From: Candidatus Babeliales bacterium
Lineage (GTDB): Bacteria; Babelota; Babeliae; Babelales; JANWKD01
Direction: 5' to 3'
Length of the DNA stretch: 64,000 nt
NCBI GenBank assembly: GCA_963762115.1
Contig: CAVXJH010000006.1
Location: forward strand, 32,001-96,000
In this document: positions 1 to 64,000 of the stretch, in pieces
How the letters are laid out: each line of letters starts with the position of its first letter
Numbering within the stretch: the first letter of the stretch is position 1
Notes under the pieces: model-generated
Told to the model about the DNA's origin: nothing
The model's database searches: none
Seen by the model: only the letters and a program-made list of their open reading frames with translations
Made by a program: the position numbers and the translations under genes

Positions 1-190
1 GTGTTGAGAGAAATTTATAAATATTATTCCGGTAGCGAGACGGGTACCCGGAATTTTGATGCTGAAGGCATCAATAATGGAGTGGTCCGCATTCGAGCGA
101 GAGGTTAGATCCAACGGAACGTTGGGGCCCTTGTATCAAATGTATTGGGCAAACAATACATTTGTGTCTGGCCGACATGAGGCCTTAGTA
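1..190 (+). ncRNA. Candidate structured non-coding RNA (probably a 3' part, truncated by window edge)
   Basis: GC-richer than flanks, no long ORF, successive hairpins: attccgg..ccggaat, gatgc-tgaag-gcatc, ccaac-ggaac-gttgg, caaatgtattg-ggcaaa-caatacatttg, ggcc-gacatga-ggcc; no family recognised. Confidence 0.4.
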
Positions 191-234
191 ATAAAAATCA
201 TAAAAAAGTGAAACAATTTTCTTGTTTAAACGAG

Positions 235-1245
235 CTATTTTATAAAATCCTTTTCTTTGATCGCCAAAGGATCTTCAAATGCCCTTGGATCACCCTTTGC
301 TTTCAGCAGCTTTATTCGTTCCTTAAGTCGCTTAATACGAACAGTTGGATGAGGATGAGAATGCGCTCGAGAATCCTTGTCATAAAATTTTGTATGTAAA
401 AGATAGTGATCTTTTAAACGATTTTTAAATGCTTTTAAAAGATGAATGTTATCCGCTATGGCAGAATCTGCCCTTGATTCTCTATATTGTGAATACCGAA
501 ATGCTCCTTCTCGAGCAACAGACTCAGGCCCTACGATCGTTGTAAAAAAAATAAAAATTGGCCAAGAAACTTTTTTGCATTTCAATAATAAAGCGAATGG
601 GCTCAACATAACCCCAACTGCTAATCCATAGTATAATTCTTTTTCATATATAAAATTTCCGTTATCATACCATAAATGATAACGATCACCATTAAGAATA
701 TGTCCTCCCTCATGATGTACTACCGCTGCAGCCTGTTTTAAATACTCATCAGTTGATTTTTTAATTGACTGCTCCTGTTCGTCACCATAGAAAAATGTCT
801 TTATTTTTGAAAAAAACGACGGAACATATTTTTGACGCACAAGACATTCTTTAAGGCGATCATGTTCTGCCACTGATATAATTTTTTTTCCTTCTTGAGC
901 TGAACCACCCCAACGCCGTGCCTTTATAATGTGTAAAGATTCCTGATCTTTAAGGCCACATGCAGCTAATTGTTGCCGAATAAATTGTTCAACAAGAGGG
1001 TCAACTTCTATAACAGAATCTAAAACTGGTTTTTGCTCAAAAAGATCTTCCTTATTAGATAAAAATCCCGCTAAGGCAATGCCTGTACCCACGCCTGCCA
1101 CGATTCGCCCCCAGGATTGAATTCGGGCCATCTTTGACCCTACAACAATCTGCTTTAAGTGATTAGTGCTATGCTGCATCCCTAGAATGGAGCCTGATAG
1201 GTGAAATATACTATAAATCGTTATTATAAAATAATGTTTAAACAT
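235..1245 (-). CDS. Secreted M48/HtpX-like zinc metallopeptidase
   Basis: Signal peptide, HEXXH (HHEGGH), downstream ESRAD and HPHPTVRI motifs. Confidence 0.7.
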   Translation of the reverse strand: MFKHYFIITIYSIFHLSGSILGMQHSTNHLKQIVVGSKMARIQSWGRIVAGVGTGIALAGFLSNKEDLFEQKPVLDSVIEVDPLVEQFIRQQLAACGLKDQESLHIIKARRWGGSAQEGKKIISVAEHDRLKECLVRQKYVPSFFSKIKTFFYGDEQEQSIKKSTDEYLKQAAAVVHHEGGHILNGDRYHLWYDNGNFIYEKELYYGLAVGVMLSPFALLLKCKKVSWPIFIFFTTIVGPESVAREGAFRYSQYRESRADSAIADNIHLLKAFKNRLKDHYLLHTKFYDKDSRAHSHPHPTVRIKRLKERIKLLKAKGDPRAFEDPLAIKEKDFIK

Positions 1246-1399
1246 AATGCATCTTGTATGAGTTTAAATAAAAATCGCTAACACTCTATTGTTTTGTGAA
1301 AAAATAGTATTGTCAAATTGCAACTTCATCAAGATTCCAGACTCATAGCGCGCTACCAAAATATTTTATAACTATTTTTATTTTTGTTGATCAAAAAAC

Positions 1400-1464
1400 T
1401 TGCAAATATATAGTCAAATATCCTATATTAAGTCCAAAGGTAAGACAAATCCTTACCTTTGGAC
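1400..1464 (+). promoter_or_regulatory. abiE promoter and inverted-repeat operator
   Basis: TTGCAA-18 nt-TATATT followed by perfect 13-bp inverted repeat GTCCAAAGGTAAG-7 nt-CTTACCTTTGGAC (1432-1464). Confidence 0.65.
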
Positions 1465-1485
1465 CATATAATGAATAGAAGGCTC

Positions 1486-2094
1486 ATGGAAAAAAAGATT
1501 GTAAAAGGTTTTATAAAAGATTTATTCAAATCATCAAAGACTGTTTTTTCGTTTAAAGATCTTTGTCTTTTATGGGGAAATGCTGATCCTAAAACCATAA
1601 AATCACGCATAAATTACTATGTAAAACATGGGGATCTCTATCATATTCGTCGTGGTTATTATGCCAAGGATAAAAATTATGATCGCCTTGAATTCGCTAC
1701 CAAAATTTTCACTCCTGCCTATATAAGCTTTGAAACAGTTCTTGCACAAGCAGGTATTATTTTTCAATATTACCATGAAATTTTTGTGGCTTCATATAAG
1801 TCAAAAAGTATCATCTGCGATAACCAAATCTATACTTTTAAATCTATTAAATCAGTGATTCTCACCAATTCTGCCGGCATTGAAATTAAAGAACATTATT
1901 CTATTGCCTCCCCGGAAAGAGCTTTTTTAGACATTATTTATTTGAACACTAGTTATCATTTCGATAACCTTTCTCCCTTGAATTGGCACAAAGTATATGA
2001 AATTTTGCCTATTTATGAGAATAATAAACGAATGAAAAAAATGGTCGAAATGTATCATAATTTCTATAAATCTGAATTAGGAGAAAAAGTATGA
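1486..2094 (+). CDS. abiEi: Type IV TA antitoxin, AbiEi family
   Basis: N-terminal wHTH (LYHIRRGYY), PAYISFETVL and ASPERAFLD motifs; ATGA overlap with nucleotidyltransferase gene; start could be 1471. Confidence 0.8.
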   Translation: MEKKIVKGFIKDLFKSSKTVFSFKDLCLLWGNADPKTIKSRINYYVKHGDLYHIRRGYYAKDKNYDRLEFATKIFTPAYISFETVLAQAGIIFQYYHEIFVASYKSKSIICDNQIYTFKSIKSVILTNSAGIEIKEHYSIASPERAFLDIIYLNTSYHFDNLSPLNWHKVYEILPIYENNKRMKKMVEMYHNFYKSELGEKV

Positions 2095-2783
2095 CTATTG
2101 ATAATGCTCAACATAAAAATATCCTTATCAGAATACTCAAAGATATTTTCACCAATCCTAGCTTGGGTCCAACATTAGGCTTCAAAGGTGGAACAGCTGC
2201 CATGTTATTTTATGGTTTAAATCGCTTTTCTGTTGATTTAGATTTTGATCTTTTGGACATAACCAAAGAAGATCATATCATTAATGAACTTAAAAAAATC
2301 TTAGAAAAATATGGCACAATAAAAGAAGCCAACAAAAAAAGATATACCATTTTTTTCTTACTTTCTTATGATCAAAAAGTAAAAAATGGCCAGAATATTA
2401 AAGTTGAAATCAATAAAAGAAATTTTGGATCAAAATATGACATCAAAGAATATCTTGGGATATCGATGAAAATAATGACACGCGAAGATATGGCCGCCCA
2501 TAAACTTGTTGCCATGCATGAAAGAATTGGAAAAACAAATCGCGATATTTTTGATGTTTATTACTTTTTAAGCAATAATTGGCCAATCAATAAACTCATC
2601 GTTGAACAAAGAACTAGCATGAAATATCAAGATTTTTTGCAAATTTGTATTTATGAACTAGAGGAAATGAGCAATCAAAATATTCTTTCAGGTATTGGTG
2701 AACTTTTAGATGAAAAGCAAAAGGCATGGGCAAAAACAAACCTTAAAAAAGAAACTATTTTTTTGCTTAAACTAGCTATTTAA
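2091..2783 (+). CDS. abiEii: Type IV TA toxin, AbiEii nucleotidyltransferase
   Basis: FKGGTA, RFSVDLDF, KL, RDIFD motifs. Confidence 0.9.
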   Translation: MTIDNAQHKNILIRILKDIFTNPSLGPTLGFKGGTAAMLFYGLNRFSVDLDFDLLDITKEDHIINELKKILEKYGTIKEANKKRYTIFFLLSYDQKVKNGQNIKVEINKRNFGSKYDIKEYLGISMKIMTREDMAAHKLVAMHERIGKTNRDIFDVYYFLSNNWPINKLIVEQRTSMKYQDFLQICIYELEEMSNQNILSGIGELLDEKQKAWAKTNLKKETIFLLKLAI

Positions 2784-3816
2784 TCTGCCCATCTTCTTTA
2801 GCCGCCAAAGGATCTTCAAATGCTTTTGGATTACTCTTTTCTTTAAGCGCTTTTATGCGTTTTTTAACACGTTTAATTTCTACTTTATGGTGAGGATGAG
2901 TATCGAAAGCACGATGCAATAATTTTTCATAACCAACATCATGCACTTGATTTACGATCAACGTTGTTTTGAAATATCTTTTTGCAGCACTTAAAATTTC
3001 AATGTTGTCTTGTATATTGTCATCTGCCTGTTGTTCAATAAATCGGGAATAGGCAGAAAATCCTAATCCATTCAGACAGCCTTTGAATAGTCCATCCGGA
3101 ATTTTAATAGCTTGTTTAATCCAATAATTATTAAATCTAAGAAACTTTTTTTTAAAACCAAAACTCAAAAGCTCAGTTGCCAAAAGAGTGGCTAATCCTG
3201 CCATTGTCCGTCTATTTCTATCGTGATTAATAATATGCCCAGCTTCATGATGCAATATACCAGCGACTTCATTAAGATATTCTTCACAATCCATTGTTAC
3301 ATTACATTTTTTAAAGTTTAGCGTTATAGTACTCTTCAAAAAATCCTCTAAATTTGAAGACTTAATTTCCAATACATGCTTAAGATCATCTTGCTGAGAC
3401 ACAAAAATCCATTGATAATTATTGGTTGTTATTGCAGCCCACCTATTGGTGAACTTTCCGGCCCAATTTCCGGTTTGTTTAATTTTTAATGAATCTTGAT
3501 TAGTAAGCCCAGCCAATTTTAATTGTTCCCGTGCAAATTGCTCTACAATTGGATCAACATCAGGCGCCTTCTCAAATTCCGATTCACTTGTGGCTAAAAC
3601 CTTAATCCCCTCAGAAAATGGATATAAAGCAAACCCATAATTCGCCAAGGTACATCCCCCGGCAAAGCCAGTGGCGACTGCCGTCTTCCAACCAAAATTT
3701 TGTTTGCATTGTTGATAGCGTTTTTTAAAGGCACCCATAGCATGTACTTTTTCAGGCATGCATAATAATGCCACCATGCTCAACACAAAAAACATACTAA
3801 ATTTTTTTCTTACCAT
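2776..3816 (-). CDS. Secreted M48-like metallopeptidase, paralog of 235..1245
   Basis: HHEAGH, EQQAD, HPHH; shared C-terminus AFEDPLA; RBS AGGGGA before ATG 3816. Confidence 0.7.
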   Translation of the reverse strand: MVRKKFSMFFVLSMVALLCMPEKVHAMGAFKKRYQQCKQNFGWKTAVATGFAGGCTLANYGFALYPFSEGIKVLATSESEFEKAPDVDPIVEQFAREQLKLAGLTNQDSLKIKQTGNWAGKFTNRWAAITTNNYQWIFVSQQDDLKHVLEIKSSNLEDFLKSTITLNFKKCNVTMDCEEYLNEVAGILHHEAGHIINHDRNRRTMAGLATLLATELLSFGFKKKFLRFNNYWIKQAIKIPDGLFKGCLNGLGFSAYSRFIEQQADDNIQDNIEILSAAKRYFKTTLIVNQVHDVGYEKLLHRAFDTHPHHKVEIKRVKKRIKALKEKSNPKAFEDPLAAKEDGQIK

Positions 3817-4110
3817 AATTCCCCTAATTGTTTCTATTTTGCTTAATTTTATCATAAGATTAGTATTTCATAAATCAATTAAATTGTCAAAATGAAAATA
3901 AACAGAGGTGGCAAGGCCAATTTTTTGTACTCTTTAGCCTGTTTTTAATGCGACAGGGCCCTAAACGAGCGGATTAGATGAAATTTATTGAATTTACCGG
4001 CGAAATGTTTCCATTTGACAAGAATAAAAAACCCAGTACAATTAGAAATAATACAGTGTTATAACCATACTATCACATTTCTATCTAACATTACAAAGGA
4101 GTTTGAAACC

Positions 4111-4785
4111 ATGTCATCAATGACAGAATTAAGAGTTAAAGAGCTTTTACGAGAAAAAGGCTGGACAACAAAGATTTTAGCTGAAAAAACAGGTATGTCC
4201 GAGAGTTATTTGACTCACATAAAAAATGGTACCCGTCGTTGGAATGAAGATTCCTTACGTAAATTAGCAAATGCCTTTGAAATTAGCCCTATTGATTTAT
4301 TTGCGCAACGCCGTAAACGTACTGATAACATTGATAGCAATGTAAGCATGCCAGAAAAATCAGAAGTTGATTTGAAAGTACAAATTATCCCCGTTGTTGG
4401 CGAAATTCCTTCAAACCCATCACCATACAACAACCAATTAATGCAAATTACCAGCGGTCACAAAGATGAATTTATTCCTGTGTTGAATACAACCGATGCA
4501 GCTATGTTCGCTTTGGGAATTGACAATAACTTAATGTCACCAACCTTTATTAAAGGTGATATCGTTATTATTTCTCCTGAAGTATGGACCCGCTCTGGTG
4601 ATATTGCTGCTGTTGAATATGGCAATGATGCTCCGGTAAAAGCAATTATGCAAATAACCTACACAGAAGATTTTATTGTTTTAGAAGCAGTAAATCACAA
4701 AAGTCCGCCAATCGCTTTGGTTCGCGGTAAAGATCATTTCAGAATTATTGGTCGCGTTATTCAACGCCATCAACGTTTTGTATAA
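4111..4785 (+). CDS. XRE-family HTH regulator with S24 (LexA/CI-like) C-terminal domain
   Basis: Cro/CI HTH (LAEKTGMSESYLTHIKNG), IPVVG, MSPTFIKGDIVII, IIGRV; RBS AAGGAG. Confidence 0.85.
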   Translation: MSSMTELRVKELLREKGWTTKILAEKTGMSESYLTHIKNGTRRWNEDSLRKLANAFEISPIDLFAQRRKRTDNIDSNVSMPEKSEVDLKVQIIPVVGEIPSNPSPYNNQLMQITSGHKDEFIPVLNTTDAAMFALGIDNNLMSPTFIKGDIVIISPEVWTRSGDIAAVEYGNDAPVKAIMQITYTEDFIVLEAVNHKSPPIALVRGKDHFRIIGRVIQRHQRFV

Positions 4786-4811
4786 TCTGTATCATTTGAA
4801 TTAAATTTAAA

Positions 4812-4857
4812 AAATGTACCAGAAAAGCTATTCTTTTTTAGCTTTTCTGGTACATTT
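4812..4857 (+). terminator. Hairpin/terminator after the regulator gene
   Basis: AAATGTACCAGAAAAGCTA..TAGCTTTTCTGGTACATTT inverted repeat. Confidence 0.6.
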
Positions 4858-4971
4858 GATATTGTCGACGTTAGTGCTCGCTTGTACTAAATAAAACACG
4901 TTATTGTCATTGTTTTATAGTGTTTTTTTAAACACTTCCAGTTAGTAGTTCTTATAAAGGGCATAAGTATT

Positions 4972-5454
4972 ATGGTACGTTACGAAACGTTAATGCTAGC
5001 TATTCCTGAGATTACCAAAGATGAAATGTCATCATTGGAAACTCAAGTTAGCCAAGTTATCAAAAAATCAAAGGGATCATTAATCTCTTTTGAACGATGG
5101 GGAAAATACCGTTTGGCATATCCTATCAGAAAAAATGATTATGGTGTTTACTTCTTGACTCGCTTTGAAGTTAACAGTGCTGAAGCAAAAGCATTAGTTA
5201 AAGACATCGACGAGCTTTTTGCTTTTAAAAAAGCTGATGTTATTATGCGCAGCATGACCACTCATTTAGAGCCAAACCAATCATTGGCATACCAAAAACC
5301 TGAATCATTAGAAGATAGTCCTTCACGCGATGTTGATTCATTCTTACGTGAAAATAAGATGGAAGGTTTGTTGTCGAGGGAACATGGTTCATCAGCCCAA
5401 GCTTCAAACGATGAAGAAGATATGGATCATCATGATACGCAAGATCAAGATTAA
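4972..5454 (+). CDS. rpsF: 30S ribosomal protein S6 with acidic C-terminal extension
   Basis: RYETL, WGKYRLAYPIRK, GVY motifs. Confidence 0.95.
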   Translation: MVRYETLMLAIPEITKDEMSSLETQVSQVIKKSKGSLISFERWGKYRLAYPIRKNDYGVYFLTRFEVNSAEAKALVKDIDELFAFKKADVIMRSMTTHLEPNQSLAYQKPESLEDSPSRDVDSFLRENKMEGLLSREHGSSAQASNDEEDMDHHDTQDQD

Positions 5455-5468
5455 GTTAGGATTTAGGT

Positions 5469-5762
5469 ATGTCTAAAAAAGTTGCAAAATTAAGAATCAG
5501 TTCACGTTTACTGAAAAAAAAGAGTCGCCGCAGAAGTTCTTTAAGCGCCCCTAAACAATGCCGTTTTTGTGGTAGCAAAGATCAATTAAGCGCTCTTGAT
5601 TATAAAAACGTTTCAATGTTAAAAAGCTTCTTGACTGAACGAGGAAAAATTCTTCCTTCTCGCATCTCAGGTACCTGCAATCGTCATCAACGAATTGTTT
5701 CTCATATGATTAAAAAATCAAGAGTTATGGCGTTGATTCCGTATTGCTCACCAAGCATGTAA
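5469..5762 (+). CDS. rpsR: 30S ribosomal protein S18 (Zn-binding type)
   Basis: CRFC, DYKN, ERGKILPSRISGTC..HQR. Confidence 0.97.
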   Translation: MSKKVAKLRISSRLLKKKSRRRSSLSAPKQCRFCGSKDQLSALDYKNVSMLKSFLTERGKILPSRISGTCNRHQRIVSHMIKKSRVMALIPYCSPSM

Positions 5763-5771
5763 CAAGTAACC

Positions 5772-5840
5772 AAAATAGTTTTAAGATGAATACTTATATA
5801 GGTTAAATCATAGTAAGTTTCGTCTTAAAACTATTTTTTG
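5772..5840 (+). terminator. Long hairpin after rpsR
   Basis: AAAATAGTTTTAAGATGAA..TTCGTCTTAAAACTATTTT. Confidence 0.55.
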
Positions 5841-5883
5841 ATAGAACTAAATTGGGTATAAAAAAGTGGCTTTTTACAAAGAA

Positions 5884-6085
5884 AATGTCATTGCGAGGCA
5901 CATTGTGCCGTGGCAACCCAGATTATAATGTTCTAATAAATGAATTTCTAACGAAAACGACCTGCTTCTTTATCTTATAATCAGTAACTGCCAGATTGTA
6001 GGTTTTTAATATGCTTATAGAATGAAAACAAAATTAAATTTTATATACTGGGTTGCCACGGCACAATGTGCCTCGCAATGACATT
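5884..6085. mobile_element. MITE / Rickettsia-palindromic-element-like repeat, complete copy
   Basis: Perfect 38-bp terminal inverted repeats AATGTCATTGCGAGGCACATTGTGCCGTGGCAACCCAG; related copies elsewhere in window. Confidence 0.8.
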
Positions 6086-6273
6086 CTCAGGTCACTATCT
6101 CAGTAGTATGATAAAAAAAGTAGTTAGCACTCTTGGAAATTCACCATAGACAGTATTTTTTAGCTATTTTTACTGGACTTTTTTTCAAAATAGTTTACAA
6201 TAAGAAATAAACAGGGTCTTGCTTACGGTCGTAATCAGACTCATTTAATAACAAATTTAACTGTGTGTGCGGA

Positions 6274-8071
6274 ATGACTATGAATAGAAGATCAAATCTA
6301 CGAAACATTGCTATCATCGCTCACGTTGACCATGGCAAAACAACCTTAGTTGATAAACTATTGCGTCAATCGGGAACGGTAACTGATGTCTCGGATCGCC
6401 TTATGGACTCAAATGCCTTGGAAAAAGAACGTGGTATCACCATTTTGGCAAAAAATACTGGTATAACCTATGGCGACTACACTATTAATATTGTAGATAC
6501 TCCTGGTCACAGTGACTTTGGTGGTGAAGTTGAACGAACCTTGCAAATGGTTGAAGGCTTTTTACTCTTGGTTGATGCCGCTGAAGGCGTTTTACCAGGA
6601 ACACGATTCGTATTGCGAAAAGCCCTTGAACTTAACTTAAAACCCTTAGTGCTCATCAATAAAATTGATCGTAAAGATGCTGATATTGCAGGCACTGAAA
6701 GATTAATTCAAGATTTATTCCTTGATTTAGCACAAGATGAATCTCAACTTGAATTCCCTATTTTATACGGATCATCAAGAATGGGATTTGCTAATTTTGA
6801 TTCAACACTCATGTCGGGTGATATGAAACCTTTATTTGAAGCAATTATCAAAACGGTTCCTGCTCCTGTTGCAAAAAATGATCACTTGCAAATTTTAGTA
6901 ACCAGCTTAGATCACTCTGATTTCTTAGGGCCTATTGCTATTGGTCGTGTTTTTAGTGGTTCACTTGAACTTGGCCAACAATTCATCTGTTGCAAAGAAG
7001 ATTTTGTCAGCAAGACTATGAAAGTAACCAAATTATATACCTTCCAAGGGTTACATCGCATAGAAACACAAAAAGTTGAATTTGGCGATATCATTGCTAT
7101 GACAGGATTCACTGAACCTGTTACCATTGGTACCACCATCTGTGAAGTTGGTCATCCTCTACCTTATCCTTATGTTATGATTGATGAACCAACACTCTCT
7201 ATGTATTTTTCCGTAAACGATTCGCCCTTTACTGGTCGTGATGGAAAATTATTAACCTCACGTCAAATTAAAGATCGCTTAGAAAAAGAATTAAAAACAA
7301 ACGTTGCTTTACGTGTTGATCCAACCGAATCAGCTGAAAAGTTTAAAGTTTCTGGTCGCGGACAATTGCATCTTGGTATTTTAGTTGAAAATATGCGTCG
7401 CGAAGGCTTTGAATTACAACTTTCTGCACCTGAAGTTATTTATAAAACCATTGATGGTGTCAAATGTGAACCAATCGAATACTTAGTAATCGATATTATG
7501 GAAGAGCATCAAGGCATTGTTATGGAAAGATTGGGTAAGAAAAAAGCTGAAATGAAAAACATTCACCATTATGAAAATGGCAGAATGCGCCTTGAATTTG
7601 AAATTCCTTCACGTGGATTACTTGGTTTCAGAAGTCAATTCTTAACCGATACACGCGGAACAGGTTTAGCAAACTTCAACTTTCAAGGATATCAACCTTA
7701 TAAAGGCGATATTCCAACCAGAACAAAAGGTGCCTTAGTTTCAATGGAAACAGGACGCTTCAACCGGTTTTGCCTTAGACAATTTACAAGCTCGTGGCAC
7801 GCTCTTTATCAAACCTGGCGAAAACTTGTATGAAGGTATGATCATTGGTGAAAATAGCCGTGAAGGTGATATGGATGTGAATCCATGCAAGCAAAAGAAG
7901 CTTACCAACATGCGTGCATCAGGAACTGATGAAATGATTAAGCTAACACCACCTCGTCCTATGGAACTGGAAACGTGTATGGAATGGATTATGCCCGATG
8001 AATTGATTGAGGTTACTCCCCATGACATTCGTCTTCGCAAAAAAATTCTTAAGGCGAACCTTAGAAAATAA
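6274..8071 (+). pseudogene. typA: Translational GTPase TypA/BipA, split by a 1-nt insertion near 7756 (real lesion or sequencing error)
   Basis: AHVDHGKTT, DTPGH, NKID, GRGQLHL; removing one base restores [27 protein letters not shown] and the C-terminal domain. Confidence 0.9.
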
Positions 8072-8074
8072 CAC

Positions 8075-8812
8075 GTGAAAACGTATAAAATTATTATTGC
8101 CTATCAAGGCACTCAGTATGCAGGTTGGCAAATACAACAACATGAATATGCAATAGCCAACCTGTTACAAGATCGCTTCTTTACCGTTTTTAACAAAAAA
8201 ATTCACCTAAGCGCTGCTTCACGCACTGATGCTGGTGTTCATGCACACGGTCAAGTTGCCACTTTTAACGTTGATCTTGCTATTCCTGCAGAAAAATTAC
8301 GTTTTGCATGGAATAATGTTTTACCAAAAGATGTTATCATTCGATCACTTGAAGAAGTTTCTTCTTCATTTAATCCCCGTTATGATGTTGCACAGAAAAC
8401 ATATTGGTATCATTTTTTTCTTGAACAACCGCTGCCCCCCTTTAATCAATATGGTTATTATATAAAACAACCGCTTGATCTGATTCTCCTTGATCAAGCA
8501 TTATCTCTTTTTGTTGGTGAACATGATTTTCGTGCGTTTGCCTCAGATGTCACGGGCAAAAACACCCTGCGCAAAATTGATAGTATCACCCGAGATTTCA
8601 ATGAACAGCTGCAAGCACACCGCATTATTGTAAAAGGCAAAAGTTTTTTACATTGCATGATTCGGCGCATTGTTGGCGCAAGCCTTAAGGTGGCACAAGG
8701 CAAAACGGATTGCGCTCAGGTACAACGCATTTTAGAAGCAAAAAATCCTAATCATGCATTGCCAAATGCCCCTGCTCATGGCCTCACACTAAAAGAAATT
8801 ATCTATAAATAA
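8075..8812 (+). CDS. truA: tRNA pseudouridine(38-40) synthase
   Basis: YQGTQYAGWQ, SRTDAGVHA, GEHDFRAF, APAHGL. Confidence 0.95.
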   Translation: MKTYKIIIAYQGTQYAGWQIQQHEYAIANLLQDRFFTVFNKKIHLSAASRTDAGVHAHGQVATFNVDLAIPAEKLRFAWNNVLPKDVIIRSLEEVSSSFNPRYDVAQKTYWYHFFLEQPLPPFNQYGYYIKQPLDLILLDQALSLFVGEHDFRAFASDVTGKNTLRKIDSITRDFNEQLQAHRIIVKGKSFLHCMIRRIVGASLKVAQGKTDCAQVQRILEAKNPNHALPNAPAHGLTLKEIIYK

Positions 8813-8870
8813 AAAAATAGATTTTTTTCTTATATGCCTTATAATCATTTAATCTTTTATATACTTTTTA

Positions 8871-8901
8871 CTGGATCCCCACGCTTCGCTCGGGAAGACA
8901 G
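8871..8901 (-). repeat. Divergent single arm of the palindromic repeat family
   Basis: Reverse complement reads CTGTCTTCCCGAGCGAAGCGTGGGGATCCAG, resembling GTCATTGCGAG..CGTGGCAACCCAG. Confidence 0.55.
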
Positions 8902-8920
8902 TCGAAAAAACAAGGACAAC

Positions 8921-10003
8921 ATGAAATATAAAAATATAATCCAAAATCACCTCCTAGCAGCACTTCTCATCATCAACATAAATTCATGTTTGAGCATGGA
9001 CTATATCAAAGAATGTGCACATGAACTCAAAGATAATGCTCGTGAATTTTCTCATACTACTCAAGACTTTTGGAAAAATGCCAATCTCCTAACAAAAACT
9101 GCTGTTGTTTTAGGTGTAAGTGGAGCTAGTGGCTATATTCTTTTGAATGAATGGAGAAATCGTTGGAACAAAGCACGCATTAAAGAATTAGAAGAAACAG
9201 AACTTGTTGTCGGAGCAATAGCATATGGCGGATTTAATAGTTCTCGTGATAAAATATTAGAAAAAATTCACGAAGATAAGCAAACAAATAAAAACAATAC
9301 GAGAGAAATGCTTTTTGAAGGCAATCTAGGAGTAGGTGATCATCATCCAAAAACTCGCACTTTCTTGACGAAACAAATAAACGAAAAGTTTTTTGGTTAT
9401 GGAGAAGCACCTGGATATTTGTTACAAGAAAAAAGTAATGAACTTGAAAAACATATGGCAATACTGTTAATTGCTTTATGCGATATTCATCCAAATGATT
9501 CGATATTAACAAGTTTGAAATATGCAAGGTACCCCGAAAAATTTTCAAGAGATGAAATAAAAAATACAAATAATACAGTACCAACAATCATACGTATATT
9601 AAAAGAAAAGTTTAGCAGAACAGTCTTTGAAAAAGAAAATCTCTCAGATGACGAGCAAAACAACACCAATAACAATTCTGAAGAAGAAGAAGAAGAAGAA
9701 GACGATAATAAAAACTATGGAGGTCCATGGGATACAACAATACAAAACAGCGAAGACGAAGAAACCGAACAAGAAATTGCCATGGATCCATTCAGGGCTC
9801 TTGAAGATAGAGTTGCCCATGACGCCTCAGACTATGAAACAAATGAATATTACGAAGAATTGCGAACACAGGCTTGGAATAGCATAGCATGGAATAAACA
9901 TAGTTATACAGTCGAAATAGCAACTAGAGTTTGCAATAAACTAATAGCAGAAGCAGAAAACAAAGCGGCCTTACGAAAACGAGAAAAACATCTTTTAGCG
10001 TAA
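8921..10003 (+). CDS. Secreted hypothetical protein with acidic low-complexity tract
   Basis: Long ORF, RBS AAGGA, signal peptide ending CLS-MD, poly-E/D region. Confidence 0.7.
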   Translation: MKYKNIIQNHLLAALLIININSCLSMDYIKECAHELKDNAREFSHTTQDFWKNANLLTKTAVVLGVSGASGYILLNEWRNRWNKARIKELEETELVVGAIAYGGFNSSRDKILEKIHEDKQTNKNNTREMLFEGNLGVGDHHPKTRTFLTKQINEKFFGYGEAPGYLLQEKSNELEKHMAILLIALCDIHPNDSILTSLKYARYPEKFSRDEIKNTNNTVPTIIRILKEKFSRTVFEKENLSDDEQNNTNNNSEEEEEEEDDNKNYGGPWDTTIQNSEDEETEQEIAMDPFRALEDRVAHDASDYETNEYYEELRTQAWNSIAWNKHSYTVEIATRVCNKLIAEAENKAALRKREKHLLA

Positions 10004-10017
10004 ATATACATAACATA

Positions 10018-10049
10018 AAAAGTGGGGGGTCATGTGACCTCCGCTTTTT
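10018..10049 (+). terminator. Rho-independent terminator
   Basis: AAAAGTGGGGGGTCA-TG-TGACCTCCGCTTTTT. Confidence 0.6.
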
Positions 10050-10187
10050 GGTTTTTAATTATCGCGTCGCTCTTAGAAAGAACCTATTGTGCCCAGGCAC
10101 AAGACAAAAATCCCTAATTATGCAGTGCCCAATGCCCCTGCCGATCGCCTCATCCTTAATGAAATTAAATATAAATAATCAAACACA

Positions 10188-10221
10188 TAGAAGGAGATCA
10201 AAATATTTTGATCTCCTTCTA
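10188..10221. terminator. Perfect palindrome, probable terminator of the ankyrin gene
   Basis: TAGAAGGAGATCAAAATATTTTGATCTCCTTCTA. Confidence 0.6.
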
Positions 10222-10246
10222 TAACGATATATTTAAAATAAAACAA

Positions 10247-12721
10247 TTAACTAATTATACAGCGTTCTTTTTCTTCTAATAATATGCAGTGTTTTTCTTC
10301 TTCGCCTTTTTTTTCTTCTAATAAACGGATTGCTCTTTTATTGTGCTTAGCCTCTGCCCATTTAAGAATTTGAATTTTATCAATGGTCGAATTATGAGAA
10401 AGAATACATTTAAGAATTCCAGTTAAATTACTATGCTCAGCTACATGTTGCAATATTGTTATTGCGCTATTAATTTTGCATGGAACATTTACATCTGCTC
10501 CGGCCTTAATTAACCATCTTGCTATAGTTGATTTTGCTAAGGTGTTACCTTTTAGAGCCCACATAAATAGAGGAATTCCCTTATTATTAACTCGATTAAC
10601 ATCAATACCAGGCATTTTAAGAAATAATTGAACAATTTTATAATCACTATCATCCCGTAACCACCATCCCGTGGCCGCTGCTACTAATGGAATAGTTCCC
10701 TCATTATCTGCTTTATTAATATCGATACCAGGTGCTTCAAGTAATAATCGAATAATTTTAAACTCTTTATCATCCCTTGAAAAAAATAACCCGTCCTCCT
10801 CCCATCCTATGGCCGCTAACAATGGAGTAATTCCCTCATTATTAGTTTTATTAACATCAATACTAGGTGCTTCAAGTAATAATTGAACAATTTCTGATTT
10901 TCCATACCTTATGGCAAGTATCAATGGAGTAATTCCCTCATTATCTGCTTTATTAGTATCGATACCAGGTGCTTCAAGTAATAATTGAACAATTTCTGAT
11001 TTTCCATGTCTTATAGCAAATATCAATGGAGTAGTTCCCCACTTATTAGTAGCTTTATTAATATCAATACCAGGTGCTTCAAGTAATAATTGAATAATTT
11101 GATAATCTTCTTTTAATATAGCCATTATCAATGGTGTTTCCCCATTCATATTTTCTGTATTAACATCAGCACCAAATTGAATTAACCATTTTGCAATTTC
11201 AAGTTTTTGTTCCTTCATTGCATAGGTAAGTAAATTATATCCATACATACGAAAATTAATATCAACACCTTTTGCAATTTCTTCTTGAACTGCATCAAGA
11301 TCATTATTATTTATTGCATTTACTAGCTTAGCTCGTATCATTCCACTTAAACAAAAATCTAACATTGATTGTTCAAGTTGGGATATTTTTGATTCCTTCT
11401 CTGCTTTCTCGCCAAAATTTTCCTGAAGCACATCTTGTTTGCTATTATTTTCTTCGACTATTTTTCTCAAAAACTCTACTATTTCTTGATTAATCTCATG
11501 AACTGGGTTTAGAGGGCTAGTTTCCATAAATTCATCTTCAATAATTGCACCAAGATTGACTAATTTTTTAACCAAATCAAAGTTATTTCCTTTGGCTGCA
11601 TACAATAATGCACTTTTACTCCATTTATTTTGAGCATTCACATTCAATGCTCCAACGTCAACAGAAGTGAGTAATTTAACAATTTTGGAAGTGCCATAAA
11701 GCATAGCTTTTATTAAAGGCGTTGAGCCATCATCAGCAATTGCATCAATATTTGCACCCATAACTAATAAAAATTGTACAATTTTATAATGCTGGTTTGA
11801 AATGGCAATCATTAATGGCGTAATGCCATTTTGAATAGGCAAATCAATAATAATATCTTTATGATTAGCTAAAGCTTTTACAATGTTAAAATTACCTTCT
11901 CTTGCAGCTTCCGCTAAAACAGTCCATCCCGTATGATCTTTAACATTCACATTTATCATTGAGTCACTAAGTAATGTTATTACAGCTTCAAGATCATTAT
12001 TTTTAACTGCCGTTATCAACGGTGAGTATGTATTATTAATTTGCGCTCGCCTTTTAATATTTTTAAGATAATTACTTAATGCTCTTTTTTGATAATCAGC
12101 ATTTTTTTGATGAAGATAATGAAGAGAAGCATCATAACCAGCTTTTAAACCTGATTCAATAACTCTTATTGGTTTTTTAATCATAGTTGCTAAAATTTGC
12201 TTTTTTGTCTTTTTAGCTTTTTTATTTTCTTGTAATTCTTGAGAGTCTTTCTCTTTTCCTTTTTCAGTCTGCTTTATATCAGGTTGTTTTTCTGTTTTTT
12301 CTGAATCATCATTTATAAATGGTTCTGTTGCATTTTGTAGTATTGGTCTATTTTCCTGAGGTGATAAACGATTTACCACTTGATCAAAACCATATTCAAA
12401 TGCAAGATCAAAAGCAGTTCTTTCTTTGCCATCTTTAATATCACCTCGAGCGTTATTATCTATCAAATAATTAACAATTGTGAAGTCTCCACTTTCTTGG
12501 CACATTAGAATTGCTTCCAAAAGAGCAGTTGAAGAATCTAAATCTTGTTCATCAATATCAATATCACCGAATTTAACAATTGCTTGAATAAGATCAAAAT
12601 CATTCTGCCGAACAGCAGAAATTAATGGTGTTGTATCGCCACTATTCACTTCCATGGCCAAAATGGGCGAAAGGTTAGCGATGGCGAAAAAAATAGTTAA
12701 GAAAATAATATATTTATTCAC
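10247..12721 (-). CDS. Secreted ankyrin-repeat protein with C-terminal CaaX-like end
   Basis: Signal peptide, many GxTPLxxA..GADVN repeats, ends CIIS. Confidence 0.9.
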   Translation of the reverse strand: MNKYIIFLTIFFAIANLSPILAMEVNSGDTTPLISAVRQNDFDLIQAIVKFGDIDIDEQDLDSSTALLEAILMCQESGDFTIVNYLIDNNARGDIKDGKERTAFDLAFEYGFDQVVNRLSPQENRPILQNATEPFINDDSEKTEKQPDIKQTEKGKEKDSQELQENKKAKKTKKQILATMIKKPIRVIESGLKAGYDASLHYLHQKNADYQKRALSNYLKNIKRRAQINNTYSPLITAVKNNDLEAVITLLSDSMINVNVKDHTGWTVLAEAAREGNFNIVKALANHKDIIIDLPIQNGITPLMIAISNQHYKIVQFLLVMGANIDAIADDGSTPLIKAMLYGTSKIVKLLTSVDVGALNVNAQNKWSKSALLYAAKGNNFDLVKKLVNLGAIIEDEFMETSPLNPVHEINQEIVEFLRKIVEENNSKQDVLQENFGEKAEKESKISQLEQSMLDFCLSGMIRAKLVNAINNNDLDAVQEEIAKGVDINFRMYGYNLLTYAMKEQKLEIAKWLIQFGADVNTENMNGETPLIMAILKEDYQIIQLLLEAPGIDINKATNKWGTTPLIFAIRHGKSEIVQLLLEAPGIDTNKADNEGITPLILAIRYGKSEIVQLLLEAPSIDVNKTNNEGITPLLAAIGWEEDGLFFSRDDKEFKIIRLLLEAPGIDINKADNEGTIPLVAAATGWWLRDDSDYKIVQLFLKMPGIDVNRVNNKGIPLFMWALKGNTLAKSTIARWLIKAGADVNVPCKINSAITILQHVAEHSNLTGILKCILSHNSTIDKIQILKWAEAKHNKRAIRLLEEKKGEEEKHCILLEEKERCIIS
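10600..11150 (-). repeat. Near-identical tandem ankyrin-coding DNA units (~102-135 bp)
   Basis: Repeated ATACCAGGTGCTTCAAGTAATAATTGAA (LLLEAPGID). Confidence 0.85.
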
Positions 12722-12919
12722 AGGGGTTCTCCTTTATTTTGAACCTATAAAATAATAAAAATATCAATTTGAGTATAATTTAATAGTAGCATATATAAAA
12801 CAATTAACAAGTGGCTAATTTTCTAACTGGATATATTTATCTGAATACTTATACAACTCTTTTGCAAAAATTTATGCCAATTAATTGGGCTAGACCTTTA
12901 GCAACAAATATTAAACTGA

Positions 12920-15076
12920 TTATTTCTTTCTATATTTTTTAACAAGATCTGCATAATGAGTACACATACCAGCAGGGCCTTCAAAATAATCTAAACAGTC
13001 TTTGCCCATTCCATCAAGAAGATCAGGATTAGCGCCCTTACTTAATAATTCTTCAGCAAAATCTATTAATTGATACTGAAAACAAAGCATTAACGGCGTT
13101 CTTCCTTGAGCGTCTTGAGCATTAACATCCGCATCAGCATCCATAAGATATTTTGCTAATACTTTATTTGATGTTTCAAAAGCAATGTGCAAAGGCGTTT
13201 TGCCTTGTTGATCGGCAATATCAAGACGAGCATTTTTTTTAACTAAAGCATAAAAAACTTGCGGACAATAACGCACAACATCTTGCGAGCAATAGCGTGC
13301 AACATAATGCAAAACAGACTGTCCTTGATTGTCAACAGCATTGACATCCGCACCAGCATTAATCAACTTTTGAGCTATAGCATGTTGCTCTGTCTCAAGC
13401 GCAACCAACAAAGAAGTTTTTCCTTCGTTATTACGCACATCAATCAAGGGATGATAATTTAATAACAAATCAACAGATTGAGGACATTTTTCTACCGCAA
13501 CATGCAATGCAGTATCACCTTGATTATCGCGAATGGTAAGATCTGGATTATGCGCAAGAAGAGCTCTTACTGTTTTCTCTTTAGATCTTTCAAAAGCAAA
13601 ATGCAAAGGAGTTTGGCCTTTATTGTTTTGGTGATTTAAATTAGCACCATTTTTTATCAAATACTCAAGAATTTTTACTTTATCTTTCAAAGCATAAAAT
13701 ATAATTGTATTACCTTGATTATCAACTTGTTCAATATTTTCTGGATCAAACATTTTTTTGAATGTTTTTTTATGATTTTTGCCGACCAAGTACATCGCCA
13801 AGGTCATACCTCTATCATTAAAAGTAGTATAATTTTTATCACCCAATAAAGAGCTTACAACATCGTCATAACCACTTTTTAAGGCACAATAAAGAATTTC
13901 CATTCTTACCAAATTATCTATCGTTACAACAATATCGGGTGCAAAAAGAAGAGGAACTAGCTCAGGAGTATAACATTGTGGTTGCAAAAATAATAACCAC
14001 GGATTCAATTTCACTTTATTCAATTTAAAGTGGCTAATAACTTTGGCGCCTCTCTCTAATAACATTGCTATTAATACATCATGCTTTGCTAACAATGCAT
14101 AACATAAAGGAGTCATACCTTTATTATCACGCGCATCAAAATTAATCATCTGAGAACATTGCAACAAAGCGCAAGCAGCATTAAAATTTCCCGTTTTAAT
14201 CATAGTGTGCAAAGGATTTTGTCCTTCTTTTGAAGTTTTATTAAAATCTGCTCCAATAGCAACGAGCAACTGCACTTGCTCAGGATTGGTAATTCTATGC
14301 ATAAAAGTTAAACAGGTATAAAGATCTTCACGAGCAGCTTCTTTGGCCAACGCAGCATGCGAAATATTTTTGGGCAATTTCTGCAAAAAGCTGGCACCTA
14401 TTAAAATGGATTCTTGCTGCACATACTGCTTAAACAAATCTTTTACAAGATCTTCTTGAGCATTATTTTTAGCAACAAAAAAATTTTTCAGACTAACGGC
14501 AGAACGCCCTAAAATGCTTTCAGATGGTACCGGTTGTTTTTTCTCTTGCACATGACCAAGCAATCTATTTGCCAACTCTGTATCACCAAATAAACGTGCA
14601 ACACCTAATGCTGTCTTACCATACATATCTTTTTGATCAGTACCCTTGCCGTTTTTTGTTAAATAATCGATCATGGTGAATGCTTGCATTCGCTTACCAT
14701 CTCTTATAAAAGTCATCAATGGCGTTTCACCATCAACGGTAGTTACTAAGGGGTCAATCGAAAAACCTTGTATTAATTGATATATTTCTCCCGTTGTTGA
14801 TGCATCATGCAAAAGCGTACGCCCCAAAGGGCGCTTTATTATACGATATTGAACATACTCTTTCACTTCTTCTGGCAAACGTCCAACTTGCTGTTGAGTG
14901 CTGTTAAAATCCTCAGACTTGAGAGCATTTTCTATAAAATTATCAGCGGTTATTTCTTTTAAAGAAGGCATAATAAGCTTTTTTTCTTCCCGGAAATCGC
15001 CTTCCATAGCATAAACACCAAAAAAATTAGCCGCTGCTAATATAGATAATACAAAAAAAATAAAACCTTTTTTCAT
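12920..15076 (-). CDS. Secreted ankyrin-repeat protein
   Basis: Signal peptide ending VYA-ME; many GxTPLH repeats. Confidence 0.9.
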   Translation of the reverse strand: MKKGFIFFVLSILAAANFFGVYAMEGDFREEKKLIMPSLKEITADNFIENALKSEDFNSTQQQVGRLPEEVKEYVQYRIIKRPLGRTLLHDASTTGEIYQLIQGFSIDPLVTTVDGETPLMTFIRDGKRMQAFTMIDYLTKNGKGTDQKDMYGKTALGVARLFGDTELANRLLGHVQEKKQPVPSESILGRSAVSLKNFFVAKNNAQEDLVKDLFKQYVQQESILIGASFLQKLPKNISHAALAKEAAREDLYTCLTFMHRITNPEQVQLLVAIGADFNKTSKEGQNPLHTMIKTGNFNAACALLQCSQMINFDARDNKGMTPLCYALLAKHDVLIAMLLERGAKVISHFKLNKVKLNPWLLFLQPQCYTPELVPLLFAPDIVVTIDNLVRMEILYCALKSGYDDVVSSLLGDKNYTTFNDRGMTLAMYLVGKNHKKTFKKMFDPENIEQVDNQGNTIIFYALKDKVKILEYLIKNGANLNHQNNKGQTPLHFAFERSKEKTVRALLAHNPDLTIRDNQGDTALHVAVEKCPQSVDLLLNYHPLIDVRNNEGKTSLLVALETEQHAIAQKLINAGADVNAVDNQGQSVLHYVARYCSQDVVRYCPQVFYALVKKNARLDIADQQGKTPLHIAFETSNKVLAKYLMDADADVNAQDAQGRTPLMLCFQYQLIDFAEELLSKGANPDLLDGMGKDCLDYFEGPAGMCTHYADLVKKYRKK

Positions 15077-15312
15077 TAGAATCCCCTAAATATTAATAAC
15101 AAATTGTAATTATAATTAATATAACCTCAAATAATCAATATGTCTAATTATTAATTAAATATTTTCAGGATGAAATAATTATGCGGAAAAATGGCCGCCA
15201 ACTGGATTCAAATAGAAACTTTCTTTCTGCTTTTCTAGTTTTTTTCAGTTCAAATCCTTATTCTTAAAGAAAAGAAAGATATACATAACTCTTATAAACA
15301 ATAGGTAAAACA

Positions 15313-15894
15313 ATGAATTTTCGAATGGAACATAAGCTTAGTAAAATAATAGCAGCGGTAGTTGCGCTTTCACTTGCTCTCTCAGGATTAGGATATTTTT
15401 ATTTTTCTTCGCAACAGCAACTACAAATCTATGAATTTGAAAATCAACGCGATACGCCATTTATTAAAGAATTATTCAAAAATGATTGGTATTGGCTTGT
15501 TGCTGGCATCTCAGATTCTTATGATTCAGTTGCTGAGAATTATGTAGAGAATATGCTCGCGACGCGCTTATCTTCAACGCATAAACGGCCGCTAACATTA
15601 AAAGTTGTGTATGAAAACAATAAACCTGTTGGTTTTCTTGCCTATTTTATTAAAAAATTTTATTTAGGAAAAATTCTTTTTGTTGATGTTCTACCTGAGT
15701 ACCGATCAAAAGGGTGGGGAGCGAAATTAATGAAATATGCCATGGATGATTTGATCAAACGAGGTGTCTCTCAAATTGAATTAGTTACGCGTACTAATAA
15801 TGATGCCGCGCAGAAATTATATACACGCTTAGGATTTCATGAAACAGAACGTGATGATGAGTTTGTCAGCTTTGCCTATCAAGTTCCTCAATAA
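15313..15894 (+). CDS. GNAT N-acetyltransferase with N-terminal membrane anchor
   Basis: VLPEYRSKGWG, NDAAQKLYTRLGF. Confidence 0.85.
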   Translation: MNFRMEHKLSKIIAAVVALSLALSGLGYFYFSSQQQLQIYEFENQRDTPFIKELFKNDWYWLVAGISDSYDSVAENYVENMLATRLSSTHKRPLTLKVVYENNKPVGFLAYFIKKFYLGKILFVDVLPEYRSKGWGAKLMKYAMDDLIKRGVSQIELVTRTNNDAAQKLYTRLGFHETERDDEFVSFAYQVPQ

Positions 15895-15906
15895 ATTCAG
15901 CAATCA

Positions 15907-17604
15907 TCACTGAAGATTAGCAGGATTTCTCAGATGATAATCTTGTGGATTTTTTTCACTCACAAAATCAGGTTTATACAATATTTTATCATCAGTAAAA
16001 TATTCTGGACGAGCTATTTTGTCATCTCCATTACCCTGGGCATAATAAATCAGATCTGTTATTTTTTCATTAAAGCGAGGAGTTAAATCAAGTCCTTTAA
16101 TATCTTTAAAGAGATTATAAACTGCATCAAGGACAAGTTGCGCATTTTCTTTACCCAGACTGGGGGCAATTACCATTATTGGTGGTACTTCATTGCCATA
16201 TTCTTTTGTTAATTTTTCTTTAAGTATTTGTGGATTTTCTTCAAAATCAAAATCACTTCTCACTTTAAGAGTATTTACCGCTTTTTGTAATGCAGGGTTT
16301 GTCCCAAGAGCTTTCAAAAATTGTTCTAAGATTATCATAAAATCGTTAGCATCTTTTGGCATCAAATGAATTTTATATAAACCAACCAAATCTTCTTTGA
16401 TTTTTTTCAACCGCTCTTCTGGTGTCCCTGCGGGTGCATTGTAATAAGATTTTAACACAAGCTCGCTGTCATCTCCAGGACTAGTCCTAACTCCTTTAAT
16501 TAATAGAGGAGAACCAAGAAAGATATAACCTCCAAAAAAAAGCTCTTCTATTTTACTTGAACCATCTATTTGTTCAACAAAATTATCTACCCAATCACCT
16601 TTGCTATCATAGGGTACTGTCGTTATACGAAAAAATGGCAATTTTTTTTGCTCTTCTAATTTTCTTCTTTCAAGCTCTTGTTGTTCTCTTTCTTGTTGTA
16701 ATCTCAACTTTTCTTGTCGCTTCACTTCCACTTCACGTTCTCTTTGCTTTTGAATTAAACGCCTTCGCTCTTCTTCACGCTCACGTTTTTCACGCTCAAT
16801 GCGCTGCTCTTCTAATCTTCTTTTTTCAAGAGCTAGTCGTTCTCGTTCTTGTTGTAATCTCAACTCTTCTTGTCGTTTTGCTTCTGCTTCACGTTCCCTT
16901 TGCTTTTGAGCTAAGCGCCTTTGTTCTTCTTCTTTCTTACGTTTTTCACGCTCAATGCGCTGCTCTTCTAATCTTCTCTTTTCAGCCGCTTGCCGTTCCC
17001 GTTCTTGTTGTTCTCTTTCTTGTTGCAATCTCAGCTCTTCTTGTCGCTTCGCTTCCGCTTCACGTTCTCTTTCTAGCTGAAGCTGAATTAAGCGCCTTTG
17101 CTCTTCTTCATATTTGCGTCTTTCACGCTCAATACGTTGCTCTTCTTCTAATCGACTTGTCTCAAGAGCCTGCTGCAACTCCCTTTCTTCTTGTAATCTC
17201 AACTCTTCTTGTCGTTTTGCTTCCGCTTCACGCTCCCGTTGCTCCTGAGCTAAGCGCCTTCGCTCTTCTTCACGCTCACGTTTTTCACGCTCAATACGTT
17301 GCTCTTCTAGTCTTCTTCTTTCATGTCGCTCTCGTTCTTGTTGCGCTCTTACTTGTTGCAATCTTAACTCTTCCCGAACTCGATTACGCTCTTCTAGCTC
17401 TCGTTCAAGAGCCGCTTGTTTTCTTTGCGCCTCAATAATTTGTTGATTTTTTTGTGCTTCACGATACAAGGTTTCTTCTAATACTTTTAAATGATCAGTA
17501 AGTTGAACAAGATTATTTTTTAATGCGTATAATGTTGCATGAACAGGAGAAAAAATGAAAAGAACAAACAAAGATATTATTATTTTTTTCATTTTCACGC
17601 TCAT
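15907..17604 (-). CDS. Secreted protein with E/R/Q coiled-coil repeats and globular C-terminal domain
   Basis: Signal peptide, repeats of RRLEEQRIEREK..EAEAKRQEELRLQ, C-terminal YKIHLMP..PRFN domain. Confidence 0.8.
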   Translation of the reverse strand: MSVKMKKIIISLFVLFIFSPVHATLYALKNNLVQLTDHLKVLEETLYREAQKNQQIIEAQRKQAALERELEERNRVREELRLQQVRAQQERERHERRRLEEQRIEREKREREEERRRLAQEQREREAEAKRQEELRLQEERELQQALETSRLEEEQRIERERRKYEEEQRRLIQLQLEREREAEAKRQEELRLQQEREQQERERQAAEKRRLEEQRIEREKRKKEEEQRRLAQKQREREAEAKRQEELRLQQERERLALEKRRLEEQRIEREKREREEERRRLIQKQREREVEVKRQEKLRLQQEREQQELERRKLEEQKKLPFFRITTVPYDSKGDWVDNFVEQIDGSSKIEELFFGGYIFLGSPLLIKGVRTSPGDDSELVLKSYYNAPAGTPEERLKKIKEDLVGLYKIHLMPKDANDFMIILEQFLKALGTNPALQKAVNTLKVRSDFDFEENPQILKEKLTKEYGNEVPPIMVIAPSLGKENAQLVLDAVYNLFKDIKGLDLTPRFNEKITDLIYYAQGNGDDKIARPEYFTDDKILYKPDFVSEKNPQDYHLRNPANLQ

Positions 17605-17639
17605 TAACAACCCTCCAGGCATTAAAAATATAAAAAATA

Positions 17640-18050
17640 TTATTCGGGTTTATTTTTTGCAACAAAAACAGCAAGTTGCGCTAACACAAAATTAGCAACT
17701 GCATGGCCTGCATTGCTCAAACACAGCATATAATAGCCTGGCATGCTCAAAAGATTGAGAATTATAATAATATACCAAGCCATAAACAGATAAGCACCAC
17801 ATTTGGCATATTTTGAAAAAATCAAAATCGCAATGGCAATTTCAAAAATACCTACAAGATATAAGATGTACGTTGCTGATAAAGGTATAAGCGAAGTGAC
17901 ATAAGGACTCACGAAACTTTCGCTGCTTGCATTGAAAAAATGAAAAAATTTATCCAACCCCGCCACCAAGGCAATGGTCCCATAGATAATTTTCAATAAA
18001 TAATATGATAAGTGCATACGAGCTGATAATAATTTTGATAGTTCAAACAT
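17640..18050 (-). CDS. DoxX-family membrane protein
   Basis: AGLDKFF, VGIFEI, four hydrophobic helices. Confidence 0.7.
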   Translation of the reverse strand: MFELSKLLSARMHLSYYLLKIIYGTIALVAGLDKFFHFFNASSESFVSPYVTSLIPLSATYILYLVGIFEIAIAILIFSKYAKCGAYLFMAWYIIIILNLLSMPGYYMLCLSNAGHAVANFVLAQLAVFVAKNKPE

Positions 18051-18138
18051 TAGTTACTCCTTAACAATAAACCATTATTATTATTATTTTAGAATACATA
18101 ATGCATTATGGAAAAAACTAGTATTTAGAATAAAAAAA

Positions 18139-19668
18139 TTATTTTTTTTGCATTTCAGATGGAATAGGCAACTTCATATTTTTCAAAATGCATGGCGCAA
18201 TATCAGATAATCCTTGCATATTTGAACAAGGTAATAATGCATTCTCCAAACCTTGTTGCACCATCAAAAAAATAACCGGATTTGTTGTATGAGATGTTTT
18301 AATTTGTTTGGTCTTCTCATCAAACATTTCTTCAGCTTTACCATGATCAGCAGTAATATAAAGAGTACCTTTCATTTTTTTAACTACCGTTTCGTATAAA
18401 ACACCCAATTGCTTATCAAGACATTCAACTGCCTTAATAGTCGCTGCTAAGTTTCCTGAATGGCCTACCATGTCAGCATTGGCATAATTAATAAGATAAA
18501 AATCTTTCGGTTCATGCTCAAGTGATTCAATAACTGCTTGCGTAATTTTATCTGCAGACATTTCAGGAAAATGAATATAATTTTTGGCAACAATTGAAGG
18601 AATTAACACGCGTGTTTCGTCAGTATGCACCTTTTCATTGCCCGCATTAAAAAAATACGTAACATGGGCATATTTTTCCGTTTCAGCAATAGCAAACATA
18701 CTTTTTTGAGCAGCTTCCAAAACATCCATGAGCGTATTTTTGATTGGCTTTTTTTCATATAAAACGGTTGTTTTTAGCGTATCGTGATCATAAGCAACCG
18801 GCGTCATAAAAAAAGAGGTGATAACTTTTTTATGTTCAAATTTATCAAAGGCTTGACCAACAAAAGCTTGCGTTAATTGACGAGCACGATCAGGTCGATA
18901 ATTAAAAAAAACAACCGCATCACCATCCGCAATTATTGAATCAGCATGCAATGGCGTTGGCGGTATAAATTCATCAAATAGTTCATCGTTATAATAAAAA
19001 TCGAGAGCATGCTGCCATGTTTCAAAATGCATTTCTTGTTTTTCGGTTAACACGCGATAACTTGCCGCTGTACGTTCCCAATTTTTATCACGATCCATAG
19101 CATAAAATCTGCCATGCAATGAGCCCAAAATGCCGTAGTTATTTTTTTGCATTTCATTTTCAAGATTCTGCAAATAGTATGATGCTGATTGCGGTGCAAC
19201 GTCACGCCCATCAAGAATTGCATGAACAAAAGTATCTTTTATCCCCGCTTGCTGTGCTGCTTTCAAAAAAGCATAAGCATGCGATTGCTGACTATGAACA
19301 CCGCCATCAGACAGAAGACCAATAATATGTAAGCGACCATTGCGTGCCGCCAACCTTTCAAAGCTTTTAGTCAAAATAGGATTAGCAAAGAAATCACCAT
19401 TTTTTATAGCATTATCAATAATGACTGCATCTTGTTGAACAATCCGCCCACTGCCAATAGTAAAATGCCCAACTTCTGAATTACCCATAACGCCATCATT
19501 GAGCCCAACGGCACAACCAGACGCTTGCAACAGCACATGAGGATACGTTTTTAAAAGATAATCAAGATTTGGGGTCTGTGCTAGGGCAATTGCATTCGAT
19601 GTGCGATCTTGTCTATAGCCAAACCCGTCAAGAATAACCAACACTGTTGGCGGTAAAAAATATACCAT
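18139..19668 (-). CDS. gpmI: 2,3-bisphosphoglycerate-independent phosphoglycerate mutase
   Basis: ILDGFG, MGNSEVGH, AETEKYAHVT, DMVGH, TADHG. Confidence 0.97.
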   Translation of the reverse strand: MVYFLPPTVLVILDGFGYRQDRTSNAIALAQTPNLDYLLKTYPHVLLQASGCAVGLNDGVMGNSEVGHFTIGSGRIVQQDAVIIDNAIKNGDFFANPILTKSFERLAARNGRLHIIGLLSDGGVHSQQSHAYAFLKAAQQAGIKDTFVHAILDGRDVAPQSASYYLQNLENEMQKNNYGILGSLHGRFYAMDRDKNWERTAASYRVLTEKQEMHFETWQHALDFYYNDELFDEFIPPTPLHADSIIADGDAVVFFNYRPDRARQLTQAFVGQAFDKFEHKKVITSFFMTPVAYDHDTLKTTVLYEKKPIKNTLMDVLEAAQKSMFAIAETEKYAHVTYFFNAGNEKVHTDETRVLIPSIVAKNYIHFPEMSADKITQAVIESLEHEPKDFYLINYANADMVGHSGNLAATIKAVECLDKQLGVLYETVVKKMKGTLYITADHGKAEEMFDEKTKQIKTSHTTNPVIFLMVQQGLENALLPCSNMQGLSDIAPCILKNMKLPIPSEMQKK

Positions 19669-19762
19669 TTGTGTATATCCTCAGGATAGTTACCTATGTT
19701 TCTATGAAAAAATAGTGTATATTAGTATTCTTCCATTTTAGTAATCTTGTAAAGGAAATCAT

Positions 19763-20071
19763 ATGAACAATAAATTAGTATTATATATTCTTTTCGTATC
19801 AGCAAGCTTACAACCCCTTGCCATAAAAGCTTTTGAAACAGAAACAACTGAAACAATTACAACAAACAATACTGCTGAACCTATCGGTTATGATGAACTT
19901 GATGCTATTTATCAAGAACAAGGTGGTAATAGTGAAGAAATGGTATCATCTACGCAAATGCCAGAATGGGTAGTCTCTCTAGGTCTTGCCGTGATCTTAA
20001 AGTATCTTGCTCTTAAAGATTTTATGAACAGCTCCTGGGATCGCATCAAACAAACAATCGGTCGTAAATAA
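19763..20071 (+). CDS. Small secreted/membrane hypothetical protein
   Basis: RBS AAGGA, signal peptide, C-terminal hydrophobic helix. Confidence 0.65.
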   Translation: MNNKLVLYILFVSASLQPLAIKAFETETTETITTNNTAEPIGYDELDAIYQEQGGNSEEMVSSTQMPEWVVSLGLAVILKYLALKDFMNSSWDRIKQTIGRK

Positions 20072-20079
20072 TTACTCCT

Positions 20080-20847
20080 ATGCATACCACAAAACATGAA
20101 TTTGCTCTTTTTTGGCAAGGCAAAAAACCATTAAAAGAACAAAGCGCGCATGGCACTTGCTTAATTGATGATCCTATCCTTTATCATCGTATAATCACCG
20201 TGTTACGCTTAAAAAAAGATGAAGAAATTACCCTTTTTGATCGTTTTATTCATTGTCGAGTAAAAATTATTGCTCTTGAAAAAAAACACATTGTAGCAAC
20301 CGTTCTTCATTCTGCTCAGAATAGTATCATTCAACCATCGCTCACTTTTTTATTACCACTTCTCAAGCGTGAAGCACTTCATGAAGCTATATATTCACTA
20401 ACCGAAATTGGTTGCACCACCATTCAACTCATAACAACAAAAAAAATACATGGTTCTTTGAGTGGTGAAAAAGAATTTGAAAAGATGCAAAAAATTGTCA
20501 TTGCAGCTGCAGAACAATCAAAAAATTTTAACTTTCTTGAAATACTCAAACCAATTTCACTTGAACATGCCTTAGCGCAAAGTGATCTGCAAACTAATGC
20601 AAAAAAAATATTCTTTGATCCGCAAGGCATTTCTTGTAACCAATTTTTAACAACTCTAGAAAGAGATGCTCTTAATACTACACACTATTTCTTATTAATT
20701 GGCCCTGAAGGTGATTTAACGCAACAAGAAAAAGAAATTGTTCACGCCGCACATTTTTCATCGATAAAACTTACACAAACTATTTTACGAGCACAACAAG
20801 CAGCACTCCTTGGAGCAGGGATTATACGATCATATATGAGAGAATAA
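20080..20847 (+). CDS. rsmE: 16S rRNA m3U1498 methyltransferase
   Basis: H..VLRL, AAEQS, IGPEGD, ILRA motifs. Confidence 0.9.
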   Translation: MHTTKHEFALFWQGKKPLKEQSAHGTCLIDDPILYHRIITVLRLKKDEEITLFDRFIHCRVKIIALEKKHIVATVLHSAQNSIIQPSLTFLLPLLKREALHEAIYSLTEIGCTTIQLITTKKIHGSLSGEKEFEKMQKIVIAAAEQSKNFNFLEILKPISLEHALAQSDLQTNAKKIFFDPQGISCNQFLTTLERDALNTTHYFLLIGPEGDLTQQEKEIVHAAHFSSIKLTQTILRAQQAALLGAGIIRSYMRE

Positions 20848-20871
20848 TTACTTTTTTTCAAGAAAGGATAG

Positions 20872-21273
20872 ATGAAAATGATTAAAAAATTAACCCACCT
20901 CACGTTATTTGTGCACAACCAAGAGGATTCCCTCAATTTTTATACCCATAAGCTTGGTTTTAAGGTACATACTGATATGATCGATAACAATGGCGCCCGT
21001 TGGCTCACCGTTTGCCTCCCTGAAAACCCTGATTTTGAACTTATATTAATGCCTGCCATAAATGAATTTGAGACCTCATTAGTTGGCCAACAGGGAAATA
21101 CTATGCCTTTGGCTTGTTTTTCAACCGATAATTGCCAAAAAACCTATGAAGAACTAAAGGCTAAGGGAGTTGAATTCACTCAAAACCCCCTTAAACAGCC
21201 TTGGAGAATTAATGCCATCTTTAAAGATCTTTATGGTACCCTTTTTAACCTGGTCGAACCACTAAAAGAATAG
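20872..21273 (+). CDS. VOC/glyoxalase family protein
   Basis: FYTHKLGF, RWLTV, TYEELKAKGVEF, FKDLYG. Confidence 0.9.
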   Translation: MKMIKKLTHLTLFVHNQEDSLNFYTHKLGFKVHTDMIDNNGARWLTVCLPENPDFELILMPAINEFETSLVGQQGNTMPLACFSTDNCQKTYEELKAKGVEFTQNPLKQPWRINAIFKDLYGTLFNLVEPLKE

Positions 21274-21377
21274 AATTTTATCAATTTTTCTTTTAATATA
21301 TTTCTAATTGACATTTATATAGAATGCTATAAACTGATAGTAACAGTAATTTTTAACCTATTCTTAAAGGAGAATAT

Positions 21378-22463
21378 ATGTCAAAATTCAATAAAATAGC
21401 CTTATTATTGGTGGCAACAGCAACTTTCGCTGTTAATGCCATGGAAAAAAAAGCAACTTCATTAGTTAGCCTAACCCATGAAGACCGCGTAAGCAGAATT
21501 ACCCCTCAAACCATTATTGGTATGTTGGCACCGTTATCATCTGAACAAGATAGAATTGTTCGTTCTTGGACTCATGAAAACGCTTGGATCCTCGCTCAAT
21601 TAGTGGAGATATCATCATTTAATGATTTCCCAGCAATATATAAAGCAAATACTGAACAATTAGAAGCAATTGGTGTTAAAAATCTTGGAACATCAAATTA
21701 TGATTTTCAAATTCCTGGATCAGCAGTAATTGCTAAAGTATCTGGTATGGCAACACGCAGACAAAACATTATTGCAGGACAAGATCAAATGACAGAAAGC
21801 AATAATTTGATCAATGCTTATTCTACATCTCTTGAAGGCGCTGCAAGAGAAGCAGCCTTTGAAAATATTAAAAGATTCAGAACACAACGTTTTGCAGAAT
21901 ATCAACGAAACCCTGTTAAAACATATCAAGGAATTTCGCGAGCAGCTTATTATATTTTATTAAAAGAAACTCAAGAACAAGAAAATCTTAATGATATCTA
22001 TGTTCCTCAAACAAATATTGTTGCCTTTACTGGCAAAGAAGATGAATCACATGTTTCTGATGAATCTCACTTTGTTGTTGAAGAATATCTTGAAGATTTA
22101 CAAAAAATGACTCCTGAAGTTTTACGTGATTTATCACCTAAAACTATCGTACAAATTTTGAAGGCTATAAACGGGGCATCTTTATGGTCAATTGGTGGCA
22201 ATCTTGGTGTAAGAGCTGATGAAAAAACAGTCGTCTTACATGATCTTGAACAACCTGATTGCATGAGTCCTCAAAATTTTGTATTAAAAAATAAAGAACG
22301 TGCTCAAATTGATGCTGCAATTGGTATACGTGAAGTATTAGACTTAATACATAATAATGAAAACCAACTAGATGCAGCAAGGGAATTCATAACTAATGAT
22401 GAAGAAATTATTCTATATTCTTGGTATGAAAACCACATACTGCCTGGTTTAAAATTGCAATAA
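21378..22463 (+). CDS. Secreted hypothetical protein, possible kinase-like fold
   Basis: TTGACA promoter, RBS AAGGAG, signal ending VNA-ME; VVEEYL and DLE motifs. Confidence 0.7.
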   Translation: MSKFNKIALLLVATATFAVNAMEKKATSLVSLTHEDRVSRITPQTIIGMLAPLSSEQDRIVRSWTHENAWILAQLVEISSFNDFPAIYKANTEQLEAIGVKNLGTSNYDFQIPGSAVIAKVSGMATRRQNIIAGQDQMTESNNLINAYSTSLEGAAREAAFENIKRFRTQRFAEYQRNPVKTYQGISRAAYYILLKETQEQENLNDIYVPQTNIVAFTGKEDESHVSDESHFVVEEYLEDLQKMTPEVLRDLSPKTIVQILKAINGASLWSIGGNLGVRADEKTVVLHDLEQPDCMSPQNFVLKNKERAQIDAAIGIREVLDLIHNNENQLDAAREFITNDEEIILYSWYENHILPGLKLQ

Positions 22464-22488
22464 CAATTTTTACTACATAAAAAAACTA

Positions 22489-22522
22489 GAGAGCGGAGAT
22501 GCAAAAATCTCCGCTCTTTTTT
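22489..22522 (+). terminator. Rho-independent terminator
   Basis: AGAGCGGAGAT-GCAAAA-ATCTCCGCTCT followed by T tract. Confidence 0.75.
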
Positions 22523-22617
22523 TGTATTTAAATACAAAACTATTGCTTTTATAATCAACCCTTTTGTAGAATCTCCTTAAGGAGAATACGATTTTCAATT
22601 AAAGGGAGGAAATCACC

Positions 22618-23091
22618 ATGAAATGGTTATTATTTTTTAGTATAGTATTTATTGGCATCACTGCTAACGCAATGGAAAAAAAAGCTCTTCTTGGCAAAAA
22701 TAAAAAAGACAATAAACAACTTGCTATAATCAAAGAACGCACTGCCTATGCAAACGAATTTATTGGCAATATTGATAAAGTCTTGCAGAAGAATGGTTTT
22801 ACTGAAAAAAATCAAAAAGCAATCTTAAAACAAATTAGCGCCGACCTCAAAGCAACTGATGTTTCCTCTGAGAAAGGCCTTGAAGGTTTTTTTGAATACG
22901 CTCAATATGCAACAGTGGTCTTAAAAAAACTTGACGCTGAAACAGATACTTATTTTGAACAAGTTTTTTGTTTAGGCCAACTATGTGTAATGACAGCTCA
23001 ATGCAATACCAAAAAAGCAGACAAACTAATGAAGCAGCAATTTGCATTAGAACAACAAAAGTTGCAAAAACTTGAAGATTCAGTTGAATAA
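22618..23091 (+). CDS. Secreted hypothetical protein
   Basis: RBS GGAGG, signal ending ANA-ME. Confidence 0.7.
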   Translation: MKWLLFFSIVFIGITANAMEKKALLGKNKKDNKQLAIIKERTAYANEFIGNIDKVLQKNGFTEKNQKAILKQISADLKATDVSSEKGLEGFFEYAQYATVVLKKLDAETDTYFEQVFCLGQLCVMTAQCNTKKADKLMKQQFALEQQKLQKLEDSVE

Positions 23092-23098
23092 ATAGTAT

Positions 23099-23722
23099 TT
23101 ACACATGCAACAAAACAGCACGAGCAGGAGCAGCATCAATGCCAACCAACAATAACGGCAAGCAGATCAAAATATAACTTCCCGCTTGCACATGTTCAAG
23201 ACGCAATCCCTCAATAAGAGAAATACTATTCCCCAGAAGAATTTTGTGTGTTTCATGATCTGGTTGATTGCGCTCGATACCCAAATAATCAATACCGACT
23301 GTTTTTATGCCACATGCAACAAGATGTTCAGCACCCGTTTTATCAAGATACACAAAATCATGCTTAAACGGTGCATCGACAGATAATGCACTATTTTTCG
23401 TTTTAAACAGAATAATTTCTTCTGCATTAAATTCATATGATGCCAAATCTTGCGCACTAATGCTTGACTCAATAAAAGTAACATCAAGAACTCTACAAGG
23501 CCCCATAAAATGCGCTAAGGGAATTTCATCAATACTGCTGCCATTTTTAATGAAATGTAATGGCGCATCAATATGCGTTCCGGTATGCGAGTGCAATGAG
23601 ATCATATGCTCAACAGCATCGCTTGAAGGCTTTGATAAAGCATGTATAGCAACATGTTTGGCATCTTTATACTGCGTCATTATTGCGCTAATTGGCCAAC
23701 TAATATCAATTATGTGCATCAT
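23099..23722 (-). CDS. Cyclase-family metal hydrolase (kynurenine formamidase-like)
   Basis: HTGTHIDAPLHF, VGIDYL, IEGL, DAAPARA. Confidence 0.9.
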   Translation of the reverse strand: MMHIIDISWPISAIMTQYKDAKHVAIHALSKPSSDAVEHMISLHSHTGTHIDAPLHFIKNGSSIDEIPLAHFMGPCRVLDVTFIESSISAQDLASYEFNAEEIILFKTKNSALSVDAPFKHDFVYLDKTGAEHLVACGIKTVGIDYLGIERNQPDHETHKILLGNSISLIEGLRLEHVQAGSYILICLPLLLVGIDAAPARAVLLHV

Positions 23723-24624
23723 TATTCTTTCAAACTTTTTTTAATGCTATGACCACCAAACTGATTGCGCAAGAGAGCAACAATCTTTGTTGCATAATTA
23801 CCACCAGATTTTTGTGACCAATCGCGAATTTTAACGGCATCTTCAATCATGGGAACAGGAACATTTTTTTCATGTGCTTCTTGCACAGTCCAACGCCCTG
23901 TACCATTATCAGCAACTTCTCCAGAAATACTTTTAAATTCCTGATCATGTTCAAACACCGTTTGCGTTAATTCTAAAATCCATGATCGAATTACAGAACC
24001 GTGATTCCAAACGCGCGTAATAGCAGCAAGATCAAAATGTTGATATGAACCATTTTTTAATACTGATAACCCTTCAGCATATGATTCAAGTAATGCATAC
24101 TCAATACCATTATGCACCATTTTTACATAATGCCCTGCCCCAGCAGGACCTAAATAAGCATAACCATCAGGCGCTGCCAAAACTTTGAAAATATCCTCAA
24201 TCTGTAAAAAGGCATGATGATCACCACCAATCATCAAAGAAAAACCTCGTTCTTTTCCGTGAATGCCGCCTGAAGTTCCACAGTCCAAAAATGCTATCTG
24301 CAAGAGAGAAAGTTCTTTTGCACGACGCACTGAATCGGTAAAATGACTATTGCCACCATCAACGATAATCGAACCCGCTTTTAAATAAGAACGAAATTGT
24401 TCTAATACCGTATCAAGCAAAGGCCCTGCAGGAAGCATGCACCAGATGATATGTGTTTGTTGTGCAATAAGATCAATGCGATCGACAAGCTCACCGCCGA
24501 GCGCTAACAAATGTTGCCGTGCTTGGTGATTAGGATCAAAACCAAGAACACGATACCCGGCCTTAATTAAGCGGAACGCAACAGCATTGCCCATCTTGCC
24601 AAGACCAACAACCCCAATTTTCAT
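23722..24624 (-). CDS. gnd: Decarboxylating 6-phosphogluconate dehydrogenase (short form)
   Basis: GLGKMG, DGGNS, GTSGG, GHYVKMVHNGIEY, RNQFGGH. Confidence 0.95.
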   Translation of the reverse strand: MKIGVVGLGKMGNAVAFRLIKAGYRVLGFDPNHQARQHLLALGGELVDRIDLIAQQTHIIWCMLPAGPLLDTVLEQFRSYLKAGSIIVDGGNSHFTDSVRRAKELSLLQIAFLDCGTSGGIHGKERGFSLMIGGDHHAFLQIEDIFKVLAAPDGYAYLGPAGAGHYVKMVHNGIEYALLESYAEGLSVLKNGSYQHFDLAAITRVWNHGSVIRSWILELTQTVFEHDQEFKSISGEVADNGTGRWTVQEAHEKNVPVPMIEDAVKIRDWSQKSGGNYATKIVALLRNQFGGHSIKKSLKE

Positions 24625-26030
24625 GATTGCCACCTCATACCATTTTTGTGCGCAAAATCTTTTAACTCTTCAGGACCATTCGTACCTTTTTCATACTGAT
24701 AAAGCGGTAAATGTAAGGCTTTGATTTTTTCAATAACATCCCATGCATATTCAATTTCATCAAAACGCACTGAAATTGATTGTTCTCCCGCCATAACTTC
24801 TTGCAACACCAATTCATAGGTATTACCTTTTACAGAACCAAATCGACATTCATAACAAAAGTCCATCGATACCGGCATAACTTCAACCAGCATGCCCGGT
24901 TTTTTTACATTAAGTTCCAATGAAAATCCCGGCTCTGGTAAAACACGAATGGTCAACTTATTTGCTTCACTGGGACAGCTTGAAGAGAGCAAGCATACAA
25001 CGGGTTTAAATTGAATCGTTATAACCGTTTCTTTTTTAGTCAAACACTTTCCGGTGGAAACATAAAAAGGCACATTCTCCCAACGTGGCGTATCAATCAG
25101 CAACTTCACTGCAGCAAAAGTTTCAGTCGTGGAATTTGGCTTGATACCTTTATCATGGTGATAGCCTTCATATTGCGCCAATATACCGTCAACAGGACGA
25201 ATTTTTTGCAAAATGCACGTTGTTTGATCACGAATAGAATCACCGCTCAGCGAACACGGTGCTTCCATTGCCAATAATGCTACAATTTGCATCAAATGAT
25301 TTTGGACAACATCTTTCAAAGCACCATATTTATCATAATAAGCACCACGACCATCAACGCAAACTGTTTCACGCAAAGCAATTTCAACCCATTCAATATT
25401 TTCACTATTCCATAAAGGCTCAAAAACACGATTGGTAAATCTAACCAAGGCAAGTGTGCCCACAATATCTTTTGCCAAATAGTGATCAACACGAAAAATT
25501 TGTGATTCATCAAGATAGTTTGAAATCAACACATTCATCTCATGTGCTGATGCACGATCTTGACCAAATGGTTTTTCGTATACAACGCGACACCAAGGAT
25601 TTTGTGCGTCATTTTTATCAATCCGTTTGATAATGCCATTATTGGCAAATGCTTGCGTAACGGGAACAAAAAATTGTGGGGGAATTGCCATATATATAAT
25701 TCGATTGCCCACTTGATTAAACTTTTTTTGTTCAAGATCAGTTATTAATGCAGCAAGTTCTTCAACATTTTTTTGCACAGAAAAATCTGTTTTTTTATAC
25801 CAAAAATGATCAATAAACTTCTGCCATGTTTGTTCATCAAATTCTTCGACAAACTCTCGAGCGCCAGCAAGAATTTCTGATGGTTCTTTTGTTTCAAGCG
25901 CTACGCCCATAATGAACCATTGCTGCGGCATTTTGCCATGTTTCAATAATGAATATAAAGCAGGTAATAAGCGACGTCTTGCTAAATCTCCTGTTGCTCC
26001 CACTACTACAAACGTTATACATTCAGTCAT
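24621..26030 (-). CDS. zwf: Glucose-6-phosphate 1-dehydrogenase
   Basis: GATGDLA, EKPFG, RVDHYLAK, DVVQNH. Confidence 0.95.
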   Translation of the reverse strand: MTECITFVVVGATGDLARRRLLPALYSLLKHGKMPQQWFIMGVALETKEPSEILAGAREFVEEFDEQTWQKFIDHFWYKKTDFSVQKNVEELAALITDLEQKKFNQVGNRIIYMAIPPQFFVPVTQAFANNGIIKRIDKNDAQNPWCRVVYEKPFGQDRASAHEMNVLISNYLDESQIFRVDHYLAKDIVGTLALVRFTNRVFEPLWNSENIEWVEIALRETVCVDGRGAYYDKYGALKDVVQNHLMQIVALLAMEAPCSLSGDSIRDQTTCILQKIRPVDGILAQYEGYHHDKGIKPNSTTETFAAVKLLIDTPRWENVPFYVSTGKCLTKKETVITIQFKPVVCLLSSSCPSEANKLTIRVLPEPGFSLELNVKKPGMLVEVMPVSMDFCYECRFGSVKGNTYELVLQEVMAGEQSISVRFDEIEYAWDVIEKIKALHLPLYQYEKGTNGPEELKDFAHKNGMRWQS

Positions 26031-27349
26031 TGTGCTAATAATTTCCTTGTCTCTGTTTTATATGATTCAACATTTGGCTGATCAAATGGATTTACTTCTA
26101 ATAAATAACCAAGATACATCATTTCAATCATTTTGAATTGTAACAATTCCCCAATATGCCATGCTGAAATTTCTGGAAGCATAAGCGAAATAAAGGGCCT
26201 TTGTTGTTTTGTGTAAGCAGTTTTCACTCCTTGAACAATTGCTTCCAGTATGGAAGATACCGACTTGCCTTGAATGTTTGCAACAGATTGTTCAAATTCT
26301 GCCAAATGCGGAATAATGAGTTCATGTTTATTTTTTTCAATAGTAATAAAAGTGCTGCATTTGTCACGAGGACCACCTAAATAAAGTTGTCCAACAGAAT
26401 GCAAATCAACACTACCAACTGAAACTGTCGGCGTAATGCCGCGCTCAACAATGTTTCCTTGGCGATCACGCTCTTTACCAATGCTTTCTCCCATAAGCTG
26501 TCGATACCAAGCGCCAACACTGCGCAATTGATGCGAAAAAACAAACATGTCTTGTATCACAATTCCCTTGCAATACTGTGCATAAAGCGTTGCAGCACTG
26601 TGCGCAACAACATTATATTCGATAGTAGTATCGGTTGCTAATGAAAGCATTGATGCAGCACCTGCCAAAAGATCATAAATCGGCATGTGCAACATTCCTA
26701 AAGGGAAAAGACCAACAGCCGACAACACAGAAAAGCGTCCACCAACAGCCACGGGTATTGCAAGAAGACTATAGTTATTTTTCTGTGCAATATGCCAGAG
26801 CACTGAGTTTTCATCAGTTGTCACGACAACATACTGATTATACGTATCAGGATAATACTGTTGCAACAACGTAATAAAAAGTTCAAAATTCACTATTGTT
26901 TCTGTGGTTGTTCCTGATTTGGTGATACCATTAATGAGAATACGATTCCCTTTTTGCAATTCACTTTGCGCAATAGCGAGTAATGTATTTATATACTCTG
27001 AATCAACAGTATCAGCATAATATACTTTCAAGAGTGGATTTGTTTCGTTATATAAAATGCCACCAAGCGCTTCTTGCACTGCTTGAATTCCTAAATTTGA
27101 ACCACCAATACCAATAACAATCAAGATGCTTGCTAGTAGTTGTTTTTTTTCATCAATCATTGCTTGCACCGTTGCATGATACTGAACATCAGTTGGTAAA
27201 TGTAATGATGCATATACAGAATCATACCCTGCAGAACAACCAATTTTCGCGCGTTCAATTTCTGGTTCTAATTTTTTCAACAATGGTAACAGTTCTCCTT
27301 GAGAGCATAAACTATTGCTGAAATCAACCGTAAGAGTCTTCATTTTCAC
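26027..27349 (-). CDS. pgi: Glucose-6-phosphate isomerase
   Basis: GIGGS, KSGTTTET, GGRFSV, QLMGESIGK, DLHSVGQ, NPFDQPNVE. Confidence 0.95.
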   Translation of the reverse strand: MKMKTLTVDFSNSLCSQGELLPLLKKLEPEIERAKIGCSAGYDSVYASLHLPTDVQYHATVQAMIDEKKQLLASILIVIGIGGSNLGIQAVQEALGGILYNETNPLLKVYYADTVDSEYINTLLAIAQSELQKGNRILINGITKSGTTTETIVNFELFITLLQQYYPDTYNQYVVVTTDENSVLWHIAQKNNYSLLAIPVAVGGRFSVLSAVGLFPLGMLHMPIYDLLAGAASMLSLATDTTIEYNVVAHSAATLYAQYCKGIVIQDMFVFSHQLRSVGAWYRQLMGESIGKERDRQGNIVERGITPTVSVGSVDLHSVGQLYLGGPRDKCSTFITIEKNKHELIIPHLAEFEQSVANIQGKSVSSILEAIVQGVKTAYTKQQRPFISLMLPEISAWHIGELLQFKMIEMMYLGYLLEVNPFDQPNVESYKTETRKLLAQ

Positions 27350-27475
27350 ACAATCCTTTTGAAAAAAATGTTAGTGTTGCTGAAATTTTAGTCATAGTTT
27401 ACTATAAAATGACATCTCGTATATAACACGATTTAGACATGGCAAACAATTTTTAAAATAACTAAAATAAACAAG

Positions 27476-27508
27476 ATGTCATTGCGAGCGTAGCGTGGCA
27501 ACCCAGAT
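27476..27508 (+). repeat. Single arm of the palindromic repeat family
   Basis: ATGTCATTGCGAGCGTAGCGTGGCAACCCAGAT. Confidence 0.75.
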
Positions 27509-27546
27509 AATAAAATTAGTTCTTTTATAATATCAAAGGTTTTTGC

Positions 27547-27987
27547 GTGAAAGATTTTGAATTACTTCCTCACACCGCAGATTTAAAAATAAGAGCATTT
27601 GGTACTACGCTCAATGAACTTTTTAAACATGCATTAATTGGTATGTTTCAGAGCATTCATCCCAAAACATCTTCATGCACCTATCTCCATGATCGCTTAG
27701 TATGCCAAAACTTGCCAAAACAACACAGCATAACCTTGCATAATGATGATCTTACCCTTTTACTAGTCGATTTTTTATCAGAAGCTCTCTATCTTTCTGA
27801 CATTCATAATGAAGCATATCTCAATGCATCAGTTACCATTCATGAGAACTACACGTTGCATGCAAGTATCTATGGCATTCCCATTGATGGGTTTGAGGTC
27901 GTTGAAATTAAAGCAGTCACCTACCATGATCTACGCATTGAATGTATTAAGGGGGTTTGGCAAGCAGATATTGTTTTTGATATTTAA
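27547..27987 (+). CDS. Archease
   Basis: HTAD, EIKAVTYH, terminal FDI; directly upstream of rtcB. Confidence 0.92.
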   Translation: MKDFELLPHTADLKIRAFGTTLNELFKHALIGMFQSIHPKTSSCTYLHDRLVCQNLPKQHSITLHNDDLTLLLVDFLSEALYLSDIHNEAYLNASVTIHENYTLHASIYGIPIDGFEVVEIKAVTYHDLRIECIKGVWQADIVFDI

Positions 27988-27999
27988 AAAGGAAACTAC

Positions 28000-29454
28000 A
28001 TGAACGAAAAACCCACTCGTGATGATCTGATCAAAATTGATGAATCAATCTACGAAATTCAAAAAACATTTCGTCCTGATATGCGTGTCCCTGCACGTAT
28101 TTTTGCCAGTGAAAAAATCTTACAAGAAATCTTTGAAGATCGCTCTTTAACACAATTGATTAATGTGACAACACTGCCAGGTATTGTTGATCATGCTTAC
28201 GCCATGCCTGATATGCACGAAGGATACGGCTTTCCCATCGGCGGTGTCGCGGCAACACAAATTAACAATGGTGGTGTTATCTCACCTGGTGGCATTGGGT
28301 ATGATATCAATTGCGGTGTGCGTTTACTTGCTGGTGCAATCACCGTTGACGAAATAAAACCATTCCTCGATGAATTAGCAACAGCACTCTATCACGTGGT
28401 TCCTTCAGGCGTTGGGCGCGGCGGCAGTTTAAAATTAACCATAAAAGAGTTGGATGCAATTTTAAAACATGGCGGAAAAAAATTACTCGAACAAGGATTT
28501 GGCACAGAACGAGATCTTGTTTTTTGTGAAGAACAAGGGGTTATGCATGGCGCTGATCCATCACTTGTGTCAGATCGTGCAAAGCAACGTGGCCACGATC
28601 AATTAGGTACCTTAGGCTCAGGCAATCATTTTCTTGAAGTTCAATATATTGATACCATTTTTGATCAACAGGCAGCCGATGCTTTCGGATTACAAAAAGG
28701 TATGGTCACCATTATGATTCATTGCGGATCACGAGGATTAGGCCATCAAGTTTGCACTGATTATGTGCGCGAAATGATGCCCCTACTGAAAAGATGGGAT
28801 ATTGTGTTACCCGACCGAGAACTTGTTTGCGCACCTTTTACTTCGCAACAAGGACAAGATTATTTTGCTGCCATGCAGGCTGCTGCAAATTTTGGTTGGG
28901 CAAATCGTTTGATGATTGCGCATAAGGTAAGAACTGCTTGGCAAAAAATACTGGGTACTACCGTTGCATTGGAAACAGTATATGATCTCTCTCATAATAT
29001 TGGTAAACAAGAACAGCATTTCATTAATCAAAAAGAAATTAATGTTATGGTACATCGCAAAGGGGCAACGCGCGCATTTGGCCCTGGACGCACTGAAATT
29101 CCTGGCTTATATCGGCACATTGGCCAACCAGTATTAATTCCCGGCACCATGGGCACCGCTTCCTATATTTTAGTGGGCACCAATCAAGGCATGGAGCTCT
29201 CATTTGGCAGTTCATGTCATGGTGCAGGCAGACGTTTATCACGCATGAAAGCAAAGAAAGAAGTTCGTGGGTCAACGTTACGGCAAGAACTTGAAAAAAA
29301 AGGTATTATCATTCGTTGTGAGTCAGATGCCGGATTAGCCGAAGAGGCACCGATCGCTTACAAAGATGTTGAAGAAGTAGTAAATACGATTGCACAAACC
29401 AAATTAGCAAAAAAAGTTGCACGAGCAGTTCCCTTAGCAGTTATTAAAGGTTAA
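28000..29454 (+). CDS. rtcB: RNA-splicing/repair ligase RtcB
   Basis: MPDMHEGYGFPIGG, GYDINCG, GSGNHF, HRKGAT, SCHGAGR, EEAP..YK. Confidence 0.97.
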   Translation: MNEKPTRDDLIKIDESIYEIQKTFRPDMRVPARIFASEKILQEIFEDRSLTQLINVTTLPGIVDHAYAMPDMHEGYGFPIGGVAATQINNGGVISPGGIGYDINCGVRLLAGAITVDEIKPFLDELATALYHVVPSGVGRGGSLKLTIKELDAILKHGGKKLLEQGFGTERDLVFCEEQGVMHGADPSLVSDRAKQRGHDQLGTLGSGNHFLEVQYIDTIFDQQAADAFGLQKGMVTIMIHCGSRGLGHQVCTDYVREMMPLLKRWDIVLPDRELVCAPFTSQQGQDYFAAMQAAANFGWANRLMIAHKVRTAWQKILGTTVALETVYDLSHNIGKQEQHFINQKEINVMVHRKGATRAFGPGRTEIPGLYRHIGQPVLIPGTMGTASYILVGTNQGMELSFGSSCHGAGRRLSRMKAKKEVRGSTLRQELEKKGIIIRCESDAGLAEEAPIAYKDVEEVVNTIAQTKLAKKVARAVPLAVIKG

Positions 29455-29529
29455 TGGTGCTTGCATTTGTTGTTTGATTATCTTAGAATCAACGTGCAAG
29501 TTTAACCCAAATTATAAAAGGATATATGT

Positions 29530-30285
29530 ATGAATTTTTTCAAAAAATATGTACTAACTCTTATCATGATGTGCTCGGGAGCATTGCTCTATGGCAATGT
29601 TGATTCAATGTTAATGCAACAGGAGCTTCCCTCTGATCCCCATGATGAACTTGGTTTTTTGGTCAGATTTAGTGTTGACGAAGAAGAACAAAGCACCCAA
29701 GAACAAAATAATAGTGCTCAAGGCGAAGAACTTACTGATGTAACCATGTTTGATATCTTACGATTCGCATTAACAGGCTGTGCGCATTTATATCTTTCTT
29801 TAAATGATGATGAAAAAGATGATGTCATAAAAATGGCGACCGAACTCTTATCATTGCGCACTATGGTTGAAGAATACTGTGACACTTGTTTGAAATATAA
29901 CGATCTCATGCTCAAGTATAAAGAATATAAAAATGTTGATACCATGAGCATGCATGCTGCAATTGGTTGCAAAAGTTGTGATGATACAGGTTGTGAATAT
30001 GTTGCCAATGAAATGCCATTCTCAATGAAAACATTCCTACAAGATGCAAGCATTCAAGAATTTTATTTGGGACTCTCCCACCATGAACAAAAACAATACA
30101 AAAGAATTGTAAGAGGCATGGAAGATTTTTGTCATGATGTAATCAAAACGGTTGGTATTATTACCGATCATTACCCATCACTCAAAAGTAACATGAAAAA
30201 ATTTCTTGATGATGCAGGACTCACGATGATGCTTAATGTACGATTTGATCATCCATTTCCTTCAGTTGCCTATCAAGTACTCTAA
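29530..30285 (+). CDS. Secreted hypothetical protein
   Basis: Long ORF with RBS and signal peptide. Confidence 0.65.
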   Translation: MNFFKKYVLTLIMMCSGALLYGNVDSMLMQQELPSDPHDELGFLVRFSVDEEEQSTQEQNNSAQGEELTDVTMFDILRFALTGCAHLYLSLNDDEKDDVIKMATELLSLRTMVEEYCDTCLKYNDLMLKYKEYKNVDTMSMHAAIGCKSCDDTGCEYVANEMPFSMKTFLQDASIQEFYLGLSHHEQKQYKRIVRGMEDFCHDVIKTVGIITDHYPSLKSNMKKFLDDAGLTMMLNVRFDHPFPSVAYQVL

Positions 30286-30319
30286 AAAAATAGTAACTAT
30301 TAATAAAGATGGCACGACG

Positions 30320-30592
30320 TTATTTTAATGTCGTGTCATCTTTATATAAACCATCTCGCATTCTTTTACGTGGTCTATTTTCTGTTTTAAGAAGTTGTAA
30401 CCCCATAAATTCAAATTCAGTTTTTCGCCTTCTTATAAACGCAGCTTCTGCTTTAGGACTATAATAATCTCTGCCAGCATCACCATACATGCTGGAATAT
30501 TCTTCATCTGAATCAAAGTTCTCTCTATCCATGATCCCCATGCCATGCAAAGAAAATGTTGCCATCATGATGACAAAAATACATTTTTTCAT
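30320..30592 (-). CDS. Small secreted hypothetical protein
   Basis: Signal ending LHG-MG; 3' end overlaps hairpin 30304-30344. Confidence 0.5.
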   Translation of the reverse strand: MKKCIFVIMMATFSLHGMGIMDRENFDSDEEYSSMYGDAGRDYYSPKAEAAFIRRRKTEFEFMGLQLLKTENRPRKRMRDGLYKDDTTLK

Positions 30593-30679
30593 ATTTTATA
30601 GTCTTTCAAGAGTATATTTTGTTATTCTAGTATCTGATACCATACTATGACATCCAAAGACATTGAAGCAAATAAAAAA

Positions 30680-30943
30680 ATGAAATATACCATCATATTT
30701 TTTTGTAGCAACATACTTTATCTTTCAATTTCATTAGCAGAACCATGCTCAATACTCAAAGATAAAGTTCATGTATTAAATGAACTACTTGATACAAAAC
30801 CCCTCTCACCATTTACTTACGAAATCTTACTAGAGCTTATGAACTATGAAACACAACTTGAAGAATGCGAAGAAAAAGAAAAGCGCGCCTTGTTATTACA
30901 ACAAGCGCACCAAAAATCAAAAAAACGATCTACCAGTTTTTAG
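30680..30943 (+). CDS. Small secreted hypothetical protein
   Basis: Signal-like N-terminus MKYTIIFF..SLA. Confidence 0.45.
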   Translation: MKYTIIFFCSNILYLSISLAEPCSILKDKVHVLNELLDTKPLSPFTYEILLELMNYETQLEECEEKEKRALLLQQAHQKSKKRSTSF

Positions 30944-31017
30944 AAAATATACATTAACGTGAATTCGATACGTTAAAACATAAATTTAGCATAAAAAAAT
31001 GACATTGAAATCGACAT

Positions 31018-31149
31018 TGTCATTGCGAGCCAACATTGTTGGCGTGGCAACCCAGCATATAAAATTCTTTTTATTTTTGCTAATTAATTTGAATTTACTA
31101 ATTCAATAAATCTTAATTTTAGGGATTTCATTAATTAGAACATTATAAT
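31018..31149 (-). mobile_element. Truncated copy of the palindromic MITE, reverse orientation
   Basis: One arm GTCATTGCGAGCCAACATTGTTGGCGTGGCAACCCAG plus a spacer resembling the reverse complement of the 58052-58229 spacer; second arm missing. Confidence 0.7.
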
Positions 31150-31230
31150 ATTGTATTTTATTGTCTTTATTATAAAAATTCGATATATAAACTTAGATTG
31201 CCAATTATCGCATTGCACAAAAAAGAAAAA

Positions 31231-31491
31231 TTAATCCTTTAAGGAAGTTTTGATTACTGAAATATATGGAAAAATATCATAATTTCCACCTTTTCTGCGA
31301 GGGCTTTCATAAGCGATTTCACCATTTTCTGCTTTTTGAATAGTAATTTTATTATGTATTACTTGAGCTTTTTTATAAACAGATAGACTATGATAATCTT
31401 GTTTTTTAATATTTTTATTTTGTTCTTTACCTGCTATTTTAGAATAATTTACCAATAAAAGAATTGATAAAGCTATAAAAATTTTTTTCAT
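31231..31491 (-). CDS. Small secreted hypothetical protein
   Basis: Signal MKKIFIALSILLL. Confidence 0.45.
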   Translation of the reverse strand: MKKIFIALSILLLVNYSKIAGKEQNKNIKKQDYHSLSVYKKAQVIHNKITIQKAENGEIAYESPRRKGGNYDIFPYISVIKTSLKD

Positions 31492-31689
31492 ACTGACCCT
31501 TAAAAATAATTTCATAATTTATAAAAATATTGTGCTTTTATTTTACTTTATTTATAAAAAAACTCTATAAAAAATCGACACGTTTAGCATGGATATATTC
31601 TGTAGCTGCCTATTTTTTGTATTCTTTTTGAATTGTGATAGAAATATGATTAAATAGATTCAATCTTTTATGTAGTAGAGGAAAATAGA

Positions 31690-33339
31690 ATGAAATTCAT
31701 GCATGTCATTTGCTATAACTTTTTTTTCATACTCAATATAGTCAGCATATCATTATCCATGGAGCAACAAACTGAGCAAACAAGTCTTGCTCGTTTACCT
31801 GAAGAAGTTTCAATGATGATTGCTACACCCCATTTAATAAACAATGATTTTAAAACAACCTTACAACAACATCTTACCTTGGCTTTAGTTGATAAATATT
31901 GTTCTCGTATATTTTTATCTCCTACTTCAATTTGCGCAATGGTAAATAACTATTGTAATTTATATGGTTCACAAGAATTATTAAAAACTATTCGCTCTCA
32001 TTTTGATGCCAACCCTCAAAAATTAAACCTCATGAATTTTTTAATAACTAAGGGAATAGATCTTGATAAACTAAAAGATAGTGAAGGAACAGGCTTATTT
32101 TTATATGCCGCATCAAAAAAATACAATAATGTAGTTATACTTTTAGCACAAGCAAAAGCAGATATTAATCAAAGTAGTATAATCGAAAAAATACAAATTA
32201 ATGCTTTATTCTGTGCCGCATCTGACAATAATACTGAACTAATACGCTATTTACTTGATCATAACATTGACACATCATATTATACAGGGGCAATAAAAAA
32301 AGCTCTTGTTAAAAATGCTGCTGAAAGTGCATGCCTCATCCTTAATCACCCACAAGCTATTTTTTGCCAAGACATATTAAACACTTTTTTACCCTACACT
32401 CAAGCTCAAGATAATGTTGCTCTCTTAAAGGCTTTAAAATCAAAAGGAGCTGATCTTTTTTCTATCATAGATGAACATAATAACTCTTTATTATGCCTAG
32501 CAGCATGTCATGGCCATGAAAAATGTGTTGAATTTCTTCTTAATGAAGGACTACCTATTGATCATCAAGGATTAGAAAATTATTCTCCATTACTATTGGT
32601 TGCTAGAAACAATCAAAGCAATGTTTTTGATCTTTTGCTTGAAAGAGGCGCTAATCCTGAAATCCGTTCTTCAAGCGGCGATACAGCAATAATATTAACC
32701 AGTTGTTTTGGTACCGAGCAAATGGTGCAAAATTTATTAAGGCATCATGCAGACCCACATACTGCTAATCTAAACGGAATAAATGCATTAATAGGAGCTG
32801 CTATGCGAGGAAACACAGAAAATGTAAAATTATTACTGGCTCAAGGTGTTAATCCTAATCATATTACTCCTCAAGGCCAATGTGCTTTGAATCAAGCAGC
32901 CAATGCAGGATATGCGAAAGTTATTAAAAGATTAATAAAAGGTGGAGCTGATTGGAATACACAAGGCAATTTTAATCAGACACCATTAATCCTTGCAAGT
33001 TGGAAAAATCATGAAAGAGTTGTCAAAATTTTATTAAAACATCAACCACTTCTTGAAATTAAAGAAGGTCATGGTTTGACTGCATTAGGCATAGCAAGCG
33101 CAGAAGGAAATACCGAAATTGTAAAATGTCTTTTAGCAGCAGGTGCCAATAAAAATACCCAAGATAATGCCGGCGAAACGCCTTTATGGTCAGCAGCAAA
33201 AAATAATCATGTAGCAATTGTTTCATTATTACTTGAGCATGGAGCAGATAGAACTATGCCTGATAATAATGGAATCACGCCATTATCAATAGCTTCTCAA
33301 CGGGGAAACACAGAAATTGAAAAAATGCTCAATAATTAA
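31690..33339 (+). CDS. Secreted ankyrin-repeat protein with N-terminal F-box-like motif
   Basis: Signal ending SLS-ME, LARLPEEVSMMI, multiple ankyrin repeats. Confidence 0.88.
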   Translation: MKFMHVICYNFFFILNIVSISLSMEQQTEQTSLARLPEEVSMMIATPHLINNDFKTTLQQHLTLALVDKYCSRIFLSPTSICAMVNNYCNLYGSQELLKTIRSHFDANPQKLNLMNFLITKGIDLDKLKDSEGTGLFLYAASKKYNNVVILLAQAKADINQSSIIEKIQINALFCAASDNNTELIRYLLDHNIDTSYYTGAIKKALVKNAAESACLILNHPQAIFCQDILNTFLPYTQAQDNVALLKALKSKGADLFSIIDEHNNSLLCLAACHGHEKCVEFLLNEGLPIDHQGLENYSPLLLVARNNQSNVFDLLLERGANPEIRSSSGDTAIILTSCFGTEQMVQNLLRHHADPHTANLNGINALIGAAMRGNTENVKLLLAQGVNPNHITPQGQCALNQAANAGYAKVIKRLIKGGADWNTQGNFNQTPLILASWKNHERVVKILLKHQPLLEIKEGHGLTALGIASAEGNTEIVKCLLAAGANKNTQDNAGETPLWSAAKNNHVAIVSLLLEHGADRTMPDNNGITPLSIASQRGNTEIEKMLNN

Positions 33340-33518
33340 AGATAAAACTATGGCACTAGTAACCTCCATTTTGATGAGCTAAAAATTCTCAAAAAAGTGA
33401 ACTTTTTTATGTGTTAATTCGTGTGTTGAATTGACAAAAAAACAACGTATGAAATACTTGAACAGCTTATTTTAAAGCACTTTTGATAATAATTATTTTT
33501 TTTTGAAAGATTTTAGGC

Positions 33519-34805
33519 ATGATTAATTTCAAACAATATACTTTACTTATATGCATACATATTTTTTTTGTTCCTCAATTTTCGAATGCAATGGAACTTA
33601 TCATACCCGAAGAAAAGCCTAATGATACAAAACAAGAAAAACCACAAGAAATTAAACAACCTCTTTCATTAAAACAATGTTGTTTTGATGGACTGCTCAA
33701 AGAAGAAAATAAGGAAAAAGTAGCCCTTCAACTTCAAAAAACTGTTTTGCCAACAGAACTGATGCAAGAATTTACTAGTGAAGTTGGTCAAAAAGGGTCT
33801 GTTGCTTATATTACACATATTGCACCCGCATTGCCTCAAACCGTTTATCCTGATATAGGCTTAGAACTTTTATGTTCACGTGTCGATGACAAAGCGCAGC
33901 GAAAAAACAGTATAGAAGCGTTATTAAAACACACAAATGATAATGAGCCTATTACTTCAATTTTACATGGTATACATGCATGCCTTGATACGATACAGGG
34001 TGAAAGTAGCACAAAAAAAGAATTATTTATGATGGGTGCAAGTCATCCTTTTGTGCATGCAACATTTCTTAATTTCTTATTTTCAAAGGGTATTGCTCCC
34101 GATGAAAATGCTCTTGAAATATATCTTAATGCTCTTGAGATTGAACGTCCAAAAATAATGATAAAGTTTCTAAATAATATAAAAACTAATCAAGATTTTT
34201 TTGATGATATATTACAAAAAGAATTTTTCAAAAAAAGGTTTATGCATCTTTCGTCCGATGATATACAAAGGTCCTTTGCCCTACGTAATTCCTATAATGG
34301 GGCATATAAAAATGTAGAGAAGTTATTACAAGTCGGGCTTCGTCCAAATCCTACAGGGATAAACTTTTGTGTCATAGATTATAATTCTTACTTCGTCGAT
34401 AAGGAGACCGTTTTTAAGCATTTTTTAAATAAATTAACAGCATTGCGGGGCGAGCGTCAATTAAATCTTGAATATTTAACTATGGCTCTTGATGATTTTT
34501 TTGGTTTAGAAATAGACGAAGATACCTTTGCAATTATAGATACCATTCGTAATTTTTACCGAGATAAGCCAGAACATACTAATATTTCCTATCTCAAAAC
34601 AGAACTTAAAGATCACCCATTCGCTCAAAAAATGCCTTTATTTGAGCAAATGATCGTGGAAACCACTGAATTTTATCATGATATACTGCGCCTTCTTATG
34701 CCCTATTGCAAAAACGAACTGCAACAGCATAAAGAAGATCTCGAAGAAGAATTTCAGATGTCATTAGAAGAATTAGAAAAATTGTGTGATGATCAAAAAA
34801 AGTAA
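33519..34805 (+). CDS. Secreted hypothetical protein with BC-box-like motif
   Basis: Signal ending SNA-ME; PLSLKQCC..LPTEL. Confidence 0.7.
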   Translation: MINFKQYTLLICIHIFFVPQFSNAMELIIPEEKPNDTKQEKPQEIKQPLSLKQCCFDGLLKEENKEKVALQLQKTVLPTELMQEFTSEVGQKGSVAYITHIAPALPQTVYPDIGLELLCSRVDDKAQRKNSIEALLKHTNDNEPITSILHGIHACLDTIQGESSTKKELFMMGASHPFVHATFLNFLFSKGIAPDENALEIYLNALEIERPKIMIKFLNNIKTNQDFFDDILQKEFFKKRFMHLSSDDIQRSFALRNSYNGAYKNVEKLLQVGLRPNPTGINFCVIDYNSYFVDKETVFKHFLNKLTALRGERQLNLEYLTMALDDFFGLEIDEDTFAIIDTIRNFYRDKPEHTNISYLKTELKDHPFAQKMPLFEQMIVETTEFYHDILRLLMPYCKNELQQHKEDLEEEFQMSLEELEKLCDDQKK

Positions 34806-34824
34806 TTTCAAAGTTATGCGTTTA

Positions 34825-35202
34825 TTAAGAATTCTTCAATGAAGATGCAAGACTATACGATCTCTTTTTTTTAGATGGGTCCGCTACAACAAAAAACTCA
34901 TTTTCCGTCCATTGTTGACATAATGCACGCGCTGTTCTTGGTTGAATATGGAATGCTTTTTCAACATCATGCGCGGTGATAAATTTTTTCTTCTTAAAAA
35001 ATTGAACTGCTTTTCGCTGACGAACATCAAAATAAGGTAACTTCTTAGAAGCATTAGAGAGATCACTTTGCTCAACAATTTTAGCAACTTCTTCTAATGT
35101 TAAACGATTACCTGACATGCGAGTAGAATAATAAATAGATTCGATACGAGCGATTTTTTTTAAGTGCGCAAGCGTGACTGGATCATCGTTATCTTCAAAC
35201 AT
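34825..35202 (-). CDS. Fic-family derivative lacking the catalytic core (Fic N-terminal helix fused to wHTH)
   Basis: SIYYSTRMSGNRLTLEEV joined directly to RQRKAVQFF..ITAHDV..PRTAR..RSYSL; no HPFxxGNGR. Confidence 0.65.
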   Translation of the reverse strand: MFEDNDDPVTLAHLKKIARIESIYYSTRMSGNRLTLEEVAKIVEQSDLSNASKKLPYFDVRQRKAVQFFKKKKFITAHDVEKAFHIQPRTARALCQQWTENEFFVVADPSKKKRSYSLASSLKNS

Positions 35203-35214
35203 TCTTTTTTCCTT

Positions 35215-35254
35215 ATGCCATTAACATGCCATTATTATGCCATTAAATGCCATT
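35215..35254. promoter_or_regulatory. Four phased ATGCCATT direct repeats upstream of the Fic-wHTH gene
   Basis: Copies start at 35215, 35226, 35237, 35247 (10-11 bp period). Confidence 0.65.
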
Positions 35255-35382
35255 AAAAATCAAGTATTCTTTTTTTTAAAAAACTATGTATTGATCGAAT
35301 TTAAACCAAAAGATTTTTTTAGAGATCATGAAGTAAAATTTTAGATTGTTTATAAGGCTCATCACCAAAACTATGATAATAA

Positions 35383-36339
35383 TCAACAATAAAGTGGCGG
35401 TAAGATCTTATGCCAAAAAGATGACGGTAGCCGATTTTTTAGCTCTTTTTCTGCCTTTTTCAATTTATAAATTCGCCAAGCCAACTTCATGCGAGCATGA
35501 TTTGTTGGATGTGTCGCAGTAGGATCATAATTATGAGGAGCTATTGTTATAAAATTCTTCTCAGCAAGAGCTCTTGCACACTCAAACGAATCACTACACG
35601 CCCCCAGAATGATGTCAGCTTCAGTTTCTATCGCACGGTTAAACTTATTAAATTCTTTATTATCTTTAGGAAATTTATCAATGTTCAATTGGTCCATTAT
35701 TTCATTTTTAACAAGATATGTTTCTAAGTAATGTTCTGCATAAATATGTTGCTCTTCATGCAGGAGAATACCTTTTCTGGTTAAGCGTTTTTCTTGTTTA
35801 AAAAAATCATCAAGATATAAATGCGATGAAGGCTCGGCTGTTAAGGTTGACTCTGAATTTTTGTCTGAATAATCTGCTACAAAATCTCTTGTAACTCCGG
35901 TAGATTTTGTATGTTTATCTTTCCTAAATTCTACAGAAAAATGAGCAGAGAAGTGATCTTCAACTTCCTTTATTAGCTCAGAAGGGAAATCTTCATGAAT
36001 ATGAACTATGAGGACATGGTCAGATTTTTTAGGTTTAATTTTTTCTATAAATTCTTCAACTTTAGAAATACCTTCTTGAGTGAGATATTTATTATCTTTT
36101 AAAAGCGTTAATGCCTTTTGTTTTTTTTCTTTAACAAGATTCCATGCACATTCACATGCAGAAAGATCATTTTCAAGCAGAAGTTGCGCTAATTTTTTAT
36201 ATTCAGATTCCGGAGCATTGATATCTATCTTTTTTATTCTTCGGCAAAAATGATAAGGCTTTTCTCTTTTTTTCTCCATCGCTTGTAGAGATAAACAAAA
36301 TAGAAAAATATATATAAGAAATATTTTCTTATTTTTCAT
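35383..36339 (-). CDS. Secreted M48-like metallopeptidase
   Basis: Signal ending LQA-ME, LLHEEQH, ETEAD, THPTNHAR. Confidence 0.7.
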   Translation of the reverse strand: MKNKKIFLIYIFLFCLSLQAMEKKREKPYHFCRRIKKIDINAPESEYKKLAQLLLENDLSACECAWNLVKEKKQKALTLLKDNKYLTQEGISKVEEFIEKIKPKKSDHVLIVHIHEDFPSELIKEVEDHFSAHFSVEFRKDKHTKSTGVTRDFVADYSDKNSESTLTAEPSSHLYLDDFFKQEKRLTRKGILLHEEQHIYAEHYLETYLVKNEIMDQLNIDKFPKDNKEFNKFNRAIETEADIILGACSDSFECARALAEKNFITIAPHNYDPTATHPTNHARMKLAWRIYKLKKAEKELKNRLPSSFWHKILPPLYC

Positions 36340-36889
36340 TTGAATCATTAAAGTGTGACTTTAAGTGCCATCCGATTGCGATTCCACCTACTGTTCCCAA
36401 TAAGCCAAGTCCAGCAATAATGCCAAATTTTCTTTTTTGTGCTTTTTCACCTTCTTTTAAAGCCTCAAAAAAGTAATCGCATCCATCAGAAAATTGTTTA
36501 AAGGCCACAGCAGAATCATTTCTGCTTGATCTTTGTATGCCGGTAACATTATCTTCTATAATTAATTCGGCAACAGGCAAAATAGATAAATCATTGAATG
36601 CTTTGATTTCTTTTCTAGCGTTTAAATACATTTCAAAGAATTTATTACGTTGAGCGCTAAAATTTTTTTTTACTTCTTTTAATTCTTGAGCTGTTAAATT
36701 ATTAACTTCTTCTTTTAGTATCGCCGAATTATGAAAATTATTTGTTCTTGTTGTTTGTAACAAATTTTTTGAATTCCGGGTTAATAAATTTAATCCCGCA
36801 CGTTGATTTCTAATGCGTTGCATGCAAATGATTGGAGAAATTGTTGTTGCTAAAATTAATGAAAAAAATAACTTATTTTTTAAGTTCAT
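36329..36889 (-). CDS. Secreted hypothetical protein with C-terminal TM helix
   Basis: Signal peptide; GIIAGLGLLGTVGGIAIGW. Confidence 0.65.
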   Translation of the reverse strand: MNLKNKLFFSLILATTISPIICMQRIRNQRAGLNLLTRNSKNLLQTTRTNNFHNSAILKEEVNNLTAQELKEVKKNFSAQRNKFFEMYLNARKEIKAFNDLSILPVAELIIEDNVTGIQRSSRNDSAVAFKQFSDGCDYFFEALKEGEKAQKRKFGIIAGLGLLGTVGGIAIGWHLKSHFNDSNEK

Positions 36890-37128
36890 AAAGTGACCCC
36901 TAATGCAGATTTCTTTTAAATATAAACTATGTAATTATACTAAATTTCTCAAAAAAATTAAAGTTTGATTCAATTTTTTTCATACTGTTTTGGCTATTTC
37001 GCACATTCAATTGGCATTATATATTTTATTAAGAACTTCACTAATGATCAAGTTGACAAATTTGTGGTTTTTGATATCTTATACAAAGATAACTATTTTT
37101 ATCGTAAAATTATCTTTTGGAGGTCTCA

Positions 37129-37521
37129 ATGAAAACTAAACTTAATCTCTGTATGCTCTTATTATTAGGAGCAACAATAAACGGTGTAAAAGCCATGGAA
37201 ACACAAAAAAAAGCTCAAACAAAAACAACTACTTGTGCAAAATTTCTTTATAGCCATCCTTGGCTTAGCTCTGTAGCTACGAACGTGATAGCATTTGCTG
37301 CAAGCTGGCGCTTTAATAAGCGATTCCATACTTATGCAAATTATGAGCTTAACCTCAAAGAGGGGGCTACTGCTCTTGTTTATCTTCCCTTTGTTACCCT
37401 TCCTGTTTGTGCAACTATTTTTAAGCGATTTGGTCACAACCGCCTGATATCTTCAGGAACGCTACATCACAAGAAAAAAATACATTCAATTTGCAAGCCA
37501 GGATGTAAAGAGCCTTCTTAA
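37129..37521 (+). CDS. Secreted/membrane hypothetical protein
   Basis: RBS GGAGG, signal ending VKA-ME, two hydrophobic segments. Confidence 0.6.
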   Translation: MKTKLNLCMLLLLGATINGVKAMETQKKAQTKTTTCAKFLYSHPWLSSVATNVIAFAASWRFNKRFHTYANYELNLKEGATALVYLPFVTLPVCATIFKRFGHNRLISSGTLHHKKKIHSICKPGCKEPS

Positions 37522-37679
37522 ACAGTTCTGAATTTAAGGGTCTATTCCTAAATTCGCCAAAATTGATTAAAAAAACTAAAATCTCCCTAATTTCAACTTA
37601 AAAGAAGAAAAAAGGGAGATTTTTTTATATGTACGAGAAAAAAAATGCTATAAAATATGCATTAATAAACAATACTTAT

Positions 37680-38069
37680 TTATGCATCAGCTTTTTTTAT
37701 ATTGTATTTTAATGCAATCTCTGTTTGTTTAATTTTATGCAGATTAAGATCCTTCATCTTTTTCAAAGATTCAGCACGCTCTTCAGGGGTCATCGATTGG
37801 TCAGCATTTAATATTTCAAGCTCTTCAATGTCAGCATTCATTGATTCAATTTTTGCTGCTATTTTTTCTTGTGTTGAAGAAAAACGGTATCGTGCACCTT
37901 GATATATTTTATAACCGCCATATGATACAGTGCCTACGGTAACGGTTCCAAAACCTGCAATAAAAATCGCTGCGCCAGTAAGCATATCGTTAAATAATCC
38001 ACCATGAGCACATGCATTGTTTGCACACAAACTCAACATCAACAGTAATAATATGCTATTTTTTTTCAT
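37680..38069 (-). CDS. Small secreted/membrane hypothetical protein
   Basis: Signal peptide, Gly-rich TM, coiled coil. Confidence 0.6.
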   Translation of the reverse strand: MKKNSILLLLMLSLCANNACAHGGLFNDMLTGAAIFIAGFGTVTVGTVSYGGYKIYQGARYRFSSTQEKIAAKIESMNADIEELEILNADQSMTPEERAESLKKMKDLNLHKIKQTEIALKYNIKKADA

Positions 38070-38400
38070 TTTTTCCCTTATAGTTTTGCTTTTCTTCATT
38101 CATAAGTTTCTTAATTTCTAAAAGCAACTGATATTTCATTTCTAAAAGTGTTTTGTCATAAGATTTTTTTTTAGTATGAATTTGGTACGTATTATGCACA
38201 GCACCCGCAATTAAGCCTGCAGTGCCAACATAAAGTATTGCTAAAGCAACTTTTACTTCATCAATCGAGGAAACGACTAGACCCGCAACAGATCCATTTG
38301 CATTGCCGTATAGCGATGCGGTTAGATCAAAAAAAGATGCTTTTGCATTGCCATATAACAATAAAGAAAGCATAACTATTAAAATTTTATCTTTTTTCAT
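38056..38400 (-). CDS. Small secreted/membrane hypothetical protein
   Basis: Signal peptide and TM; operon with neighbours. Confidence 0.6.
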   Translation of the reverse strand: MKKDKILIVMLSLLLYGNAKASFFDLTASLYGNANGSVAGLVVSSIDEVKVALAILYVGTAGLIAGAVHNTYQIHTKKKSYDKTLLEMKYQLLLEIKKLMNEEKQNYKGKNEKK

Positions 38401-38415
38401 TGTAGCCTTTTAAAC

Positions 38416-39303
38416 TTACTTCTCTTCACTCATATATTTCTTTAATGTTTCAAGTTGCTCTTCTGTTAATTGATTTTTTGGAATAAATGTTTCAAAAATA
38501 ACACTTCCAGACCCATCTTTGAAATAGCGTGGATTGAGCGATTTTGTATTATTATCAAACAAAATAACAGAATCTAACGCACTAGTTCTTTGTATTTCTG
38601 AAAGTAAATAGATATTTAAAAGAGATGAAGATTGCGCATTAATGATTGAATTTTCAAATTCTTCCTTCTCAAATCCAATTCTTGTTGAAATTTTAACATA
38701 TGAATCTTCCATATAAACGCTCATTCTAAGCGGAGAATTTCTTAGCGATATTTCAAAACTAGAGAACGAGTAGTGTTGGACAGAATAAGAATCTAATACA
38801 TCATTACCAAAAAGAGTATCTAAAATTTTCTTAGTAACTTCATTTTTTTTAGAAGGCTTTTTTAAACGTTTTGTTTTACAATCAATATGCCCCTGACCTG
38901 CCGTATCCTTATAAAACATGCCTTTATAACAAGTAGTATTTTCATCTACGATAAAATTTGTTTTTGAACTTGGAGGACCATAAGCTCTAAAAATTCTAGC
39001 TTTTATTGAATCTTTTTCAGTTTCAAGAAACTTATTTTCATCAATTTCCTCTTTTCTACCATTAAGTTCGGTTTCTATAACATTACTATCCTTATCATAT
39101 TCCATAAACCCAAATGAGGTATAAACTCTACCACAAGAGCCATCTTTTTCTAATTTCTTTCTGTTTCTCTCTTTGTTACATTCTCCAAAATATTGCTCAT
39201 TAATAAGTTCAGAAATCTGATCTAATTCTTGCGCATCATTTTCTGCTTGCATCATGAAATTCATTGACGCCATTACTATCAAAATTAAAAAATAACGTTT
39301 CAT
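38416..39303 (-). CDS. Secreted hypothetical protein
   Basis: Signal peptide ending MQA, RBS AAAGG. Confidence 0.7.
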   Translation of the reverse strand: MKRYFLILIVMASMNFMMQAENDAQELDQISELINEQYFGECNKERNRKKLEKDGSCGRVYTSFGFMEYDKDSNVIETELNGRKEEIDENKFLETEKDSIKARIFRAYGPPSSKTNFIVDENTTCYKGMFYKDTAGQGHIDCKTKRLKKPSKKNEVTKKILDTLFGNDVLDSYSVQHYSFSSFEISLRNSPLRMSVYMEDSYVKISTRIGFEKEEFENSIINAQSSSLLNIYLLSEIQRTSALDSVILFDNNTKSLNPRYFKDGSGSVIFETFIPKNQLTEEQLETLKKYMSEEK

Positions 39304-39558
39304 CTTAACCTTTCAAACAAATCTGTTTTAAATCACCCTATTAATTATATCTCAATGTGAACAAAAGACAACCCGGTAAATCATTATTATTTTTAAAATT
39401 TTTTCTATTATAAATTATAAAAAGGCGCACTAGTTGGAATTTTGAATAATACTACGAAGAAAAGACTCATAATGACCATACAAATTGACAATTTTACTAA
39501 ATATATTTACTATAATTATATATATTATTATTTCAAAATAATTATCAAAAGGAAATAA

Positions 39559-40263
39559 ATGAATTTAATCCGAACAATATTTTTATCATTATCATTTCTA
39601 TCATTAATAATGATGACAACCAGCAATGCTCATCAGTGCTCAACGTATAGCATTTCATATGAAGAAACTTGCAACATCATTCCAAGCTGCCCTCAATGCA
39701 ATAAAGTCATTCTTGGCCACAATTTTTGTTGCAACTTTAATAGATTTTTAAGCCAACACAAAAGAAACTATCAACAAGCATTTCTCGATGCCGCACAACG
39801 TGGTTACACTGAATATTTAGAACTGCTTATCAACTTGGGCGCCGATGTAGATTGCTATGCTACGGTAAACGGTTATAACGATTATGATGGCAAAACTGCC
39901 TTAATGTGCGCAGCACAATATGGTCATGTGGAAACATGCAGGTTGTTGCTCCAGCTTGGCGCTTATGTTAATGCTTGCACCAATTGGGGTTCAACGCCAC
40001 TTATGTGGGCAGCGCAATTTGGACACCTTAATGTGTGTCGATTACTAATCGATGCAGGTGCTCATGTTAATGTTTATACTTATTCTGGCAATCGAACAGC
40101 TTATTCTTATGCAAAAGATTCTGGACATTCATCAGTGTGCACTTTATTGGTTGGTGCCGGCGCTACACCAAACTATGAAAGTTCAGTCTTTAGTTTGCCC
40201 AATTGTTTGGTAACTGGCCTAGCTTGTTATGGTGCTTATCAATTATTTTTTGGTAAAAAATAA
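39559..40263 (+). CDS. Secreted ankyrin-repeat protein with Cys/His-rich N-terminus
   Basis: GKTALMCAA, GSTPLMWAA repeats; CPQC..H..CC; hydrophobic C-terminus. Confidence 0.85.
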   Translation: MNLIRTIFLSLSFLSLIMMTTSNAHQCSTYSISYEETCNIIPSCPQCNKVILGHNFCCNFNRFLSQHKRNYQQAFLDAAQRGYTEYLELLINLGADVDCYATVNGYNDYDGKTALMCAAQYGHVETCRLLLQLGAYVNACTNWGSTPLMWAAQFGHLNVCRLLIDAGAHVNVYTYSGNRTAYSYAKDSGHSSVCTLLVGAGATPNYESSVFSLPNCLVTGLACYGAYQLFFGKK

Positions 40264-40272
40264 AAAAATATC

Positions 40273-40734
40273 TTATATCTTTTTGCACATACTAAAAGTA
40301 ACAAAAATCATACCTTTATGTTTTTTTTCTTGTTGTGCAACAACACAAAAGCCTTTGGCTTCAAAAAATGGTTTGGCTGTAATACTCGCTTCAGTCGTCA
40401 GTTCATGCAAACTTAATTTTTTTGCTTCTTGTTCCAGTTGCTCAAAAATTATTGAACCAACTTTTTTTCCCTGAAAGTCTTTATGCACATAAAGATGATC
40501 AATACAACCCTCTTTGGTCATATCACCAAAACCGGCAATCACACCATCTATTTCAGCAACATAGCAACTATGTTCTTCTAATCTTTTTTCCCAGTAAGAT
40601 TCATCACGATCTTTTGGTGCCCAAGCTTCAAGATGTTCTGGAGAATAATCTTTTGCATTAACGGTGTGAACAGTATCATAAAAAAGCTGGTTAATTTGAG
40701 CAAAATCAGATTTTTGATATTTTCTAATGTTCAT
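40273..40734 (-). CDS. GNAT acetyltransferase (YafP-like)
   Basis: HLYVHKDFQGKKVG, EASITAKPFFEAKGF. Confidence 0.9.
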   Translation of the reverse strand: MNIRKYQKSDFAQINQLFYDTVHTVNAKDYSPEHLEAWAPKDRDESYWEKRLEEHSCYVAEIDGVIAGFGDMTKEGCIDHLYVHKDFQGKKVGSIIFEQLEQEAKKLSLHELTTEASITAKPFFEAKGFCVVAQQEKKHKGMIFVTFSMCKKI

Positions 40735-41190
40735 TTAATGATCCTTTGCATGCGTCCAATTATCTTCAGAATACAAAATTGATTTTGAGATTAATTCAAG
40801 TGCCTTAGCATGACGAGGAATCATATTGTCTGGAAGCTTGTCCAACGGAAACCATTCTAATGCCGCATTCTTGTGCGGTTCTTTATTCTGTATTTCACCT
40901 TGCCACGAACGAATAACAAAAAATAACGCAATGCATGGAGTTTGATCAACGCCATAAAAATGCATAACATGAGCAAATTGTGCATCTTGCTCAGCAATAG
41001 TTATGCCAATTTCTTCAAAAAGTTCTCGCGCAAGAGCTTGTGTTGCTGATTCATCTTGTTCTATTTTTCCACCGAGCAATCCATAATAATTTGAAAACCA
41101 TTCAGTGTTAATGCGGTGCCCCAACAAAACTTCGTTGTTATTATTAACAATTATTGCCAGCACATACGGAAACAACATTTGAAGTAACAT
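40735..41190 (-). CDS. NUDIX hydrolase
   Basis: GGKIEQDESATQALARELFEEIG Nudix box; NKEPHK. Confidence 0.9.
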   Translation of the reverse strand: MLLQMLFPYVLAIIVNNNNEVLLGHRINTEWFSNYYGLLGGKIEQDESATQALARELFEEIGITIAEQDAQFAHVMHFYGVDQTPCIALFFVIRSWQGEIQNKEPHKNAALEWFPLDKLPDNMIPRHAKALELISKSILYSEDNWTHAKDH

Positions 41191-41209
41191 AACCCGTAAT
41201 TCTTTCTTT

Positions 41210-41464
41210 CTAATCAGTAATAGCAAGATAACAGCAAAAACATCCAAGACAAGGCGCCATCACACAGATACTTGCCTTCTCTGTCAACCAATAACAATCT
41301 TCATCTCCCCAGCAGTTACCACAATCTTTTTGATGATTCATGGAAACAGTTGAAGGTCTTTGTTTAGGTTGAATCAATTCTTTTTGTTCTTCTTTATTCA
41401 TGCCTGATAATGACATACATAAAGGTGAAATAATCATACAGATTAAAAATAGTTTCTTTTGCAT
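41210..41464 (-). CDS. Small secreted Cys-rich protein
   Basis: Signal ending LSG-MN, C-terminal CLGCFCC. Confidence 0.55.
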   Translation of the reverse strand: MQKKLFLICMIISPLCMSLSGMNKEEQKELIQPKQRPSTVSMNHQKDCGNCWGDEDCYWLTEKASICVMAPCLGCFCCYLAITD

Positions 41465-41650
41465 AACATTCCTTTTTTTTACTCACCTTAAATCAATGTT
41501 TTTTTTAAGATTCTAGATTAACAAATTGTGTTATGTAATACTATTTTTTCTAGTTTTGCGCAGGGCACACAAGCTTATTGCATTTTTTTATACCGCCAAG
41601 TACAATTGCACAACAATATAAACTTCACATCACACAAGGAATTTTTTGTA

Positions 41651-43123
41651 ATGAAAAAACTACTATTTTTTATATTTTGTTTAACAATGATAGCTCAAAA
41701 AAATCTCCATTCTATGGAGAAATTTACTGAAGAATCCGAAGATAAATCTGTTGAAATGGTAAACTTAGTTGACGTACTACCACATGTTGCTGGCGATGAA
41801 TTTTTAACTCGTATCGTACAATTAGCAACACATTTAAATACACCAATTGAATTTAATAAAGAGAGAACATCATGCTTTCAATTTGGCCCACAGCAAATTC
41901 TCGATAAAGGCTCACATCAAGTTACTTTATATTCTAGAAATGAATGGGCTCCTTCATGCAATTTAAATCCCGCACAAATTGTATTTGTAGACCAAACAGA
42001 TAAAAATCATTGCTCATTTAACGTTTAATGTTGGCACAGAGATGTTACTCAATTTGGCATTGATAGATATGATGAAACTAAATATAGAATCGATGATGAT
42101 GCACAAAAGAAACGCTTTATGGCATCTACCTCGCTTGAAACAAAAACACCTTTTTTTGATGGCCCTAGCGATGATGGCATATTTATTATTGCAGGAAATT
42201 CAAAACATAAAGAGGAGGTAACTAAAGAAAAAGTAGAAGATACCACTGATATAGCAGAAATACCACAAGAACAAGGATGCTTCTCACGTATATTTAGTTC
42301 CAACAAAAAAGAGAACCCTATCCCCATTCTAAGCCGTCAAAAAGTTTATGAATATTATATAGGAAAATTTAATCAGAAAAGTACCAATCTATACAGACAA
42401 AATATTTATGACAATAAAGAAAACAATGAATTTAATGTTACATCGCCTAGAATTATAGGCACTCTTTCAGCTCTTGCGCTTTGCAAAACAAGAAATTGGA
42501 ATCCAAAAGATCCTACCGATAACAAAAATCGTTTTGCACTTGCAGATGATAAGGGAATATCAATCTATGAAATAAAAGAAGCTGTTAAACAATCTAAGCG
42601 TCATAAAAAAAATAAAGCTGTGATGTCTGTACAACGCATTGGGTTTGGAGAATTATTCAAGCAAAATGAAGATATTATTAATTCCACCCGACGAAGAATT
42701 ATGAATAGCGACGCTACCATAATAAAGCTTAGTTTTATAACACCAAAAACTTTGTTGGGGCTTACTCATTCAGGAAAATTATTTAGTTTTGCATTAGATA
42801 CACAATTCAACACCATTACATCTGCACCACACACTATTAAAAATAAAGAAGGACAAGAATTAGTTGTGCATAATTTTGCTCTTAATCCTTGCAAACCTAA
42901 TCAGGTTGTTCTTTGTACAAAAGAAGGCAACATTCTTTATTTGAATCTTAAACATTGTATGAAACCAGCTCAGGGAAAAAAAGCAAAACTTTTGATGAGT
43001 GTAGAAAAACTTCCTGATTCAATGTGGTTTTATGATACAAGACTCTGCTTAGGAAGTTATTTTGCACTTGAAACTGAAAATTATACCTTAGCTGATTTAG
43101 ATTTAAGACTGGAAAAAAAATAA
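41651..43123 (+). pseudogene. Paralog of 43181..44500 interrupted by a single in-frame TAA (42026-42028)
   Basis: Two ORFs in the same frame; the paralog has CAA(Q) at the aligned codon. Confidence 0.8.
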
Positions 43124-43180
43124 AAATATTTTAAAAATTTTGCAAAACGTCTTCAGCATGCTCTAAAGGAATTTCTTGTA

Positions 43181-44500
43181 ATGAAAAAACTACTATTTTT
43201 TATATTTTGTTTAACAATAATAGCTCAAAAAAATCTCCATTCTATGGAAAAATTCATTGAAGAATCCGAAGTTAAACCTTTCGAAATGATAAACTTAGTT
43301 GACGCGCTACCCAATGTCGAAGGCGATGCATTATTAATTCGAGTCATACAATTAGCCACACATTCAGATGCTAAAATCGAATTTAGCAAAGATAAAACAT
43401 CATGCTTTCAATTTGGCCCACAGCAAATCTCTGGTAAAAAATCAAATAGAGTTACCTTATACTCAGATGAAGAATGGACTCCTTCAATCAACTTAAACTC
43501 CACGCAAATCGAACAAGATGAAGAAGACTATTTATTTACTGTTCAATGTTACCACGAAAATGTTACTCAATTTGGCATTATTGGCATTGATAGATATATT
43601 AAAACTAAATATAGAATTGATGATGATGCACAAGAAAAGCGCTTTATGGCTTCAGCATCACTTGAAACAAGAAAACCGTTCTTTGATGGCCCTACCAATG
43701 ACATATTTATTATTGCAGGAAATTCAAAAGAAATTAAAGAATATGAATATTATATAGGAAAATTTAATTCGAAAAGTACCGATCTATACAAACAAGATAT
43801 TAATGACATTTTAAAAGAAAATAATAAGTTTAATGTTACATCGCCTAGAATTATAGGAACTCTTTCAGCACTTGCGCTTTGTAAAACAAGAAATTGGAAT
43901 CCTAATGATCCCACCGATAACAAAAATCGTTTTGCACTTGCAGATGATCGTGGAATATCAATCTATGAAATAGAAGAAGCTGTTGAACAATCTAAGGATA
44001 AAGCTGCTATGTCAGTGCAACAAATTGGTTTTGGCCTATCTATAATAAAGAAAAAAAACATAACAGAAAAAGATACATGTATTGAAGTTCCTGTATTACT
44101 AAAAAAAATTAGCTTTATAACACCAAAAACATTATTAGGGCTTTCAGAGTCAGGCAGATTATTTAGTATCGCCTTAGACAAAAAATGGGGTACAATTACT
44201 TTAGAACCGCAAACAATTAAAAACAATCAAGGAGAAATATTAGATTTTCATACCTTTGCACTCAATCCTTGCAAACCTCATCAAGTTGTTCTGTGCACTA
44301 GGGGATGCCAAATCCTTTATTTAAATCTTAAAAATTGTTTAAACCCTGACGAAAAAAAGGTAAGATTTTTGATGCCAACAAAAAGACTCCCTGATTCAAT
44401 GTGGTTTTATAACACCAGACTTTGCTTAGGGAATTATTCTGCTATTAAAACTGAAAATTATACCTTAGCTGATTTAGATTTAAGACTGGAAAAAGATTAG
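43181..44500 (+). CDS. Secreted hypothetical protein, possibly beta-propeller-like; intact tandem paralog
   Basis: Signal ending LHS-ME; long near-identical blocks with 41651..43123. Confidence 0.75.
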   Translation: MKKLLFFIFCLTIIAQKNLHSMEKFIEESEVKPFEMINLVDALPNVEGDALLIRVIQLATHSDAKIEFSKDKTSCFQFGPQQISGKKSNRVTLYSDEEWTPSINLNSTQIEQDEEDYLFTVQCYHENVTQFGIIGIDRYIKTKYRIDDDAQEKRFMASASLETRKPFFDGPTNDIFIIAGNSKEIKEYEYYIGKFNSKSTDLYKQDINDILKENNKFNVTSPRIIGTLSALALCKTRNWNPNDPTDNKNRFALADDRGISIYEIEEAVEQSKDKAAMSVQQIGFGLSIIKKKNITEKDTCIEVPVLLKKISFITPKTLLGLSESGRLFSIALDKKWGTITLEPQTIKNNQGEILDFHTFALNPCKPHQVVLCTRGCQILYLNLKNCLNPDEKKVRFLMPTKRLPDSMWFYNTRLCLGNYSAIKTENYTLADLDLRLEKD

Positions 44501-44728
44501 AAGATATCTTTGATATTTTGCCAACTAATAATAGTCCCTTTTTCTCGATGTTGATTATTTTGACCAACATAAATTATATTAGCTTAAATTTAAATTAGTA
44601 TTTTTTACAATCTTTTCGAATAAAAACTTAGCTATTTTTATCGCTTACAGGTTTGACTAATCTTACATCGCTATGTCATATTAGTCAGAATTTTAATTCT
44701 GATTGAAAACAGTCTAAATTCGCAAACG

Positions 44729-44787
44729 CTAAAACTTCCAACACATTTCAATTTCGCCGCCAAGATCACCACGTTCATCGCGAATGC
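44729..44787 (-). repeat. tamB 3'-end copy D (partial)
   Basis: Encodes IRDERGDLGGEIEMCWKF*. Confidence 0.9.
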
Positions 44788-44832
44788 TAGAAATTGTCCT
44801 TTAAAAAAACTCAGGTAAAATGAATAGTAATG

Positions 44833-47421
44833 TTATTTTTTTTCAAAAACAGAAAGACCTGATAAACCTTCTGCGCTAAGATTATGAGGATGGACACGTT
44901 GCGCCGACAAACTATTTATTAAATTATTCATTTTTTCTGTTGTTAACTTTTTTTCTATTTTAACTTGATAATGAGATGGAGAGTCGTCATCAAGAAATAT
45001 ACCTTTTCTAATTCTCATTTTTGTACTCAAAACACTGAGCATTGTTTGTGCTTCATCGATAGCAGGTTTTGTTATTTCCGGCGATAGAATATCTCTATTT
45101 TCTTCTGCTAGTTTCCGCAAACAAACAATTTGATCACCTCCATTGCGAAGAACTTCATGAGTTATAAATTTTTTATGAGCCTTACACGAATCAACTATCG
45201 CCCGTAAAGAATCAATATAAAGACCCGTAGTCTGCTCAATTGCTCTATTGTTTAATTCCTCTTTGGTAGATTTTGCAAACTGCATGCGAGGAAGCCTTGT
45301 TATAAAATCTATTCCTTGTTGAGGGTGATCAAATGAATCTATAATTTTTTTGTTATCTTCAAGCGCCGAAGTTTGATCTAACTGTTCAATTTCTCCTTGC
45401 GAAAATAATTTCATAAGATCGGCAGAGGAATGTATTTCAGCTAAGGCGCCTTTTGCTCTAACAATTTCTCTTACTCTTTGCTTAACTCGTTGTTTAAATT
45501 TTGTTACTTTTTTTTCACCATACATTCTTTCAGCTTCACTATCAATAAGACTAACAAGTTTTCGTGGGCGATTACTGCAAAGATCTTTATTAATGCTTTG
45601 TTTTAAGGCAACAATTGTTGCTTCTACTGAAAGAATGTTGTCCTGATTACTTTCAGATATTCTTAATCTGTGTTCAATATCAGTTTTTTGTATTTTTTTG
45701 AGAGCAACAAGATTCCTGACATTTTTACTTAGCATATGATTAAACGTGTCAATCGGAAAAGAATTATCAATGGTAATCAAATATTTAGTTGCTTCATCAT
45801 TAAATCGACTTACCTGCACATCTAGATCTTTACAATTTGAAACTCGATCGACAAACCAATCCACAAGATTTTTCTTAATAAGATCATGAATTTTTTCTAA
45901 CGTCGACACATCATACCCACTTAAAAAATCATCATTTATAACACTTTCAAAGGGTTCATTTGCATATATAGGTGGTTTTATATGTTTCTCGACAAATGCT
46001 TCAGCAATCACTTCTGGTTTTTCATTTTCAATATAATCTTCAATTCTACAAGTAAGTAATCTTTGCTCGAAAGAAGTAAATGTTGCAAATATCGGATGTG
46101 TTTTCAAAAAGTTCAAATCTGCTTTTCTACCATTTTCTCGAGCAGCTTCCAATGAAAGCTTATAAAGAAGCTGTTCAAACGTAGGTTCAGCAAGAGTATT
46201 AAATTCAGTAAATTTTACGCCATCATCCTTATGAGTATAAAAATCTGAATCAACAAGATGATTATTATCCAAAGATTGACTATAAAGAGTTGGATCAGAC
46301 CGCATATGAAAAATTTTTTTTACTTTTCCATCAAAAGAAACATTATTGAGTGCATTGTTATGGATAACTATGAGCTTATTTCCGGGCGCTATCGCCACTA
46401 CATCGTCATATTGTTTACGCAGTGATTCCTGCTTAACATCAAACAAAAATCCTTCTTTTTCATCTTTTTTTAAAAAAATAAATTTACTGTCCGGTGAAAT
46501 AATACTTTTACTCACGGGCATCTCAACTGCAATTTTTTTTGGCACAAAAAAATCTGCACACCGTGAATCAGGAATATTTTGATCCCATTTATAGACTTCA
46601 CCTTTGCTATTAACTGAAACAAAATATGAACCATTTGGTGCACATGACAGATGAGTTATAGGATCTTTTTCAACTCCTTTCAAGAAAAATTTCTTCCATT
46701 TACCTTTTCTTGCAAAAGGATTATCGTATTCAATAGTTATTCCCTCAATAGAACCATCAGCATAACCAACAAAAAGAACGTTATTATCAGCCGAAAAAGT
46801 AAGAGAATGAAACAAAGCAGCATCAACCTTTCTTCCTGTAATACTGGGAAATAAATGTTGGTTGAGAATAATAAATAGCTGGGTATCACTAGCAACTGCT
46901 ATGCAACTATTATCTTGCGTTGAAGTAATATATTTAATTTTTCCCTGACAAGGATTGTTTCTACAGGTTAGTATTCTCCCATCTAAAATACCAATAGTAT
47001 CAAAAGGCTCATCATACCACATGCAAAGTTTCGCATTATACCATTGAACATCAACATGGCCAGGTACGAATGCTCGACATTTCCATGTTGGCTGCGTATG
47101 AGCTTTCCAATATTGCAATAAGCAATTAGGTGAAATCTTCAGATGTTCTAATTGCTCAAACATTTCTTCAATTACTTGCTTTGACGCAAGAGGATCTTTG
47201 GTATCAATATTATCTTTAACGTTATTTGCTATTGCACCTAAACAAATAGCTCGAAGACTTTTCATAAAACCTGAATTGGGATAAAAATGATGGTAATCTT
47301 TTCTACTATCAAATTTTTCTTGAGGAACCGTTTTTTCAGGTTCAGACATCCCAAAAAGCATGTAAGGAATAATGGCAGCAGTCATCAACAGAATAATTAA
47401 AAAGTGCGAGCATTTTTTCAT
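44833..47421 (-). CDS. Large secreted protein with WD40-like region (cassette cargo)
   Basis: Signal peptide; SLTFSADNNVLFVGYADGSI, ITHLSCAPNGSYFVS..KWD, SIISPDSKF. Confidence 0.75.
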   Translation of the reverse strand: MKKCSHFLIILLMTAAIIPYMLFGMSEPEKTVPQEKFDSRKDYHHFYPNSGFMKSLRAICLGAIANNVKDNIDTKDPLASKQVIEEMFEQLEHLKISPNCLLQYWKAHTQPTWKCRAFVPGHVDVQWYNAKLCMWYDEPFDTIGILDGRILTCRNNPCQGKIKYITSTQDNSCIAVASDTQLFIILNQHLFPSITGRKVDAALFHSLTFSADNNVLFVGYADGSIEGITIEYDNPFARKGKWKKFFLKGVEKDPITHLSCAPNGSYFVSVNSKGEVYKWDQNIPDSRCADFFVPKKIAVEMPVSKSIISPDSKFIFLKKDEKEGFLFDVKQESLRKQYDDVVAIAPGNKLIVIHNNALNNVSFDGKVKKIFHMRSDPTLYSQSLDNNHLVDSDFYTHKDDGVKFTEFNTLAEPTFEQLLYKLSLEAARENGRKADLNFLKTHPIFATFTSFEQRLLTCRIEDYIENEKPEVIAEAFVEKHIKPPIYANEPFESVINDDFLSGYDVSTLEKIHDLIKKNLVDWFVDRVSNCKDLDVQVSRFNDEATKYLITIDNSFPIDTFNHMLSKNVRNLVALKKIQKTDIEHRLRISESNQDNILSVEATIVALKQSINKDLCSNRPRKLVSLIDSEAERMYGEKKVTKFKQRVKQRVREIVRAKGALAEIHSSADLMKLFSQGEIEQLDQTSALEDNKKIIDSFDHPQQGIDFITRLPRMQFAKSTKEELNNRAIEQTTGLYIDSLRAIVDSCKAHKKFITHEVLRNGGDQIVCLRKLAEENRDILSPEITKPAIDEAQTMLSVLSTKMRIRKGIFLDDDSPSHYQVKIEKKLTTEKMNNLINSLSAQRVHPHNLSAEGLSGLSVFEKK

Positions 47422-47564
47422 ATAATAATTTTTTCATTCTTTAAAGATATCTTTAATCAGTTTTTTAATAACAATATGCACACTTGTAATTATGAATAAA
47501 AAGACTAAAAATGCAATCGCGATACTAGAAAATATACCGTTTTAGGGATTTTTTAAGAACAGTG

Positions 47565-47694
47565 CTAAAATTTCCAACGCATTTCAATTTCACCGCCAAG
47601 GTCACCACGTTCATCGCGAATGCCGCGAATGGCAATATCATCAGCAAAGAAATATTCGACCCCCCACATAAATCATTGATATGCTTATTACCTA
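47565..47694 (-). repeat. tamB 3'-end copy C plus conserved arm
   Basis: VEYFFADDIAIRGIRDERGDLGGEIEMRWKF* preceded (gene sense) by TAGGTAATAAGCATATCAATGATTTATGTGG. Confidence 0.95.
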
Positions 47695-47748
47695 TTTGAT
47701 ACCATACAAATCAAATAAAAATTCTCTTTAAAAAAAAGGATTTAAAAA

Positions 47749-48408
47749 ATGCAAACTATAGCAAAAAACTTACATACTTTTTTGTTAATAACAATATCTT
47801 TTTTTACGATAAACTACCTACAATCCATGCAACAGGAAGCACTATTAAGAAATGAACTTTCAACACTTGAAAAAAAATTATTCGATCTACAAACAGCTCT
47901 CAACACTTCTATAATACCTTCAACCCCAAAAAAACAGCCGATTCATCTTGTCACTCCAGGAGCATTAAATTTTGAAAATATACCTTACTATGTTTCAGGC
48001 GCAGGATCATTACCAAGCTTTACAAATACTTTTATAAAAAATATTGAAGATGAATTAATAATTTCATTCAAAAAAACATCTAACATAGAAGAAATAGGTT
48101 CATCAAACATAGGATTTTATTTTAGTTCTCTAATTACTTCAAGATTTACTAATTTAATTAAAGGTACTGTAACTAAATTGCAACAAGCAAGAGCTAGTCA
48201 ACCTAATAACATTATTCTTATAATGTTTACCGGAGAAAAAAAATCACTTATTAAAAAATATGAAGATTCAAAAGAGGCTGAAGAGTTAACAAAAACACAT
48301 ATATATCCTTTTATATTTCAGTCGAGTAAAGAAAATATCTTCGATAGAGATTTTAACAAAAAAAAATTAATAAAAGTCATTGAAAGCCTTGAGTTACTCG
48401 GAACATGA
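47749..48408 (+). CDS. Secreted hypothetical protein (cassette cargo)
   Basis: RBS AAGGA, signal ending LQS-MQ, short coiled coil. Confidence 0.7.
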   Translation: MQTIAKNLHTFLLITISFFTINYLQSMQQEALLRNELSTLEKKLFDLQTALNTSIIPSTPKKQPIHLVTPGALNFENIPYYVSGAGSLPSFTNTFIKNIEDELIISFKKTSNIEEIGSSNIGFYFSSLITSRFTNLIKGTVTKLQQARASQPNNIILIMFTGEKKSLIKKYEDSKEAEELTKTHIYPFIFQSSKENIFDRDFNKKKLIKVIESLELLGT

Positions 48409-48415
48409 TAGTTTT

Positions 48416-48544
48416 CTAAAACTTCCACCGCATTTCAATTTCACCACCAAGATCACCGCGTTCATCGCGAATGCCGCGAATGGCAATATCATCAGCAAAG
48501 AAATATTCAACCTCCACATAAATTATTGATATGCTTATTACCTA
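48416..48544 (-). repeat. tamB 3'-end copy B plus conserved arm
   Basis: EVEYFF..EMRWKF* preceded (gene sense) by TAGGTAATAAGCATATCAATAATTTATGTGG. Confidence 0.95.
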
Positions 48545-48576
48545 AGCAATTAGAAAATGTTATAGCGAAAATCACA

Positions 48577-49005
48577 TCACTCGGAGCATGATCCTTTAAA
48601 ATTAATATTCTCCAACATTCTCAACGTTGCAAAATATTCATAAATTCGAGAACAAGTCTCCTTAGCTGTTTCTTCATTATAATCATGTGTTGTTGCATTT
48701 CTTGCTTCAGAAATATCTAAGAGTTTTTTTGTTTCTTCTTGAGTTATAATATTTAATAAAAAACATTCACGAAAAATTGCTTTTGGTGATGCAAGCTCGA
48801 CGGAATGAAGTTCTTTAATATACTGCTGAAGAAACTTCCAACACATTTCATAGCAAATTTCAAAATGCTTAACCAATGAAGCGACAGCATTTTCTAATTC
48901 ATCTGTTGCGGCATTAGCAGCATATTTACTTGAAAATTTTAAACTCCGTTCCAATGCACTCAATGATTTTAAAAACTTTTGGTGTGCAAAAACTAACTTT
49001 TCCAC
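48577..49005 (-). CDS. HEPN / nucleotidyltransferase substrate-binding protein (HI0074 family), TA toxin
   Basis: FEICYEMCWK, SPKAIFR, RNATTHDY (Rx4H). Confidence 0.9.
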   Translation of the reverse strand: MEKLVFAHQKFLKSLSALERSLKFSSKYAANAATDELENAVASLVKHFEICYEMCWKFLQQYIKELHSVELASPKAIFRECFLLNIITQEETKKLLDISEARNATTHDYNEETAKETCSRIYEYFATLRMLENINFKGSCSE

Positions 49006-49283
49006 AAAATTCCCTCTTTCATAATATTTTCTTTTAATGCAAGAGGAATTCTATTAAAATCAACAACATCAACTTTCTGAGGAATATTAAGGGCATCTAT
49101 CATACTAACTATTTGACCTTTTTGCGTCATTGACATTGGACTTTTTGCATCTATTGCAATATCAATATCAGAAGTCTCTGCATAATCTCCCCGAGCACGA
49201 GACCCAAAAAGATATATTTTTGCTTCTGGAAAAAATATAGTAATAACCTTGATAATTCGTTCTTTTTGCTCTTTATTTGGCAT
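48993..49283 (-). CDS. Minimal nucleotidyltransferase (MNT) antitoxin
   Basis: YLFGSRARGD..SDIDIA, KVDVV. Confidence 0.92.
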   Translation of the reverse strand: MPNKEQKERIIKVITIFFPEAKIYLFGSRARGDYAETSDIDIAIDAKSPMSMTQKGQIVSMIDALNIPQKVDVVDFNRIPLALKENIMKEGILWKS

Positions 49284-49347
49284 ATTTTTTTCTAACGTAT
49301 TTGTTAAATTGATATATCATTAGCTCTATAACAATAAAGTAATTTTT

Positions 49348-52086
49348 CTAAAACTTCCACCGCATTTCAATTTCACCACCCAGGTCACCGCGTTCATCGC
49401 GAATGCCGCGAATGGCAATATCATCAGCAAAGAAATATTCAACTTCAAGCTTTATATCTTCGGGCAAACTAAAGTTTCTTTGAATTGTGCCATGCAGTTG
49501 ATCATTCACTTCAATTTCAATCGCGCCACGAAAGCCGCCACGGCCTTGAGGGTCAAAAAATTTCGGCACAAAACGAATGTGCTTCAGAGGACCAAGAAGG
49601 TTTTTGAAATACCGCTCTAGTTTTGAAGATGATTGCTCAGGACCAAAGAGAACATTCTGCATACTTTGCATGATAACTGAAGGTACCACTAAACTTAACG
49701 AACCCTCTTCTGAACCAGCCAATAATAACGTGATTATTTGTTCCTCGGTGAGGGGCGGGGTTGATTCAAAAGAAATATGTGGATTTTGCAAAGAACCATC
49801 ACAACGCATAACAATATGATATTTTCGAATCATGCCTTTTGCTACCAAGTCAACAAGAGGATCAAAAAGTTGATTAGGAAGAAAATAAATTGTCGCATTG
49901 GTGATTGTTAATGGTTTATAAGGAAATGCCAAAACACCTCGCTCTAAGTTTAATGCCCCTGAAACACGTGGGTTTTGTGATGTTCCTTGCACGGCAATGT
50001 TTAATCGCGCATTTGCCTCTAAGAATGATGTTTTTACTTGTAATGAATCTTTAGTTTGCACCGTAAGGTCAATAGCACATTGATGTTGATCATCAGCGAC
50101 TTTTGACCGCGATAAAAATGAAAAGTTTTGTTGTTGCGCTACTAATGAAAAAATATTTTTTTTCATATATGCCTTATCGATGATCACTGAACCTTGCAAA
50201 GCAGGCATACTATTTTTTACGTGCGTCCAAATAATATGCCCTGAGAGCAAGGCAAAAAAATCTTTATCAAGAGCCAATAATGTTTTTTGCAAAGAACAGG
50301 GAAAATACATATAAGAAATAGTTGCATCAGAATCAAATTCAATAATTGCTCGCTTTGTTTCAAGAGCACCGCGATCAAGTTCAAGCCTAGCTTGATGTAT
50401 TACCATTTTCCTTGTTGTAACATCAAAAGTAAGTGAACTTTGTAGCCCACGAATAAGATTATATATTCCTGGAATGCGAATATTACTGTTTTCTGTTGCA
50501 ATCTTTAAGTCTAGCTTTTCAGAGGCTAACTCACCTGAAAATAAAAATTTTCCCTCACCAGGAATCTTATTGGCACATACAAAATCAACACAATTTTGTA
50601 GCAACTGATACTCAATAACTCCTTGAAATTGGTGCCAATCTTCTTTTTTTGTCGTTAATGAAAAGAGATTTTTGGCAGCAGAATCCTGATAATGCATTTG
50701 CAGCAATGTTTGCGTTGGCATCAAATTAATTGCTACATCAAAAGGACTTTCGTTAATCTTACCTGATGCGTTATAATGACAATTCGACCCTTGTAAAATT
50801 CCTTGAGCATCAATCGGCATATTTTTTTCATCATGCTCAGCATGCACAGCAAAAGCAACAGAACATGAACCACTCAAACTAAAATCGGCTTGCAAAGAAA
50901 GACCATGCGGCTCAATTTTATATGATGCCTGAGAAATAAGTAGGGGAGAATTATTGGAAAAATGCACATTTCCTTGCCCTGTTTCAGGATTGATTGACCA
51001 TATGCCCTCAATATTTTTTTGTTCATTACTACCTACACAAAAATCGCCAAACCATTTTTGATTATCAAGCGTAAAACTACTCTGTAATGATCCTAGAATG
51101 TTTCCCACGTAAGGAATATCATTAATTTCTAAATTTCCCTGAATAGCAAGACAATCATTATACGTAATATGCGCTTTCACGTTACCAATACCATCAAGCG
51201 TAGAAGCATCGGGGAGTATATTTTTTTGTAAAAAGCTCAGTGGCGTACTCATAACAAGATCACCGGCAACATTTTTTTTATCAGTTAGTTGTATGTCATT
51301 TACCCCAATAAAAAAAGAATCTTCGTGGTTATGCAACACAAAAGATCCTTGCGTTTCTTGCCAGTTACCCTGATAAGAACAATATTGTTTTGTCACCTCT
51401 AAATCAGGAAAGAGTACATTTCCTTGCACCTGCAGCGTAACACAAGGATCTTCGATATTTTTTACAAAAATTTTTGTAAGAAACGACCAATCTTTGCAAA
51501 ACTTTTTATGTCCTTGTTGTATTGCACCATCAATTGCCGAAAGGTCAATTTTTATATTTTTATTATTCATATAGGTATGTAAATTAAATTGAGTTACATA
51601 ATGAACATCATGCTCATAATCATCTAAGCCAAAATGTCCTTTTGTTACATGCAATTCTTGCAATCCTACAGGAAATCCTTCTGCGCCTCCCATCAAGCGC
51701 AGTAAATGATGAACAATGCCAATATCACAACCTTTTAATCGCGATTGTGCGTTCACTTGCTCTAATACAACGGTTAAATTAAATCCTAATGTCACCAAAA
51801 AATTTAACCAAGAAAAACTAAGATTAAATTTTTTTGCATGCCATTCCCACTCACCCTTTTCATCTGATAGTGTTGAAACATTATGTAACTCAATCTCACC
51901 ACCAAGAATATCAATTTTTGATACCGTACCATTCAAACAACAAGAAAATGTTTCTGCAAAAATAGTTTTCAAATTTTTTTCTAAAAATTTTTTAAACGCA
52001 TCATCATGCTCAAGCAAATAAAAAAATAATTTTATACCAAGAAAAATAATCAAAAACAGCTGCAAAAAAAACCTAATTTTCCTCAT
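49348..52086 (-). CDS. tamB: Translocation/assembly module TamB-domain protein
   Basis: N-terminal anchor, beta-rich body, GTSQNPRVSG, GSLQNP..FESTPPLTEEQIITLLL, terminal beta-strand ending WKF; ATGA overlap with upstream gene. Confidence 0.8.
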   Translation of the reverse strand: MRKIRFFLQLFLIIFLGIKLFFYLLEHDDAFKKFLEKNLKTIFAETFSCCLNGTVSKIDILGGEIELHNVSTLSDEKGEWEWHAKKFNLSFSWLNFLVTLGFNLTVVLEQVNAQSRLKGCDIGIVHHLLRLMGGAEGFPVGLQELHVTKGHFGLDDYEHDVHYVTQFNLHTYMNNKNIKIDLSAIDGAIQQGHKKFCKDWSFLTKIFVKNIEDPCVTLQVQGNVLFPDLEVTKQYCSYQGNWQETQGSFVLHNHEDSFFIGVNDIQLTDKKNVAGDLVMSTPLSFLQKNILPDASTLDGIGNVKAHITYNDCLAIQGNLEINDIPYVGNILGSLQSSFTLDNQKWFGDFCVGSNEQKNIEGIWSINPETGQGNVHFSNNSPLLISQASYKIEPHGLSLQADFSLSGSCSVAFAVHAEHDEKNMPIDAQGILQGSNCHYNASGKINESPFDVAINLMPTQTLLQMHYQDSAAKNLFSLTTKKEDWHQFQGVIEYQLLQNCVDFVCANKIPGEGKFLFSGELASEKLDLKIATENSNIRIPGIYNLIRGLQSSLTFDVTTRKMVIHQARLELDRGALETKRAIIEFDSDATISYMYFPCSLQKTLLALDKDFFALLSGHIIWTHVKNSMPALQGSVIIDKAYMKKNIFSLVAQQQNFSFLSRSKVADDQHQCAIDLTVQTKDSLQVKTSFLEANARLNIAVQGTSQNPRVSGALNLERGVLAFPYKPLTITNATIYFLPNQLFDPLVDLVAKGMIRKYHIVMRCDGSLQNPHISFESTPPLTEEQIITLLLAGSEEGSLSLVVPSVIMQSMQNVLFGPEQSSSKLERYFKNLLGPLKHIRFVPKFFDPQGRGGFRGAIEIEVNDQLHGTIQRNFSLPEDIKLEVEYFFADDIAIRGIRDERGDLGGEIEMRWKF

Positions 52087-64000: not shown

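Follow-up and report, generated by a model that had tools for sequence, protein, structure and literature searches.

Recurring gene tails behind tamB and other genes of a Candidatus Babeliales genome as possible scars of integrase-free gene capture

Insertion with long target duplication is described in the accessible part of Furuta, Abe and Kobayashi (2010; PMC2853133) as small sets of genes lying between variable, imperfect direct repeats of more than 30 bp. At these insertions a mobility gene is absent, a relative carries the empty site, most of the species are naturally competent and some targets overlap the 3' ends of genes. The system was described there for restriction-modification genes, DNA breakage was proposed as the trigger, and IS1630 is mentioned. 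In Vibrio, T6SS effector-immunity modules and Rhs orphans form displacement arrays, for which the available text of Kirchberger et al. (2017; PMC5361080) proposes one-sided homologous recombination. Re-circularised fragments in E. coli were found to insert by a single crossover, leading to gene-end duplications of 109-950 bp, which far outnumbered deletion-type events (56/60 clones; PMC3240628, accessible portion). The microcin H47 island, according to the accessible portion of Azpiroz et al. (2011; PMC3191183), is integrase-free and lies between long imperfect repeats that offer several crossover places.

Babeliota are portrayed in the part of PMC6561590 available as reduced intracellular parasites of protists, with many ORFans and with up to 44% of proteins carrying signal peptides. 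Capture scars would help explain the route by which Babeliota, with their few mobile elements, gain secreted genes. Such scars mark single gain events, give their order and retain the displaced allele, so that strain genomes could be used to test donor, age and route. On its own, a gene-end direct repeat does not prove an att site.

The window analysed here is a stretch of 64,000 nucleotides (C6:32001-96000) of the genome G000, an assembly of 1.53 Mb in 7 contigs that is 95% complete. Relatives used for comparison were G001 from the same genus, G059 from another family, the metagenome contig L037 and X2, a sequencing run of another study. An earlier note on this DNA had reported that the end of tamB recurs in the same orientation at 48416, 47565 and 44729, and alignment confirmed all three copies on the minus strand:

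49348..52101, minus strand: tamB, 917 aa, the live anchor gene (PF04357, E 1.5e-18)
49348-49446, minus strand: live tamB tail, the last 99 nt, which is the repeated part (alignment)
48416-48514, minus strand: tail copy c1, 97% identity, 3 synonymous and 0 replacement changes
47565-47660, minus strand: tail copy c2, 94% identity, 6 synonymous and 0 replacement changes; live end in a close relative (run X2)
44729-44787, minus strand: tail copy c3, 59 nt, with R>C and without the arm described below (alignment)

In a whole-genome search the live tamB end matched c1 with 97.1% over 103 nt (E 6e-44), c2 with 93.8% over 96 nt (E 3e-36) and c3 with 88.1% over 59 nt (E 1e-14), and the best match beyond these reached only E 3e-4. 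The repeats measure 99 bp (c1), 96 bp (c2) and 59 bp (c3), and the tails are spaced 932, 851 and 2836 nt from start to start. The reported divergence, almost purely synonymous except for R>C in the distal copy, was borne out, with the addition that edge codons of c2 and c3 also differ: c2 has six synonymous and no replacement changes within the alignment and one G-for-E codon on its 5' edge, and c3 has five synonymous changes, R>C and one edge codon. Together, c1 and c2 hold 9 synonymous and 0 replacement changes, where neutral drift for half the divergence would predict about 17 replacements (hand calculation). Because of this ratio, and because the c2 position is the live end in a relative, the proposal that the copies once served as functional TamB C-termini is supported, and c1 and c2 are probably former working ends. 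An assembly artefact is unlikely as the source of the repeats, because synonymous changes distinguish the copies and because a public contig spanning 48500-48736 shows zero differences from the assembly; its run is possibly that of the source sample. Public-read contigs cover the array patchily, none spanning it whole, and the comparison toward c3 reached 46900.

The following genes accompany the tail copies:

48993..49283, minus strand: MNT minimal nucleotidyltransferase, unit 1 cargo (PF18765/PF01909; NF047752 59.3 bits against a cut-off of 60)
48577..49005, minus strand: HEPN protein, unit 1 cargo (PF08780/PF01934; TIGR01987 55.1 against a cut-off of 55.8)
47749..48408, plus strand: 219-aa ORFan with a signal-peptide-like N-terminus, unit 2 cargo (family and homologue searches empty)
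44833..47421, minus strand: 862-aa WD40/beta-propeller-like protein, unit 3 cargo (weak Pfam matches)
41528..44500, plus strand: 439-aa gene with an older, split paralogue; distal cargo that lacks a tail copy (ORF comparison)
40735..41247, minus strand: NUDIX gene, directly behind tamB in the relative L037 (family scan, L037 contig)
34825..35264, minus strand: Fic-like gene with promoter and an internal deletion; in G001 the gene that directly follows tamB (G001 comparison)
52083..54297, minus strand: pilin-like gene and PilB/GspE ATPase upstream of tamB, as context for an uptake pilus (profile matches)

The stacked, repeat-bounded units reported earlier, with an MNT-HEPN pair, an ORFan and a WD40-like gene as cargo, were found again. 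The family matches of the pair and the status of the ORFan held, whereas the WD40 assignment proved weak, with PF23414 and PF00400 both below cut-off. The MNT and HEPN ORFs, which score slightly below the NCBIfam cut-offs, are adjacent and overlapping, as in a type VII-like pair, and may form a putative toxin-antitoxin. In the DNA alignment the HEPN ORF passes the G001 stop by six codons and reaches into the relic described below. The MNT orthologue of G001 is 84% identical and sits behind tamB-Fic, where the name Fic is a motif reading of the G001 protein with no family scan behind it. Homologues of the ORFan, whose signal peptide was judged by eye and by an ad hoc heuristic, were found in 1/214 phylum genomes, which is itself; a further search likewise returned only itself, and profile searches gave no family match. 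A 36% homologue of the WD40-like protein in G001 adjoins sbcD and not tamB. Among the 54 window ORFs scanned no integrase or transposase family was detected, in agreement with the reported lack of such genes in the window. A genome-wide search for recombinases and further repeats, which the earlier note had proposed, did reveal PF00589, PF00239 and PF01609 matches, all of them outside the window, and gave no tamB tail match beyond c1-c3; nhmmer found no further tail relics near the NUDIX or Fic genes.

Beside c1 and c2 lies a 30-nt arm (29/30 identical) that had been overlooked in the earlier note:

47665-47694, plus strand: promoter-side arm of unit 2 (29/30 against the unit 1 arm)
47676-47705, plus strand: sigma70-like site upstream of the ORFan, overlapping the arm (pattern match, within 47665..47705)
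48515..48592, plus strand: likely shrunken ORFan-unit relic, with arm 48515-48544, a degraded start region and a 14-nt 3' end at 48579-48592

The 78 nt separating HEPN from c1 contain the arm, a match to the ORFan start and a match to the ORFan 3' end, in that order. The relic 3' end agrees with that of the ORFan at 13/14 positions, which 0/3000 random 72-mers equalled, and the match of the start region is marginal (200/5000 random intergenic 34-mers score equally). Sigma70-like sites occur about as often in shuffled sequence (23.5, against 25 here). The arm is present on 2/3 tamB units, is missing from c3, from a tamB tail copy in G059 and from the 15 other loci presented below, and a genome search that allowed up to 8 mismatches gave no further occurrence. 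Because the relic also holds the ORFan start and 3'-end matches, and because the unit 2 arm overlaps the promoter-like site of the ORFan, the arm is more probably what is left of a second ORFan unit than an attP. The resemblance of the arm to dif is to a loose pattern that has 36 genomic hits. Two dif-like sites with a 7-nt spacer lie near the skew peak (syntenic in G001; one in G020), and the arm matches them poorly; a dif scan of the phylum gave 40/151 genomes against about 29 in a reversed control, by which the host dif was not established.

Comparison with relatives revealed the variable tamB neighbours and the repeat-bounded indel that the earlier note had expected of a mobile array. In X2 (~95% identical) a 204-nt contig covers 47472-47657 and continues with 17/17 letters of live tamB, not with the arm; its five changes in the tail are all synonymous, and live tamB runs straight into the WD40 unit (unit 3). 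Because this contig joins live tamB directly to that unit, tamB units come and go between relatives; the junction consists of one contig and 17 letters, and gain and loss are indistinguishable in it. In L037 (82% nt, TamB 75% aa) tamB leads into the NUDIX gene, and in G001 (77% nt, TamB 51% aa) into the Fic-like gene and then MNT-HEPN; X2, L037 and G001 all have single-copy empty sites. The tamB neighbours of these three lie 2, 8 and 14 kb behind tamB in G000, an order that follows the distance of the relatives (95%, 82% and 77% nt) over three points and would arise by chance in 1 of 6 cases. This order suggests that new units may enter next to tamB. In the more distant G059, a decayed tamB tail of 172 bp follows two orphan genes, and a single further case turned up in 415 kb. 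An extra tamB end copy behind the gene was found in 2/205 phylum genomes with a detectable TamB end; more than one TamB-end match occurred in 3/205, among which that of G059 is real and that of G122 represents two nearly identical ends, each on a contig of its own. The idea of tamB as a hot spot throughout the phylum was rejected (0/30 relatives' loci), and the 2 loci returned by a metagenome pattern scan both lacked repeats.

A scan of all gene ends identified orphan downstream tail copies at 24/1118 genes (29 hits), with 7 start-upstream, 5 end-upstream and 1 start-downstream hits in the control categories. Removing six members of a single paralogue array, a repeat protein and a remote, doubtful hit left 16 loci in G000 with a recurring gene tail of 33-195 bp and inserts of 0.6-4.6 kb. 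The anchors include tamB, aspS, murB, rodA, truA, maf, gpsA, rsmG, a PriA-like helicase and an SbcD-like gene, where the names priA, sbcD and holA are our own reading of the proteins. Among 489 conserved genes of G000, 14 orphan same-strand end copies were found downstream and 2 start copies upstream, with 0 + 0 mid-gene copies; 491 conserved genes of G001 gave 6 end, 3 start and 0 + 0 mid-gene copies, at other genes such as gatB. The same scar type thus recurs in the sister species G001 and in another family (G059). Other scans gave few scars: 2/204 ORFs in part of G003 (both doubtful), 1/385 in 36 loci and 2/332 in part of G059.

One of these loci lies in the same window and had been overlooked in the earlier note:

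8075-8812, plus strand: truA, followed by a 389-aa cargo gene (8834-10003) and a 74-nt tail copy (10105-10178, 81%) (scan)

At this locus the family scan detected no integrase or transposase family.

Over 34 tail alignments the 5' boundaries range from -33 to -209 with one outlier at -341, and 20/34 end within 6 nt of the stop. The pooled pN/pS is 0.22, with later decay amounting to 8 stops and 42 gap columns. A common junction motif was not found, as only c1/c2 among 231 pairs of junction-side 60-mers exceeds the 99.9th percentile of the background. By GC skew, anchors lie on both leading and lagging strands, and therefore the polarity follows the gene and not the fork. Identity declines with distance at 3/5 multi-copy loci and is reversed at priA and maf. 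By a crude heuristic of our own, 22/25 cargo ORFs are signal-peptide-like, compared with 585/1325 genome-wide, and 6/25 have a G001 orthologue.

On balance, we lean towards reading tamB and the 15 other loci as scars of integrase-free capture, in which a gene tail together with its cargo would come from relatives, the tail being homologous and the other end non-homologous. That a scar joins DNA of two lineages is likely, because the homology is protein-preserving and ends at the stop, as between alleles. Duplication in place would leave a tail to drift, and a duplication made by a transposase would end at random. In the proposed sequence of events, DNA would enter by pilus/ComEC uptake, end joining (Ku/LigD or microhomology) would close the incoming piece into a circle, and the circle would insert by one crossover in the tail; equivalently, the piece would anchor in the gene and be fused at a point upstream of the former stop. 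The anchor gene would stay whole with a partly new tail, and the old tail and old neighbours would be pushed away. Repeated events would stack cargo with the newest adjoining the gene, and crossover between existing tail repeats would duplicate, stack or pop out units, which could have led to the ORFan relic in unit 1.

G000 carries comEC, dprA, recA, MutS, a comM-like ATPase, PilB, a pilin-like gene and Ku. LigD is split into separate polymerase-like and ligase matches, and the ligase match (C6:1744) holds two stops. Ku was found in 51/191 phylum genomes, including G000, G001, G003 and G059, and its presence in G000, G001 and G059 lends weak support to capture from relatives. Several observations speak against it. 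The cargo at gpsA, truA and aspS, and the MNT-HEPN pair behind tamB in G001, run contrary, the order of identity is reversed at priA and maf, a tail of 33-60 bp with 80-90% identity makes a poor substrate for RecA, and MutS is present. A strand-symmetric route should also yield equal numbers of start copies, and far fewer were found; we suppose that weaker 5' conservation and selection may account for their scarcity. A broader and rather doubtful extension would be that Babeliales with DNA uptake and Ku/LigD end joining use both as a genome-wide, recombinase-free capture route, in which any conserved tail could serve as a landing site, the gene would never be broken and much of the secreted ORFan repertoire would have been built as dated, layered arrays, integron-like without an integrase.

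The contrary loci would be accommodated if the polarity were reversed, as in classical homology-facilitated illegitimate recombination. The orphan tail would then be the donor's, and an incoming piece made of the tail, a different neighbour and a downstream anchor would recombine downstream and be fused illegitimately behind the resident cargo, so that distal units would be newer. At gpsA, truA and aspS, what lies between anchor and copy is either the neighbour found in G001 or a paralogue of it (sbcD is ambiguous), which fits this polarity, as do the MNT-HEPN pair common to G001 and the reversed identity order at priA and maf; the limit of about 200 bp on tails would be explained as well, since longer tails would lead to a clean double crossover. 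However, by our own tally the immediate neighbour in G001 sits behind the last copy at 9/13 loci with orthologues (at gatB the reverse holds), and under this polarity an outgroup neighbour in that place would need an extra unseen insertion and an event without gain. As the order of relatives at tamB also indicates that proximal units are new, we consider reversed polarity unlikely.

Incoming DNA would be unnecessary if a gene tail and the next gene had been duplicated in tandem within one chromosome and one of the copies had later diverged, been deleted or been replaced. Paralogue arrays are common in this genome, cargo is paralogous at maf, aspS and G001:1140727, and unit 1 holds the likely relic of unit 2. 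Such copies would drift neutrally and approach a pN/pS of 0.5 against the live gene, whereas the pooled value is lower and c1 and c2 have no replacements; in addition, the tamB cargoes are unrelated and c2 is the live end in a relative. Local duplication is an improbable origin for these loci.

Integrases often target gene 3' ends, and the earlier note had proposed site-specific insertion of non-autonomous cassettes. The recombinase responsible could be XerCD or a large serine recombinase that acts in trans or has meanwhile been lost (CIME-like accretion), and the arm would be attP. The common arm of c1 and c2 and their boundary within 1 nt agree with this, the arm is loosely dif-like, and the genome holds XerC/XerD-sized PF00589 genes and two large serine recombinases. 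The arm is, however, absent from c3, from the G059 copy and from the 15 other loci and does not occur elsewhere, and the loose dif-like pattern has 36 genomic hits. The PF00589 (tyrosine recombinase) genes are only two, of 299 and 319 aa, on another contig; the serine recombinases belong to other elements, and like the four IS copies they stand in contexts unrelated to the tail copies. Sixteen targets would require many lost integrases. The idea of an att site specific to tamB was not supported, since the same scar stands behind 16 unrelated genes with no common arm and no fixed 5' boundary, nor was that of an integron-like array formed by site-specific insertion, since the boundaries are 99, 96 and 59 bp here and 172 bp in another family and the arm is probably a relic of an ORFan unit. 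There is at best a slim chance that a recombinase made these scars.

Insertion sequences of the IS1634/IS1630 type generate long variable repeats. That a transposase of this kind made long variable target-site duplications on non-autonomous cargo is very improbable, as the four PF01609 transposase copies of the genome are bounded by terminal inverted repeats and are not flanked by long direct repeats, the units have no common ends, with no terminal inverted repeats or shared terminal motifs seen on them, and the homology halts at the stop codon and not at random points beyond.

The preferred reading, capture of gene tail and cargo from relatives, can be set beside several known systems. In integrons and in CIME accretion, small cargo units are stacked with the newest beside a fixed point, and the same is proposed here. 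In contrast to integrons, no IntI was found in the 95% complete assembly (two PF00589 genes only), the repeats are coding tails and no junction motif is shared except by c1/c2. Unlike in site-specific integrative elements or CIMEs, there is no fixed crossover core (boundaries of 99, 96, 59 and 172 bp at tamB, 16 targets), and an attP-like arm occurs on 2/3 tamB units only. The H47 island, as described in the accessible part of PMC3191183, is single, has 12.6 kb and was found by experiment to be mobile independently of RecA. The gene-end duplications in the available portion of PMC3240628 stem from a plasmid conjugated in the laboratory, and natural cargo, uptake and Ku were not involved. The T6SS and Rhs arrays, as far as the text available from PMC5361080 describes them, are similar in their integrase-free, integron-like stacking, in which older parts are displaced and old 3' ends are retained. 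There, however, it is the toxin's variable end that gets exchanged, with immunity genes piling up at dedicated loci, whereas here the anchor is a housekeeping gene, its protein remains unchanged and many anchors are used.

Together with the T6SS and Rhs arrays, the closest known likeness is insertion with long target duplication, as characterised in the accessible part of PMC2853133: the repeats are variable (33-195 bp), the inserts of 0.6-4.6 kb stay below 20 kb, no mobility gene is present at the tamB and truA loci (the two scanned), and a single-copy empty site exists in X2, L037 and G001. The differences are that the cargo is MNT-HEPN, ORFan and WD40-like genes, mostly secreted-looking ORFans, and not restriction-modification genes, that the repeat is nearly always a coding tail ending near the stop, and that 16 loci, some stacked two or three deep, occur in one 1.5-Mb genome. 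No report of such scars in Babeliota was found in the literature searched, subscription papers being outside its coverage. The footprint is already known from restriction-modification genes and toxin arrays; as far as the literature was searched, the new part is its density (16 loci in 1.5 Mb) and the use of housekeeping tails.

Further features were noted in the source genome (G000; C3, C5 and C6 are its contigs), outside and inside the window, and at the L positions given below:
G000:C5:162729-164195, a serine recombinase of the large type, with a 95% identical counterpart in the same-genus relative G001
window 5881-6088, 31040-31149 and 58079-58227, dispersed palindromic intergenic repeat
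G000:C3:222604 and C3:234755, L039:6180 and 16872, and L041:6327 (L, individual sequence stretches), dif-like sites close to the peak of the GC skew, their centre being 7 nt long
G000:C6:349268-361607, tandem array of ~13 secreted-looking paralogues
window 41528-43123, split, older paralogue (59-71% aa) of the 439-aa cargo gene

The recombinase is read as a recent mobile element, and the start of its gene is duplicated 6.9 kb upstream. Sequence related to the palindromic repeat adjoins IS copies elsewhere. Synteny of the dif-like sites, whose centre is 7 nt as against 6 nt, was kept in G001 and, for one site, also in another genome of the phylum (G020); across the phylum, the pattern showed a weak excess over the control. 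In the tandem array, the outermost 36-90 nt at both ends of the paralogues were near-identical and the middles divergent, and it looks like a shuffling array.

Other genes were also noted:
window 1459-2783, AbiEii-type nucleotidyltransferase with upstream partner
window 27547-29454, archease adjoining RtcB
G000:C3:255590-256405, C3:216666, C6:1744 and C3:76339, Ku together with LigD-like domains at scattered positions, although the genome is a reduced one

The first is likely a type IV toxin-antitoxin pair. Ku was present in 51 of 191 phylum genomes, with a patchy distribution by family, and the ligase match at C6:1744 is interrupted by two stops.

Further ORFs lie at a contig end:
G000:C5:166988-171046 (stretches L195 and L196), accD-like, cysA-like and ycf3-like ORFs

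Pfam yielded carboxyl transferase and TPR matches only, and contamination is possible. By their resemblance to plastid genes, these ORFs look plastid-derived.
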